Positions 1-64,000 of a stretch of 64,000 nt of DNA are shown here, piece by piece. How positions within the stretch are numbered: position 1 is the first letter of the stretch; the number at the start of each line of letters is the position of its first letter. This stretch comes from Malacoraja senta. Taxonomy: Eukaryota. The notes under the pieces are model-generated. The model was not told the DNA's origin, did no database searches, and saw nothing but the letters and a program-made list of their open reading frames with translations. The translations under genes and the position numbers were made by a program. Location: assembly GCA_038087875.1 (NCBI GenBank), contig CM075991.1, positions 3,534,001-3,598,000 on the forward strand, read 5' to 3'.

Positions 1-3000
1 CCTGAAGTGGCATCCTGCTTGATTTTTTGCAGACTCCGACCTATGAGGCAAAATGGTGGGAAAATATATTAAAAACATACCACCCCAATGTAGCGAGAAA
101 GCATCAATTGCAACTGCCCCCTGGTCTGGTTCCCATGAAACATATTTAGGCAGCTGGTGGTTAAACCTCGATGCAAAACAAATCGATATCTGGCATTCAT
201 ATATAAGTACTATATTATTGAACACCTCCTGGTTCAACATCCAATCTGTGTTGTCATGGAACTTTTGTGACCTGGCGTCTGCTACTATGTTGAATCTACC
301 TGGTGGATAAATAGCTGAAAGCCAAATATCTTTATCAATACACCAGGCCCAAATTTGATTAGCCAATCTGTCACAAGATACCGACTTGATTCCACCCATG
401 TGATTAATATATATGCTACTGCCGTAGTATTGTCAATCTGAAACTGAACATGCAGGTTACCTTTGTTAGAGCAATAAGCCTTATCCATAAAAAGCTCCTA
501 AACGCTCTAAATAGTTAATTCCCCATGTCTGTAGAAGCGATGCATCTTGCTCAGTCCATCTGCCTCCACAGCTGAAACTCGTATCCGTGGCACCCCACCC
601 GGGTGCACTGACATTCATCTGCAAAATCATGGAAGGCTGCTCAAGCACTACTTTGCTCGAACTAGTGGACACATGCTGAATCCACCATTGCAAATCAGAA
701 ACAGCCTCTGCTGATAACTGCATGGGTCTATTATAATGACCCGAATGTATCCTTAGTGCCTCCATTAGCTTGATACAGCTGTCAATTAGCTCTACCCTTT
801 CTTCCTGGGCAGAGTCACTACCATTGAATCAATTGTGACCCAAATAGTCAGGTGTTAATTTGGATTTCTATGGATGAATAATGTCCAATCTTTGAAAAAT
901 GGATTTAACAACTACCACCGGTTACTTCAGCTGTTCTCTTGGATACCCCTGTAATCAAGATATCATCGAGGTAAGCCATGAGCACCTGACCCTGGCCTCT
1001 CAGCATGCATAGTATATATTTTAACAATTTTGTGCCATAGTTGATCCATCCAGGTGAATTTCAAATATCTTCTATCCTGCAAATGAACAGACACTGAGTA
1101 ATATGTATCTTTAAGCTCTATAGTTGCCATATAGCATCCACTGGACCCAGTTGCTTGACAGTGACAAATGTTTCCATCTTAAAATGTCTATATTGCATCT
1201 CCCATCCTTTTTTGGCCTGGGAAAAAATATTAGACACAAATTGATGGGGTAGGTGAACCGACTTTCCAATTACACCTTTCAAGCGCAGCCTGAACCTTCA
1301 TCTGTTCTGTTAATGAAAACTGAAAAGTTCTCCCAGGAACATGCTGAATGTGCAAATCACAATTTGGATTGAACTCCATTCGAAATCCTTGAATAACACT
1401 CAGTTTCAACAGATCTGAGGTAATTTTCTTCCATTCATCCCGGAACAGATGTAATGTACCCCCAGATTTTAGTTGTGTCACATTTGATATGTTCACCTGA
1501 GAACCAGTCCCACCTACCTCCTTGGTACCTGGTGGATCCCGTTGTCCCCGACCCCTGGCGGGAAGCCCCACGTATGACCGTGTTCCCGCTGCAGAATGCC
1601 ACCTGCGCATCTGCATTGCCGGCCGACTTGTTCCTGGTCCAGACCAATCTGTCCCTCGTTTGCAGGGGTACTTTCTTTTTTGGAAACTTGCCGACCGCCA
1701 GTGGCTTGATCAAGCCCACCGTCTTTGCCTCGTCATCCATCTACTTGACACGCTTGGCGAGGTCCTCTCCGAAGAGTATGTTGGCCGGCTGTATGTTGCT
1801 GGGCTGGCAGAGTACTGCAAACTTGGGATTAATGGTGGGTTGAATGGAACTTTCCCTGAGACAATTTATCTAAAAATGGGCACTACAAAGCAACCCTAGT
1901 ACCTCTTGCTGCGTCTCCGACAGATGCCCGCCATCCACCGTTCTAGCGAACGCCGTGATTCCTGAGCCAAGTAGTTTCAGGATTCTCTGCAGCTTCATCT
2001 CCTGGGCACTGCATGCCCACGCCCATCTGGGTCCATATCACCAGGTTCACTGCTGGCACCTTCAGCAACACGCAGTTCCCCGGGTCTCCTGTTTCTTGGC
2101 GGTTCCAGACTCTGACGGGACAGTGAATCGTGCTGCCAGAGATAAGATCTCTGACAACGGCCGTCTTCGCTAGGCTCGAACTCACCGTCAGAGTCGGGGT
2201 CAGAACTCAGCTGACCCTCTGCAGTAGCCTTTTCAATGAGGGTGCTATCAAGCAGCCCTCTATATCGTGGAGGCCAGCTCATCTCCCAGTGGCTCTCCAT
2301 ACTCTGACGGGACAGCGAATCGTGCTACCAGAAATGGGACCTCTGCCATCGGCCGTTCTTCGCTAGGTTGGAAGTCACCGTCAGAGTCGAGGTCAGAACT
2401 TAGCTGACCCTCTGCACTCACCTCATCCATGAGGGTGCTATCAAGCAGCCCTCTACCAGGTGCTGCCGGCGCGGCCTCTTCTGCAGCCTGCCGCCCACAC
2501 GACTCCTCCCCCCGGAGTGTGCGTTGCTGGAGCAACCTCTGTATGAGGTGCTCCATTTGGGATAACCATTTAAAAACGGTATCCAGCCCCGTACGGGACT
2601 CGCCGCGGCCCGACTCAGTTGAGTCCGAGGGCCTCGCAGACTTTTCCGTGGCCTTACGCCCGACTGACGTTGGCTCTGTGCTTTGTAGCACCAAGTCTGC
2701 AGTCGCTCCGCTCCCGGTCGGCGACTGTGCAGGGGTACGAGGCAGCTGCTCACAGACCACATTCCCGCGGCTCACCTTTGCTTTACCTGCGGCTCGCCTC
2801 CCCCTGGTCGTCTTCACCATGCTGCTCCTGGAAAAAAAAAAAAAAGCACGGCACCACAGCAAAACAACTTCTCACTCCAGCTAAGTTTTCCCACAGCTGG
2901 AGTTTTTAAAACTACTTTAAAACTACTTACCACAGGAGAAGCTCTGACCTCCCGCTGGTCCGTGCGCCAATGTGTCAGACGTAATGACGCGCATGCGCTC

Positions 3001-3047
3001 TGGCGGGACTTCTTCACGGAATCACTCACATGACTCCGAAGTAAAAT
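1..3047 (-). mobile_element. DIRS-type (tyrosine-recombinase) retrotransposon, decayed, truncated by window start
   Basis: Minus-strand order: gag-like ORF pieces (~2860-1450); RT start GGTLHLFRDEWKKITSD; MAYLDDI (YLDD at 962-973); RNase H-like LSAEAVSDLQWW...GWGA...IDNTTAVAYI; Dam-like MTase motif PDIDLFASRFNHQLPKYVSW...DAF (~70-193). This is the DIRS domain order. Frameshifts and stops are present; the recombinase would lie left of position 1. Confidence 0.88.
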
Positions 3048-5094
3048 CCATATCCCTCTATTCCTTGCACTTACATGTGCCTGTTTATAAGCCTCTTATC
3101 TATCGTATCTGCCTCCACCACCACCCCTGGCAATGCGTTCCATGACCCCACCGCACTCTGTGTAAAAAAAATATCCTTTATATTTTTTAAAAATCTGCAG
3201 AAGGTTCATTAAGTATGTAGCACGGAACTTTCAAGTCAACACTCCCATAGTAGATTATTTTATTCCAATTACCTAACATGACAACATCATCAGTTATCAT
3301 TCATGAACAACCTTAGGACAAATGTTTCACCAATATAGATTTAAGTCTGTTTATGTGCACTGGGCAGGGTTGACCTGAACTGTGGGCTCTCTCCAAAGGG
3401 CTCAGGTAATGGGGGCACCAGCTTTAACATGTCCTTAGCAGTCCTGGCCTGGCCCCTTTAGGATGCTGGTTTGTCAAACTCATTACGTTGGCACTCTAGG
3501 CGGCCTCATAAGGTCATAGGTGATAGGAGCAGAATTAGGCCATTTGGCCTATCAAGTCTCCTCCGCCATTCAATCATGGCTGATCTATCTCTCCCTCCTG
3601 ACACCATTCTCCTGCCTTCATGAACCGCATTTTATGCAGGGGTTATGTTCCTCAAAAGGAGCGTGTAATTCAAAAACTCATAAATTAAAAATATAACTCT
3701 AAACATGAGTAACCTCGAGTGCAATATTTCAAAAAAGGAGCACGTGAATTATATTTTGCTGTTAATTAAACAAGCACGATATTTCAAAAGCACATTAAAT
3801 AAAATGTGTAAACGGCGAGGTGAGTGTACAAGTATTCTGCTTTATTATACAGTATTTTTACCACAGAGTCGACATCGACCAGCGATCACCCCCGTACTCT
3901 AGCACTATCCTACACACTAGGGACAGGCTAGGGACATGCTAGGGACACGTTAGGGACAATTTACTATTTTTACAGACTGTAATTGACCTACAAACCTTTT
4001 TTCCTTTAGTTTAGTTTAGAGATCCAGCCCGGAAACAGGCCCTTCAGCCCACCGGGTCTGCACCGACCAGCGATCCCCGCACATTAACACCATCCTCCTA
4101 CCCACTATCCTACATACACCAAGCCAATTAATCTACAAACCTGTACGTCTTTGGAGTGTGGGAGGAAACCGAAGATCTCGGAGGTCACGGGGAGAACATA
4201 CAAACTCCGTACAGACAGTGCCCGTGGTCAGGATTGAACCCGTGTCACCGGTGCTGCAAGCGCTGTAAAGCAGCAACTCCGCCGCTGCGCCACCGTGGCC
4301 GACCATTTCTGTCAGGTGACCTCCCAACCTGTACGTCGTTGGAGTGTGGGAGGAAACCGGAGCACCTGGAGAAAACCCACGCGGTCACAGGGAGAACGTA
4401 CAAACTCCGTACGAGTTTCAGAGAATTCAATGTTCTAAAGGAATCAGTCTTTAGAAGGGTCCCGACCCAAATTGTCATCCTATCCATGTACCTCAGAGAT
4501 GCTGCCTGACCTGCTGAGTTACTCCAACATTTTGTGTTTTTCCTTGGTAAACCAGCATCTGTAAATCCTTGTTTCTAGTCAAAGTTCATACCTTTGGGTT
4601 GTAAGCAGCCCCAGCGGAATATGAGGTGCTGTTCCTCCAGTTTGCGTGTGGCCTTATTCTGGCAATGGAGGAGGCCCAGGAAGAAAGGTCAATGAGATGC
4701 CAACACGCCTCACACGTGACAGGGCTGACAGGGCAGGTCAGGTGGATTGGCACATCAGGAATGGAGCCAATCAGAGCTGCTGGGAGTACTGAAGTGACTG
4801 TTGGATGTGGAGAGGATGCTGCCACTAGTTTCCACTAGGGGGAGAGTCGAGGACCAGAGGACACAGCCTCAGGATAAAAGGACGTACCTTTAAAAATAAT
4901 TTCTTTAGCCAGCGGGTGGTGAATCTGTGGAATTCAATTTCTCAGAAGGCTGTGGGGGCCATGTCAATGGATATTTTTAAGGCAGAGATTGACGGCCTCT
5001 TGATTAGCATGGTTGTCATGGGATTTGGGCAGAAGGCAGGAGAATGGGATTGTGAGGGAAAGGTAGATCAGCCATGATTGAATGGCGGAGTCCA

Positions 5095-5985
5095 GGCAAC
5101 ATCCTGGTAAATTTCCTCCCCACCATCGAAGGGATTTACCGGAGTCGCTGCCTCAAAGGCAGCCAGCATCATCAGAGACCCACACCACCCTGGCCACACA
5201 TTCATTTTACCCCTGCCATCGGGAAGAAGGTACAGGAGCCAGAAAACTATAACATCCAGGTTCAGGAGCAGCTTCTTCCCTACAGCCATCAGGCTATTAA
5301 ACATTACAACCTCCAAATAGAATCTGAACTACATAGACTGCGGGACAATTTTTTTTTACTTTGCACTATTATTGTTTGATATTGTCTTTTTTATATATAT
5401 ATATACATTTGTAACTGTCACTGTATGTCATGTTGTTACTTGTGGGCGGAGCACCAAGGCAAATTCCTTGTATGTGAATACTTGGCCAATAAACATACTT
5501 ACTTATTTACTTACTTACTTAATATAATATAATATATATATATATATATGACATATTTGATTGTTTATACCTCACGGTGAATCGGCAAGGCCAGCAGCAT
5601 AATTAGGGATGAGTCGCTCCCTGGCCACTCCTCTCCCCTCTCCCATCGGGCAAAAAGTGTAGAAGTGCGAAAACACACACCTCCAGATTCAGGGGCAGTT
5701 TCTTCCCAGCTGTTATCAGGTAACTGTGCCATCCTACCACAACCAGAGAGCGGTCCTGAACTACAATCTACTGTACCTCATTGGAGACACTTGGACTATC
5801 CTTGATCGGACTTTGCTGGCTTTACCTTGCAGTAAACGTTATCCCCTTATCATGTATCTACACACCGTAAATGGCTTGATTATAATCTTGTATTGTCTTT
5901 CCGCTGACTGGATAGCACGTAACAAAATCTTTTCATTGTACCTCGATACACGTGACGATAAACTAAACTGAAATGAAACTGATAT
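5095..5985 (+). mobile_element. Two Rex1/Babar LINE 3' fragments
   Basis: Encodes ...IIRDPHHPGH...LPSGRRYRS...RFRSSFFP-type C-terminus; tails gaatacttggccaataaa(ctta)n and cacgtgacgataaa(ctaaa/ctgaa)n. Confidence 0.7.
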
Positions 5986-6047
5986 AACAATTAAACACTC
6001 TTGACTCATGATCCAGTCAAATCATACGATGCATCAGTACATTTGAC

Positions 6048-6465
6048 AGCACTGGGCCTGTACTCGCTGGAGTTTAGAAAGTTGAAGGGGGGACCTCATT
6101 AAAACGTACAGAATAATGAAAGGCATAGAGAAAGTGGATGTGGAGAGGATGTTTCCACTGGTGGGAGAGTTTAGGACCAGAGGTCACAGCCTCAGAATTA
6201 AAGGGCACTCTTTTAGAAAGGAGGTGAGGAGGAACTTCTTTCCTCAGGGGGTAGTTAATCTGTGGAACTCATTGCCACAGAGGGCTATGGAGGCCAAGTC
6301 AGTGGAAATTTTTAAGGCACAGATAGACAAATTCTTGATTAGAACGGGTGTCAAGGGTTATGGGGAGAAGGCAGGAAAATGGGATTAGGAGACGGAGATC
6401 AGCCATGATTGAATGGCGGAGTAGACTCAATGGGCCGAATGGCCTAATTCTACTCCTATATCTTG
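6048..6465 (+). mobile_element. CR1 LINE 3' fragment
   Basis: MKGIEKVDVERMFPLVGEFRTRGHSLRIKG...VVNLWNSLP C-terminus plus the CR1 3' UTR (gggccgaatggcct). Confidence 0.88.
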
Positions 6466-7507
6466 TGAACATCGGTAAACAATTCATTAGCACTTGAAGA
6501 TCGATTTATCTGCAGAGTTGCCCACAGCCATTTCCCAAAGATATGCCTGGACAATCTGTATAGGGACTGACCTTGTATTTAGCAAGGCATTTCGCCAAGT
6601 TACACCATATATGAAAATATAGCACGTGACAATGAGCAAATTAAAAGCACTATTGTTGCGACACCTGGTGGTGACTTTGGGTAGTCAAACCCTCAGATCG
6701 GCTGCGTGATCACGTGGGCGCGGGGGGCGATATTCGCGTGCTTTTTACCAAGTTGTAGCCGTCTAGCGCCACACTTGTGGAAGTAGCATTAAGTTTTTGG
6801 TTGTCTCACCGACCTGAGTTTATTCGTTGTTTTCCGTTGCAAAATAAAACAATTTAAATCCACTCACTGTCTCGACTCGCCAAACTATAATATAAAGTAG
6901 AATACTTGTACATGCACCTTGCGTTTTTACATATTTGATTTATGCTCTTTTGAAATATCGTGCTTGTTGATTAACAGCAAAACCTAATTTACGCGCTGTA
7001 TTTTTGAAATAGCGCACTCAAGATTAAACTTCAAATATTTGGTTTTATATTTTTAATTTATGCATTTTTTAATCACGTGTTACTTTTCAGGAATGTAATC
7101 CTTGCATGAAATGCAAACTGCAATAAAGCAAATGGTCCATATTTTATGTTTGCTTTATGCTGCAGCAAATATAAAGAGCAAGCGAGCATTTTTGATAAAA
7201 TTCTATTGTTCAAGTTCAAGTGAGTTTATTGTCATGTGTCCCTGATAGGACAATGAAATTCTTGCTTTGCTTCAACACAACAGAACATAGTAGGCATTGA
7301 CTACAAGGCATTCTATAAATATATACACACATGAATCAATATACTGATAAAGTGCAAATAACAGTATTGGCTAATAAAGTTCAGTGTTATGTCCGAGCCA
7401 GGTTTAATAGCCTGATGGCTGTGAGGAAGTAGCTATTCCAGTACTGTAGTATTGTGTGTTGCATAATATTGTTGGGGTGTCTATAAGAGTTTCTGGCCCC
7501 CTTTGTG

Positions 7508-7930
7508 TGGCATGGTGGCGCAGCGGTAGAGCTGCCCTCTTACAGCGCCCAAGACCCGGGTTCGATCCTCACTACGGGTGCTGTCTGTATGGAGTTTGCC
7601 CTTTCTCCCTGTGACCACGTGGGTTTTCTCCGGGTGCTCCGGTTTCCCCCCACACTCCAAAGACGTACAGATTTGTAAGTTAATTGGCTTCGGTAAGTTG
7701 TAAAATTCTCCCTAGTTTGTGCAGGATAGTTTAGTTTAGTTTAGAGATACAGCGCGGAAGCAGGCCCTTCGGCCCATCGGGTCTGCGCCGACCAACGATC
7801 CCAACACACTAACACTATCCTACACACACTAGGGACAATTTACAATTTTAGTGCTAGTGTATGAGGTGATCGCAGGTCGGGGTGGACTCGGTGAGCCAAA
7901 GGGCCCATTTCCGCGACGTATCTCTAAAAT
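7508..7930 (+). mobile_element. tRNA-derived V-SINE (HE1-like) with a nested inverted SINE tail
   Basis: A box tggcgcagcgg, B box ggttcgatcct, central domain ggagtttg...ctccgggtgctccggtttcc...ccaaagac, CR1-like tail. Confidence 0.85.
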
Positions 7931-8635
7931 CTACAGTCGGAAGGGTGGCAACATTTTCATTACAGTCCAGGTGCTGCAATAATCAAATACAGTCTGTCTG
8001 TAGTAATGAAGCATGTGAAGATACCTTTCGCCAAGTCCGAGTATCAACACTAACAGACGGATGTTGAAATGGCTGTCGTCTTTTCTTGAGCCATCTCAGT
8101 GCCAACACTGCTGCCACTGACTACATTTAATGAGGGATTGAAATGTTATTTTTATTGTTTCAAAGAGGCCAACGTCTTTTTCCACTCAACAGAACGAGAG
8201 AGGAAACGATTCCAACAACAAGTTTGACCTGGTCAGCAATCCCTCCACAAACTAAGGTAAGAATCTCATTTCATTTTCCATTCCCATATCAGCTATCTTT
8301 GCAGGGTGCTGAGTTACTCTGCTATTTTAAATTTTGACAGCTACATTCACATGGATATAAGTGCTACGGTATCACTGAAAGTTTTATGCTGGTCTGGTGC
8401 CAAACTTTAATTGATCTCACAGTTGTAAAAGCATCCAATATTTGTAGTGTGTGTGTCGCCAACCATACACACAGCATTGGTACAATTGGTTGGAGTTGAA
8501 TGCATTGCCTTGACAGTTCTGCTTAACTGCTGTTGGAAGACTGAATCGTACTTTCAATAGAAAATACACAGTTGGTTAATTAAGATGATTGCAAATTCAG
8601 TGATGGAAACTGAACACGTTTGTCTGACATGTTTA

Positions 8636-9357
8636 AGAAAGAACTGCAGATGCTGGAAAAATATAAGGTAGACAAAAAATGCTGGAGAAACTCAGCGGGT
8701 GAAACTGCAACGTCACCCCTCCATGTTTTCCAAGGATGGGGCCTGAGTTGCTCCATCACCTTGTGTCCTATTTGGTAAACCAGCATCTCTGGGCACTGAG
8801 AACAATCCCTTCCAGGGAGCGGGGAGGGCAGGAGAACGACAGAAACAACTTGAAAGAATATTCCTCCAACCCCATCTATTGCATGCGCTGCTCTAGATGT
8901 CAGCTGCTCTACATCGGTGAGACCAAGCACAGGCTTGGCGATCGCTTGGCCCAACACCTCCGCTCGGTTCGCAACAACCAACCTGATCTCCCGGTGGCTC
9001 AGCATTTCAACTCCCCCTCCCATTCCGAATCTGACCTTTCTGTCCTGGGCCTCCTCCATGGCCAGAGTGAGGCCCACCGTAAAGAGGAGGAGCAGCGCCT
9101 CATATTTCACTTGGGCAGTTTGCACCCCAGCGGTATGAACATTGACCTCTAATTTCAGGTAGTCCTTGCTTTCTCCTCCCCTTCTCAGCTACCCCTCAGC
9201 CCACTGGCTCCACCTCTTCCTTTCTTCTCCCTGCCCTCCCGCCCACACCCTCACATCAGTCTGAAGAAGGGTCTCGACCCGAAACATTGCCTATTTCCTT
9301 CGCTCCATAGATGCTGCCTCACTCGCTGAGTTTCTCCAGCATTTTTGTCTACCTTTG
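8636..9357 (+). mobile_element. Penelope-like element 3' remnant (GIY-YIG endonuclease, pseudo-LTR, inverted pseudo-LTR piece)
   Basis: IYCMRCSRCQLLYIGETKHRLGDRLAQH...VAQHFNSPSH...LIFHLGSLHPSGMN (~8860-9152) is a Penelope GIY-YIG domain with CxxC. Hammerhead-like motif at 9261-9290; 8660-8702 is inverted relative to 9318-9357. Confidence 0.9.
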
Positions 9358-10144
9358 AAAGAATAATCAATGCACAGAGTCTTTTACCCAGGTTAGGGGA
9401 ATCAAGAACTAGAGGACATAGGTTTAAGGTGAGAAGGACTAGAGTTAACAGGTAACTTGAGGGGCAACTTTTTCACTCAGTGTTTGGCGCATGGAATAAA
9501 CTGCACTCCCTCAGTCCCTCAGGCAGTAGTCGAGGCAGGGACTATGACGACATCTTGGATAGAGTGGGTGGAGAGGATGTTTCCACTGGTGGGAGAGTCT
9601 AGGACTAGAGGTCATAAAGGACATTCTTTTGGGAAGGAGTAGAGGAGAAAGTTCTTTAGCCAGAGGGCGGTGAATCTGTGGAATTCTTTGCCACAGAAGG
9701 CTGTGGAGGCTAAGTCAGTGGATATTTTTAAGGCATAGATAGATTCTTGATTAGTACAGTTGTCAGAGTTATGGGGAGAAGGCAGGAGAATGAATGGAGT
9801 TAGGAGGGAGAGACAGATCAGCCATGATTGAGTGGTGGGGTAGACTTGATGGGCTGAATGGCCTAATTCTACTCCTATCACTTATGACCTTATGACCTTA
9901 AAAGACATTTGGGCAGGTACATGGATCGGAAAAGTTTAGAGTGATATGGGCCAAGCACAGGCAGATGGGACCCGTGTAGATGGGGTGTCTTGTTCAGCAT
10001 GGGCAAGATGGGTTGAAGGATTTGTGTCCACACTGTATGACTCGATGACAAGGCTGTATCGTGCTGCCCAACAGCTGGAGAACAGCTGTACGGAACATTC
10101 CACCTGGGCCTACCTGATCTCCCAGTTGCCAAACACTTTAATTC

Positions 10145-10720
10145 TCCTGTGCAGGAAGGAACTGCAGACGCTGGTTTAAATCAAAGATAGACGTAAAATG
10201 CTGGAGTAACTCAGCGGGACAGGCAGCATTTCTGGAGAGAAGGAATCGGTGACTTTTCAGGTGGAGACCCTTCTTCCTCTTGCCATTCCCAAACTGACCT
10301 TTCTGTCCTGGGCCTCCTCCACTGTCAGAGTGAGGCCCAGTGCAAATTGGAGGAACAGCATCTCATATTTTGCTTGGGTAGCTTACACCCCAGCGGTAAG
10401 AGCATTGATTTCTTTAACTCTCTCTCTCCGTCCCTCTCCCAACCTAGTCATTGTCTAAGGTTCAAAGTCATCCTGGTGAGTCTCATTGTCTGTAATTCAT
10501 TCTCACCTAGCACACAGCTAACAATGGCCTGTTTCCTTCATCATCGTAACTTTTTTGCATGTCTTTCATTAATTTGTTCTATATCTCTCTCTATCACCGT
10601 CGAAATCGCACGCTTCACTTTCTCAGTCCAAAGAAGGGTCTCGACCCGAAACGTCACCTGTTCCTTCTCTCTAGAGATGCTGCCTGTCCCGCTGAGTGAC
10701 TCCAGCTTTTTTGTGTCCAG
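10145..10720 (+). mobile_element. Penelope-like fragment with inverted pseudo-LTR
   Basis: EEQHLIFCLGSLHPSG C-terminus followed by the pseudo-LTR; inverted pseudo-LTR copy at 10148-10277. Confidence 0.8.
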
Positions 10721-10739
10721 TCATAAGGAACAGCTGGAT

Positions 10740-12945
10740 GTCAGTCGTGAGACGTGAATTGGCCAAGATAGACTGGCAATTGATTCTTAAAGGGTTGATG
10801 GTGGATATGCAATGGAAGGCATTTAAAGGCTGCATGGATGAACTACAACAATTGTTCATCCCAGTTTGGCAAAAGAATAAATCAGGGAAGGTAGTGCATC
10901 CGTGAATAACAAAGGAAATCAGGGATAGTATCAAAACAAAAGATGAAGCATACAAATTAGCCAGAAAAAGCAGCCTACCAGAGGACTGGGAGAAATTCAG
11001 AGTCCAGCAGAGGAGGACAAAGGGCTTAATTAGGAAAAGGAAAATAGATTATGAAAGAAAACTGGCAAGGAACATAAAAACTGACTGCAAAAGTTTTTAT
11101 AGATATGTGAAGAGAAAAAGATTAGTTAAAACAAATGTAGGTCCCTTGCAGTCAGAAACAGGTGAATTGATCATGGGGAACAAGGACATGGCAGACCAAT
11201 TGCATAACTACTTTGGTTCTGTCTTCACAAAGGAAGACTTAATTAATCTGCCGAAAATAGCAGGGGACCGGGGGTCAAATGAGATGGAGGAACTGAGTGA
11301 AATCCAGGTTAGCCGGGAAGTGGTGTTAGGTAAATTGAATGGATTAAAGGCCGATAAATCCCCAGGGCCAGATAGGCTGCATCCCAGAGTACTTAAGGAA
11401 GTAGCCCCAGAAATAGTGGATGCATTAGTGATAATTTTTCAAAACTCTTTAGATTCTGGAGTAGTTCCTGAGGATTGGAGGGTAGCTAATGTAACCCCAC
11501 TTTTTATAAAGGGAGAGGGAGAGAAAATGGGGAATTACAGACCAGTTAGTCTAACATCGGTAGTGGGGAAACTGCTAGAGTCAGTTATTAAAGATGGGTT
11601 AGCAGCACATTTGGAAAGTGGTGAAATCATTGGACAAAGTCAGCATGGATTTATGAAAGGTAAATCATGTCTGACGAATCTTATACAATTTTTCGAGGAT
11701 GTAACTAGTAGAGTGGATAAGGGAGAGCCAGTGGATGTGTTATATCTGGACTTTCAGAAGGCTTTCGACAAGGTCCCACATAAGAGATTAGTATACAAAC
11801 TTAAAGCACACGGTATTGGGGGTTCAGTATTGATGTGGATAGAGAATTGGCTGGCAGACAGGAAGCAAAGAGTAGGAGTAAACGGGTCCTTTTCACAATG
11901 GCAGGCAGTGACTAGTGGGGTACCACAAGGCTCAGTGCTGGGACCCCAGCTATTTACAATATATATTAATGATTTGGACGAGGGAATTGAATGCAACATC
12001 TTCAAGTTTGCGGATGACACGAAGCTGGGGGGCAGTATTAGCTGTGAGGAGGATGCTAGGAGGCGGCAAGTAGACTTGGATAGGCTGGGTGAGTGGGCAA
12101 ATGCATGGCAGATGCAGTATAATATGGATAAATGTGAGGTTATCCACTTTGGTAGCAAAAACAGGAAAGTAGACTATTACCTGAATGGTGGCCGATTAGG
12201 AAAAGGGGAGATGCAACGAGACCTGGGTGTCATGGTACACCAGTCATTGAAAGTAGGCATGCAGGTGCAGCAGACAGTGAAGAAAGCGAATGGTATGTTA
12301 GCATTCATAGCAAAAGGATTTGAGTATAGGAGCAGAGAGGTTCTACTGCAGTTGTACAGGGTCTTGGTGAGACCACACCTGGAGTATTGCGTACAGTTTT
12401 GGTCTCGTATTCTGAGGAAGGACATTCTTGCCATAGAGGGAGTACAGAGAAGGTTCACCAGACTGATTCCTGGGATGTCAGGACTTTCATATGAAGAAAG
12501 ACTGGATAGACTCGGCTTGTACTCGCTAGAATTTAGAAGATTGAGGGGGGATCTTATAGAAACTTACAAAATTCTTAAGGGGTTGGACAGGCTAGAAGCA
12601 GGAAGATTGTTTCCGATGTTGGGGAAGTCCAGAACAAGGGGTCACAGTTTAAGGATAAAGGGGAAATCTTTTAGGACTGAGATGAGAAAAACATTTTTCA
12701 CACAGAGAGTGGTGAATCTCTGGAACTCTCTGCCACAGAATATAGTTGAGGCCAGTTCATTGGCTATATTTAAGAGGGAGTTAGATGTGGTCCTTGTGGC
12801 TAAAGGGATCAGGGGGTATGGAGAGAAAGCAGGTACAGGATACTGAGTTGGATGATCAGCCATGATCATATTGAATGGCGGTGCAGGCTCGAAGGGCCGA
12901 ATGGCCTACTCCTGCACCTATTTTCTATGTTTCTATGTTTCTATA
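10740..12945 (+). mobile_element. CR1 (HER1-like) LINE, 5'-truncated, young
   Basis: ORF2 remnant with full RT domain; 3' UTR gggccgaatggcctactcctgc and (ttctatgt)n tail. Confidence 0.95.
11107..12846 (+). CDS. CR1 ORF2 reverse transcriptase region, 579 aa uninterrupted (transposon-encoded; endonuclease domain absent)
   Basis: Motifs KSPGPD, NYRPVSLTS, YLDFQKAFDKVPH, GVPQGSVLGP, KFADDTK, RPHLEYCVQFW, TRGHSL. Confidence 0.85.
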   Translation: MKRKRLVKTNVGPLQSETGELIMGNKDMADQLHNYFGSVFTKEDLINLPKIAGDRGSNEMEELSEIQVSREVVLGKLNGLKADKSPGPDRLHPRVLKEVAPEIVDALVIIFQNSLDSGVVPEDWRVANVTPLFIKGEGEKMGNYRPVSLTSVVGKLLESVIKDGLAAHLESGEIIGQSQHGFMKGKSCLTNLIQFFEDVTSRVDKGEPVDVLYLDFQKAFDKVPHKRLVYKLKAHGIGGSVLMWIENWLADRKQRVGVNGSFSQWQAVTSGVPQGSVLGPQLFTIYINDLDEGIECNIFKFADDTKLGGSISCEEDARRRQVDLDRLGEWANAWQMQYNMDKCEVIHFGSKNRKVDYYLNGGRLGKGEMQRDLGVMVHQSLKVGMQVQQTVKKANGMLAFIAKGFEYRSREVLLQLYRVLVRPHLEYCVQFWSRILRKDILAIEGVQRRFTRLIPGMSGLSYEERLDRLGLYSLEFRRLRGDLIETYKILKGLDRLEAGRLFPMLGKSRTRGHSLRIKGKSFRTEMRKTFFTQRVVNLWNSLPQNIVEASSLAIFKRELDVVLVAKGIRGYGEKAGTGY

Positions 12946-13589
12946 AACCGAAGAAAGACACAAAGTGTTTGAGTAACTCAGTGGGACTGGCAGCAGAGTT
13001 CCTCCTGAGAGAAGGAATGGGTGACATTTCGGGTCGAGACCTTTCATCAGACTGAAAAAGGGTCTCAACCCAAAACGTCACCCATTCCTTCTATCGATAA
13101 ATGCTGCCTGTCCCGCCGAGTTACTCCAGCGTTTTGTGTCTATCTTCAGCATGGAAACGGGCCCTGCGGCCCACTGAGTCCACACCGACCAACGATCACC
13201 CGTTCCCACTAGTTCAATGTAATCCCACATTGGCATCCTACACACTAGGCACAATTTACAGAGGGCCAATTAACCTACAAACCTGCACGTCTTTGAATGT
13301 GGGAGGACGCCGGAGCACCGTGAGGAAAATCACGCGTTCACGGGGAAAACGTGCAAACTCCGTACTGAGGGCACCCGAGATCGGGATCGATCCCGGGTAA
13401 GCTCTGCTGCTGCGAGGCAGCAGCTCTACCACCGCACCACCATGCCGCACTGCAGTGCACCTCCTCCCCTTGAAATACACCCACGTGCAAACACTCTCGA
13501 CCCTTGAATGACTGAATGGCACCGAGGCAACAAATAGTGAGAGGTCGAATCTCGAGCCCCTGCTCAATCGCGCTCCTTACAAAGTTCCC

Positions 13590-13680
13590 CGGAAATTCAG
13601 AGCATCCCGTCTATTAAAGCGACTTTGAGTCCTGAAAAGCGCTATATAAATAAAATGTATTATTATTATTATTATTGATG
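13590..13680 (+). mobile_element. L2-type LINE/SINE 3' tail
   Basis: taaagcgactttgag...gaaaagcgctatataaataaaatg(tat)n. Confidence 0.65.
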
Positions 13681-14063
13681 ACGATAGCCTGGGCGGACAC
13701 AGCCATGCGATCCAGCGGGCAGAGAGATGATCAGGGCTGAGCTGTTCGAGCGTGAACTTCAATGTTTACCACGATTGAGTTACTGGCTTATAATTGCCAT
13801 CTCTTATTTGTTACTGTGCGTACATTTGATACTGAAGTCTTTAAGTGGATGGATAGATTGAGCCAAGTGTTTGACAAGGTCCCACACATGCGATTAGTGT
13901 GCAAACTTAGAGCACATGGTATTGGGGGTAGGGTATTGACATGGATAGGGAACTGGTTGGCAGACAGGAAGCAAAGAGTAGAAATTAACGGGTCCTTTTC
14001 AGAATGGCAGGCTGTAACTAGTGGGGTGCAGCAAGGCTCGGTGCTGGGACGCCAGTTATTTAC

Positions 14064-14179
14064 GTATAGGAAAGAAATGCAGATTCTGAAGAAGGGTCTC
14101 GACCCGAAACGTCGCCCATTCCTTCTCTCCAGAGATGCTGCCTGTCCCGCTGAGTTACCCCAGCATTTTGTGTCTATCC
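14064..14179 (+). mobile_element. 116-bp Penelope pseudo-LTR-derived insertion bearing a hammerhead-like motif
   Basis: Flanked by a perfect 12-bp duplication ccagttatttac (14052-14063 and 14180-14191) within a CR1 coding sequence. Confidence 0.85.
14086..14113 (+). ncRNA. Minimal type-I hammerhead-ribozyme-like motif
   Basis: CTGAAGA-A-GGGT(CTCG)ACCC-GAAA-CG-TC: conserved core CUGANGA/GAAA/UH, stem II hairpin, loop-less palindromic ACGT in place of stem III. Activity not shown. Confidence 0.6.
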
Positions 14180-14788
14180 CCAGTTATTTACAATATATAT
14201 TAACGATTTAGATGAAGGAATTAAACGTAACATCTCCAAGTTTGCGAATGACACAAAGCTGGGTGGCAGAGTGACTGCGAGGAGGATGCTATGAGGCTGC
14301 AGGGTGACTTGGATAGGTTGGGTGGGTGGGCAGATGCATGGCAGATGCAGTATAATGTGGATAAATGAAAGTTTATCCACTTTGGTGGCAAGAATAGGAA
14401 GGCAGATTAATATCTGAAATGTGCCAGATTAGGAAAAGGGGAGGTGCGACGAGACCTAGGTGTCCTTGTACATCAGTCACTGAAAGTGAGCATGCAGGTA
14501 CAGCAGGCAGTGAAGAAAGCTAATGGCATGTTGGCTTTCATTGAGAGAGGATTTGAGGAGCAAGGAGGATTTGAGGAGCCAGGACTAGCTAGGAGCAAGG
14601 AGGTCCTACTGCAGTTGTACAGGGGCCTCGTGAGACCGTAGCCAGAGTATTGTGTGCAGTTTTGGTCTCCTAATTTGAGGAAGGACATTCTTGCTATTGA
14701 GGGAGTGCAGCGTAGGTTCACCAGGTTAATTCCCGGGATTGACACATGATGAAAGAATGGATCGATTCGACATATTCACTGGAACTTA

Positions 14789-15211
14789 CAGGCACGGAAA
14801 TCGCTATCAAAACATGGGGGGACAAAATTTCTTGGCGGCCATGCGCGCGCATGCGCACACACGTGAGGCTTTCGGCCGTGGGCCCTGTGGACGGTAACAT
14901 CGGAAGCTGACCTGGTTGGTGACCGACTCCGAGCGCCTGCAACAGCAGCTTCATCCGCCCCAAAACGTGGGTCTTGAATCGGCCGGCGGGGGCTTCAACA
15001 TCGGGAGCCTCGATCGCCTCGATGCAGCAGTTTGATTTTAAGCCGCGCCGGGCGCGGAAAGGCCCCGCGAATGGGCCGATTCAGCCCTTAGAAAGCATCT
15101 GATAAAGTTCGGATTACAAAACATGGGGGGGGGGATTGTCCCGCACCTCTCAAAGCATGGGGGGACGTGTGTCCCCCGGCCCCCCCATCCCCCCCAGGAA
15201 TCCCGCCCATG
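14789..15211. mobile_element. hAT-type MITE (copy 1)
   Basis: Imperfect TIRs caggcacggaaatc / gaatcccgcccatg; 8-bp TSD ggaactta/gtaattta; second copy at 46667-47099. Confidence 0.75.
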
Positions 15212-16034
15212 GTAATTTAGAAGGATGAGAGTGGGATCCAGTTGAGGTGGTGGGTGACTTGAACACTATTTGGTCCCTTAAATCTACAATGGAGGGTTAT
15301 CTTGCTATGAAAGGTGACACTCTATCAGCAAAGGTGATTGGGACTGCAACCACAGGACTCTGTCTCTGGACCTATTGTGTCAGTGTCGACTCAATGGGCC
15401 GAAGGGCCTGTTTCTAGATTGTGGCTCCAAACTATGATCTGATTTGATTGAACAACATACAAAACAAAGTTTGTCACTGTACCTCGGTGTGTGTAACAGC
15501 AATAAAGCCAAACCTAAAACCATTAAAACCAACCATCCTTTTCATAAGATCATAAGTGTTAGGAGTAGAATTAGGCCATTCAGCCCATCAAGTCTACTCC
15601 GCCATTCAATCATGGCTGATCTATCTCCCTCCTAACCCCATTCTTTTGCCTTGTTAATGTGCGGGGATTAATACTAGGATAGTCTGAATGTGCTGGTCGA
15701 CACGGACCCAGTGGGCCGAAGGGCCTGTTTCCGCGCTGTATCTCTAAACTAAACAAAACGAATCAAGAATCTATCTATCTCTGCCTTAATTATTCCCACT
15801 GACGGCCTCCACAGCCTTCTGTGGCAACGAATTCCACAGATTCACCATGCTCTGACTAGAGAAATTCCTCATCATCTCCTTCCTAAAAGAACGTCCTTTA
15901 ATGCAGAGGCTATGACCTCTGGTCCTGGACTCTCCCACTAGTGGGAACATCCTCTCCACTTCCACTCTGTCCAAATGTTATACTGGAGAACGACATGTGT
16001 CAAAATGGAGAGCATCGTTAGTCCAGAACGAGTG

Positions 16035-16646
16035 TTCCATCCACATTCCAAAGACCTGGGGCTTAGTAGGTTAATTGGCTTCTGTAAATCGCCCCCAGTG
16101 TGTGTAGGATGGAACAGGTGGCGCGGTGACGCAGCGGTAGAGTTGCTGCCTTACAGCTTTGTTGTCACCTTCTCCTGCAGGAGTCGGCCATTCGGCCCTT
16201 CGAGCCAGCACCGCCATTCAATAGGATCATGGCTGATCATCCACAATCAGTACCCCGTTCCTGCCTTCTCCCCATATCCCTTGGTTCCGTTAACCCCTTC
16301 AGCCCACTGAGTCCGCACCAACCAGCGATCCCCGCCCATTAACACGATCCTATACCCACTAGGTACAATTTTTACATTTACCAAGCCAATTAACCTACAT
16401 ACCCGTGCTTCTTTGGAGTGTGGGAGGAAACCGGAGAAAAACCCACAAGGTCGCAGGGAATGCGTACAAACCTGAACAGACAGCACCTGTAGTCAGGATC
16501 GAACCCGGGTCTGTGGAGTGGTAAGGCAGCAACTCTACCGCTGCGCCACCGTGCCGCCCTTGTCGATGGTCAGCGTGGACTAGATGGGCCGAAGGGCCCG
16601 TTTGTGTGTTCGTGACTGCAATTAGGAAATGGTGAAAAACTGAAAT
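16035..16646 (+). repeat. Local ~610-bp direct duplication, copy A (copy B at 19262-19870)
   Basis: Same SINE/CR1-tail/SINE junctions and same unique end (gtgactgcaattaggaaatggtgaa) in both copies. Confidence 0.9.
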
Positions 16647-17410
16647 GATAAAGTGGAACCTCAAACCATTTGACACGAGTTTGCAGAAATGATAAATCGC
16701 AAGCTTTCTCTTTAAATGCGGATTTCTTGTTAAATACATTATTCCACATCTTGGCACAATTCGATTGGCACAAAACACTGAAACAAATCTGTCTTAGGAA
16801 AATGCCATTAAGTAGTGATGCAAAGAGCTGACTAGAATGGGAAATGGGACATTTTTCTTGTGAGCAAAAATGTGCGTCCTTTGAATCTGTTGATGAGTTA
16901 TTCCTGTCTAATCCAACCCAACCTGCTCAAAATGAACCAGGCAATTTAGTGATCATCTGTTCTGTTTCTCTGTGAGGAATCACCACTTTTTAAACATTTG
17001 ATGCTCTTTTGTCTCTGGGTGATGGAGGAGGAATGTCAGAAGATGTTTAGTATTTGAACTACGAGATGCAGCGTGTAAACAGGCCCTTCGGCCCCCGCCC
17101 CCCCCCCACCAACCGGGTCCGTGCCGACCATCCCGTACATTAGCACTATCCTACACACTTTGGACAATTGACAATTTTTTTTTACCAATGCCAATTAACC
17201 GACAAACCTGCACGTCTCTGGAGTGTGGGAGGAAACCGGAGCACCCGGGGAAAACCCACGCGGTCACAGGGTGGACATTCAAAGCAAATTAAAAATGTGC
17301 CAATTCTTTTTCCAGTCAGCGCTTTGCATCACTACTTAATGTCATTTTTCAAAGACAGATTTCCTTCGGTGCTTTGTGCCAATCGATTTGTGCCAAGATG
17401 TGGAATAATG

Positions 17411-17708
17411 TTCCAGAACCAGGGGCCACGGTTTAAGAATAAGGAGTAAGCCATTTAGAACGGAGACGAGGAGACACTTTTTCTCACAGAGAGTGGTGAG
17501 TCTGTGGAATTCTCTGAGGCAGGTTCTCGGGATGCTTTCAAGAGAGAGCTAGATAGGGCTCTTAAAAATAGCGGAGTCAGGGGATATGGGGAGAAGGCAG
17601 GAACGGGTTACTGATTTGGGGTGATCAGCCATGATCACATTGAATGGCAGTGCTGGCTCGAAGGGCCAAATGGCCTACTCCTGCACCTATTGTCTATTGT
17701 CTATTGTT
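17411..17708 (+). mobile_element. CR1 3' fragment
   Basis: ccagaaccaggggccacggtttaag...ggagaaggcagga; (ctattgt)n tail. Confidence 0.85.
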
Positions 17709-18559
17709 TAATGTATTTAACAACAAGTATAAACTCCGTACAGACAGCGCCTATAGTCGGGATCGAACCCGCGTCTCTGGCATTGTAAGACAGAGACTCT
17801 ACCGCTGTGCCACTGTGCAGCCCTGTATTGGAATAAAAAGTTTGCCGGCTGCCTTATAAACAAATGTTTTAGTTCAAAGTTCTCGCTTAGAATCCAAAAT
17901 AATCCAGCACTGCGCCATTTTGATGCAAGTGACCAAAACACTCGACCCAGGCACCAGTCAACGTACAAGTTAGAGAAAGCAACCACATTGCCTCTTTGGT
18001 AATCTGGTGATTTTGTTCATATCAAATTAAAGTATTAAATGCCAAAATGTTGATTCTTGATTAAAGCTGCAAACAGCAATGTTTTCTTGGCAATGAACAA
18101 CTTCAAGGTACCAATATGTACTTGTGAATATGGAACATATTAAGCAATGTGGGCACAGACATATCTTATATGGTACAGTAAGCTTGGAATACATTTAAGG
18201 TGTACAGATGTGAACTCTCTTGCATCCATTAAGTGTCCATGCACTAATCATGTGTGCTTCAAGCCATGTTTCAGTAATATGCATCCATTGGACTCAGTGG
18301 TAGAATTGCTGCCTTACAGCGCTTACAGCATCGGAGAATCGGGTTCCATCCTGACAATGGGTGCTGTCCTTACGGAGTTTGTACGTTCTCCCCGTGACCC
18401 CTTGGGTTTTCTCCAACATCTTCAGTTTCCTCCCACACTCCAAAGACGTACAGGTTTGTAGATTAATTGGCTTGGTATAATTGTAAATTGTCCCTGGTGT
18501 GTGTAGGATGTGTTAGTGTGCGGGGATCGCTGGTCGGCACGGGCTCGGTGGGCCAAAGA

Positions 18560-18840
18560 GACCAGACTGGTCGAAGTACTGGGATGGGGGAGGGATGGAG
18601 AGAGAGTGAATACAAGGGTTACTTGAAGTTAGAGAAGTCAATATTCATACCACTGGGGTGTAAGCTGCCCAAGCGAAATATGAGGTGTTGTTCCTTCTAA
18701 TTTGCGCCGGGCCTCACTCTGACAGTGGAGGAGGCCCAACACAGAAAGGTCAGTGTGGGAATGAATGTGAGGGGGAGTTAAAGTGTTTAGAAACTGGGAG
18801 ATCATGTAGGTCTAGGCAGGCTGAGCGGAGGTGTTCAGCG
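18560..18840 (-). mobile_element. Penelope-like GIY-YIG C-terminal fragment
   Basis: Reverse complement matches the 8960-9200 region (gaacaacacctcatatttcgcttgggcagcttacacccc). Confidence 0.78.
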
Positions 18841-19261
18841 CAATGATCTACATCAGATGCCCGAAGCTCTGAAAATGAGATCAGTAAATATAACTGTCAT
18901 GTCACCTTCATTTCCAAACGTATCAAGTCTACCTCTGGGAGGTTAGCCCAGATCTTGCCTCGGGGCATGTTACAGTTTCAATCGGGTGGAAAAACCACAC
19001 TGACAATAGCTCCATTATCAACCATTGTAGGTTGACAAAGTGACGATCCCATCTTGAACACCAAGGATAAGGGGCAGAAGAGGATTATATCTTAACCACC
19101 CAAGGATGCATGTCACAGTTCAGGAGTGCGGAGTTCAAAGCTAAGGGCCGCACAGTGGTAGAGCTGTTGTTTCACAGCGCCAGAGTCCCAGGTTCAATTC
19201 TGACCTCACGTGCTGTCTGTGTGGAGTTTGCACGTTCTCCCTGTGATCCGGGTGCTCCAGT

Positions 19262-19870
19262 TTCCATCCACCTTCCAAAGACCTGGGGCTTTGTAGGTTA
19301 ATTGGCTTCTGTAAATCGCCCCCAGTGTGTGTAGGATGGAACAGGTGGCGCGGTGACGCAGCGGGAGAGTTGCTGCCTTACAGCTTTGTTGTCACCTTCT
19401 CCTGCAGGAGTAGGCCATTCGGCCCTTCGAGCCAGCACTGCCATTCGATATGATCATGGTTGATCATCCACAATCAGTACCCCGTTCCTGCTTTCCCCCA
19501 TATCCCTTGGTTCCGTTAACCCCTTCAGCCCACTGAGTCCGTGCCGAACAGCGATCCCCGCCCATTAACACTATCCTATACCCACTAGGTACAATTTTTA
19601 CATTTACCAAGCCAATTAACCTACATACCCGGACTTCTTTGGAGTGTGGGAGGAAACCGGAGAAAACCCACAAGGTCGCAGGGAATGCGTACAAACCTGA
19701 ACAGACAGCACCTGTAGTCAGGATCGAACCCGGGTCACTGCAGTGGTAAGGCAGCAACTCTACCGCTGCGCCACCGTGCTGCCCTTGTCGATGGTCAGCG
19801 TGGACTAGATGGGCCGAAGGGCCGTTTGTGTGTTCGTGACTGCAATTAGGAAATGGTGAAAGACTGAAAT
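19262..19870 (+). repeat. Local ~610-bp direct duplication, copy B
   Basis: Near-identical to 16035-16646. Confidence 0.9.
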
Positions 19871-20842
19871 CTGCTGGCAATTACCTGCGTCCCTTCCTCA
19901 TTGGGAATAAAATATCCGAGAAGGTTATTATCAAAACTAAACATATGTTTTAAATGACCCGAAGCATAGCTGCCTGTTCATTAAGCTGCAATACTGTACT
20001 CAGCTTCGATTAAGAGTCATTACCCTCAGGGGTATCCAGAGAAATATTGTCAAGATTTTAAGATTGCATTATTATGCTGGACGGCAGCAATATGCTCGAA
20101 GTTATGCAAAATTAATTTTTGAATTATATGCACTGTCTGGAGCTGCTTTATAGGAATTGAGTTCATTTCTCTCCAAGTTACGTTCCATATGGTTTGCTTG
20201 AAACAACTTTGCCTGTAGATTTCACTGCTCCATACATTGTCTCCAGCATTTTGTGTTGGCTGTAGACCTGACTACAGTGGAGCAAGGTCCAGTGTGGCTG
20301 CTGTCTCCCTGCATTAGCTGCAGCTGAAATCTGCAGGCTTGGTTTAGCTTTTAGTTCAGCGATCTAGCGTGGAAACAGGCCCTTCAGCCCACTGAGTCCA
20401 TGCCGAATCCCATTCACACTAGTCCCACATTATCCCACTTTCCCATCCATTCCCCGCACACCAGGTGTGTAGGAAGGAACTGCAGACGCGGGTTTAATAC
20501 AAAGAGAGACGCAGAGATGGGTTTTGACCCAATTCCTTGTTCCTACAGCTAACATTGATTTCTGTGCAAAACCAACTAATAATGGTAGTCAACTGTGTGG
20601 ATGGAGTTTCGAACCAGAACAGGCCAAATTTCATTGAGGCTTCTCAATGGGCTGAATGACCACTTTCTTGAGTTGAACTGAGGTGCAGCCCCACGCAATG
20701 GGCTCGAGCATCCTACACAGAGTGACAGCCAACACACGTGCATGATGTATCTAAAGTACTTTGGTTTGCACAGTTGAACTTTGGTGCATGGTTTCTCCGT
20801 AAACTGAGAACGTAATGAATTATGTGGAGGAAGGAACTGCAG

Positions 20843-21042
20843 NNNNNNNNNNNNNNNNNNNNNNNNNNNNNNNNNNNNNNNNNNNNNNNNNNNNNNNNNN
20901 NNNNNNNNNNNNNNNNNNNNNNNNNNNNNNNNNNNNNNNNNNNNNNNNNNNNNNNNNNNNNNNNNNNNNNNNNNNNNNNNNNNNNNNNNNNNNNNNNNNN
21001 NNNNNNNNNNNNNNNNNNNNNNNNNNNNNNNNNNNNNNNNNN
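20843..21042. other. Assembly gap (200 N)
   Basis: Run of N. Confidence 1.
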
Positions 21043-21768
21043 TCTTCTCCGTACCTTTTCCAGCTTGACAATACGTTTCCTATAACATGGTGCCCGGAAA
21101 TGAACACAGACTACATCTCATGTACATCTCAATAAGGTCACCCCTCAGCCTCCTAGGTTCTGAAGAAAAAAGTCATGACAAATGTGTGGCTCCAAACTGT
21201 GTTTGACGCAAACGACAATTACTCGTATTTTGGTGAAAAGAAAGAAACAAAATATTTTTTGCTGAGCCATGTTTGCTGACACCGCCCTTTTTTGTCTGGA
21301 TATTTACACAGAGTGTAACAGCAACACTGAGGGAAATATCTAATTTAATTAGAAAGATCAATTTTGGTGCTTGAGCAATTAAAAGGTAACCAAACCTAAG
21401 ACAACTGCGGATATATATCCCGAACTATGGACAAGCAGAAACCATCCCAGCTACTAAACTTCCTTCCACTGTGTTTTAGTAACCAGATATCAGAATTGGA
21501 ATTTGATTCTCCTTGCTGAATCAGTGGTAAGTGTCTTCACTAAATGCAGGTATCACCAGCAACGTCTGTTGTTCTTCCGTTCCGACGCTGGAGCTCCAAT
21601 CATTCTGGCGAGAGGGCCTGAACATTGGGCCGCCGTAGCGGCGAATGCGGAGGGCGCAAGACCCCGACCATGGGTGAACAAAGAGGAAGATGGCTGAACT
21701 TTATTGCCTTCCTGCATAGTGGGAAATGTTGATCCCACCGTGTGGGGGATGTTCATGTTAAATTCTAT

Positions 21769-22427
21769 TTTTTATTTATTTATTTTATTTATTATTATTA
21801 TTTTATTTATTTTTCCTTTTTTAAATGTTTTTATTTATTAGAAGTACATTACATTACAACCACATACATTAGTACTCGTCACTTATGTCTTCTTACAATT
21901 AATGTACTCCATTTGTTTTTTGCACTAGAAAAAGAAAAGATTGAAAGAAAGAAGAAAGTGAAGGAAAAAGTGAAAGTGTAGAAAATGTGACAACAAAAAA
22001 GGACGAAGACCCTATAAGAGCAAAATTAAAAAACAAAAGAAAAAGAGTTAAGAAATAGACCCTAGAAAAGAAAGAGAAAGAGAAAGAGGAAAAAGAGAGA
22101 AACAAATATTTTTATGAGCATTACGTAAATGGGACATACCAACTCTTCAACTAGCATCCCCCCTTACCTGACCTCAATTTTTTTTAAAGTACTTTTGCAC
22201 CCTATATTTGTAATAATTCTATAAATGCAGACCACGTCAGGTGGAAGTGATCTGGTTTACCTGCTAGGAGGAGTCTTATCTCTTCTAGGTGTAATGTTTT
22301 GAACATATTTGAAGTCCACATATTTATAGTTGGTATTGGAGCCTTCTTCCAAAATTTTAGAATTAGCTTTTTTCCAGTTATTAACCCATAGTCCATTAGT
22401 TTCTTTTGAAACACATTTAGTTCTGGG
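21769..22427 (-). mobile_element. L1 LINE 3' end (ORF2 C-terminus, 3' UTR, A-rich tail)
   Basis: GKKLILKFWKKAPIPTINMW...LHLEEIRLLLAGKPDHFHLTWSAF resembles the fish-type L1 ORF2 end; 18-bp TSD gttcatgttaaattctat at 21751-21768 and 22428-22445. Confidence 0.85.
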
Positions 22428-22485
22428 GTTCATGTTAAATTCTATCGTGTGTTGTGTTATTTTTATTCGTATGGCTGTATGGTAA

Positions 22486-23180
22486 AGCCCCTGTCCCACT
22501 TACGTGTCCTTGGCACGCTAATTACGTGACCTTGTGATCGCGTTGAGGCGCGACGGTCCCGCAAAGGTCGCGCGCGACTTCATGCGCCCGCACAGCCGTC
22601 TTGAGCGCGTGACGTCATTTGAAGATGGACACAAAATGCAGGAGTAACTCAGAGGGACCGGCAGCATCTCTGGAAAGAAGCAATGGGTGATGTTTCGGGT
22701 CGAGATTACTCTTCAGTCTGAAAGAAGGGTCTTGACACGAAACGTCATCCATTCCTTCTCTCCAGAGATGCTGCCGGTCCCGCTGAGTTACTCCTGCATT
22801 TTGTGTCTATCTTCAATTTTCTTGGCCCCGTTCTGGGAGTAGAATTGGGGGCGGATCCGGACTGCAACGGCCGTGAGCCCCAGGCCGAGCTCGGCGATCG
22901 TTTGCCTGTTACTGCTGCTGTTGGAGGTGAGACGTGGCATTGCGCCAGGGTCTTGGGCCTGTCCCACTTTGGCCGTCAGTTACGCGACAGGTCGGTGGCA
23001 CGCGAAGATTTCGTTCGCTACAAAATCTCGGAGCGCCGCGCGATATCGCGCACAGCTCCATACCCCTCCGCACTTCTCAGTGGCACCGGCCCCGCACGGC
23101 CACACGACGCCCGTGCGCCTCAACGCGACCACGAGGTCGCGTAATTTGCGTGCCAAGGACACGTAAGTGGGACAGGGCCT
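22486..23180. mobile_element. PIF/Harbinger-type MITE carrying an inverted pair of Penelope-derived units
   Basis: Long TIRs agcccctgtcccacttacgtgtccttggcacgc / gcgtgccaaggacacgtaagtgggacagggcct; TAA TSD; host repeat resumes on both sides. Confidence 0.85.
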
Positions 23181-23224
23181 TAACTCAAATCTCACTGTAC
23201 CAATTGGTACATGTGACAATAAAC

Positions 23225-23865
23225 GTAACTTGAGCTTCAACTTGTCCTGGGTCAGCCACATTGAAGCAATGGCCAAGAAAGCACCCAAATGCCTCTACTT
23301 TCTTAGAAGGCTTTGGAAGTTCAGCATGTCCCCAAAAACTCTCACCAACTTCTACAGATGCAGAAAGTGTTTTATCGGGATGCATCATAGCACGGTTTGG
23401 GAACAGCTCCGTCTATGACCACAAGGAATTGCAGAGTTGTGGACGCAGCCCAGACCGTCACACAAACCAACCTCCCTTCCATTGACTCCATCTACACTTC
23501 ACACTGTCTCGGCAAGGGCACCATCATAATCAAGGACCAGTCTCACCCCCGGTCACTCCCTGTTCTCCCCTCTCCCATCAGGCAAGAGGTACAGAAGTGT
23601 AAAAAAGACCCACACCTGCAGATTCAGGGACAGTTTCTTCCCAGCTGTTACCAGGCAACTAAACCATCCTATTACCGACTGGAGAGTGGTTCTCATCTCC
23701 CATCTACCTCAGACTGTCTTTACTGGACTTTACCTTGTAATAAACGTTATTCCCTATATCCTGTATCTGTGCATTGTGGACGGCTAGGTTGTAATCATTT
23801 ATAATCTTTCTGCCGACTAGATAGCAAACAAAAAAACCTTGGTACACGTGACCATAACAATAAAT
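23225..23865 (+). mobile_element. Rex1/Babar LINE 3' fragment
   Basis: NLSWVSHIEAMAKKA..LYFLRRL.KF...TLTNFYRC and LPSIDSIY...IIKDQSHP motifs. Confidence 0.8.
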
Positions 23866-25305
23866 TAAACCACGTGATCTCCCGGTTGCCAAACACTTTA
23901 ACTCCCCTTCCCATTCCCATTCCCATTCCCATTCCCATTCTGTCCTGGGCCCCTACATTGTCAGAGTGATGCCAAACATAAATTACACGAACAGCATCTC
24001 ATATTTCACGTGGGCAGCTTACAACCCAGCGGTATGAATATTGACTTCTCAAATTAAAGTAACCCTTGCATCCCCTCACTCTCTGTCCCTCCCTCACACT
24101 AGAGATGCTGCCTGTCCCGCTGAGTTACTCCAGCATTTTGTGTCTATCTTCGGTTTAAACCAGCATCTGCAGTTCCTTCCTACATGTACTCGTTTCACTG
24201 TTGTCTTGGTGAGTTCCTCTGTCTCTATACTCATTGCCAACTATCCTACAGCCAATAATGGCCTATAGTGTGCACCACATTTCCTTGATTATCATTGCTT
24301 TTTGCATATCTTTCATTCATTTCTCCTGTACCCTTTGTAACTCTCGTGCTCCTTCCCGACTCTCAGTCCGAAGAAGGGTCCCGAACCGAAACGTCACCTA
24401 TTCCTTTTCTCCAGAGATACTGCCTGACCCGGTGAGTTCATCCAGCCTTTTGTGTCTGCCTTCATTCTATACTCGATAGATGAAGGCCAATGTGCCAAAA
24501 TACTTCTTGACCATCCTATCTACCAGTGCACCACTGTCAAGGAACTATCACCTTTGAATTTGGATTGATTGAATGAATGTATAGTATTATCTGATTTATT
24601 GGATAGCCTGATCAACAAAGCTATTCACTGTACATATGATAATAATAAACCTAAACCTTTTTGAATTTAACCCTTTGAATGTTGTTTTCCATTAAATCTT
24701 TAATGTTTTATGTGTCATTCCTAACTGTCATTGTATGTTATTGTCACTTGTGGGCGGAGCACCAAGGCAAATTCCTTGTATGTGAATACTTGGCCAATAA
24801 ACTTATTCATAAACGTAATCATTCATCCATTCATTCATTCATTCATTCATATCTACGATCCCATCTTAATTTCTGTTCTGCTTAGTTTTAGCTTTAGTTT
24901 CAGAGATACAACGTTGAAGGAAGCTCTTCGGCCTACCGAATACACGCCGACCAACGATCACCTTACCCAAGTTCTATATTTTACACTAGCGACACTTTAC
25001 AGAAGTCAATTGACCAACAGAACCTGTACATCTTTGGAGTGTGGGAGGGAACCGGAGCAGCCGGAGAAAACCCAATAGGTCACAGGGAGAACGTACAAAC
25101 TCCATACAGCCAGCACCCATAGTCAGGGTCAAACCCGGGTCTCTGGTGCTGTGGGGCAGCAACTCTACCACTGTGCCACCCGTAAATAATCCCTAAAATA
25201 AACTTTGGATCATACAATCAGAAAAACAAAACTCCAGCAAAGAGGAGGCCATTCAGCCCATCAGGTCCGTGCTGGTTATCAGTAGGGCAATCCTTTCACT
25301 CTCAT

Positions 25306-25720
25306 TCATAGAAACATAGAAACATCGAAAATAGGTGCAGGAGTAGGTCATTCGGCCCTTCGAGCCTGCACCGCCATACAATATGATCATGGCTGATCAT
25401 CCAACTCAGTATCGTGTACCTACCTTCTCTCCATACCCCTTGATCCCTTTAGTCACAAGGGCCACATCTAACTCCCTCTTAAATATAGCCAATGAACTGG
25501 CCTCAACTACCTTCTGTGGCAGAGAATTCCACAGATTCACCACTCTCTGTGTGAAAACTTATTTTCTCATCTCGGTTCTAAAAGACTTCCCTCTTATCCT
25601 AAAACTGTGACCCCTTGTTCTGGACTTCCCCAACATCGGGAACAATCTTCCTGCATCTAGCCTGTCCAACCCCTTAAGAATTTTGTAAGTTTCTATAAGA
25701 TCCCCCCTCAATCTACTAAA
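25306..25720 (-). mobile_element. CR1 3' fragment
   Basis: Reverse complement of the 12540-12940-type sequence, with (catagaaa)n tail. Confidence 0.9.
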
Positions 25721-26369
25721 TTAACTTAACTTCTCTCTCGTGAAGAATAATTTTCTCACATCTCTTTGCCCCAAATTTATACATGCTTCTCCTTGACTTC
25801 AACTGGAAGATGGTTCCCGCTTGTCCCTCTAATAGAGTTACGATACGATATACGATACGATAGAATTTTATTTATCCCAGGAGGGAAATTGAACTGCCAA
25901 ACATTCATAAAAACACAAAATACACAAAACACAAGAAACATGAAATTAAAGTGATGAGTGGAAAGTCTTGGGGGATGTGCAAATTTGGGGAGGGGGAGGG
26001 GAGTCAGTCTCAGTCTACCCCATGACAGAATGGGGAGGAGTTGTACAGTTTGATAGCCACAGGGAAGAAGGATCTCCTGTGGCGTTCTGTCCTGCTTCTT
26101 GGTGGAACCAGTCTGTTGCTGAAGGTGCTCTGTGATATCTGCATTCAACCTATCTCTATCATTCCATCATATCTGCTTTCAACCTCCTTAGCTCCAAGGA
26201 GGACATCCCCATCTTCTTCAGTCAGAGCAGGTATTCCTCATGCATGAGGGGGTTACAGGAGAGTGTGATCATCTTTCAGTTGTCATCTCACCATGTAAAT
26301 GCTGCATTGTGGACAATGGCAACGTGTTTTATTGTCCGCACCAGATCAAAGTAAATATAAAGGTCCCAC

Positions 26370-26523
26370 CTGCTCCCAAAGGCGGCTCTTCTCCCAGTAA
26401 CAGTCTCAGCCTTTTGGCGTGGATTTTCCCTTGGTAATGTGACTGGGCCACCACGGCTGATGTAAAGGACATGTTGCAGAGGGTGCAGCACTTGTTCTTG
26501 TCCACATCACCATCGTCACTGCC
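26370..26523 (-). CDS. ZMAT4: Internal coding exon of a matrin-type zinc-finger protein (second zinc finger), ZMAT4-like
   Basis: Translates [51 protein letters not shown], closely matching vertebrate ZMAT4 as I recall it ([39 protein letters not shown]). Minus-strand acceptor ttctttccattgtgcag|GGC and donor GCAG|gtggga; 154 nt, phase 0 to phase 1. Confidence 0.92.
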
Positions 26524-26609
26524 CTGCACAATGGAAAGAAGACAAACGCGTTAGTTGGTCGATGCTTTACCCCCTTCGTCCTCCTCTTTTCCTTCAAGCC
26601 AAGAGCCCT

Positions 26610-28018
26610 CTCGTGGAGAGATACACGCCTTGGGGAGAGACACCTCTCGTGGCGATAATCCTCATCTGAAGATACTCCCCTTAGGAAGATAGTCCTCTTG
26701 GGGAAAAGCACCACTTGTGGTGATACACCTATTGTGGAGATACACCACTTGTAAAGATATTCCTCCGTTCATATACAGATACACCGTTCATGGAGATACA
26801 CCACTTGTGGAGAAACAGCACGTGGAGATATCGCTCTTGTGGAGGTACACCTTAAAGACATAGAAACATAGAAAATAGGTGGAGGAGGAGGCCATTCGGT
26901 TCTTTGAGCCAGTGATCATGGCTGATCGTCTCCAATCAATAACCCGTGCCTGCCTTCTCCCCATATCCCTTGATTCCACTAACCCCTAGAGCTCTATCTG
27001 ACTCTCTCTTAAATCCATCCAGTGACTTGGCCTCCACTGCCCTCCGTGGCAGGGAATTCCACAAATTCACAACTCTCTGGGTGAAAACGTTTTTTCTCAC
27101 TTCAGTCTTAAATGGCTTCCCCTTTATTCTAAGACTGTGGCCCCTGGTTCTGGACTCGCCCAACATTGGGAACATTTTTCCTGCAGCTAGCTTGTCCAGT
27201 CCTTGTATAATTTTATATGTTTCTATAAGATTCCCCCTCATCCTTCTAAACCCCAGTGACTACAAACCTAGTCTTTTCAATCTATCCTCATATGACAGTC
27301 CCGCCATCCCAGGGATCAATCTCATGAACCTACACTGCACTGCCTCAATCACAAGGATGTCCTTCCTCTTGGGGAAATACAGCCCTTGCGGAGTTACAGC
27401 ACGTTTGGAGATACACCACGTGTGGAGATACACCACACCTGGAGATACACCACATCTGGAGATACAACACACCTGGAGATACACCATGCCTGGAGATACA
27501 CCACACCTGGAGATACACCACACCTGGAGATACACCATGCCTGGAGGTACACCACACCTGGAGATACACCACACCTGGAGATACACCACATCTGGAGATA
27601 CAACACACCTGGAGATACACCATGCCTGGAGATACACCATGTGTGGAGATACACCACACCTGGAGATACACCACACCTGGAGATACACCACACTTGGAGA
27701 TACACCACATCTGGAGATACACCACACCTGGAGATAGATCACACCTGGAGATACACAACACCTGGAGATACACCCCATCTGGAGATACAACACACCTGGA
27801 GATACACCATGCCTGGAGATACACCACACCTGGAGATAGATCACACCTGGAGATACACCACACCTGGAGATACACCACACCTGGAGATAGATCACACCTG
27901 GAGATACACCACACCTGGAGATACACCACACCTGGAGATACACCACACCTGGAGATACACCACACCTGGAGATACACCACATCTGGAGATACACCTCTTG
28001 TCGAGATACACCACTTGG
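26610..28018. repeat. 17-bp minisatellite (GGAGATACACCACACCT)n, split by a CR1 insertion
   Basis: About 35 homogeneous units at ~27407-28018; degenerate units (ggagatacaccacttgt-like) at ~26610-26852. Confidence 0.93.
26856..27368 (-). mobile_element. CR1 3' fragment
   Basis: MRGNLIETYKIIQGLDKL...TRGHSLRIKG...GYGEKAGTGY; (catagaaa)n tail. Confidence 0.9.
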
Positions 28019-28431
28019 CAGTCAATCATCCAACCTTTGCAAAGCTCAGGACAAAACTGTTTCACCCTCCCAAAGTTTCAACATTGTGGAAAGATGAAGA
28101 AAGGTCCAAATCTGTTTAAAATGGATTGTTATACTGCTCCTTCATAGGGCAACAGAAATCAAACAATCAGCCCAGTAAACAGTTAGACAGCTCCCCAATC
28201 AGTACCGTGTTCTGAAATCCTTCCTCCTGCTACTTCATCTTTTACTCAGTATTCATTGTTGAATATTTCTATTTATCCTTTCATATTCACCTTTCATATT
28301 CACCGACTTTCCGAAGGGGCCCTTTGGCCCATAATGTTTGTGCCGAACATGATGCCAAGTTAAACTGACCACATCTGCCTGTATATGATCCACATTCCTC
28401 TATTCCCTGTACTTTCATACGCCTACCTAGA

Positions 28432-28517
28432 AGCCTCTTTGGCCCACGGAGTACATGCCAACCAGGAGGGGCCACTAAAATCCCTGGTTGGCATGTACTC
28501 CGTGGGCCAAAGGGGCT
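28432..28517. repeat. Perfect 29-bp inverted repeat (hairpin, 16-nt loop)
   Basis: tttggcccacggagtacatgccaaccagg (28438-28466) / cctggttggcatgtactccgtgggccaaa (28483-28511). Confidence 0.95.
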
Positions 28518-29240
28518 GTTTCCATGCAGTGTCTCTAAAGTCTAAAGACTAGCAAAGTGTTTGGAGAGAACTTTTTCGCAACACTTTTTGACATGTGTCA
28601 GCGGTTACTGAAGCTGTCCATTGAGGCAGCAGAGACAACCTGAAGACAAAACATAGACACAAAAAGCTGGAGTAACTTAGCATCTGAAGAACGGTTTTCG
28701 ATCTGAAACATCACCCATTCCTTCTCTCCAGAGATGCTGCCTGTCCCGCTGAGTTACTTCAGCTTTTTGTGTCTATCTTTGGTTTAAACCGGCATCTGCA
28801 GTTCCTTCCGACACAAGCTTAAGACAAACAGTCTGAAATAATGTCAGTGGCACTAAACATTTGTTAAACAGGCAAAAATGTCATTAGAACTGCTCTTCAC
28901 ACAGCGTGGGGCATCTGCTGCATTACTGAGCATATGTTCTTGGTCACAAACCACTTATCTATAAAGGATGCAGCAGCCGTGAAAATAAAAACTGCGGAAA
29001 TGAACAGCTTTCCGCACAGTGGGTCTGCTAGCAGTTGCAGAAAAATTAACCACGGCCCAATGCTTAATTATTCACAGTCAGCAAGCAGCAAGTTCAAAGG
29101 CGGGAGTGGAGGAGAGGGAAGATTTCAGCTCCTCTTCGCAACACACAAAGTTAATGGCCGTTTTTCAGTGGGGGTTGCGGTTGTGAGTGTTCCCTCGTCA
29201 GTCACTTGCTGCTCAACCATGTGGCAATGAAATCCATCTG

Positions 29241-29254
29241 CTTTGTATGCAAAT
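29241..29254 (+). promoter_or_regulatory. Candidate Sox-Oct composite site in a repeat-free island
   Basis: CTTTGT directly followed by the octamer ATGCAAAT; function not shown. Confidence 0.3.
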
Positions 29255-29308
29255 TTATTCCTTTGAGGAAAAATCTACAAAGGGATTGGGATTTGTTAGC
29301 TGCTTGGT

Positions 29309-29613
29309 TAGTTTAGTTCAGAGATACAGCGCGGAAACAGGCCCTTTGGCCCACCGAGTCCGCGACGCCCAGCGATCCCCGCACACTCGCACTATTCGAC
29401 ACACACCAGGGACAATGTACACTTATACCAAGCCAATTGACCTACGAACCCGCACGTCTTTGGAGCGTGGGAGGAATCCGGAGATCCTGGAGAAAACCCG
29501 CGCGGTCACGGGGAGAACGTTAAACTCCGCACGGACAGCACCCGAGGTCAGGATCGAACCTGGGTCCCTGGTGCTGTGAGGCAGCAACTCTACCACTGCG
29601 CCACCGTGCCGCC
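29309..29613 (-). mobile_element. V-SINE (HE1-like), full length
   Basis: Minus-strand head ggcggcacggtggcgcagtggtagag, B box ggttcgatcc, central domain, (ctaaa)n tail. Confidence 0.88.
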
Positions 29614-29704
29614 CCTTTGTAGATGCTGGTGATGCGGTGCAGTGCGGATGCGGGAAATGCATTAATTTTTGCAAAACCTCACCGACTATTCCACCCAGGA
29701 GTCG

Positions 29705-30000
29705 CACAGCAGCGCAGTGGTAGAGTTGCATCCTCACAGCACCAGAGAGCCAGGTTCAATCCTGACCTCGGGTGCTGTCTGTGCGGAGTTTGCACGTTCT
29801 CCCCGTGAACGCGTTGGTTACCTCCCACATCCCAAAGCTGCAGGTTTACAGGTTAATTGGCTAAATTTAATTGTAAATTGTAAATGCTTCCCTAGCGTGT
29901 AGGATTGAGCGAGCGTGAAGGAGTGGTCGTTGGCCAGCGCGGACTCGGTGGGCCGAAGGGCCTGTTTCCAACACTGTACCTCGAGAATTAAAACTAAAAC
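29705..30000 (+). mobile_element. V-SINE (HE1-like)
   Basis: tRNA-like head, B box ggttcaatcc, central domain and tail; divergent from the 29309-29613 copy. Confidence 0.82.
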
Positions 30001-30865
30001 AGGTCACTAAATCACCGTTCACTGTGCTTTCTGAGAGGTTGCATGATCAGACTGAGGGGAACTCACATAAGAGTGATTTTTGCAACTGTCAGCAGCAGAA
30101 AAGCATCATAATCCTGCCAGAGAAAAACCTGTTCTGAAACGGGGGAGATGATTTTCTCTCTGCGCTTTGGATAATAAAAAGGTTTATAAAAGGGGGATTT
30201 ACAGTTTCATTGCACACCGGATGCAGAAAAATCCTTCCTCCATATCAATCGGAGGCTACATAAAAGTCTAATCCCCCCTATCCATACTTTCACAATGGTA
30301 TCATGCTGAAAACTATTTTGACTGAACTAATAGTAACAGCTACACTGGTCTTTCTCCCTGCATTATCAAAAGCTGCCTGTGATACCACGCTTTTGATGAG
30401 AGCTAGAATGTCATCAGTTTTCATGAAAGATCACAGCAGAACTTGGGAACGGCTCAGGGTTTCGGACAACTAAGGGAAATCCGCAGAATTCTACAGCTAC
30501 ATTTTCCATAAACACCAGTGATCGCAAAATGGATGTAATATTTTGTATTGTGCAAAATACAAACGTCACCTATCCATGTTCTCCAGAGATGCTGCCTGAC
30601 CCGCTGAGATACTCCAGCACTTTAGACCTTGTTGGACATTCACATGCGTGACACAAGGATGAATAGTTGATGCTGCTGTTTAAAATATATACCATAGGTA
30701 TCAATGGTTTTTCGGCGACCTGCTATGACTATAACAGTCGCCGTCAGTTACCTAAAAACTCGGCAAGTGGGACAGGCCCATTAGAGTGCATTTAAAATGG
30801 AGTCAATATCAAAATTCCCAGCAATGTTGCAGGAGGCACCACATGATGAGAAGATAATAGGCTGT

Positions 30866-31383
30866 AGGGCCTGTCCCACTATGGCGACCTTATTTGCGAA
30901 TTTAGGAGAGTTTGCGCTCGCCACAAGCTCGCAGCATGGTCGACACGTGGTCGTAGGTGGTCATTGGTACGTCACCTTCATGGTTGAGAGGAGTTCCCGC
31001 ATAGTGGTTACTACTCGCTGCCTCAGTTTGGTCGAGCAACAAGGGCGAGTAAAAATTGGTCAGCATGGAGAAAATCGATATTTTTTTACTCGCAGGTTTA
31101 GTCGAAGTAGGTCGTAGTAGGTCGGCATGTTATCGTAGGTAATCGAAAGTAATCAAAGGTAATTCAAGGTAATCGAAGGTAGGCGTAGATAGTGTAGATA
31201 GTGGTAGATGGTGTTAGATAATAAGCTGGTCGAAGCTAGTCTTCAACATAGTTGAAGGAGGTCTTCAACATAGTCGAAGGAGGTCTTATACTTAGTCGAA
31301 AGATGCCAAATTTTCGGCGATACAACAGGACCATGACACTCTCCTAACCTCGCAAATAAGGTCGCCACAGTGGGACAGGCCAT
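30866..31383. mobile_element. PIF/Harbinger-type MITE
   Basis: TIRs gggcctgtcccactatggcgaccttatttgcga / tcgcaaataaggtcgccacagtgggacaggcc; internal short tandem repeats (aggtaatcga). Confidence 0.75.
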
Positions 31384-31829
31384 TGTCTGATTCAGTGGAG
31401 CCTGTGTGAAATATTCCGCTGGCTCACGCACAGAATCCCAATGCAGAGTTGCCATATTTTTGCGTAAGATTATTCTCACACTTCAACAAGACATTTCACC
31501 GACCATCACATTGGTCGCTCTCATTGGTCTTTCTCCCGAAGTGGCCACATCATCAACAATCTCAGGAACGTCCCGGGAGAATGTGCAGTGTCCCCGAACT
31601 CAAAGAACCAAATACCTAAGCATTGACGATCTCCACTACTGCTCCTTCTGCGAACAGTTAGTGGTTGGGAGAAAGGTTGTCCACGGTTGATAACGTGCAA
31701 GAGGTTATTGCTTCACGTCTGAAGAGCCACTGGCAAAAGGTTGGTGATACAGCAGAATGTCTGATTTTGCCTGATCATTTCCACCCGGGAGGCCATGGGC
31801 GGGCAGAAGGAACCGCAGGCGCTGGTTTA

Positions 31830-32158
31830 AAGCCCTGTCCCACGGTACGAGTTCATTCCAAGAGCTCTCCCGAGTTTCAAAAAAATCAAATCGTGGTAAG
31901 CACGGAGAATGAACGTAGTGGGTACGTCGGAGCTCGGGGACGTCTCTTAGCGGCTCGTAACGCTAACGGCAGGTACTCGGGAAGACTCGCTAATGGCAGG
32001 TAAGCACGGGAAGACTCGTGAAGATTTTTCAACATGTTGAATAATGTCCACGAGAGCCCCGAGTACCGACGAGTGGCCATTAACGTAATTCTCCGAGTTC
32101 GAATCAGGGCAAACTCGGGAGAACTCTTGGAATGAACTCGTACCGTGGGACAGGGCTA
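31830..32158. mobile_element. PIF/Harbinger-type MITE inserted in a Penelope-derived unit
   Basis: ~48-bp TIRs aagccctgtcccacggtacgagttcattccaagag...; TTA TSD. Confidence 0.88.
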
Positions 32159-33397
32159 TTACACCGAAGATCGACACAAAATGCTGGAGTAACTCAGCGG
32201 GTCAGGCAGCATCCCTGGAGAAAAGGAATAGGTGACGTTTCGGATCGAGACTCTTCTTCAGTGTCAGAAGAGCTGAGGAGAGAAGGAGGAATCCGTGAGG
32301 GGGTGCAGCAAGAGAGGGTCGGAGAGTCGGAGAGCAGGAGGGATTACCGAAGGAATCTTCAGAATCACAGTCTGAAGAAAGGTTCTCGACCCGAAACATC
32401 AGCTATTCCATTTCTCCAGAGATGAATTACTCCAGCATTTTGTATCAATCTGCAGTTCTTTTTATCTGGGTTTCAACTCCTTTGCATTCACAGTTTGACA
32501 TCCACTCCCTACACACTGGGGGCAGTACACAGAGAGTGAATTAACCTACAAACCCGCACGTCTTTCGGATAAGGGAAGAAACCGGAGCACAGCTCTACCA
32601 TGTGTTCACGGGGCGAACGTGCAAACTCCACACAGACAGTACGCAAGATCAGGATCGAGCCTGGGTCTCTGGATCGAACCGGCGAGGCAGCAGCTCTACC
32701 CGCTGCACCAAAGCGCTGTACCAAAACAAACTTTGCCCAATTGCAGTCGGCAGCCAAAATAGTATCATGGACTTGTCACTTCGAAAACAATGAGGAAAGC
32801 AAAATGAACATTAGGAATAATTCAGCTCTGCATATCCTCTCCAAAAATGATGACCATCTGCATTTGGAATGAATAAAATCATCTCTTTGCTGCGTTTCAT
32901 TTCTCTGATGTAGCGAGATGTACTGTAAATCCCTAGGTACAAGGCTGACTGCAAGAATCAAACTGGCAGCAACACAAAGAAACTGCTTCCGTCACTTTCG
33001 ATTTTGAATTGCAAACAATTTCTTTCTGTTCTGGCAACGCTGCTGTTCCTCGGTTGCTCCTCTCTTCTGATTATGTTAAAACCTGCAGCCGAAACATCGG
33101 GGTTATTTGCAAGATGTTTGCGTGACCGTTGCGATTTGACCAACAAGATTTGAACAATGCCATTAGTTGACATGGCGCTCCATGTCTTTGTGTCCACTGC
33201 CTCGATAGACTGGATGAGAAGGGAAATGTTCCCCATCACTTGTAGTGGATCTGAAGTTCGAACCATTGCTGGAGGATCAATGGCTTTGGTGCACGACCTT
33301 TGCTGGACATAGAATTCACACCATTGAAGCGATGGCCAAGAAAGCAGACCAACAGATTAGATGAATGGATATTTAATTTAGAGATTTCAACACTTTG

Positions 33398-33890
33398 TAA
33401 CTTACTTACTGCCTATTATGCCTCCTGGCATGTAGGGCAGCAACAAAGGTGCTCCACTCCTGTCCGTTCTGGGCTAGCATCTGGACACTACCCCAGGTCA
33501 GGTCCATTGTTATCATTTCCTCCTCTACAGTTTGACGCCAGGTGGTTTTGGGTCTCCCTCTTTTCCTTTTCCCTTCCGGCTATTCTTGGGATGCTGTCTG
33601 GACATTCATCCTAGCATCTGTCGATAGCCCTGGAAGTCCATCACGCCCAGTAGTGTTGATTCCTTCACTTGCTGTTTCCGTAACATATTTGTTCTACGAG
33701 ACAGAGTTGTTAGCCCTGTGCTCAACCTCCAACCTAGAGGACCAGTGGATCGTTCTTTGTCTCGCCTCTACCCTTCGACCTGTCCAGCATGGGAGACCCT
33801 AACAGGAGACGAATCTCCCGCTGGCATAGCTCTAGGGGTCACTGAGACACACACGCTCCCCGACCACGACAAGGTTGCAATCCAACTGGG
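33398..33890 (-). mobile_element. Bipartite non-autonomous RTE derivative (5' UTR fused to ORF end and tail)
   Basis: Minus strand starts with RTE-like 5' UTR ccttgtcgtgg...gagctatgcc...gatccactgg, then GKRKRGRPKTTWRQTVEEEM...W (RTE C-terminus) and a (taag)n tail. Confidence 0.72.
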
Positions 33891-33918
33891 ACCAAGACTT
33901 TGTTACAGTTCCCCAATT

Positions 33919-34075
33919 CCAATAATTCCATCACCCTGCCTCAGGTGCTTCTTGGGATCAACTGGATCTCAGAACACCACCCACGTTGGTTATGCCAATA
34001 GTTCCATCACCCTGCCTCAGGTGCTTCTTGGGATCAACTGGATCTCAGAACACCACCCACGTTGGTTATACCAAT
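33919..34075. repeat. Tandem duplication, 76 bp x2
   Basis: ttccatcaccctgcctcaggtgcttcttgggatcaactggatctcagaacaccacccacgttggttat repeated with period 76. Confidence 0.95.
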
Positions 34076-34840
34076 TGAGAATATATGAATCTTGTCTTCT
34101 GGATGAGATTCATTCTTGCTCGGGGAAAGTTCCACAATGAAAAACCCAGTTCTGCTCATGAAAAAGTATAATTATTTTTACTGCTCAGCTCTAAAACATT
34201 GAAATGCCTGTGAATATCATTGTGATATTTTAACGATTCATTCTCTTGGTACGAGCTTTGCTGACTGAGATCCACTGGAACGGACTCCATGGGAAGAGGT
34301 TGGTTCCATTGGAATTGTGGACAGTGGGAATGGGAAGGGGTTGGATCCATTAGCGATGTGGACTTGGGCACTTATTGGCCATCATGGTTTTGGCAGGGAG
34401 TGGAGATAGTGAGACTTATTCATACATTGTTAGGCCAGTCAGTTAGAACTTTAAGTTTAGTCAGTCAGTGAGAACTTCATAGGTTCTCGGAACAGATTTA
34501 GGCCATTCGGCCCATCAAGCCTACTCTACCATTCAATCAGGGCTGATCCATCCTTCCCTCTCAACCCCATTCTCCTGCCATCTCCCCATTACCCCCGACC
34601 CCCTTACTAATCAAGAATCTGTCAATCTCCGCCTTTAAAATATCCACTGACTTGGCCTCCACAGCCGTCTGTGGCAATGAATTCCACAGATTCACCACCA
34701 GACTAAAGAAATTCCTCCTCATCTCCTTTCTAAAGGTATGTCCTTTTAGTCAGAGGCTATGGCCTCTGGTGCTAGACTCTCCCACTCATGGAACCATCCT
34801 CTCAAGATGCACTCTATCCAGGCCTTTCACTATTTGGTAA

Positions 34841-35285
34841 AGGGCCTGTCCCAGGAGCATGCGACTGCATGCGGCAAGCGCGACCAAACCGGAAGCGGGG
34901 TCTGTGCGGAGGTCGCGGGGCTGCTCCCATTTCGATCGGCGGAGCCGTATGGAGTTGCGTGGAGCTGGTCCCGACATCGCGCGGGGCTCCGAAAAACTGA
35001 CACTGTTCAAAAATTCCGCGCGGCAACAGCCTGCCGCCCCGCAGCCGCATCGAGGCCGTGCGTGCCGCATAGACGGCCGTGCACACCGCCTCGATGCTGT
35101 ACGCACCGTCTTGACGTCACTCGACCTCCGCACGGGCCCCGCTTCCGGTTTGGTGACGCTTGCCGCATGCAGCCGCATGCTCGTGGGACAGGCCCTGTAC
35201 GGGGATCACTCGACCTCCGCGCGGCCCCCGCTTCCGGTTAGGTCGCGCTTGCCGCATGGAGTCGCATGCCCGTGGGACAGGCCCT
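34841..35285. mobile_element. PIF/Harbinger-type MITE with duplicated right end, inserted in a minus-strand CR1 fragment (~34478-35465)
   Basis: TIR agggcctgtccca...tgggacaggccct; TAA TSD; related to 39872-40260. Confidence 0.87.
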
Positions 35286-35934
35286 TAAGTCTCAATGAGG
35301 TGTCCCCTCATCCTTCTAAACTCACGCGAGTAGACAATAGACAATAGACAATAGGCCCAGTGCCTTCAAATGCTCATTCTTCTTAATTCCTGGGATCTCA
35401 TAAACCTCCTCTGGGCCGTCTCCAAAGCCAGCACAACCTTCCTCAGATACGGGGCCCAAAACTTCTTGCTTATTCAGATACGACTGTCGTTAAGGAAAAT
35501 ATTTTTGAAACATTTTCTCTTTATTTCATCTACTGCAGCCCCTCCACACTTGCCTGCACACACCTATCACTTTGTCCTGCCCCAACCTCTCCTCTCCAGC
35601 TTTCTCCTCCCGACCACAATCAGTCTGAAGAAGGGTCCTGACTTGAAAGGTCGCCTATCCATTTCCTCTGCAACGGCTGCCCGACCTGCTAAGTTCCTCC
35701 AGCACATTGTGTTTTGCATAAGAATCCAGCATCTGCAGCTCCTTCCATCTTCTGTCCCACTGACGTATTTCAAAATTTGTGGGTCCTTTAGACTTTAGAG
35801 ATACAGTGTGGAAACAAGCCCTTCGGCCCACCGAGTCTGCACCGACCACCGATCATCCTGTACAGTAGCAGTATCCTATACACTAGGGACAATTTACAAA
35901 TTTCCAAGCCAATTAACCTAAGTGTGGGAGGAAA

Positions 35935-37245
35935 CATTGGACAAAGTCAGCATGGATTTACGAAAGGTAAATCATGTCTGACGAATCTTATAGAATTTTT
36001 CGAGGATGTAACTAGTAGAGTGGATAGGGGAGAACCAGTGGATGTGTTGTATCTGAACTTTCAGAAGGCTTTCGACAAGGTCCCACATAAGAGATTAGTA
36101 TACAAACTTAAAGCACACGGTATTGGGGGTTCAGTATTGATGTGGATAGAGAACTGGCTGGCAAACAGGAAGCAAAGAGTAGGAGTAAACGGGTCCTTTT
36201 CACAATGGCAGGCAGTGACTAGTGGGGTACCGCAAGGCTCAGTGCTGGGACCCCAGCTATTTACAATTTATATTAATGAGCTGGATGAGGGAATTGAAGG
36301 CAACATCTCCAAGTTTGCGGATTACACTAAGCTGGGGGGCAGTGTTAGCTGTGAGGAGGATGCTAGGAGACTGCAAGGTGACTTGGATAGGCTGGGTGAG
36401 TGGGCAAATGTTTGGCAGATGCAGTATAATGTGGATAAATGTGAGGTTATCCACTTTGATGGCAAAAACAGGAAAGCAGACTATTATCTAAATGGTGGCC
36501 GATTAGGAAAAGGGGAGATGCAGCGAGACCTGGGTGTCATGGTACACCAGTCATTGAAAGTAGGCATGCAGGTGCAGCAGGCAGTGAAGAAAGTGAATGG
36601 TATGTTAGCTTTCATAGCAAAAGGATTTGAGTATAGGAGCAGGGAGGTTCTACTGCAGTTGTACAGGGTCTTGGTGAGACCACACCTGGAGTATTGCGTA
36701 CAGTTTTGGTCTCCAAATCTGAGGAAGGACATTATTGCCATAGAGGGAGTGCAGAGAAGGTTCACCAGACTGATTCCTGGGATGTCAGGACTTTCATATG
36801 AAGAAAGACTGGATAGACTCGGCTTATACTCGCTAGAATTTAGGAGATTGAGAGGGGATCTTATAGAAACTTACAAAATTCTTATGGGGTTGGACAGGCT
36901 AGATGCAGGAAGATTGTTCCCGATGTTGGGGAAGTCCAGGACAAGGGGTCACAGCTTAAGGATAAGGGGGAAATCCTTTAAGACCGAGATGAGAAAAACA
37001 TTTTTCACACAGAGAGTGGTGAATCTCTGGAACTCTCTGCCACAGAGGGTAGTTGAGGCCAGTTCATTGGCTATATTTAAGTTAGATGTGGCCCTTGTGG
37101 CTAAAGTGATCAGGGGGTATGGAGAGAAGGCAGGTACGGGATACTGAGTTGGATGATCAGCCATGATCATATTGAATGGTGGTGCAGGCTCGAAGGGCCG
37201 AATGGCCTACTCCTGCACCTATTTTCTATGTATCTATGTATCTAT
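35935..37245 (+). mobile_element. CR1 LINE, 5'-truncated, with ~400-aa open RT frame; inserted in a minus-strand SINE
   Basis: Highly similar to 11628-12940; catalytic-region substitutions (YLNFQKAFD, FADY); (tatctatg)n tail. Confidence 0.95.
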
Positions 37246-38121
37246 GAAACCAGAGCACCCAGAGAAAATCCATGCAGTTACCAGAAGAACGTACAAACTC
37301 CGTACAGACATCACCCGTGGTCAGGATCGAACCCGGGTCTCTGGCCCTGTTAGGCAGCAACAATACCACTTCGCCACTGAGCCACCCTAATTGTCCTATT
37401 TTGACCTCATCGGCCACATGAGTGGAAGTCCAACATCCTTGATCCTTGATCAAGGGATTGATTTGGGAGAACATGGATAGAGAAGGTTTCGAGGGATATG
37501 GGCCAAACACAGGCAAATGGGATGAGCTTAGATGGGGCCTGTTGGTCGGCATGGACAAATGGAGCCAAAGTGTGTGTTGCTGTACTGTGTGACTCGATGA
37601 CTCTCTGATTCTATACCCCTCCCATGGTATCATCGGCAGACAGAAAGAGTCATTTTAAAACACTAAAACCAGATTCTGAGAAATGTGAAACTGATTTCTT
37701 TTGGAAGTGAAAGCTTTCAGATTCAAAGTCAAAGTCAAAGTCAATTTTATTCGTCACATCCACCCGAAGGTGCAGTGAAATGAATTTGCCAGCAGCGATA
37801 CACTTAAATGAACACACAATACACAATAAGATTTAACACAAACATTCTTCACTGTGGTGGAAGGAAACAAGGTTCAGCCAGACCTCCTCCTTTGATCACC
37901 CGAGGTCGGAACTATAGACCCTCCGTAATCGCTGCTATGTACAGGCCCTCTCGTCGGGATGATCAAAACTCGGGACGGCCAAACACACTCCGCAGCTTGG
38001 AGGACCCGAATCGACACTTTCCTACCGGAGACCGCGGCTTCAGAATGTTATGGGCCGCGGGCCGGCCTATAAAAGTGATATTGCACGATTGCTGTGAAAT
38101 AGTGAGACAGACACTTAATTG

Positions 38122-38258
38122 CTTGAAGTCTGAAGAAGGGTCTCGACCCGAAACGTCACCAATTTCCTCCTATCCAGACATGCTGCCTGTCCCGCTGAGT
38201 TACTCCAGCATTTTGTGTCTATCTTCGGTGTAGATCAGCACCTGCAGTTCCTTCCTAC
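38122..38258 (+). mobile_element. Penelope-derived mini-insertion with intact hammerhead-like motif (38130-38157)
   Basis: Flanked by acacttaattg / acacgtaattg (11-bp TSD, one mismatch). Confidence 0.75.
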
Positions 38259-38909
38259 ACACGTAATTGTCTCATTTGTCTGAAGTGCTCTCGTACGTTA
38301 TTTAACGCTAAACTTTGTGGATTCTGCTCACGGCAAACAGAATTCATCCTCATAGTTATTGGTGGGTTTTTTAATTAAGTAACCAACAGATGGGGAGAGG
38401 TGTCTCTCACCTTTTGTTACACAGTATGATTAGATGATGTTATTAAAGATTGCAGATTTTCTTCCCCCTCTCTTTATTCATTTCGTGGCTGGATCTTTGT
38501 TGCCTTTTATTATGAAGAAAGTAATTAAGATTTCTCTTCTTTTTTTTTGGAAGGAACCAACCAGCCAATAAATCTGGCGCTTGCAGCTGTTCCACATCTG
38601 TCAACAACCATTGAGGGTGCCTGCTCCTCCAAACCCCACCTCACAGTTGCTGCCTCACTGCACCAGGGGCCCGGGGTTCGATCCTGGCCTCGGGTGCTAT
38701 CTGCGTGGAGTTTGCACGTTCTCCCCGTGACCGCGTGGATTTCCTCCGGGTGTTCCGGTTTCCGCCCACACTCCAAAGACGTGCAGGTTTGCAGGTTAAA
38801 TGGATTCTGCAAATTGTAAATTGTCCCTAGTGTGTAGGATAGTGCTAGTCGGTGGGCCGAATGGCCTGTTTCTATGCTCTATTTATAAAGAAAAGTCTAT
38901 TGGAGGTGT

Positions 38910-39237
38910 AGTTTTGTTTTATTTAGTTTAGAGATACAGAGCGGAAACAGGCCCTTCGACCCTCCGAGTCTGTGCTGACCAGCGATCCCCGCACACTGAC
39001 ACTATCCTACACACACATTAGTGACAAGTTTACATTTACACCAAGCCAATTAACCTACAAACCTGGACGTCTTTGGAGTGTGGGAGGAAACCGAAGATCT
39101 CAGAGAAAACCCACGCGGTCACGGGGAGAACGTACAAACTCCATACAGACAGCACCCGTAGTCGGGATCGAACCCGGGTCTCCGGCGCTGCAATCTCTGT
39201 AAGGCAGCAACTCTACCGCTGCGCCACCGTGCCGTCC
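38910..39237 (-). mobile_element. V-SINE (HE1-like), full length, subfamily with extra bases in the tRNA-like head
   Basis: A/B boxes, central domain, (ctaaa)n-like tail. Confidence 0.88.
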
Positions 39238-39871
39238 TAAACTGTATTTTGTCTGCATTTAATTTCACTCCAGAGGAGTGATATGGAGGGTTTCCGAAAA
39301 ACTGGCTGATGAAAAATAGAGCTGAGAAGGATTGCGCCGGAGGCCCGGGTTCGTTGCTGACCTCGGGTGCTGTCTGTGTGGAGTTTGCATGGTCTCCCTG
39401 TGAACACATGGGTTTCCTCCGGGTGCTCCGTCTTGCTCCCACATCCCAAAGACGTGCGGGTTTGCAGGCTAATTGGCCCCTCTGTAAATTGCCCCTGGTG
39501 CGTAGGGAGTGGTTGAGAAAGTGGGATAACAACGAACCAGCGTGAACGGGTGATCGATGGTCGACGCGGACACGGTGGGCCGAAGGGCCTGTTTCCACGC
39601 TGTATCTCTGAACTAAACGAAAGCTAAACAAAATGTCCATTCACCTTGCTGGGTCCAGTCATAACCCGCCAACAGTAAAGCTGTTTCATTTAACTGCGAT
39701 CTTCCTGGGTTCAGTATAAAAACAAGCTCCGTTTTATCATCCAAACCAATAAACAAACAGCTGAAGGCAGTCTGTGTGAATGGGAGATTGATGGTCGCTG
39801 AAGTCAATCGGACAACGGGCTTGGTTCCATGCTACTGCTCTAAACTCAACTAAGCACTCATCAATGACTAA

Positions 39872-40260
39872 AGGGCCTGTCCCACGAGCATGCGACTGCA
39901 TGCGGCGAGCGCGACCAAACCGGAAGCGGGTGAGTGACGTGAAGTTCGAGCGAAGTCCGCGGGAAGTTCGCGCGTGACGTACGGCGTCAAGACGCTGCGT
40001 ACGGCGTCGAGACGCTGCGCACGCCCGTCGAGGAGGTGCGTACGGCGTCGAGGCGGCTGTGGGCCGACAGGCCGTTGCCGCGCGGAATTCTTGAACACGG
40101 TCAGTTTTTCGCAGCCCCGCGCGATGTCGGGACCAGCTCCGCACAACTCCATACGGCTCCGGCGATCGAAGTGGGAACGGCCCCGCGAGGCCGTACGGCT
40201 CAAGCGACCACGTTAGGTCGAGCTTGCCGCATGCATTCGCATGCTCGTGGGACAGGCCCT
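39872..40260. mobile_element. PIF/Harbinger-type MITE
   Basis: TIRs agggcctgtcccacgagcatgcga / tcgcatgctcgtgggacaggccct; flanks taa/tta. Confidence 0.85.
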
Positions 40261-41214
40261 TTACAAACTTCTACAGATCAAGTGTCAAGAGTGTTTTATT
40301 ATCATATGTCCCGGATAGAACAATGACATTCTTACTTGCAGCAGCACAACAGAATATGTAAACATAGTACACTATAAACTATATAATACACAAGATAGAA
40401 AGGCTCTACCAATTGTGCCACTGTGCTGCCCCTATAATCAGACACCATTGTCTCTTAAGAACACAGGCTGCCTGTGTCACCTCACATCTCCAGCAACCTG
40501 GTTCATTCCTGACTTCCGGTGCTGTCAGTGCGGAGTTTGCACGTTCTCCCTGCGATAACACATTGGTTCAATCCCGGTGCTCTGGTTTCCTCCCACATCC
40601 CAAAGACGTGCGGGTGAGGTCACAGAAGACTGGAGAAGAGCTAAAGTTTAATTTTAGTTTAGTTTACTGTAGTTTAGTTGAGAGATACAGGCCCTTCTGC
40701 CCACCGAGTCCACACCGACCAGCGATCCCCGCACACTAACACTATCTTACACACACTCGGAAACATTGTACATCTAATTGCAATCCAAGTGGGAAAGGCC
40801 CTTTACTGAGTTCCATTTTGTAATCAAGACCTTGTTTTATTGTAAATCAAGTCTCTGAGAAACCTCTGAGAATATAAAAAGATGTCCCAAAGTCACACTT
40901 GACAGGTCAGCATTGACAGGCCTCCTGGTGTGCACCAGTTTAATAAATCCGCATGGCCTTTCCATTTTGTTCCTACACTCACCAACTCGGCATCATGTTG
41001 GGGGCGCAGCGGTAGAATTAGTTGCTTTACAGCGCTTGCAGCACCAGAAACCCGGGGTCGATCCCGACTACTGGTGCTGTCTGTACGGAGTTTGTACGTT
41101 CTCCCTGTGACCGCATGGGTTTTCTCCGAGATCTTCGGTTTCCTCCCACACTCCAAATACGTACAGGTTTGCAGGTTAATTGGCTTGGTGTATGTGCCTC
41201 ACCAACAGTCTGTC

Positions 41215-41800
41215 TGTCCCTTCCTTCTCTGTTGATTCTTTAGTGTGTGTTAAATGTATGTTTTTAGTGTTCTTTAGCTTGTTTTACGTAGGGGGTGGGG
41301 GGGGAGGTGGGGAGTTGGAGGAATTTAAAAATAAATCTCTTACCTCAACGGAGATGTGATTTTTTTTCCGTATCGTATCTCCGTCCACAGTGCGGCCTAA
41401 CATCGAGGAGTTGGCAGCCTTTGCTGAACAACGACTTCGGGAGCTCCAACCGCGGGAGCCTGCGGACTTGAACATTGTGGAGCTAGTGGTCTCTGGTTAG
41501 AGACTGAATTCAGGAGCTCTAGGCCGCAGGAGCTTCAACCACCCCAACGCGGGAGCTCCAATCGCCAGCTGCGGGAGCTTCGATCTGATGGTTCGACTGC
41601 CCCGAAAAATGAGGGAAGAAGATTAGACTTTATTGCCTCCATCACAGTGAGGAATGTGGGAATCCGCTGTGGGGGATGTTATATGTTAACTTTTATGTAG
41701 TTGTGTGCTTGTTGTCTTTTTAATATGGCTGTATGGTTATACAAATATCACTACCTTAAATGGTACACCGTGACATTAAAAGACCTTTGAAACCTTTGAA
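41215..41800 (+). mobile_element. Short non-autonomous Rex1-derived element inserted in a V-SINE
   Basis: Shares the ccatcacagtgaggaatgtg...atgttaa...atggctgtatgg...gtgacattaaa core with 21690-23222 and 42340-42530; (acctttgaa)n tail. Confidence 0.55.
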
Positions 41801-42069
41801 ATTGTCCCTAGTGCATGTAGGATAGTGTTAATGTGCGTGGATCGCTGGTCGGCGCAGACTCGGTGGGCCAAAGGGCCTGTTTCCGCGCAGTATCTCTGAT
41901 CTAAACTTTAAAAAACTGTTCGGCACAGGCAATGTGGGCCGAAGGGCCCTGTTCTATGTTCTATGAGGGGTCGAAACTAACAACAGGGATGTCTCACAAC
42001 ATGGTGGGTGAAGGGAGAGGCACAGTCTCCTTGCTGGCAATGCCACAATGCTGCCTGACTTGACACATA

Positions 42070-42530
42070 TCATTATAACTCCAGATCCACAATGGAGTGG
42101 ATCCAAGGTCTCGCAGACTCGGGAGAGGCTAGTCGGGAGCTCCAACGCTGCAGAAGTTTCGACCAGCCTGACGCGAGGTTCGATCGCCCGGCTCAGGGGA
42201 GCTGACAACCCCCCGATGCGGGAGCTGAACGCCTCGACGCGGAGGGCCCGAACGCCGCCGGGCTACGGGACTCAAGACCGTCCCATCAACGGGGGCTCGT
42301 GGCCCCCGACCAAGGAAGAACAAAAAGGGAAGGACTTGGAACTTTATTTTCGCCTTCCATCACAGTGAGGAATGTGTAGGAGTCACTGTGATGGATGTTT
42401 ATGTTAAAATGTGTTTTTTTGAGTCTGTTGCTTTTTAGAATTGTATGACTGACCTGGCCAGTGACATTTCACTACACCAATTGGTGTATGTGGCAATAAA
42501 TGAACCTTATGAACCTGATGAACCTTATGA
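42070..42530 (+). mobile_element. Short non-autonomous Rex1-derived element
   Basis: Same core and Rex1-type tail (atttcactacaccaattggtgtatgtggcaataaa, then gaaccttat repeats). Confidence 0.55.
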
Positions 42531-42879
42531 GTGAAGTATGAAAGCAGAACTTTCACATTTTAGAAAGTTGACACATTTTGATCTCAGAAGACGTCAAAGC
42601 TTACAGCTTTGCTGTTATGTTCGCCGATATTAAGCAACATTTTGCTTTGTTCATTCATTTGGATCACGTTGTTCTGAACATCAAAGGCCAAGTCATTAAT
42701 ATTACAGCATATTGCAGCATCAATATTAATGCGGCACTAATAAAGCTTACACGACTTAGTAATCACCAAGCAATAATATCGTCGGGATATTCTGCTCAAA
42801 GGATTATGGAAAAAAAAGACATTATGTTTTTTTATTTAACACTCGGCAGTTTCCAGTTCAAGGGCAACAGAATATAATT

Positions 42880-43003
42880 CTTATTCTCCCTCCCCCTGAC
42901 GTCAGGTCCGAGGAAGGGTCTCAACCCGAAACGTTTCCCATTCCTTATCTCCAGCGATGCTGTCTGTCCCGCTGAGTTACTCCAGCATTTAGAGTCAATC
43001 TTA
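42880..43003 (+). mobile_element. Penelope-derived mini-insertion (decayed hammerhead-like motif)
   Basis: Perfect 11-bp TSD agaatataatt (42869-42879 and 43004-43014). Confidence 0.8.
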
Positions 43004-44083
43004 AGAATATAATTAGTTACTTTACTAAAAATTAGACGCTTGTAATAACTAATACCTAGTTATTAGGTATAACTAATATACCAGCTCATATTAGTTGGTA
43101 GTGCAACCAATATGAAGAGCAAATATTGGTTGAGATATGTGGCCTGTTGATAGTTGTAACCACTCATACAACATGGAGCAGTGCAGCACGGGACCGGGAA
43201 CCTCAGCCCACAATGTCAGTGCTGAACACAACGCCAAGACCAACTCTTATCTGCCGGCACATAATCCACATCTCTCAATTCCTTGTTTTTGCTCAGGATT
43301 CCAGCATCTGCAGTACCTTTGGACTTTAGAAATGTTGTGCGGAAACAGGGCCTTTACGCCATCGAATCCACGCTGACTAGCGACCTCCGGTACACTAGCA
43401 TTAACCTACACACCAACCTTGTTGGGCTTTGGACTCTGTCTCTGCAACTGGTGCTGTACAATGCTGAGACTATATTCTGCACCCTGTATCTTCCCCTTTT
43501 ACTTCTCCCTAGTGCACTTGAGTTGACTTGATTGTATTTATGTAGACCATGATTTGATCTCATTGAACAAAGCTTTTCCCAGTACCTCGGTACGTCACAG
43601 ACTATAAGACCACAAGATGTAGGAGCAGAATTGGGCCATTCGTCCCATCGAGTCTAGAATCTCTGGAACTCTCTGCCACAGAGGGTAGTTTGAGGCCAGT
43701 TCATTGGCTATATTTAAGAGGGAGTTAGATGTGGCCCCTTGTGGCTAAGGGATCAGGGGGTATGGAGAGAAGGCAGGTAACGGGATACTGAGTTGGATGA
43801 TCAGCCATGATCATATTGAATGGCGGTGCAGGCTCGAAGGGCCGAAGGCCTACTCCTGCACCTATTTTCTATGTTCTATGTATCTAGTCCCCATTCAATC
43901 ATGGCTGATCTATCGTTCTCTCTCAACCCCATTCTCCTGCCTTCTTCCAATAACCTTTGACACCCGTACTAATCAAGAATTATCAATCTCCACTTTAAAA
44001 CTGCCCATAAAGACTTGGCCTCCACAGCCGTCCGTGGAAATGAAATCCACAGATTCCACCGCCCTCTGGCTAAAGAAGTTCCC

Positions 44084-44283
44084 NNNNNNNNNNNNNNNNN
44101 NNNNNNNNNNNNNNNNNNNNNNNNNNNNNNNNNNNNNNNNNNNNNNNNNNNNNNNNNNNNNNNNNNNNNNNNNNNNNNNNNNNNNNNNNNNNNNNNNNNN
44201 NNNNNNNNNNNNNNNNNNNNNNNNNNNNNNNNNNNNNNNNNNNNNNNNNNNNNNNNNNNNNNNNNNNNNNNNNNNNNNNNNNN
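44084..44283. other. Assembly gap (200 N)
   Basis: Run of N. Confidence 1.
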
Positions 44284-44635
44284 ATGTTGGTTGGTGTGGG
44301 CAAGTTGGGCCGAAGAGCCTGTTTACACACTGTATCACTCTATGACTAAAGCAATAATGTGAAGTGATTGAAGGTCGACGTGGACTTGGTGGGCCCAAGC
44401 GCCTGGTTCCACACTACATCTTTCAATCATTCAGTCAATTTACCTTCAGGACTTCAAATGTTCATAACCAATTTTGAAACTACATTTTTCAATTATTCAC
44501 GTCTATTTGAATAAATTCTATTTGATTTTTGATGGCATTTCAACGTGTCCGTCACTGAGTGTCCCAGGGCCATTGGGTGTGTTTGGAGAGGGGGGTCTTG
44601 GAGTGTGTCAGGGGAGACCTGGTTTTGCTCAGGGG

Positions 44636-45132
44636 TAGGGTTGCCAACTTTCTCACTCACCAATAAGGGACAAAAGGTCAAAATAAGGGACAAATTCCCC
44701 ACGGTAATTCGTTGAATGACTCGGCAGTGGCTGGTTGAATGATGAGTTGGCCCCGGGTACTGGACTGTACACAAAGCCCAGCCGGCGGGCCAGCTGAGGA
44801 GTTTTGGCCCGGCACCCCATCCAACTCATGAACCGATGATCGGCCATGAGAAGGAGGGGTGGTTGTGTCGGCGGTAAACGAAGGTCCGAAGGTCGGACAG
44901 CTGGCCGGGCTGCCGACTGACGGGGCCACGGGCGAGGTGCTGCTGCTGCACTCCATGGGCTGCACCACGTCGGGCCGGGTGAGGCGGGGCTGGATGCGGC
45001 GCTCCGACCCGACAGTTCCCTCGACCCGAGTAGTAGCAGTCAAATACAGGACAAGGGCGTTCCCGTATGGGACAAACCCATTTATCCCCATATACGGGAT
45101 GTCCCGGCTAATACGGGACAGTTGGCAACCCT
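44636..45132. mobile_element. hAT-like MITE
   Basis: TIRs tagggttgccaact / agttggcaaccct; subterminal (a/c)gggaca repeats; TSD not clear. Confidence 0.72.
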
Positions 45133-45951
45133 CGCGATGGAAGGGTCCAACGCTGAACATTAGGGAGGGGCAATGCTCCCTCACCCAGGGAGTGTGACCT
45201 CCAAGTCAACAGGAATTGGTGGTCAGTGGGGCCATGGTCAAAGTGGTGTTGGGAAGAAAGGGGATGTGGGTGGAAGGGGCAAGTGGGATTCTACCTGAGG
45301 GATGAAACACCCAACAAACGCTTCTAGTGTAGTTTAGAGATACAGGGCGGAAACAGGCCCTTCGGCCCACCAAGTCCGCGCCAACCAACCATCGCCCCCA
45401 TGTTACACTAGTTCTATCCTACACTCTAGGGACTATATACAGAAGCCTATTAACCTACAAACCTGCACATCTTCGGGATGTGGGAGGAAACCAGAGCACC
45501 CGGAGAAAACCCACGCAGGTCACGGGGAGAATGTGCAAGGTCCTTACAGGCAGCACCCGTGGTCAGGATCGAACCCGTGTCCCTGGCGCTGTGAGGTAGC
45601 AACTCTACCGCTGGGCCGCCGTGCCACCCCAGCACTGCAGTGAAGTCCTCCAACTTGCCAGGTAGTGGAAGATATAGAGTCGGAGAGGAAAATATTGTCT
45701 GTGTGGAGATAGACACAAGATGCTGGAGTAACTCAGCGGGACAGGCAGCGTCTCTGGAGAGAAGGAATGGGCAACGTTTTGGGTCGAGACCCTTCGTTAG
45801 ACTGGGAGGCTTGATTGATTCTCAATGTGCACTGGCGAAGGTGGTCAAGGGGGAATTGTATCACGGTGGCAACAGGAACCAAGCCCCCTTATCTTGATAT
45901 TGTGCTGCAGTACCTACTGTACACTGCTCCGTGCTGAGGGAGAAATCCTTA

Positions 45952-46467
<516 letters not shown>

Positions 46468-46666
46468 GCTTTTCACTGTTCCTCGATACACGTGACAATA
46501 AACTAAACTAAACTAAACTGAAGTAGGGCGGCACGGTGGCGCAGCGGTAGAGTTACTGCCTCACAGCGCCAGAGACCCGGGTTCGATCCTGATATCGGAA
46601 TGCTGTCTGTACGGAGTTTGTATATAAATCAAAGGACCTGTTTCTCCAAACTAAACTAATTCAAAG

Positions 46667-47099
46667 CAGGCACAGAAATCGCTATCAAAACAAGGGGGGG
46701 GGGACACAATTTCTTGGCAGCCGCACACACACACATGCGCACGCACACATGCACGCGCGCGCATATGCACACATGCGAGGCGTCGGCCGTGGGCCCTGTG
46801 GACGGTAACATCGGGAGCTGACCTGGTTGGTGACCGACTCCGAACTCCAGCAACAGCAGCTTCGTCCGCCCCGAATTGTGGGGCCTGAATCGGCCGGTGG
46901 GGGCTTCAACATCGGGTGCCTTGATCGCCTCGATGCAGCAATTTGATTTTAAGCCACGCCGGGCGCTGAAAGGCCCCGCAAACTGGCCGATTTGGCCCTT
47001 AGAAAGCGTCTGATAAAGTCCGGATTACAAAACATTGTCCCCCACCTCTCAAAGCATGGAGGACGTGCCCCCCCCTGCCCCCCCAGGATTTCCGCCCCG
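46667..47099. mobile_element. hAT-type MITE (copy 2)
   Basis: Homologous to 14789-15211; 8-bp TSD attcaaag/atacaaag. Confidence 0.78.
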
Positions 47100-48864
47100 A
47101 TACAAAGAGTCAATAAGATAAGTACTCAAACCTTGGTGCAGTTGTGTCCCCCCTCCTGCCACACATAACCCATTGTAATGAAGCTCAGAGCCGTGTGCGC
47201 CAACCTCAGCTGCTTATGCCCAGTGAGCAGATGGGTGCCCAGGAGTGGCATCTGTGGAAAGATAAGGAAGGAGATAAATACAATTAACAAAAGAAAAACA
47301 AACACAAAATGCTGGAGTAACTCAGCGGGACAGGCAGCATCTCTGGATAGAAGGAATGGGCGACGTTTCGGGTCGAGACCCTTCTTCACTCAGCTTTGTA
47401 TTTGTAATTCCTGGCCTGTTCTTTGGGATATTTAATCCAAGGTTTCTCTCAGTTGGCCATTTGCTTTATTTTAAGGTGGGTTTGTTTAGTTTAGAGATAC
47501 AGCGTGGAAACAGGACACCGAGCCCACACCTAGCAGCAATCACCCGTACACTAGTTATATCCTACACACATGGGGCAATTTACAGAGGCCAATTAAACTA
47601 CAAACCTGCACGTCTTTGGAGAAAACCCATGTGGTCACAGGGAGAACGTGCAAACTCCGTGCAGTCAGCACCCGAGGTCAGGATCAAACCCGGGTCTCCG
47701 GCGCAAGTCTACCGCTGCGCCACCGTGCCGGCCTGTATTCTTCAAAGATGTCTCTGACTTCCCTTGAGTGCATAAAGGTGAGACTGAGCAACAATCGACA
47801 ACGATAGACACAAAGTGCTGGAGTAGGTCTGCGGATCGGGCAGCATCTCTGGAGAACATGGATAGGTGACGTCTCGGGTCGGGACCCTTCCTCAGACTGA
47901 TTTAAGTCGGGTTCGCTGCATCTCTAAACTAAACTAAACTATCCATGCTCTCCAGAGATGCTGCCTGACCTGCTGAGTTACTCCAGCACTTTATGCCTAT
48001 CTAAGGATAAGACAGGTAATTAATGGTGCTTGGGATATGGGTCCCCCTTTTAACCCTGCCCTGTAACAAGCAGGAACTCACTTTGTAATGTTTCCAGAAC
48101 AGAACATGACCTTTACTATCTAGAGCTGCAGATAAACTCGGGCAAAGGTTAACAGAAACATGTTGTCTCTCGAATTGTCTGTCAGCTGAAACAAATTGTT
48201 TTGAGAAAAGAGAATTGGTTGAAAAAAAAATGTTTTTAAGCGGTTTGGCAGTGGGCCAGAGACTAACTTGTTCATAAACAAGTTCAGTTTGCTCATGGGC
48301 TGTACAAGGCTACAAACAAACTCTGGCGAAAAAGTTCAGGCAACGTTTCAGGTCAAGACCATTCTTCAGACTGGTCGAAACCCGGTCACTCCTTCTTCTC
48401 CCATTGGGCAGTAGATACAGAAGCTTGAAAGCACATACCACCGGACTCAGGAATAGGTTCTTCCCCTGTTATCAGTATTCTGAACAGTCCTTCTATAAGC
48501 TAGGGTACTGTCCGATTCACCTCTACCCCATTGCGGACATTAGACCCCCTTGTCTATAGATCTACTGCGCTGCAATGTTGAGAACTATATTCTGCACTGT
48601 GTATCTTCCTCTTTGCTCTACCTATTGTACTTCAGTTCGGTTTGATTGTATTTATAGTAATATCTGATTATCAAGGTCGGCCATGGGAGGCACAGAGGCT
48701 GACAGTGGACGGGCGAGGAGAGAGACGATGGTTTGTGGGATGATCTGGACGGAGTTGACGTCTGCAACGGGCCTTTATTGCCAACTGCAGGTTAGACTTT
48801 GAAAATGGCTCCTAAACCTGGCAACGCCTGCACGTATATGGTCTCAGTGAGCTGTTTCTATGCT

Positions 48865-49303
48865 TTTTTTCCCTTCTTTCTTCTTAGGCCCCCCCTCGGT
48901 CATGGCTGACCATGGGTGTCTCCAGGGTTGGAGGACGCCAGTGCGTGACTTTGTTTAACGAGGGGAGACTGGTGCACAGACAGCCACCCCATGGTCCTTG
49001 ACAGATCTGGGTCAGGATCCTGTGGCATGGATGACCCAGATCATCCAAGACGACCGGAGACCCTTTTCTGCTGCAGCCTTCATCCGCCATCCCAGCCGTT
49101 GTGACGCTCCACTAAGGTCAGCCATCGTCCTCCGCCTGTTCCACCGTTGAGGTCTTGGTTGGATTGCTCTTTGTCGGAGTCCTCCCCCTCGACCTTACCG
49201 CCATGGGTGGCCCTACCAGGAGCATAGCTCCAGACGGCATCGCTCTCAGGATCTCAGGACCACACAAGCTTCTCCACCACGACAAGGTGATAATCCACGG
49301 AGA
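48865..49303 (-). mobile_element. RTE-derived SINE-like element (second family)
   Basis: Minus-strand 5' ccttgtcgtggtggagaagcttg...gagcgatgcc...gtagggccacccatg resembles the RTE 5' UTR; 3' hairpin-like ggtcagccatgacc and (aag)n/A tail. Confidence 0.62.
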
Positions 49304-50069
49304 ATTGTGTGCTTTGCATTGTGTTCTTAAACAGGGATAGTAATAATCTTACTGATCTGTATGCAAAGAAAGAATCTCACTGCATCTTGGTACATGGTAC
49401 AATATAGAACCATTGAAACATTGGGCAGCACAGTGGCGGACCAGTAGTGCTGCCGCCTTACAGTGCCAGAGACCCGGGTTCGATCCCGACTGCGTGTGCC
49501 GTCTGAATGGAGTTTGTATGTTCTCCCCGTGACCTGCGTGGGTTTTCTCCGAGATCTTCCATTTCCTCCCACATCCCAGAGATGTCCAGGTTTGTAGGGT
49601 GATTGGTTTAGTATAAATGTATCAATGTAAAATTATCCCCAGGATGGCGTTAGTGTGTGGGGATCGCTGGTCGGCGCGGACACCGTGGGCCGAAGGGCCT
49701 GTATCTCTAAACCAATCTAAACATTGAAGTATTGAGCTCAGGATCAAATGATAAATGAAGGACCTACTTTGTTCACTTCATGACGAAGTTGATGACGCTC
49801 AATCAGCTGAGGAAGATTGGTGGCGATATCCATCCATGGTTGGTAGAACTTCGGAAGGTCGGACTGGTGAAATAAAGAAATCAATTATTCATCAACCGAG
49901 CTAGAGGTAAATTATGCAAAACCTGACTTTGTGCAGAGAATCGGAAAGTCAATTAGTGTTTTTAAAGTTAAAATGGGGAGGTCACTGTTCCAGAAATTAA
50001 ATTAACACGAAGAACAGTCGGGTTATTAGAACCCAAAGCCCTGACGTAACTCAGTAAGTCACGCAGCAG

Positions 50070-50510
50070 AGAAGCATGGAAACATAAAAAATAGGTACAG
50101 GAATAGGCCATTCGGCCCTTCGAGCCAGCACCACCATTCAATACGACCATGGCTGATAATCCAAAATCAGTAACCCGTTCCTGTTTTCTCCCCATATTCC
50201 TTGATTCCATGAGCCCTAAGATCTACATCTAACTCTGTCTTGAATATATCCAGTGAATTGGCCTCCACTGCCTTCTGTGGTGGAGAATTCCACAGATCCA
50301 CAACTCTCTGGGTGAAATTATTTTTCCTCATCTCAGTCCTAAATGGCCTACCCCTTATTCTTAAACTGTGACCCCTGGTTCAGGACTCCCCCAACATCGG
50401 GAACATTTTTCCTGCATCTAGCCTGTCCAATTTTACATGTTTCTATAAGATCACCTCTCATCCTTCTAAATTCCAATGAATATAAGCCCAGTCGATCCAT
50501 TCTTTCATCT
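50070..50510 (-). mobile_element. CR1 3' fragment
   Basis: DRLGLYSLEFRRMRGDLIET motif and CR1 3' UTR. Confidence 0.85.
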
Positions 50511-51949
50511 CTAGCATTTGTAGCATCTCGACATAACATGAATGGGCGACGTTTTGGTTTGGGACCCTTCTTCAGGCTGTCCCCCTCCATGTACCCACCT
50601 AACACTTGTGTAGGAAGGAACTGCAGATGTTGGTTTAAACCAAAGATAGACACAAAATGCTGGAGTAACTCAGCGGGACAGGCAGCATCTCTGGAGAGAA
50701 GGAAGAGGTGACTTCTCGGGTCAAGATGTCAGTCTAAAGAAGGGTCTTGACCCGAAATGTCTGCTATTCCTTTTCTCCGGAGATGCTGCTTGACCCGCTG
50801 AGTTACTCCAGCACTTTGTGTTTTGAGCACGATTCCAGCATCTGCATTTCTTTGTGTCTCCATGTTGATACCTCTGCTCCAATCCTTTGGGAGTGGCTTT
50901 GACAGATACACACTGGCTGTATACAAGAGTGTTTACTTTTGCAACCTGACCTCTGAGAGATAGGAAGATAAGGCAGTCTGAAGAAGAGACCTTAGTTAGT
51001 TTGTTTGTTTGTTTAGTTTGGAGATGCAGCGCGGAAACAGGCCCTTCGGCCCACCAAGTCCGTGCTGATCTGCAATCCCCACACATTAACACAAAGCTAC
51101 AGAACACTGGGGACAATTTATAATTATACCAAGCTAATTGGCCCACAAACCCGCACGTCTTTGTAGTGTGGGAGGAAACCGGAGATTCTGGAGAAAACCC
51201 ACGCAGGTCACGGGGAGAAGGTACAAACTCCATACTGACAGAACCCGTAGTCAGGATCGAATCCGGGTCTCTGGGGCTGTAAGGCAGCAACTCTACCACA
51301 GCGCCACCGTGCCGCCCACAGAGCTGACCTGAAACATTGTTCATATCTGTTCTCCAGAGATGCTGCCTGACCCACTGTGTTACTCCAGCACTTTGTGTTC
51401 TACACTTGATTCCAGCATCTGCAGTTCCTTGTGTATCCATTTGAGTTAGGTTTCTATGCCTCCTTGCATTTGATGAGTATTTCTCCCTGAAGAAGGACCA
51501 CGTGACGTTAATGAGTGACAAAACCTTTCACTTTTGTGCATTTTGTTCCTGAAAACTCATGTAAATCCAGCAACAGAGAATGGGATGTTTGTTTGGAGCT
51601 GTTTGTGTTGGATAAATTATCAAAATCCTTTAAATGGGAATGGAAGGAAATGGAATAACCCTGCTGCCAATTTCTTTAGAAATTGTAACAACCAAATAAG
51701 AGGAATGCAGGCTAATTCCATGTTGCTTTAAGATAAGCAGATACATATAAAACACTATTATCAGGTAATCAGGGTTCATATGGACGGGAAAGGAATGGAG
51801 GGTTATGGTCTGAGCGCAGGTATATGGGACTAGGGGAGAATACGTGTTCGGCACGGACTAGAAGGGTCGAGATGGCCTGTTTCCGTGCTGTAATTGTTAT
51901 ATGGTTATATGGTTTATATATTACAGCAGGATCAAATCAAAGATATGAC

Positions 51950-52585
51950 CTCCAATTTGACGACCTCGAAAAGATCATCCACTCATTTATCTCCTCCAGC
52001 CTTGATTACTGCAACTCCCTTTACACTGGCATCAGCCAATGTTCCCTGTCCCACCTGCAACTGGTCGAAAACGCCACTGCGAGGCCGAAAAAGGGACCAC
52101 ATCACCCCGATCCTGGCCTCTCTCCACTGGCTCCCTGTGCGATTCTGAATAAATTTCACGCTCCTCCTTTATGTATACAAAGTCCTTAACGGGCTTGCCC
52201 CCACCTACATCAAAAGTCTTCTTACCCACCCCACCACCTCCAGCTCCCTCAGGTCGGCCGACTTGGGGTTACTGAACATCCCGCGGTCTAGGCATAAGCT
52301 CAGGGGCGACCGCACTTTTGCGGTTGCAGCTCCTGGACTATGGAACAGCATCCCTCTTCCCATCAGAACTGCCCCCTCCATCGACTCTTTTAAGTTTAGA
52401 CTTAAAACTTTTTTCTACTCTCAAGCCTTTCTTGAGGTCCTCTGAGGGAGCGCTGTATGTGTGTCTTTATGTGTGTATTGTTGATCTATGTACCACTGTT
52501 TGTAGCATGTTAGTACCTGCACTAATGTAAAGCACTTTGGTCAACGAGAGTTGTTTATAGAAATGAAATTGACTTGACTTGACAT
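51950..52585 (+). mobile_element. L2 LINE 3' fragment
   Basis: DLEKIIHSFISSSLDYCNSL...HITPILASLHWLPV...FAVAAPGLWNSIP; tail gtaaagcactttg...(ttgac)n. Confidence 0.88.
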
Positions 52586-52924
52586 GAAAGATCGTTTATT
52601 GTGGGGGAAAAAATTGTCGGGGATAAAATCAAAAACTAAAGTGGCACGATGGCACAGCGGTAGAGTCACTGCCTCACAGCGCCAGAGACCTGGGTTCGAT
52701 ACTGACTACGGGTGCTGTCTGTGCGGAGTTTGTCCGTCCTCCCTGTGACCGCGTGGGTTTTCTCCCACACTCCAATGACCACCACACTCCATGTTTCTAG
52801 GTTAATTGGCTTCTGTAAATTGTCCCTAGAATGCATGGTAGAATCGTACGATAGAATGTAAGGGGGAATCACTGGTCGGCGCGGACTTGGTCGGCAGAAG
52901 GGGCTGTTTCAATGTTATATTTCT

Positions 52925-53345
52925 GTACGGAGGAAGAAAGTTAAAGTTATTCGCCTTCCATCACAGTGGGGAATGTGAGGTCGCCGAAAAGCAAGATGGA
53001 CGTGCTGCCCGCGCTGGTGGGGACTGGGAGGGAGTGCCGTGAGTGCAGTGAGTGCAGTGATCTCGGTGTTTGCGCGGACATCGCGCCATGGGGACATCCC
53101 GGAGACTGGTGCGAGTGTGGACGGCTATCTGACTGTTCGGGCGGACAGGGACTGCAGAGGGAGTGACAACAGTCGGTACAACTATGGCCACATCACCTCT
53201 GGTGAAGGAGCGTGTGTGTGTGTGGCCCGGACATTGGACCGATGGCTGGGGATCTCCGCTTATGCTGTGTGCCCTGGGGATTCTCACACGCTGCTGTGGT
53301 GGCTGTTTATGTTTAATCAATAAAGGGCCATTGAACCATTGAAAG
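52925..53345 (+). mobile_element. Rex1/Babar APE-endonuclease N-terminal remnant
   Basis: PSITVGNVRSPKSKMDVLPAL...RECRECS and DGYLTVRADR, matching the Rex1 pattern NVRSLxNKMDEL...RECS...RADR; frameshifted. Confidence 0.65.
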
Positions 53346-54574
53346 TAAAAAGTCAAAGGACTTTGGCATCATGGAGTCTGGGCTTAAGCAGTACCAATAA
53401 CAAAAGATGTTTCACAAGTTTCACCCAGTATTAACGGATCATTTCATGAGAAAGCCATTTTGTTTCCGTGCTGTTCCTGTGCTGTGTGACTGTGCCTCTA
53501 TAACTTAACAGGTACATGGATCGGAAAGGGTTTGAGAAAGGTGGGCCAAACACGGGCAAATGGGACTAGCAAATGGGTCATCTTTGCTAGTCGGCATGGA
53601 CGAGCTGGGCTGAAGGGCCTGCTTCATTGCTGCATTAACCCCATGACACTAATGGTCTTTCCAGACAGCTACAAGTAGTAGCTAGTTCTCAATAGCACCA
53701 GACAACTCCACTTTCAATTCCAAAATAAAGCTTGTGGGGACAAAGGCTGCCTTAAAGTTGCTGCCTTAAAGTTGCTGCACTTCCAGCGCCATAGACCCAG
53801 GTTCGATCCCGCCTACAGGTGCTCTCTGTACGGAGTTTGTACATTCTCCCCGTGACTGCGTGGGTTTTCTCCGAGATCTTCAGTTTCCTCTCACACTCCA
53901 AAGATGTCCAGGTTTTCGGTTAATTGGCTTGGTATAAGTGTAAATTGTCCCTAGTGTGTGTAGGATAGTGTTAATGTGCGGGGATTGCTGGTCGGTGCAG
54001 TATCTCCAAACTAAACTAAAAAGAAACCAAACTCTCCTCAATCTCACCCACCAGCTCAATTGCTAAACCTTTCTGTAAATTCCAGAACTGTATTCACCTT
54101 GATTAAAGGATACTGCATGGAAACAGTCCTCTTGGCCCATCTTGTCCACGCAGCGACCATCGATCACCCATTCACACTTGTTGTATGTTATCCCACTTTC
54201 TCATCAGCTCCCTCCACACTAGAGCCAATTTACAGAGAGCCAATTAGCCGACAAACCTGCACGTCTTTGGGATGTAGTTGGAAAACCGAAGCACCTGGAG
54301 AAAACCCACGCAGTCACAGGGAGAACGTGCAAACTCCACACGGACAGTACTCGAGGTCAGGATCGAACCTGGGTCGCTAGCGCTGTGAGGCAGCGGCTCT
54401 ACCACCTGCGCCTCTGCGCCACCCTCTACAAAGGAGATACTACTGCATCTGAGAAATTTAACCCATTGAGTCATAGAATGATACAGCGCAGAAACAGGCC
54501 CTTCAGCCAAACCTGCCCACGCCAACCAACATGCCCCATCCACACTAGTCCCACCTGCCAGCATTTGGCTCAAG

Positions 54575-54795
54575 ATAGATACAAAAAGCTGGAGTAACTC
54601 AGCAAGATAGACAGCATCTCTGGAGCGGAGGAATTTGTGACGTTTCGGGTTGAGACCCTTCTTCAGTCTGAAGAAGTGTCTCGACCTGAAATGTCATCCA
54701 TTCCTTCACTCCAGAGATGCTGCCTGACCCGTTGAGTTACCCGGGATTTCTGTGTCTATCTTCGGTTTAACCCAGCATCTGCAGTTGTTTCCCAT
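54575..54795. mobile_element. Back-to-back inverted pair of Penelope-derived hammerhead-motif units
   Basis: gtgacgtttcgggttgagacccttcttcag|tctgaagaagtgtctcgacctgaaatgtca, with inverted flanking arms. Confidence 0.8.
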
Positions 54796-55444
54796 GCATT
54801 TGGCTCATGTCCTTCTAAACCTATCCTATCCATGTACCTGTCTAAACATTTCTAAAACGTTGCGATAGTCCCTGCCTCAACGACCTCCTCCGGCAGCTCG
54901 TTCCATGCACCCACCCAGTTGGAAATTAAATCTTGATTGAACATTTTAACACCAGTAGAAAAAGTCAATACATACCAATGGCTCTGGCAAGACAAATCCA
55001 AACTCCTCGGAGATATGAAATGCCTCCAGGTTTATGCACCTTGTATCCCTTGCCTCATCTTCTCCCTTGTTCATTGTTCAGTAGGAAATATTAATGGCGC
55101 TGCAGCGAAATTGGTTGAAATGTAACAATTGCTTCCAAATGTGTTTCACCCCAGCTCGAGAGCTGTCCTCAGCAAGTGTAGATAGCTGATGATGTAAGCT
55201 GCAGTTTGGACTTTAGACTTAGCTTTAAATGCTCTTTTGAAAGGCAAATTTGTGTGCCATGTCATTGGCTCTCTTAAAGTATTCAGGAATAACTGGTTGG
55301 AATGCAAAAACTCACCCCCTGAGTTGGGAGGACAAATGATGTTTGCTCTTTCAAAGGCAGATCAAATAAAACAGCTGGCGTGATAAGAGCAGAGATAACA
55401 GGGGTTGCATCAGGAGAAGGGACATGAGGTGCAAAGTGGCTGCT

Positions 55445-56562
55445 CATAGAGTCATAAAGTGATACAGTGGGAACACAGGCCCTTCGGCCCAACTTGCCCA
55501 CACCGGCCAACATGTTCCAGCTACACTAGTCCCACCTCCCCACTTCTGGTCCATTTCCCTCCAAACCTGTCCTATCCATGTACCTGTCTTAACTGCTTCT
55601 TAAACGTTGGGGGTGTCTCAGCCTCAACTACCTCCTCTGGCAGCTTGTTCCATACACCCACCAGCCTTTGTGTGAAAAAGTTTGCCTCAGATTCCCATTA
55701 AATCGTTTCCCCTTCATCTTAAACCTACGCCCTCTGGTCCTCGATTCTGGGCTAGAGATTCCATGCATCGACCCGATCTATTCCTCTCATGATTGTATAC
55801 ACCTCTTTAGGATTACCCCTCATCCTCCTGTGCTCCAATGAATAGAGACCCCAGCCTATCTAACCTCTTCCTATTGCTCACACCCTCTAGTCCTGGCAAC
55901 ATCCTCGTAAATCTTCTCTGTACCCTTTCCAGCTTGACAACATCTTTCCTATAACATGGTGCCCAGAACTGAACACAATTCTCGAAATGTGGCCTCACCA
56001 ACGCCTTATACAACTGCAACAAAACCTCACAACTTCTATACTCAATACTCTGACTGATAAAGGCCAATGTGCCAAAAGTCTTTTTGACCACCCTATCTAC
56101 CTGCGACTCGACCTTCAGGGAACCATCCACCTGCACTCCTAGATCCCTCTGCTCCACAACACTCCCCAGAGACCCACCATTTACTGTGTAGGTCTTGTCT
56201 ATGTTAGACATCCCAAATTGCAACACCTCACATTTTTCTGTATTAAATTCCATCAACCATTCTTCAGCCCACCTGGCCAACTGATCAAGATCCTGTTGCA
56301 ATTTTTCACAACCATCTTCACTGTCTGCAAAACCACCCACATCTATATCATCTGCAAACTTGCTAATCTTAAGGGCCTGTCCCACTTGGGCGTCATTTGC
56401 ACGTCACGCAGGTGGCGCACGAAGATTTCGTGAATCCCAAAATCCTGGGGCGCCGTGTGCGACCGCGCGTCACTACCTACGTCATCACGTGCGCGTAAAT
56501 TATGTCGCGTAAATTACACGCAAATGACGCCCAAGTGGGACAGGCCCTTTACCATGTATGTT
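55445..56562 (-). mobile_element. CR1 LINE fragment (different subfamily)
   Basis: ISKFADD...LQQDLDQLARWAEEWLMEFNTEKC...RPHFENCVQFWAP. Confidence 0.9.
56372..56548. mobile_element. PIF/Harbinger-type MITE (177 bp)
   Basis: Perfect ~29-bp TIRs agggcctgtcccacttgggcgtcatttgc; TTA TSD. Confidence 0.9.
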
Positions 56563-57601
56563 GGCATCAATAATGCCAAAGTGGAAATGGTTGGGAGCCT
56601 CAAGTTCCTTGGCATAAATATCACCAATGCCGGCCCAACCTCATCGCAGTGACTGCCAAGAACCTGCACCAAAGCTTTTACTTCATCAGACGCTGAGGGA
56701 ATTCTCCAATGGTTCTTACAAACTTCTACAGATGCACCTCAGAAAGCATAAGGAGATTTCCGCAGTCTATATCTCTCATTTCCATTCCCTCTGACTCTCA
56801 GTCTGAAGAAGGGTCCCAACCCGAAACGTCACCTATTCCTTTTCTTCAGAGATGCTGTCTACCCCGCTGAGTTACTCCAGCATGTTGTGTCCATCTTCAG
56901 GTGGCATCAGAGCCTGGCTTATCCCTGCCTCTGCACCCTCACTGTGACACGGGGACTAAACTGAACCCCTCATGTCATAAGCGATGGGAGCAGAATTAGG
57001 CCATTTGGCCCCATCAAGTCTACTCCTCCAGTCAATCATGGCTGATCTATCTCTCCCTCCTAATCCCTTTCTCCTGCCTTCTCCCCTTAACACCCGTACT
57101 CTCACTGAATGTAATTTATCCACTCAACCCCATTCCAGTGTGTAGCAGGTTAAAATACAGCCTCATACACAACCCAAAGACGTGCTTTATTGCAGGTTCA
57201 TCGTCCCTCTGTATATTACCCCTCTCTAGAGAGTGGATGAGAAAATGGAATACAATAGAACTAGTGTGAACGAGTGATTGATGGTCGGTGTGCTTGATGG
57301 GCCGAAGGGCCTGTTTCCATGCTGTAATTCAAGTTTAGTTTAAACGTACAGTGCAGAGACAGACCCTTCAGCCCCCCGAGTCCAGGCCAACAAGCGTTCA
57401 CCCCTTACACTAACACTATCCTACACACTAGGGACAATTTTACAATTTTTATTTATCAAAGCCAATGAACTTGTACATCTTTGGAGTGTGGCAGGAAACC
57501 GGAGCACCTGGAGAAAACCCGAGTGGTCACAACAAAAATTTACAAACTCTGTACAGGCAGCACCCGTGGTCCGGATTGATCCCGGGTCTCTGGTGCTGTA
57601 A

Positions 57602-57971
57602 AGGGCCTGTCCCACTTAGGCTATCTTTAGGCGACTGCCGGCGACTGTCATAATCGTAGCAGGTCGCCGAAAAAAAATTGAAATAGAATCATCACTTTAA
57701 CAAAACAAAAAAAATCAGCACCAGCAACAACCTACGTTAACCTGGCGACAACTATGACAGCACCTACATCAGGAGAAGTCAAGCTACGCTCATTTGCGTC
57801 AAATCCACTGTCTCCATAAAATTTTCAACATGTTGAAAATCCAGCAGCGACCAGAAAACACTACGACTCTTTGGGCGACTAAGGAGACGACTCACGACCA
57901 TACAGGCGACACCCTGGCGACCATGTGGCCACAGCCTAGTCGCCTGTAAACGCCTAAGTGGGACAGGTCCT
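57602..57971. mobile_element. PIF/Harbinger-type MITE inserted in a V-SINE head
   Basis: TIRs agggcctgtcccacttaggc / gcctaagtgggacaggtcct; a related right-end fragment lies at ~30705-30780. Confidence 0.8.
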
Positions 57972-59429
57972 GAAAGGCAGCAACTCTACTGCTGCGCAAC
58001 TCTGCCAACCTAACATTTAAGATTAACATTTTTAACATCTCTGAACTTGAAGAGGGCCAAATGGCAGGAGAAACATGGCATCTCTCGAGTGTTTCCTCAG
58101 AGAAATCTCCTCTCTTACACTTGTACTTAAGTATGATAGCGGCCAATGTATCAGAAGATCGTTGCTGAACTCTGCAATTAATGGGAATTTCTTTGTCCCT
58201 CAGTACATGACACAATAAAGTACCATTGAGCCATTGAACTTACATATCACACCCGTCCCTCTCACTTCTACATACCTGCGATCGTCCCTCTTCACTCTCA
58301 GTCCTGATGCAGGGTCTGGATTCGAAATATTGACCTTCCTTTTGCCTCCACAGATGCCGCCTGAGCCACTGAGTCCTTTGTTTTTGTTCTAGATTCCACT
58401 CTCCAAGATTGGCTGGAAACCGGAGCACCCGAGCAAAACCCACGTGGTCACGAGAAGAACGTACAAGCTCCGCACAGACAGCACCCGTGGTCAGGATCGA
58501 ACCCGGGTCTCTGGCGCTGTAAGGAACAAACTCTACCGCTGCGCCACCGTGCTGCCCCCTCATTGCTGGAGACCTTGCTCTGAGAGACGGAACTGAGCAT
58601 CATAAAGGGCTTCTGGGTCAATTTGATTTCTGGACACGATAATTGGAGGTTTGGGATTTTTATTTTTAAAAGAGTTTCAGGCTGTAAAACCACACCTTGT
58701 CTGGCATGTTGACAGGAGTGGCTGCTCCCATGGGCTCCTGTAGATGTGCCAGTGATCTGCCTGTCACCTCTGGCTGGCTTCCTTGCATTGAAATCTGCAT
58801 TCGGCTATTGTTTCAGTCTCAAGGGCGGGCGGCATAATGTGATGTCCACATTTCCTATCGTGCCGCCTTTCATTGGAGTCACTCCTCCTCAGTAAAATTA
58901 GGTTGTCTGAAGAAGAGTCTCGACCCGAGACGTCACCCATTCCTACTCTCCAGAGATGCTGCCAGTCCCGCTGAGTTACTCCAGTATTTTGTGTCTATCT
59001 TCTGTTTGAAAATTTACTTCTCCACCTTCAGGTAACCCTTGTTTTCTCTCTCTCTCCATCTCTCCCCCTTCCTAGTTCTCCGACCAGTCTGATGTCCCAC
59101 TGATTAAATTTTATCTTTGTATGCTTCATATTCACCTTCTCCTAGCTAACGATGATCTACTCTACACTTTCCTTGATCTCATTCCCTTTGATGTTTTGTG
59201 TTCACTTCCTTATCTCTGTCTCCCACTTCCCTGATTCTCAGACTGCGGAAGGGTCTCGACCAGAAACGTCACCCATTCCTTCTCTCCAGATATGCTGCCT
59301 GTCCCGCTGAGTTACTCCAGCATTTTGTGTCTGTTTTAGATTGTTTAACAATTACCACCCTGGCATCCATGTGCTCTCTTCTGCTCTGGTTCCTCTTGGG
59401 TGAATGCGGAGTGGAGTAGAACTCAGACT

Positions 59430-59855
59430 TATAGACACACAAAGCTGGAGTTACTCAGCGGGATACGCAGCGTCCCTGGATAGAAGGAAATGGGTGATGT
59501 TTCGGGTCGAGACCCTTCTTCAGACTGGTTAGGAAAAGGTGAAACAAGAGATATAGACAGTGAGGTGGAGAGCTAAAGAACGATGAATGAAAGATATGCG
59601 AAAAAAAGTAACGATGATGAAGGAAACAGGCCATTGTTGGCTGTTTGTTGGGTGAAAGTGAGAAGGTGCGACTTGGGTGGGGGAGGGATGGAGAGAGAGG
59701 GAATGCTGAGGTAACTTGAAGTTAGAGAAGTTAATGTTCATGCCGCTGGGCTGTAAGCTGCCCAAGCGAAATATGAGATGCTGTTCCTCCAATTTGCGCT
59801 GGGCCTCACTCTGACAATGGAGGAGGCCCAGGACGGAAAGGTCAGTGTGGGAATG
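59430..59855 (-). mobile_element. Penelope-like 3' fragment with hammerhead-like motif
   Basis: EEQHLIFRLGSLQPSGMNINFSNF followed by the pseudo-LTR; motif at ~59496-59523. Confidence 0.82.
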
Positions 59856-61134
59856 CTGTCTGAAAGCAGAGCAATTACATTTACAGCTAATTTTTTTTAA
59901 AAAATTTTTAATGATTCAGTGGTACTTTATTGTCTCAAGTCTCTAGACGCATTAATATTCGTTGTGTTGTAAACAATTAAGCAAAATCATTCTATACAGT
60001 AAGCACAACCATACCCATGAACAAGAGTGCACTAAATGTGGTGTAAGAATCATACATTGCACTGCGGTAGAACACAATGGGTTACAATGTTTCCAGAACT
60101 ATCTGCTTTTCTTCAAGTTTAGGTTTTTAGTTTTTAGTTTTAGAGATACAGTGCAGAAATAGGCACTTCGGCCCACCCGGTCCGCGCCGACCAGCTATCC
60201 CCGCTCACTAACATTAGCATTATCCTACACTCACTGGGGACAGTTTTACATATTTACCAAACCAATTAACCTCTCCATCTTTGGTGTGTGGGAGGAAACC
60301 GAAGATCTCTGGATCGGTTCTCTGGATACTTTCAAGAGAGAGCTAGATAGGGCTCTTAAAGGTAGCTTAGTCAGGGGATATGGGGAGAAAGCAGGAACGG
60401 GGTATTGATTGGGGATGTTCAGCCATAATCACATTGAATGACGGTGCTGGCTCGAAGGGCCGAACGGCCTACTCCTGCAACTATTGTCCATTGTCTATCT
60501 TGGAGAAAACCCACGGGGAGAACGTACAAACCCCGTAGAGACAGCACCCATAGTCGGGATCGACCCGGGTCTCTGGTGCTGTAAGGCAGCAGCTCCACCA
60601 CTGTGCCACCATGCTGCCTTAGTTGGGATGTCATGATACAGGTGTATGTAATGTTAGTTCATCCCCAATTTTGCCGCATTGCGTGCAGTGCTGATTCATG
60701 CTACCACAGGACTATAATTCAGCTATTGAAGGCGCCAAAAAGATTTGCAAGAATTTGCAAGAAGGCTTGAGTAATAAGGAAATATGCAAGGTTGTTAGCA
60801 GGACTTTTACGAGAATGTTGCTAGGACTTAAGGGCCTGAGCCAGTGAGGGATGAGCAGGCTCGGATTTTACTCCTTGGAGTGCAGGAAGATGAGGGGTGA
60901 TCTTATAGAGGTGTATACGATCATGAGAGGAGTAGATCGGGTAGAGTCTTTTAGAAAGACGGTCTTTCCTACATACTATCTCTGCCTCTCAGAATTTTAT
61001 ATGAACGTTTTAGATAAGCATTAGACACAAACAGCTGGACTACGTCAACGGGTCAGGCAGTATCTCGGAAGAAAAGGAAAAGGTGACTTTTTGGGTCAAG
61101 ACCCTCCTTCAGATGTACAAACTTATCCTGGTCA

Positions 61135-61487
61135 AGGGGGGATGCTAGTTGAAGAGTTGGTATGTCCCATTTACGTAATGCTCATAAAAATATTTGTTTC
61201 TCTCTTTTTCCTCTTTCTCTTTCTCTTTCTTTTCTAGGGTCTATTTCTTAACTCTTTTTCTTTTGTTTTTTTAATTTTGCTCTTATAGGGTCTTCGTCCT
61301 TTTTTGTTGTCACATTTTCTACACTTTCACTTTTTCCTTCACTTTCTTCTTTCTTTCAATCTTTTCTTTTTCTAGTGTAAAAAATAAATGGAGTACATTA
61401 ATTGTAAGAAGACATAAGTGACGAGTACTAATGTATGTGGTTGTAATGTAATGTACTTCTAATAAATTAAAAAAACAAAAAACAAAA
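61135..61487 (+). mobile_element. L1 3' UTR insertion, very recent
   Basis: Near-identical reverse complement of 21833-22165; aataaa and A-rich tail; perfect 18-bp TSD acaaacttatcctggtca (61117-61134 and 61488-61505). Confidence 0.88.
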
Positions 61488-62704
61488 ACAAACTTATCCT
61501 GGTCAGCTGGTGATGAGTTGGGCCGAAGGGTCTCTCTCCATGCTGTTTTGTGGTTTCAATGGTTTCTTGATTGTCACGTGCACCAGGAACAGTCAAAAAT
61601 ATTTTTTGCATCCCTTCAGTGAGATATGATGTTCATGTGCTGTACTGTTTTCAGTTTATGTAACATTATCTCAATCGGTGCTCGGTGACGTGTTTCAACT
61701 TCAGAGTTATGTCTTGAATTTTATTAAGGAAAAAAATATATATTTGCATTGCAATAAATCAGCCCAGGGCTTCTGTGCACGCAGCTGGTCTGAAGTTGGA
61801 AAGGGAGGTGAAAATGGTGTGGGTGCTGAGAGTGGTATTTGTGGGAGTCATTGATCCCGTCAATACTTCTCGGTTGTTACGTCAAGAGGAAATTAGAAAC
61901 TAGGCTACGAGGCGCAGGAAACCTTGGGGGGAAAGAAATGTCACAGGAGGAGGCACGTTGGTGCAGCGGCAGAGTTGGTGCCTTACAACGCCAGAGACTC
62001 TGTTTCGATCCTGACTACGGGTGCTGGCTGTACGGAGTTTGTACTGTAAGTTCTCCCTGTGACCTGCGTGGGTTTTCTCCAGGTGCTCCAGTTTCCTCCC
62101 TCATTCCAAAGGAGTACAGGTTTGTAGGTTAATTGGCTTCATTAAAAATTGTAAATTGTCCCTAGTGTGTAGGATAGTGCCAGTGTACGGGTGATTGCTG
62201 GCCGGCACGGACGTGATGGGCTGAAGGGCCTGTTTGCCAGTTCAGTTTATTGCCACGCGTACCGAGGTACAGTGAAACGCTTTTGCTGCACGCTAACCAG
62301 TCAGCGGAAAGGCAATACATGATTACAATCGAGCTATTTACAGTGTACAGATACATGATAAGGCAATAACGTTTAGTGCAAGGTTAAGACTGCAAAGTCT
62401 GAGGGTCCAGAATGAGATAGATAATAGTTTAGGACTGCTCTCTGGTTGCTGTAGGATGGTTCAGTTGCCTGATAGAGTACAGAGTTTGTACGTTCTCCCT
62501 GTGACCGTGTGGGTTTTCTCCAGGTGCTCCGGTTTCCTCCCACACTCCAAAGACGTGTAGGTTTGTAGGTTAATTGGCTTCTGCAAAATTGTAATTTGAC
62601 CCTGATGTGTAGGATAGTGCTGGTGTACAGGGATCGCTGGTCAACATGGACTCGGTGGGCCGAAGGGCCACTTTCTACACTGTATCTCTAAAGACTAAAG
62701 TAAA

Positions 62705-63100
62705 AAAAAATGTTGTCATATGTATCAACAAAGGAACAATGAAATTCTTACTTGCAGCAGCATAACTGGCCTGTAACACAAGACACATAGATAATATATA
62801 ATAAACGAAACTCAATGAATTAGTAAGCCCAATACTAGTGCAAAGGAAAGCCCAAAGTCCATAGTGGAACCAGGGACAATCATCAGTTCACAGGTTAGTG
62901 TTGTGCAGTATTCAACAGCCTGATAGAAGTTGGGAAGAAGCTATTTTTGAAGTTGGTGGACACAGTTTTGAGACTCCTTTACCTTCCTGATGGTAGGAGT
63001 AAAATGAGAACGTGGCCAGGGTAGCGTGAATCTTTGGTGATATTTGCTGCCTTTTTGAGGCAGCGCGTTCTATGGATCCCTTTGATGGTGAAGAGGTCCT
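62705..63100 (-). mobile_element. Rex1/Babar 3' fragment
   Basis: Reverse complement gives IITKDSRYPGH...LPSGR...FKNSFFP-like end. Confidence 0.65.
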
Positions 63101-63151
63101 CACAAAAGATGTTTAGCTGAGTTTAGTTTAGAGATTACCATGCATGCACGA

Positions 63152-63422
63152 AACATGTTCCCGATGTTGGGGGAGTCCAGAACCAGGGGCCACAGTTTAA
63201 GAATAAGGGGTAAGCCATTTAGAACGGAGACGAGGAAACACTTTTTCTCACAGAGAGTTGTGAGTCTGTGGAATTCTCTGCGGTAGAGGCCGGTTTTCTG
63301 GATACTTTCAAGAGAGAGCTGGATAGGTCTCTTAAAGATAGGGGATATGGGGAGAAGGCAGGAACGGGGTACTGAATGGAGATGATCAGCCATGATCACA
63401 TTGAATGGCGGTGCTGGCTCGA
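63152..63422 (+). mobile_element. CR1 3' fragment
   Basis: MFPMLGESRTRGHSLRIRG-type sequence and 3' UTR. Confidence 0.85.
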
Positions 63423-64000
63423 ATATTATCTATTGCCTTTTGTATCTATACACTGTGAATGGCTCGATTGTAATCATGTATTGTCTTTCCGCTGACTGGT
63501 TAGCACACAACAAATGCTTTTCACTGTAGCTCGGTACACGTGACAATAAACTAAACTGGGAAACAGGACCTTCGGCCCACCGAGTCCGTGCCGACCAGCG
63601 ATTACCCATACACCAGCACTATCCAATACACTAGGGGCAATTTTCAATTTTTATGGAGGCCTATTAACCTACAAACCTGTAGGATTTGGAATGTGGGGGG
63701 AAACCGGAGCACCTGGGGAAAACCCACATGGTCACAAACAAGCCTGTACAGGCACATTGTTATATATTTGTGTAACAATCAGAAATGTGGGGGTTCTGTG
63801 TAGGACACTCCTGGAAAACAATTGACGGGGGAGGAAAATGTAACAGCACTTTGGAGCTACTCACCCAGGCTACTCCAGCAATATCCACCGAAAGCCCACA
63901 GCATTGACCATGAAGAAACTCCAGAGCGTTGAGTCCATGGGAGGAACACCACCGCCTGCAGCTTCCCCCAAAACCCCCGCATCATCCTGACTAGGAAAAA

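Follow-up and report, generated by a model that had tools for sequence, protein, structure and literature searches.

Does a short hammerhead-bearing insert in a skate LINE represent a mobile family in its own right, or is it the remnant of a longer element? The window, a stretch of 64,000 nucleotides of Malacoraja senta DNA, contains 116 bp (14064-14179) enclosed by exact 12-bp direct repeats. The original prediction saw in these 116 bp a member of a discrete, non-coding, SINE-sized and ribozyme-bearing family, mobilised in trans by the reverse transcriptase (RT) and GIY-YIG of a Penelope-like element (PLE). Table 1 gives the features of the window; positions within the module are numbered from the C of CTGAAGA (+1, window position 14086), the preceding base being -1.

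Table 1. Features of the window that bear on the insert (TSD, target-site duplication)
Feature	Position	Strand	Remarks
Left TSD	14052..14063	+	exact 12 bp
Inverted 21-bp PLE tail-end piece	14064..14084	-	reverse complement matches tail of copy 38130
Direct pseudo-LTR arm, -1 to ~+93	14085..14179	+	subfamily D/B type; 5' end at hotspot
Minimal type-I hammerhead motif	14086..14113	+	core intact
Right TSD	14180..14191	+	exact 12-bp partner of 14052..14063
Interrupted, decayed LINE reverse-transcriptase region	13831..14500	+	approximate extent, boundaries unmapped
Longer 5'-truncated copy, subfamily A	8865..9355	+	GIY-YIG C-terminus, pyrimidine-rich spacer, hammerhead module
~690-bp element with terminal inverted repeats	22487..23179		head-to-head hammerhead dimer at 22619-22816
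Solo module, -3 to +129 with tail	38122..38258	+	11-bp TSD, one mismatch
Solo module, -24 to +95	42880..43003	+	exact 11-bp TSD, core mutated

The insert, its LINE host and its hammerhead motif

The insert is composed of 21 bp of inverted Penelope tail and 95 bp of pseudo-LTR. Read as its reverse complement, the inverted piece matches the end of the tail, which in longer copies, e.g., the one at 38130, comes after +94. In the direct arm, the motif CTGAAGA-A-stem II-GAAACGTC occupies 14086-14113, and a further 66 nt belong to the pseudo-LTR. The host LINE, which we take to be CR1 or CR1-like from its motifs, gives a Pfam RVT_1 match on the left flank (E 3.9e-5, below the curated cut-off) and no Pfam match on the right flank. 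Among 18 LINE rows that carry both flanks, three are the insert locus itself and 13 are uninterrupted; among the 15 paralogous copies of the LINE, 13 read straight through the insertion junction, which confirms the predicted insertion, with its exact 12-bp TSD, into a LINE RT region. Judging from these paralogous empty sites, the TSD was probably 14 bp long originally, with one later substitution. The other two paralogues are L211, which was scored with a 30-bp gap, yet whose printed sequence is contiguous, and L160, which carries an independent PLE module at the same junction. The L160 module belongs to subfamily A, lies on the minus strand near 3138 and has no clear TSD; its position hints at a possible preferred target site. 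An Rfam scan returned no family at gathering score, a tRNA search found none, and the sense strand of the insert has no Pol III boxes, as the absence of a Pol III promoter had been predicted.

The insert possesses the CUGANGA, GAAA and UH core elements and a 4-bp helix II, and its helix III stub is palindromic; its helix I is a single G-U pair and does not close the core. Among 23 long copies, 20 have a helix I of exactly 2 bp. Core, helix II and a 2-bp helix I are all intact in 15/23 long copies versus 19/104 short copies, and in the latter the catalytic GAAA decays at its CpG (changed in 25/104). Core G12 at first seemed protected in long copies (changed in 0/23 versus 25/104 short copies), but larger long sets did not bear this out (3/28 and 9/27). 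Across 18 sequences, 94% of cells were paired and no pair had changed on both sides, a covariation result equal to that of shuffles, and thermodynamic folding did not recover the hammerhead fold, stability being unremarkable (z -1.7 to +1.1). The core pattern has 19 matches in the window versus 1.5 expected, with 0/100 shuffles as high.

By its sequence, 14086-14113 fits the minimal PLE hammerhead described in PMC4209133 and can be regarded as a candidate ribozyme. It shares with the minimal metazoan PLE hammerheads the extra base before helix II and the palindromic helix III stub, and the long copies share with Drosophila virilis the 2-bp helix I at the intron end. In contrast to those hammerheads, helix II is only 4 bp here, no compensatory changes were found, and the insert has one helix I pair. 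Cleavage of minimal hammerheads is described there as low even for dimers (PMC4209133), and eight of nine Xenopus hammerhead dimers are reported as inactive in bioRxiv 10.64898/2026.07.22.740005.

Two further stand-alone inserts had been proposed in the window, at 38122-38258 and 42880-43003. Both are real insertions with TSDs, but the ends differ among all three inserts, and the module at 42880-43003 begins at -24, within parental sequence.

The ~690-bp element of Table 1, which is presumably Harbinger-like, represents another carrier of the hammerhead. Elements of this type (L299-L310) measure 660-710 bp and have TAA/TTA-like flanks. A probe for the junction of the dimer gave at least 40 matches at 94-96% identity, and two such junctions occurred in 800 kb; in eight of 12 fetched loci, the window's own included, both terminal repeats and the dimer were present and the flanks differed. 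This type resembles a DNA transposon and is a discrete non-coding hammerhead carrier, one that likely moved as DNA. The window also holds a young repeat (21900-22425 and 61134-61399), copies of which were present at 95-99% identity in several of the sampled stretches.

The parent element and the layout of its copies

Compared with 27 long D copies, the direct arm of the insert shows 62-96% identity; for 28 long B copies the range is 64-95%. In the long copies of A, B and D, the module follows GIY-YIG sequence, and at most D loci the GIY-YIG similarity lies immediately upstream of it. Going upstream from the module, the long copies present a pyrimidine-rich spacer, then the GIY-YIG C-terminus, which in the window itself (8865-9149) matches PF01541 above cut-off; further upstream, RT-like motifs and a CX4CX2C linker appear, together with partial tandems of near-full length whose tail runs on into the 5' part of the element. 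The predicted Penelope origin is thereby upheld, identity between the insert and the ends of GIY-YIG-coding elements reaching 96%. Stop-free RT pieces had no Pfam or PDB match, and the identity of the parental RT was assigned from motifs by eye and from linkage. The translations of L055 and L240 exhibit a CX2-5CX2C linker and cysteines inside GIY-YIG, and such a linker is given in PMC8557442 as a mark of Neptune or Nematis PLEs. The parent is best described as a putative EN+ PLE of Neptune/Nematis type, placed by these signatures rather than by an RT tree and with the two clades kept together. A variable tandem repeat with a 27-bp unit lies within the 5' coding region of the parent (L146, L171-L200). 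At L042:9403-9620 and L128:4394-4727, the element passes from its 5' part straight into the terminal module, and these two copies may be derivatives that lost internal sequence but can still serve as templates.

In 80 stretches of 10 kb, placed at round coordinates on large contigs, 412 distinct module matches were counted (5.15 +/- 0.45 per stretch), a count that takes in both dimer arms, fragments and satellite units. Extrapolation of this density, ~515 per Mb, gives ~1 million modules genome-wide, mostly of 95-135 bp, and on this point of high copy number and SINE-like size the original prediction was right. Only 17 of 342 copies extend into coding sequence. At L121, a 66-bp tandem satellite derives from the 3' part of the module, without the CUGANGA half.

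The 3' ends of the modules are bimodal, lying near +88-97 and +124-131 (hereafter the ~+94 and +131 classes), and beyond the tail no conserved sequence was found among 154 short copies, shared neighbouring repeats apart. TSD scores of at least 10 were obtained for 97/387 copies versus 5/387 mismatched controls, some of these being tandem artefacts; removal of tandem artefacts and duplicates left 62 non-redundant TSDs of 10-18 bp, with 65% AT versus 56% in the background. A sequence-specific target was rejected, as AT bias alone and no strong consensus emerged from these 62. Pairs of modules are common: 446 matches included 79 head-to-head and 10 tail-to-tail pairs, and 45 of 59 pairs with canonical ends bear the tail on one arm only (p 8e-6). 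The insert's composite inverted junction has at least four genome-wide matches, itself included. The other three loci possess a similar joint through CTG microhomology and unrelated flanks, so that amplification of this junction was rejected.

The layout of the insert, i.e., a TSD, an inverted 5' copy and a tail at one end, is that of published PLE insertions. The legend of Fig. 2 in PMC8557442 describes PLE insertions that have an inverted copy on their 5' side and, at one end, a tail of 30-40 bp; the insert is the extreme case of this layout, with a tail arm of 21 nt and another arm of 95 nt. PMC8557442 and PMC3846280 indicate that Neptune/Nematis EN+ PLEs share with the skate element 5' truncation, an adjacent inverted copy and a tail at one end, palindromes at the junctions and TSDs of ~10 bp, as well as the CX2-5CX2C linker and the C-terminal GIY-YIG; the ~1 million mostly 95-135 bp modules and the measured 5' hotspot set the skate element apart, no such hotspot having been found in the passages covered. 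For Poseidon of Anolis carolinensis (PAc), both target strands are nicked and extended, and reverse transcription begins at two internal sites bounding the tail (PMC11167929). The skate element resembles PAc in having two such sites, in its AT-rich targets and in a hammerhead cut site that does not mark the ends. PAc differs in belonging to another clade and in an ORF that starts inside the hammerhead, whereas the start codon here likely lies past the tail.

Extrapolating the PAc biochemistry across clades to the skate element, the element's enzyme would prime reverse transcription on both strands of a target nicked at sites staggered by 10-18 bp, and both copies would stop early. One cDNA would run 21 nt from the +131 site, to which a priming role is ascribed by analogy with PMC11167929, the other would run 95 nt from the +94 site, and the two would be joined at the CTG microhomology. 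We hold with good confidence that the insert is a dead, truncated copy of a Neptune/Nematis-type PLE, likely doubly primed, rather than a SINE or a retrozyme; it is probably unable to propagate alone.

The template could conceivably have been an antisense transcript driven by weak tRNA-like boxes on the opposite strand, an idea to which we give almost no credence. The minus strand of the insert does contain an A-box and a B-box with one mismatch each, 53 nt apart, relative to the consensus sequences, but by a rough estimate such loose matches are near chance, and the A-box is broken in subfamily A. Antisense templates have been proposed in PMC3846280; against them, the long copies have fixed sense 3' ends and a continuum of variable 5' ends.

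The 5' ends of the short copies

Intact 3' ends and sufficient flank were present in 361 copies, of which 355 aligned and 342 passed 80% identity. Of the copies that reach -1, 105/166 stop by -6, that is, 0.15 per nt, ~20x the background (0.007-0.012 per nt at +13 to +48; 0.003-0.016 beyond -13). The 5' ends are thus non-random, as had been claimed, and randomly distributed ends, the observation that would have spoken for ordinary truncation, were not what was found. Ends defined by ribozyme cleavage were rejected, since +25 to +30 holds no excess (13/274, 0.008 per nt). Sorted by nearest reference (n = 342), hotspot counts of short/long copies were 18/12 for A, 52/3 for B, 38/8 for D and 43/10 for others. 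The TSD lies within 4 nt of +1 (gap -4 to +3) in 13 of 22 TSD-defined short copies. In the open-literature listings and passages covered, we found no described 5' hotspot at the hammerhead edge.

Two causes deserve most attention. First, we tentatively favour, short of calling it probable, a template RNA that would end at -6 to -1. Priming at the internal sites of its leading pseudo-LTR would then limit copying to the initial 95-131 nt of the transcript, and TCAGTCT at the hotspot resembles an initiator. A cap-like excess of G at -4 is absent (C 32, A 10, G 4; n = 46), which counts against an RNA start. So do about 16 distinct copies, counted by eye with duplicated loci merged, that cross the leading hammerhead from downstream: 12 continue upstream and four stop at -2 to +5, these four being still above background (p about 0.005). 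Poly(A) reads of a relative, of which ~6% were read at 85% likeness, revealed no site where many molecules begin and cover the module equally on both strands. This coverage fits read-through of embedded copies, and the start was not located. Second, a barrier to reverse transcription at the pyrimidine-CAG splice acceptor or at the helix I edge is a possible, somewhat weaker candidate. A pyrimidine-rich run and CAG precede the hammerhead in long copies (CAG in 26/28 B and 19/27 D), the D. virilis Penelope intron ends at helix I (PMC4209133; PMC2377424), and the locus L201, described below, has a donor-acceptor junction. That the cause is a different one altogether seems unlikely.

Among such other causes, the hotspot could be a joining artefact, the near-palindrome TCAG-T-CTGA annealing two cDNA ends or a folded-back end in the manner of the self-priming model (Arkhipova et al., 2013). 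Copies with an inverted partner behave accordingly: their hotspot ends lie at -5, where the near-palindrome begins or ends, in 21 of 38 cases, a second peak lies at the helix II palindrome, and palindromes at inverted junctions have been published (PMC3846280). However, copies that lack the inverted arm keep the hotspot (67/118), with a peak at -4 to -2, TSDs directly abut in the 13/22 copies mentioned above, and a hairpin of 3-4 bp is weak. Palindrome annealing accounts for the dimers, not for the solo copies, and we consider it an unlikely source of the hotspot as a whole.

We consider it highly unlikely that the short modules are copies of a hammerhead exon produced by splicing or back-splicing, with the CAG at -1 as acceptor and a donor ~35 nt beyond the tail. 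The pyrimidine run and CAG do stand in front of the hammerhead across subfamilies, a donor-like AAG|GTATG occurs in 19/30 ORF-start copies, the D. virilis Penelope intron mentioned above terminates at helix I, and the fold-back at L201:1380-1875 has an exact donor-acceptor junction in both arms, which suggests that its template may have been a spliced or circular RNA. But L201 stands alone among the matches found (at least one locus) and showed no TSD, a second candidate donor at the ORF stop had 0 matches, TSD-defined short copies have no upstream exon sequence, and the joint is absent from the best-supported joints in the relative's RNA.

By-products or a family of their own

A sharp 5' end that persists in copies lacking an inverted arm (67/118) and ~515 modules per Mb would also be expected of a separate, non-autonomous, ribozyme-bearing and SINE-like family, with short masters of its own moved in trans by PLE RT/GIY-YIG. 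Precedents exist: non-autonomous Chlamys elements and PLE-derived retrozymes have been published, and in Adineta pseudo-LTRs alone sufficed to mobilise a host gene (PMC3846280), from which it follows that short modules might serve as templates. The hotspot is, however, common to all subfamily groups, long copies too occur in every group, and among the matches listed most short copies are without a common upstream flank. When 117 short and 25 long copies were placed on a tree, the two kinds were interleaved, with 22 label changes versus 23.3 in shuffles (127/500 shuffles as low); there is one short-only group of 15 rows, and the tree has low power, with 96 columns and 8 starred branches of 139 inner ones, so that short masters keep some likelihood. 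The small share of copies that extend into coding sequence (17 of 342) likewise speaks against the by-product reading. In addition, the insert has no sense Pol III boxes and 5' ends are not at the cleavage site. Finally, a minimal template of the anole element needs sequence 3' of the RT start sites (PMC11167929). The stumps end at these sites and lack that sequence, and they would be poor templates if the requirement holds across clades. With the hotspot in all subfamily groups, labels unclustered and the insert's junction not amplified, the claim of a separate non-coding family found no support, and we judge such a family improbable.

Equally improbable in our view is a variant in which the short modules would be copies, made in trans, by PLE protein, of a discrete short hammerhead-exon RNA that starts at the conserved splice acceptor and can be spliced or circularised, as L201 suggests; these copies would have outnumbered the coding parent ~20x, as a promoterless, splice-defined equivalent of a SINE.

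The insert can also be compared with known classes of short hammerhead-bearing repeats. The modules have the discrete ends of a SINE (0.15 versus about 0.003-0.016 per nt), with neither a Pol III promoter nor a tRNA head. Animal non-LTR retrozymes, according to PMC7229834 and bioRxiv 10.64898/2026.07.22.740005, are likewise non-coding and derived from pseudo-LTRs, with a type-I hammerhead and long TSDs. In retrozymes, however, units that each hold a complete ribozyme are repeated head to tail. The insert consists of a single unit and an inverted tail, and its ends bear no relation to the cut site; two near head-to-tail cases occurred among all loci examined, both with spacers, and unit ends are not set by ribozyme cleavage. 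The schistosome SINE-like repeats (reviewed in PMC6765202) are also short, dispersed and hammerhead-bearing, but they appear to be Pol III-transcribed and liberated by cleavage, neither of which is seen here. In the metazoan survey of minimal hammerheads, most motifs are solitary or opposite-strand pairs and are attributed to truncated PLEs (PMC4209133).

The insertion cycle of PLEs is still poorly understood, and this genome supplies ~1 million fossil products of it with ends that can be counted. The two start sites that in vitro work identified for the anole element gain in vivo support, from a different clade, through the asymmetry of the tail, and the 5' hotspot makes a testable prediction on either the start of the template RNA or a block to RT. 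As an insertion it is unremarkable, and stumps of this kind should not be entered as SINEs or retrozymes in repeat annotation.
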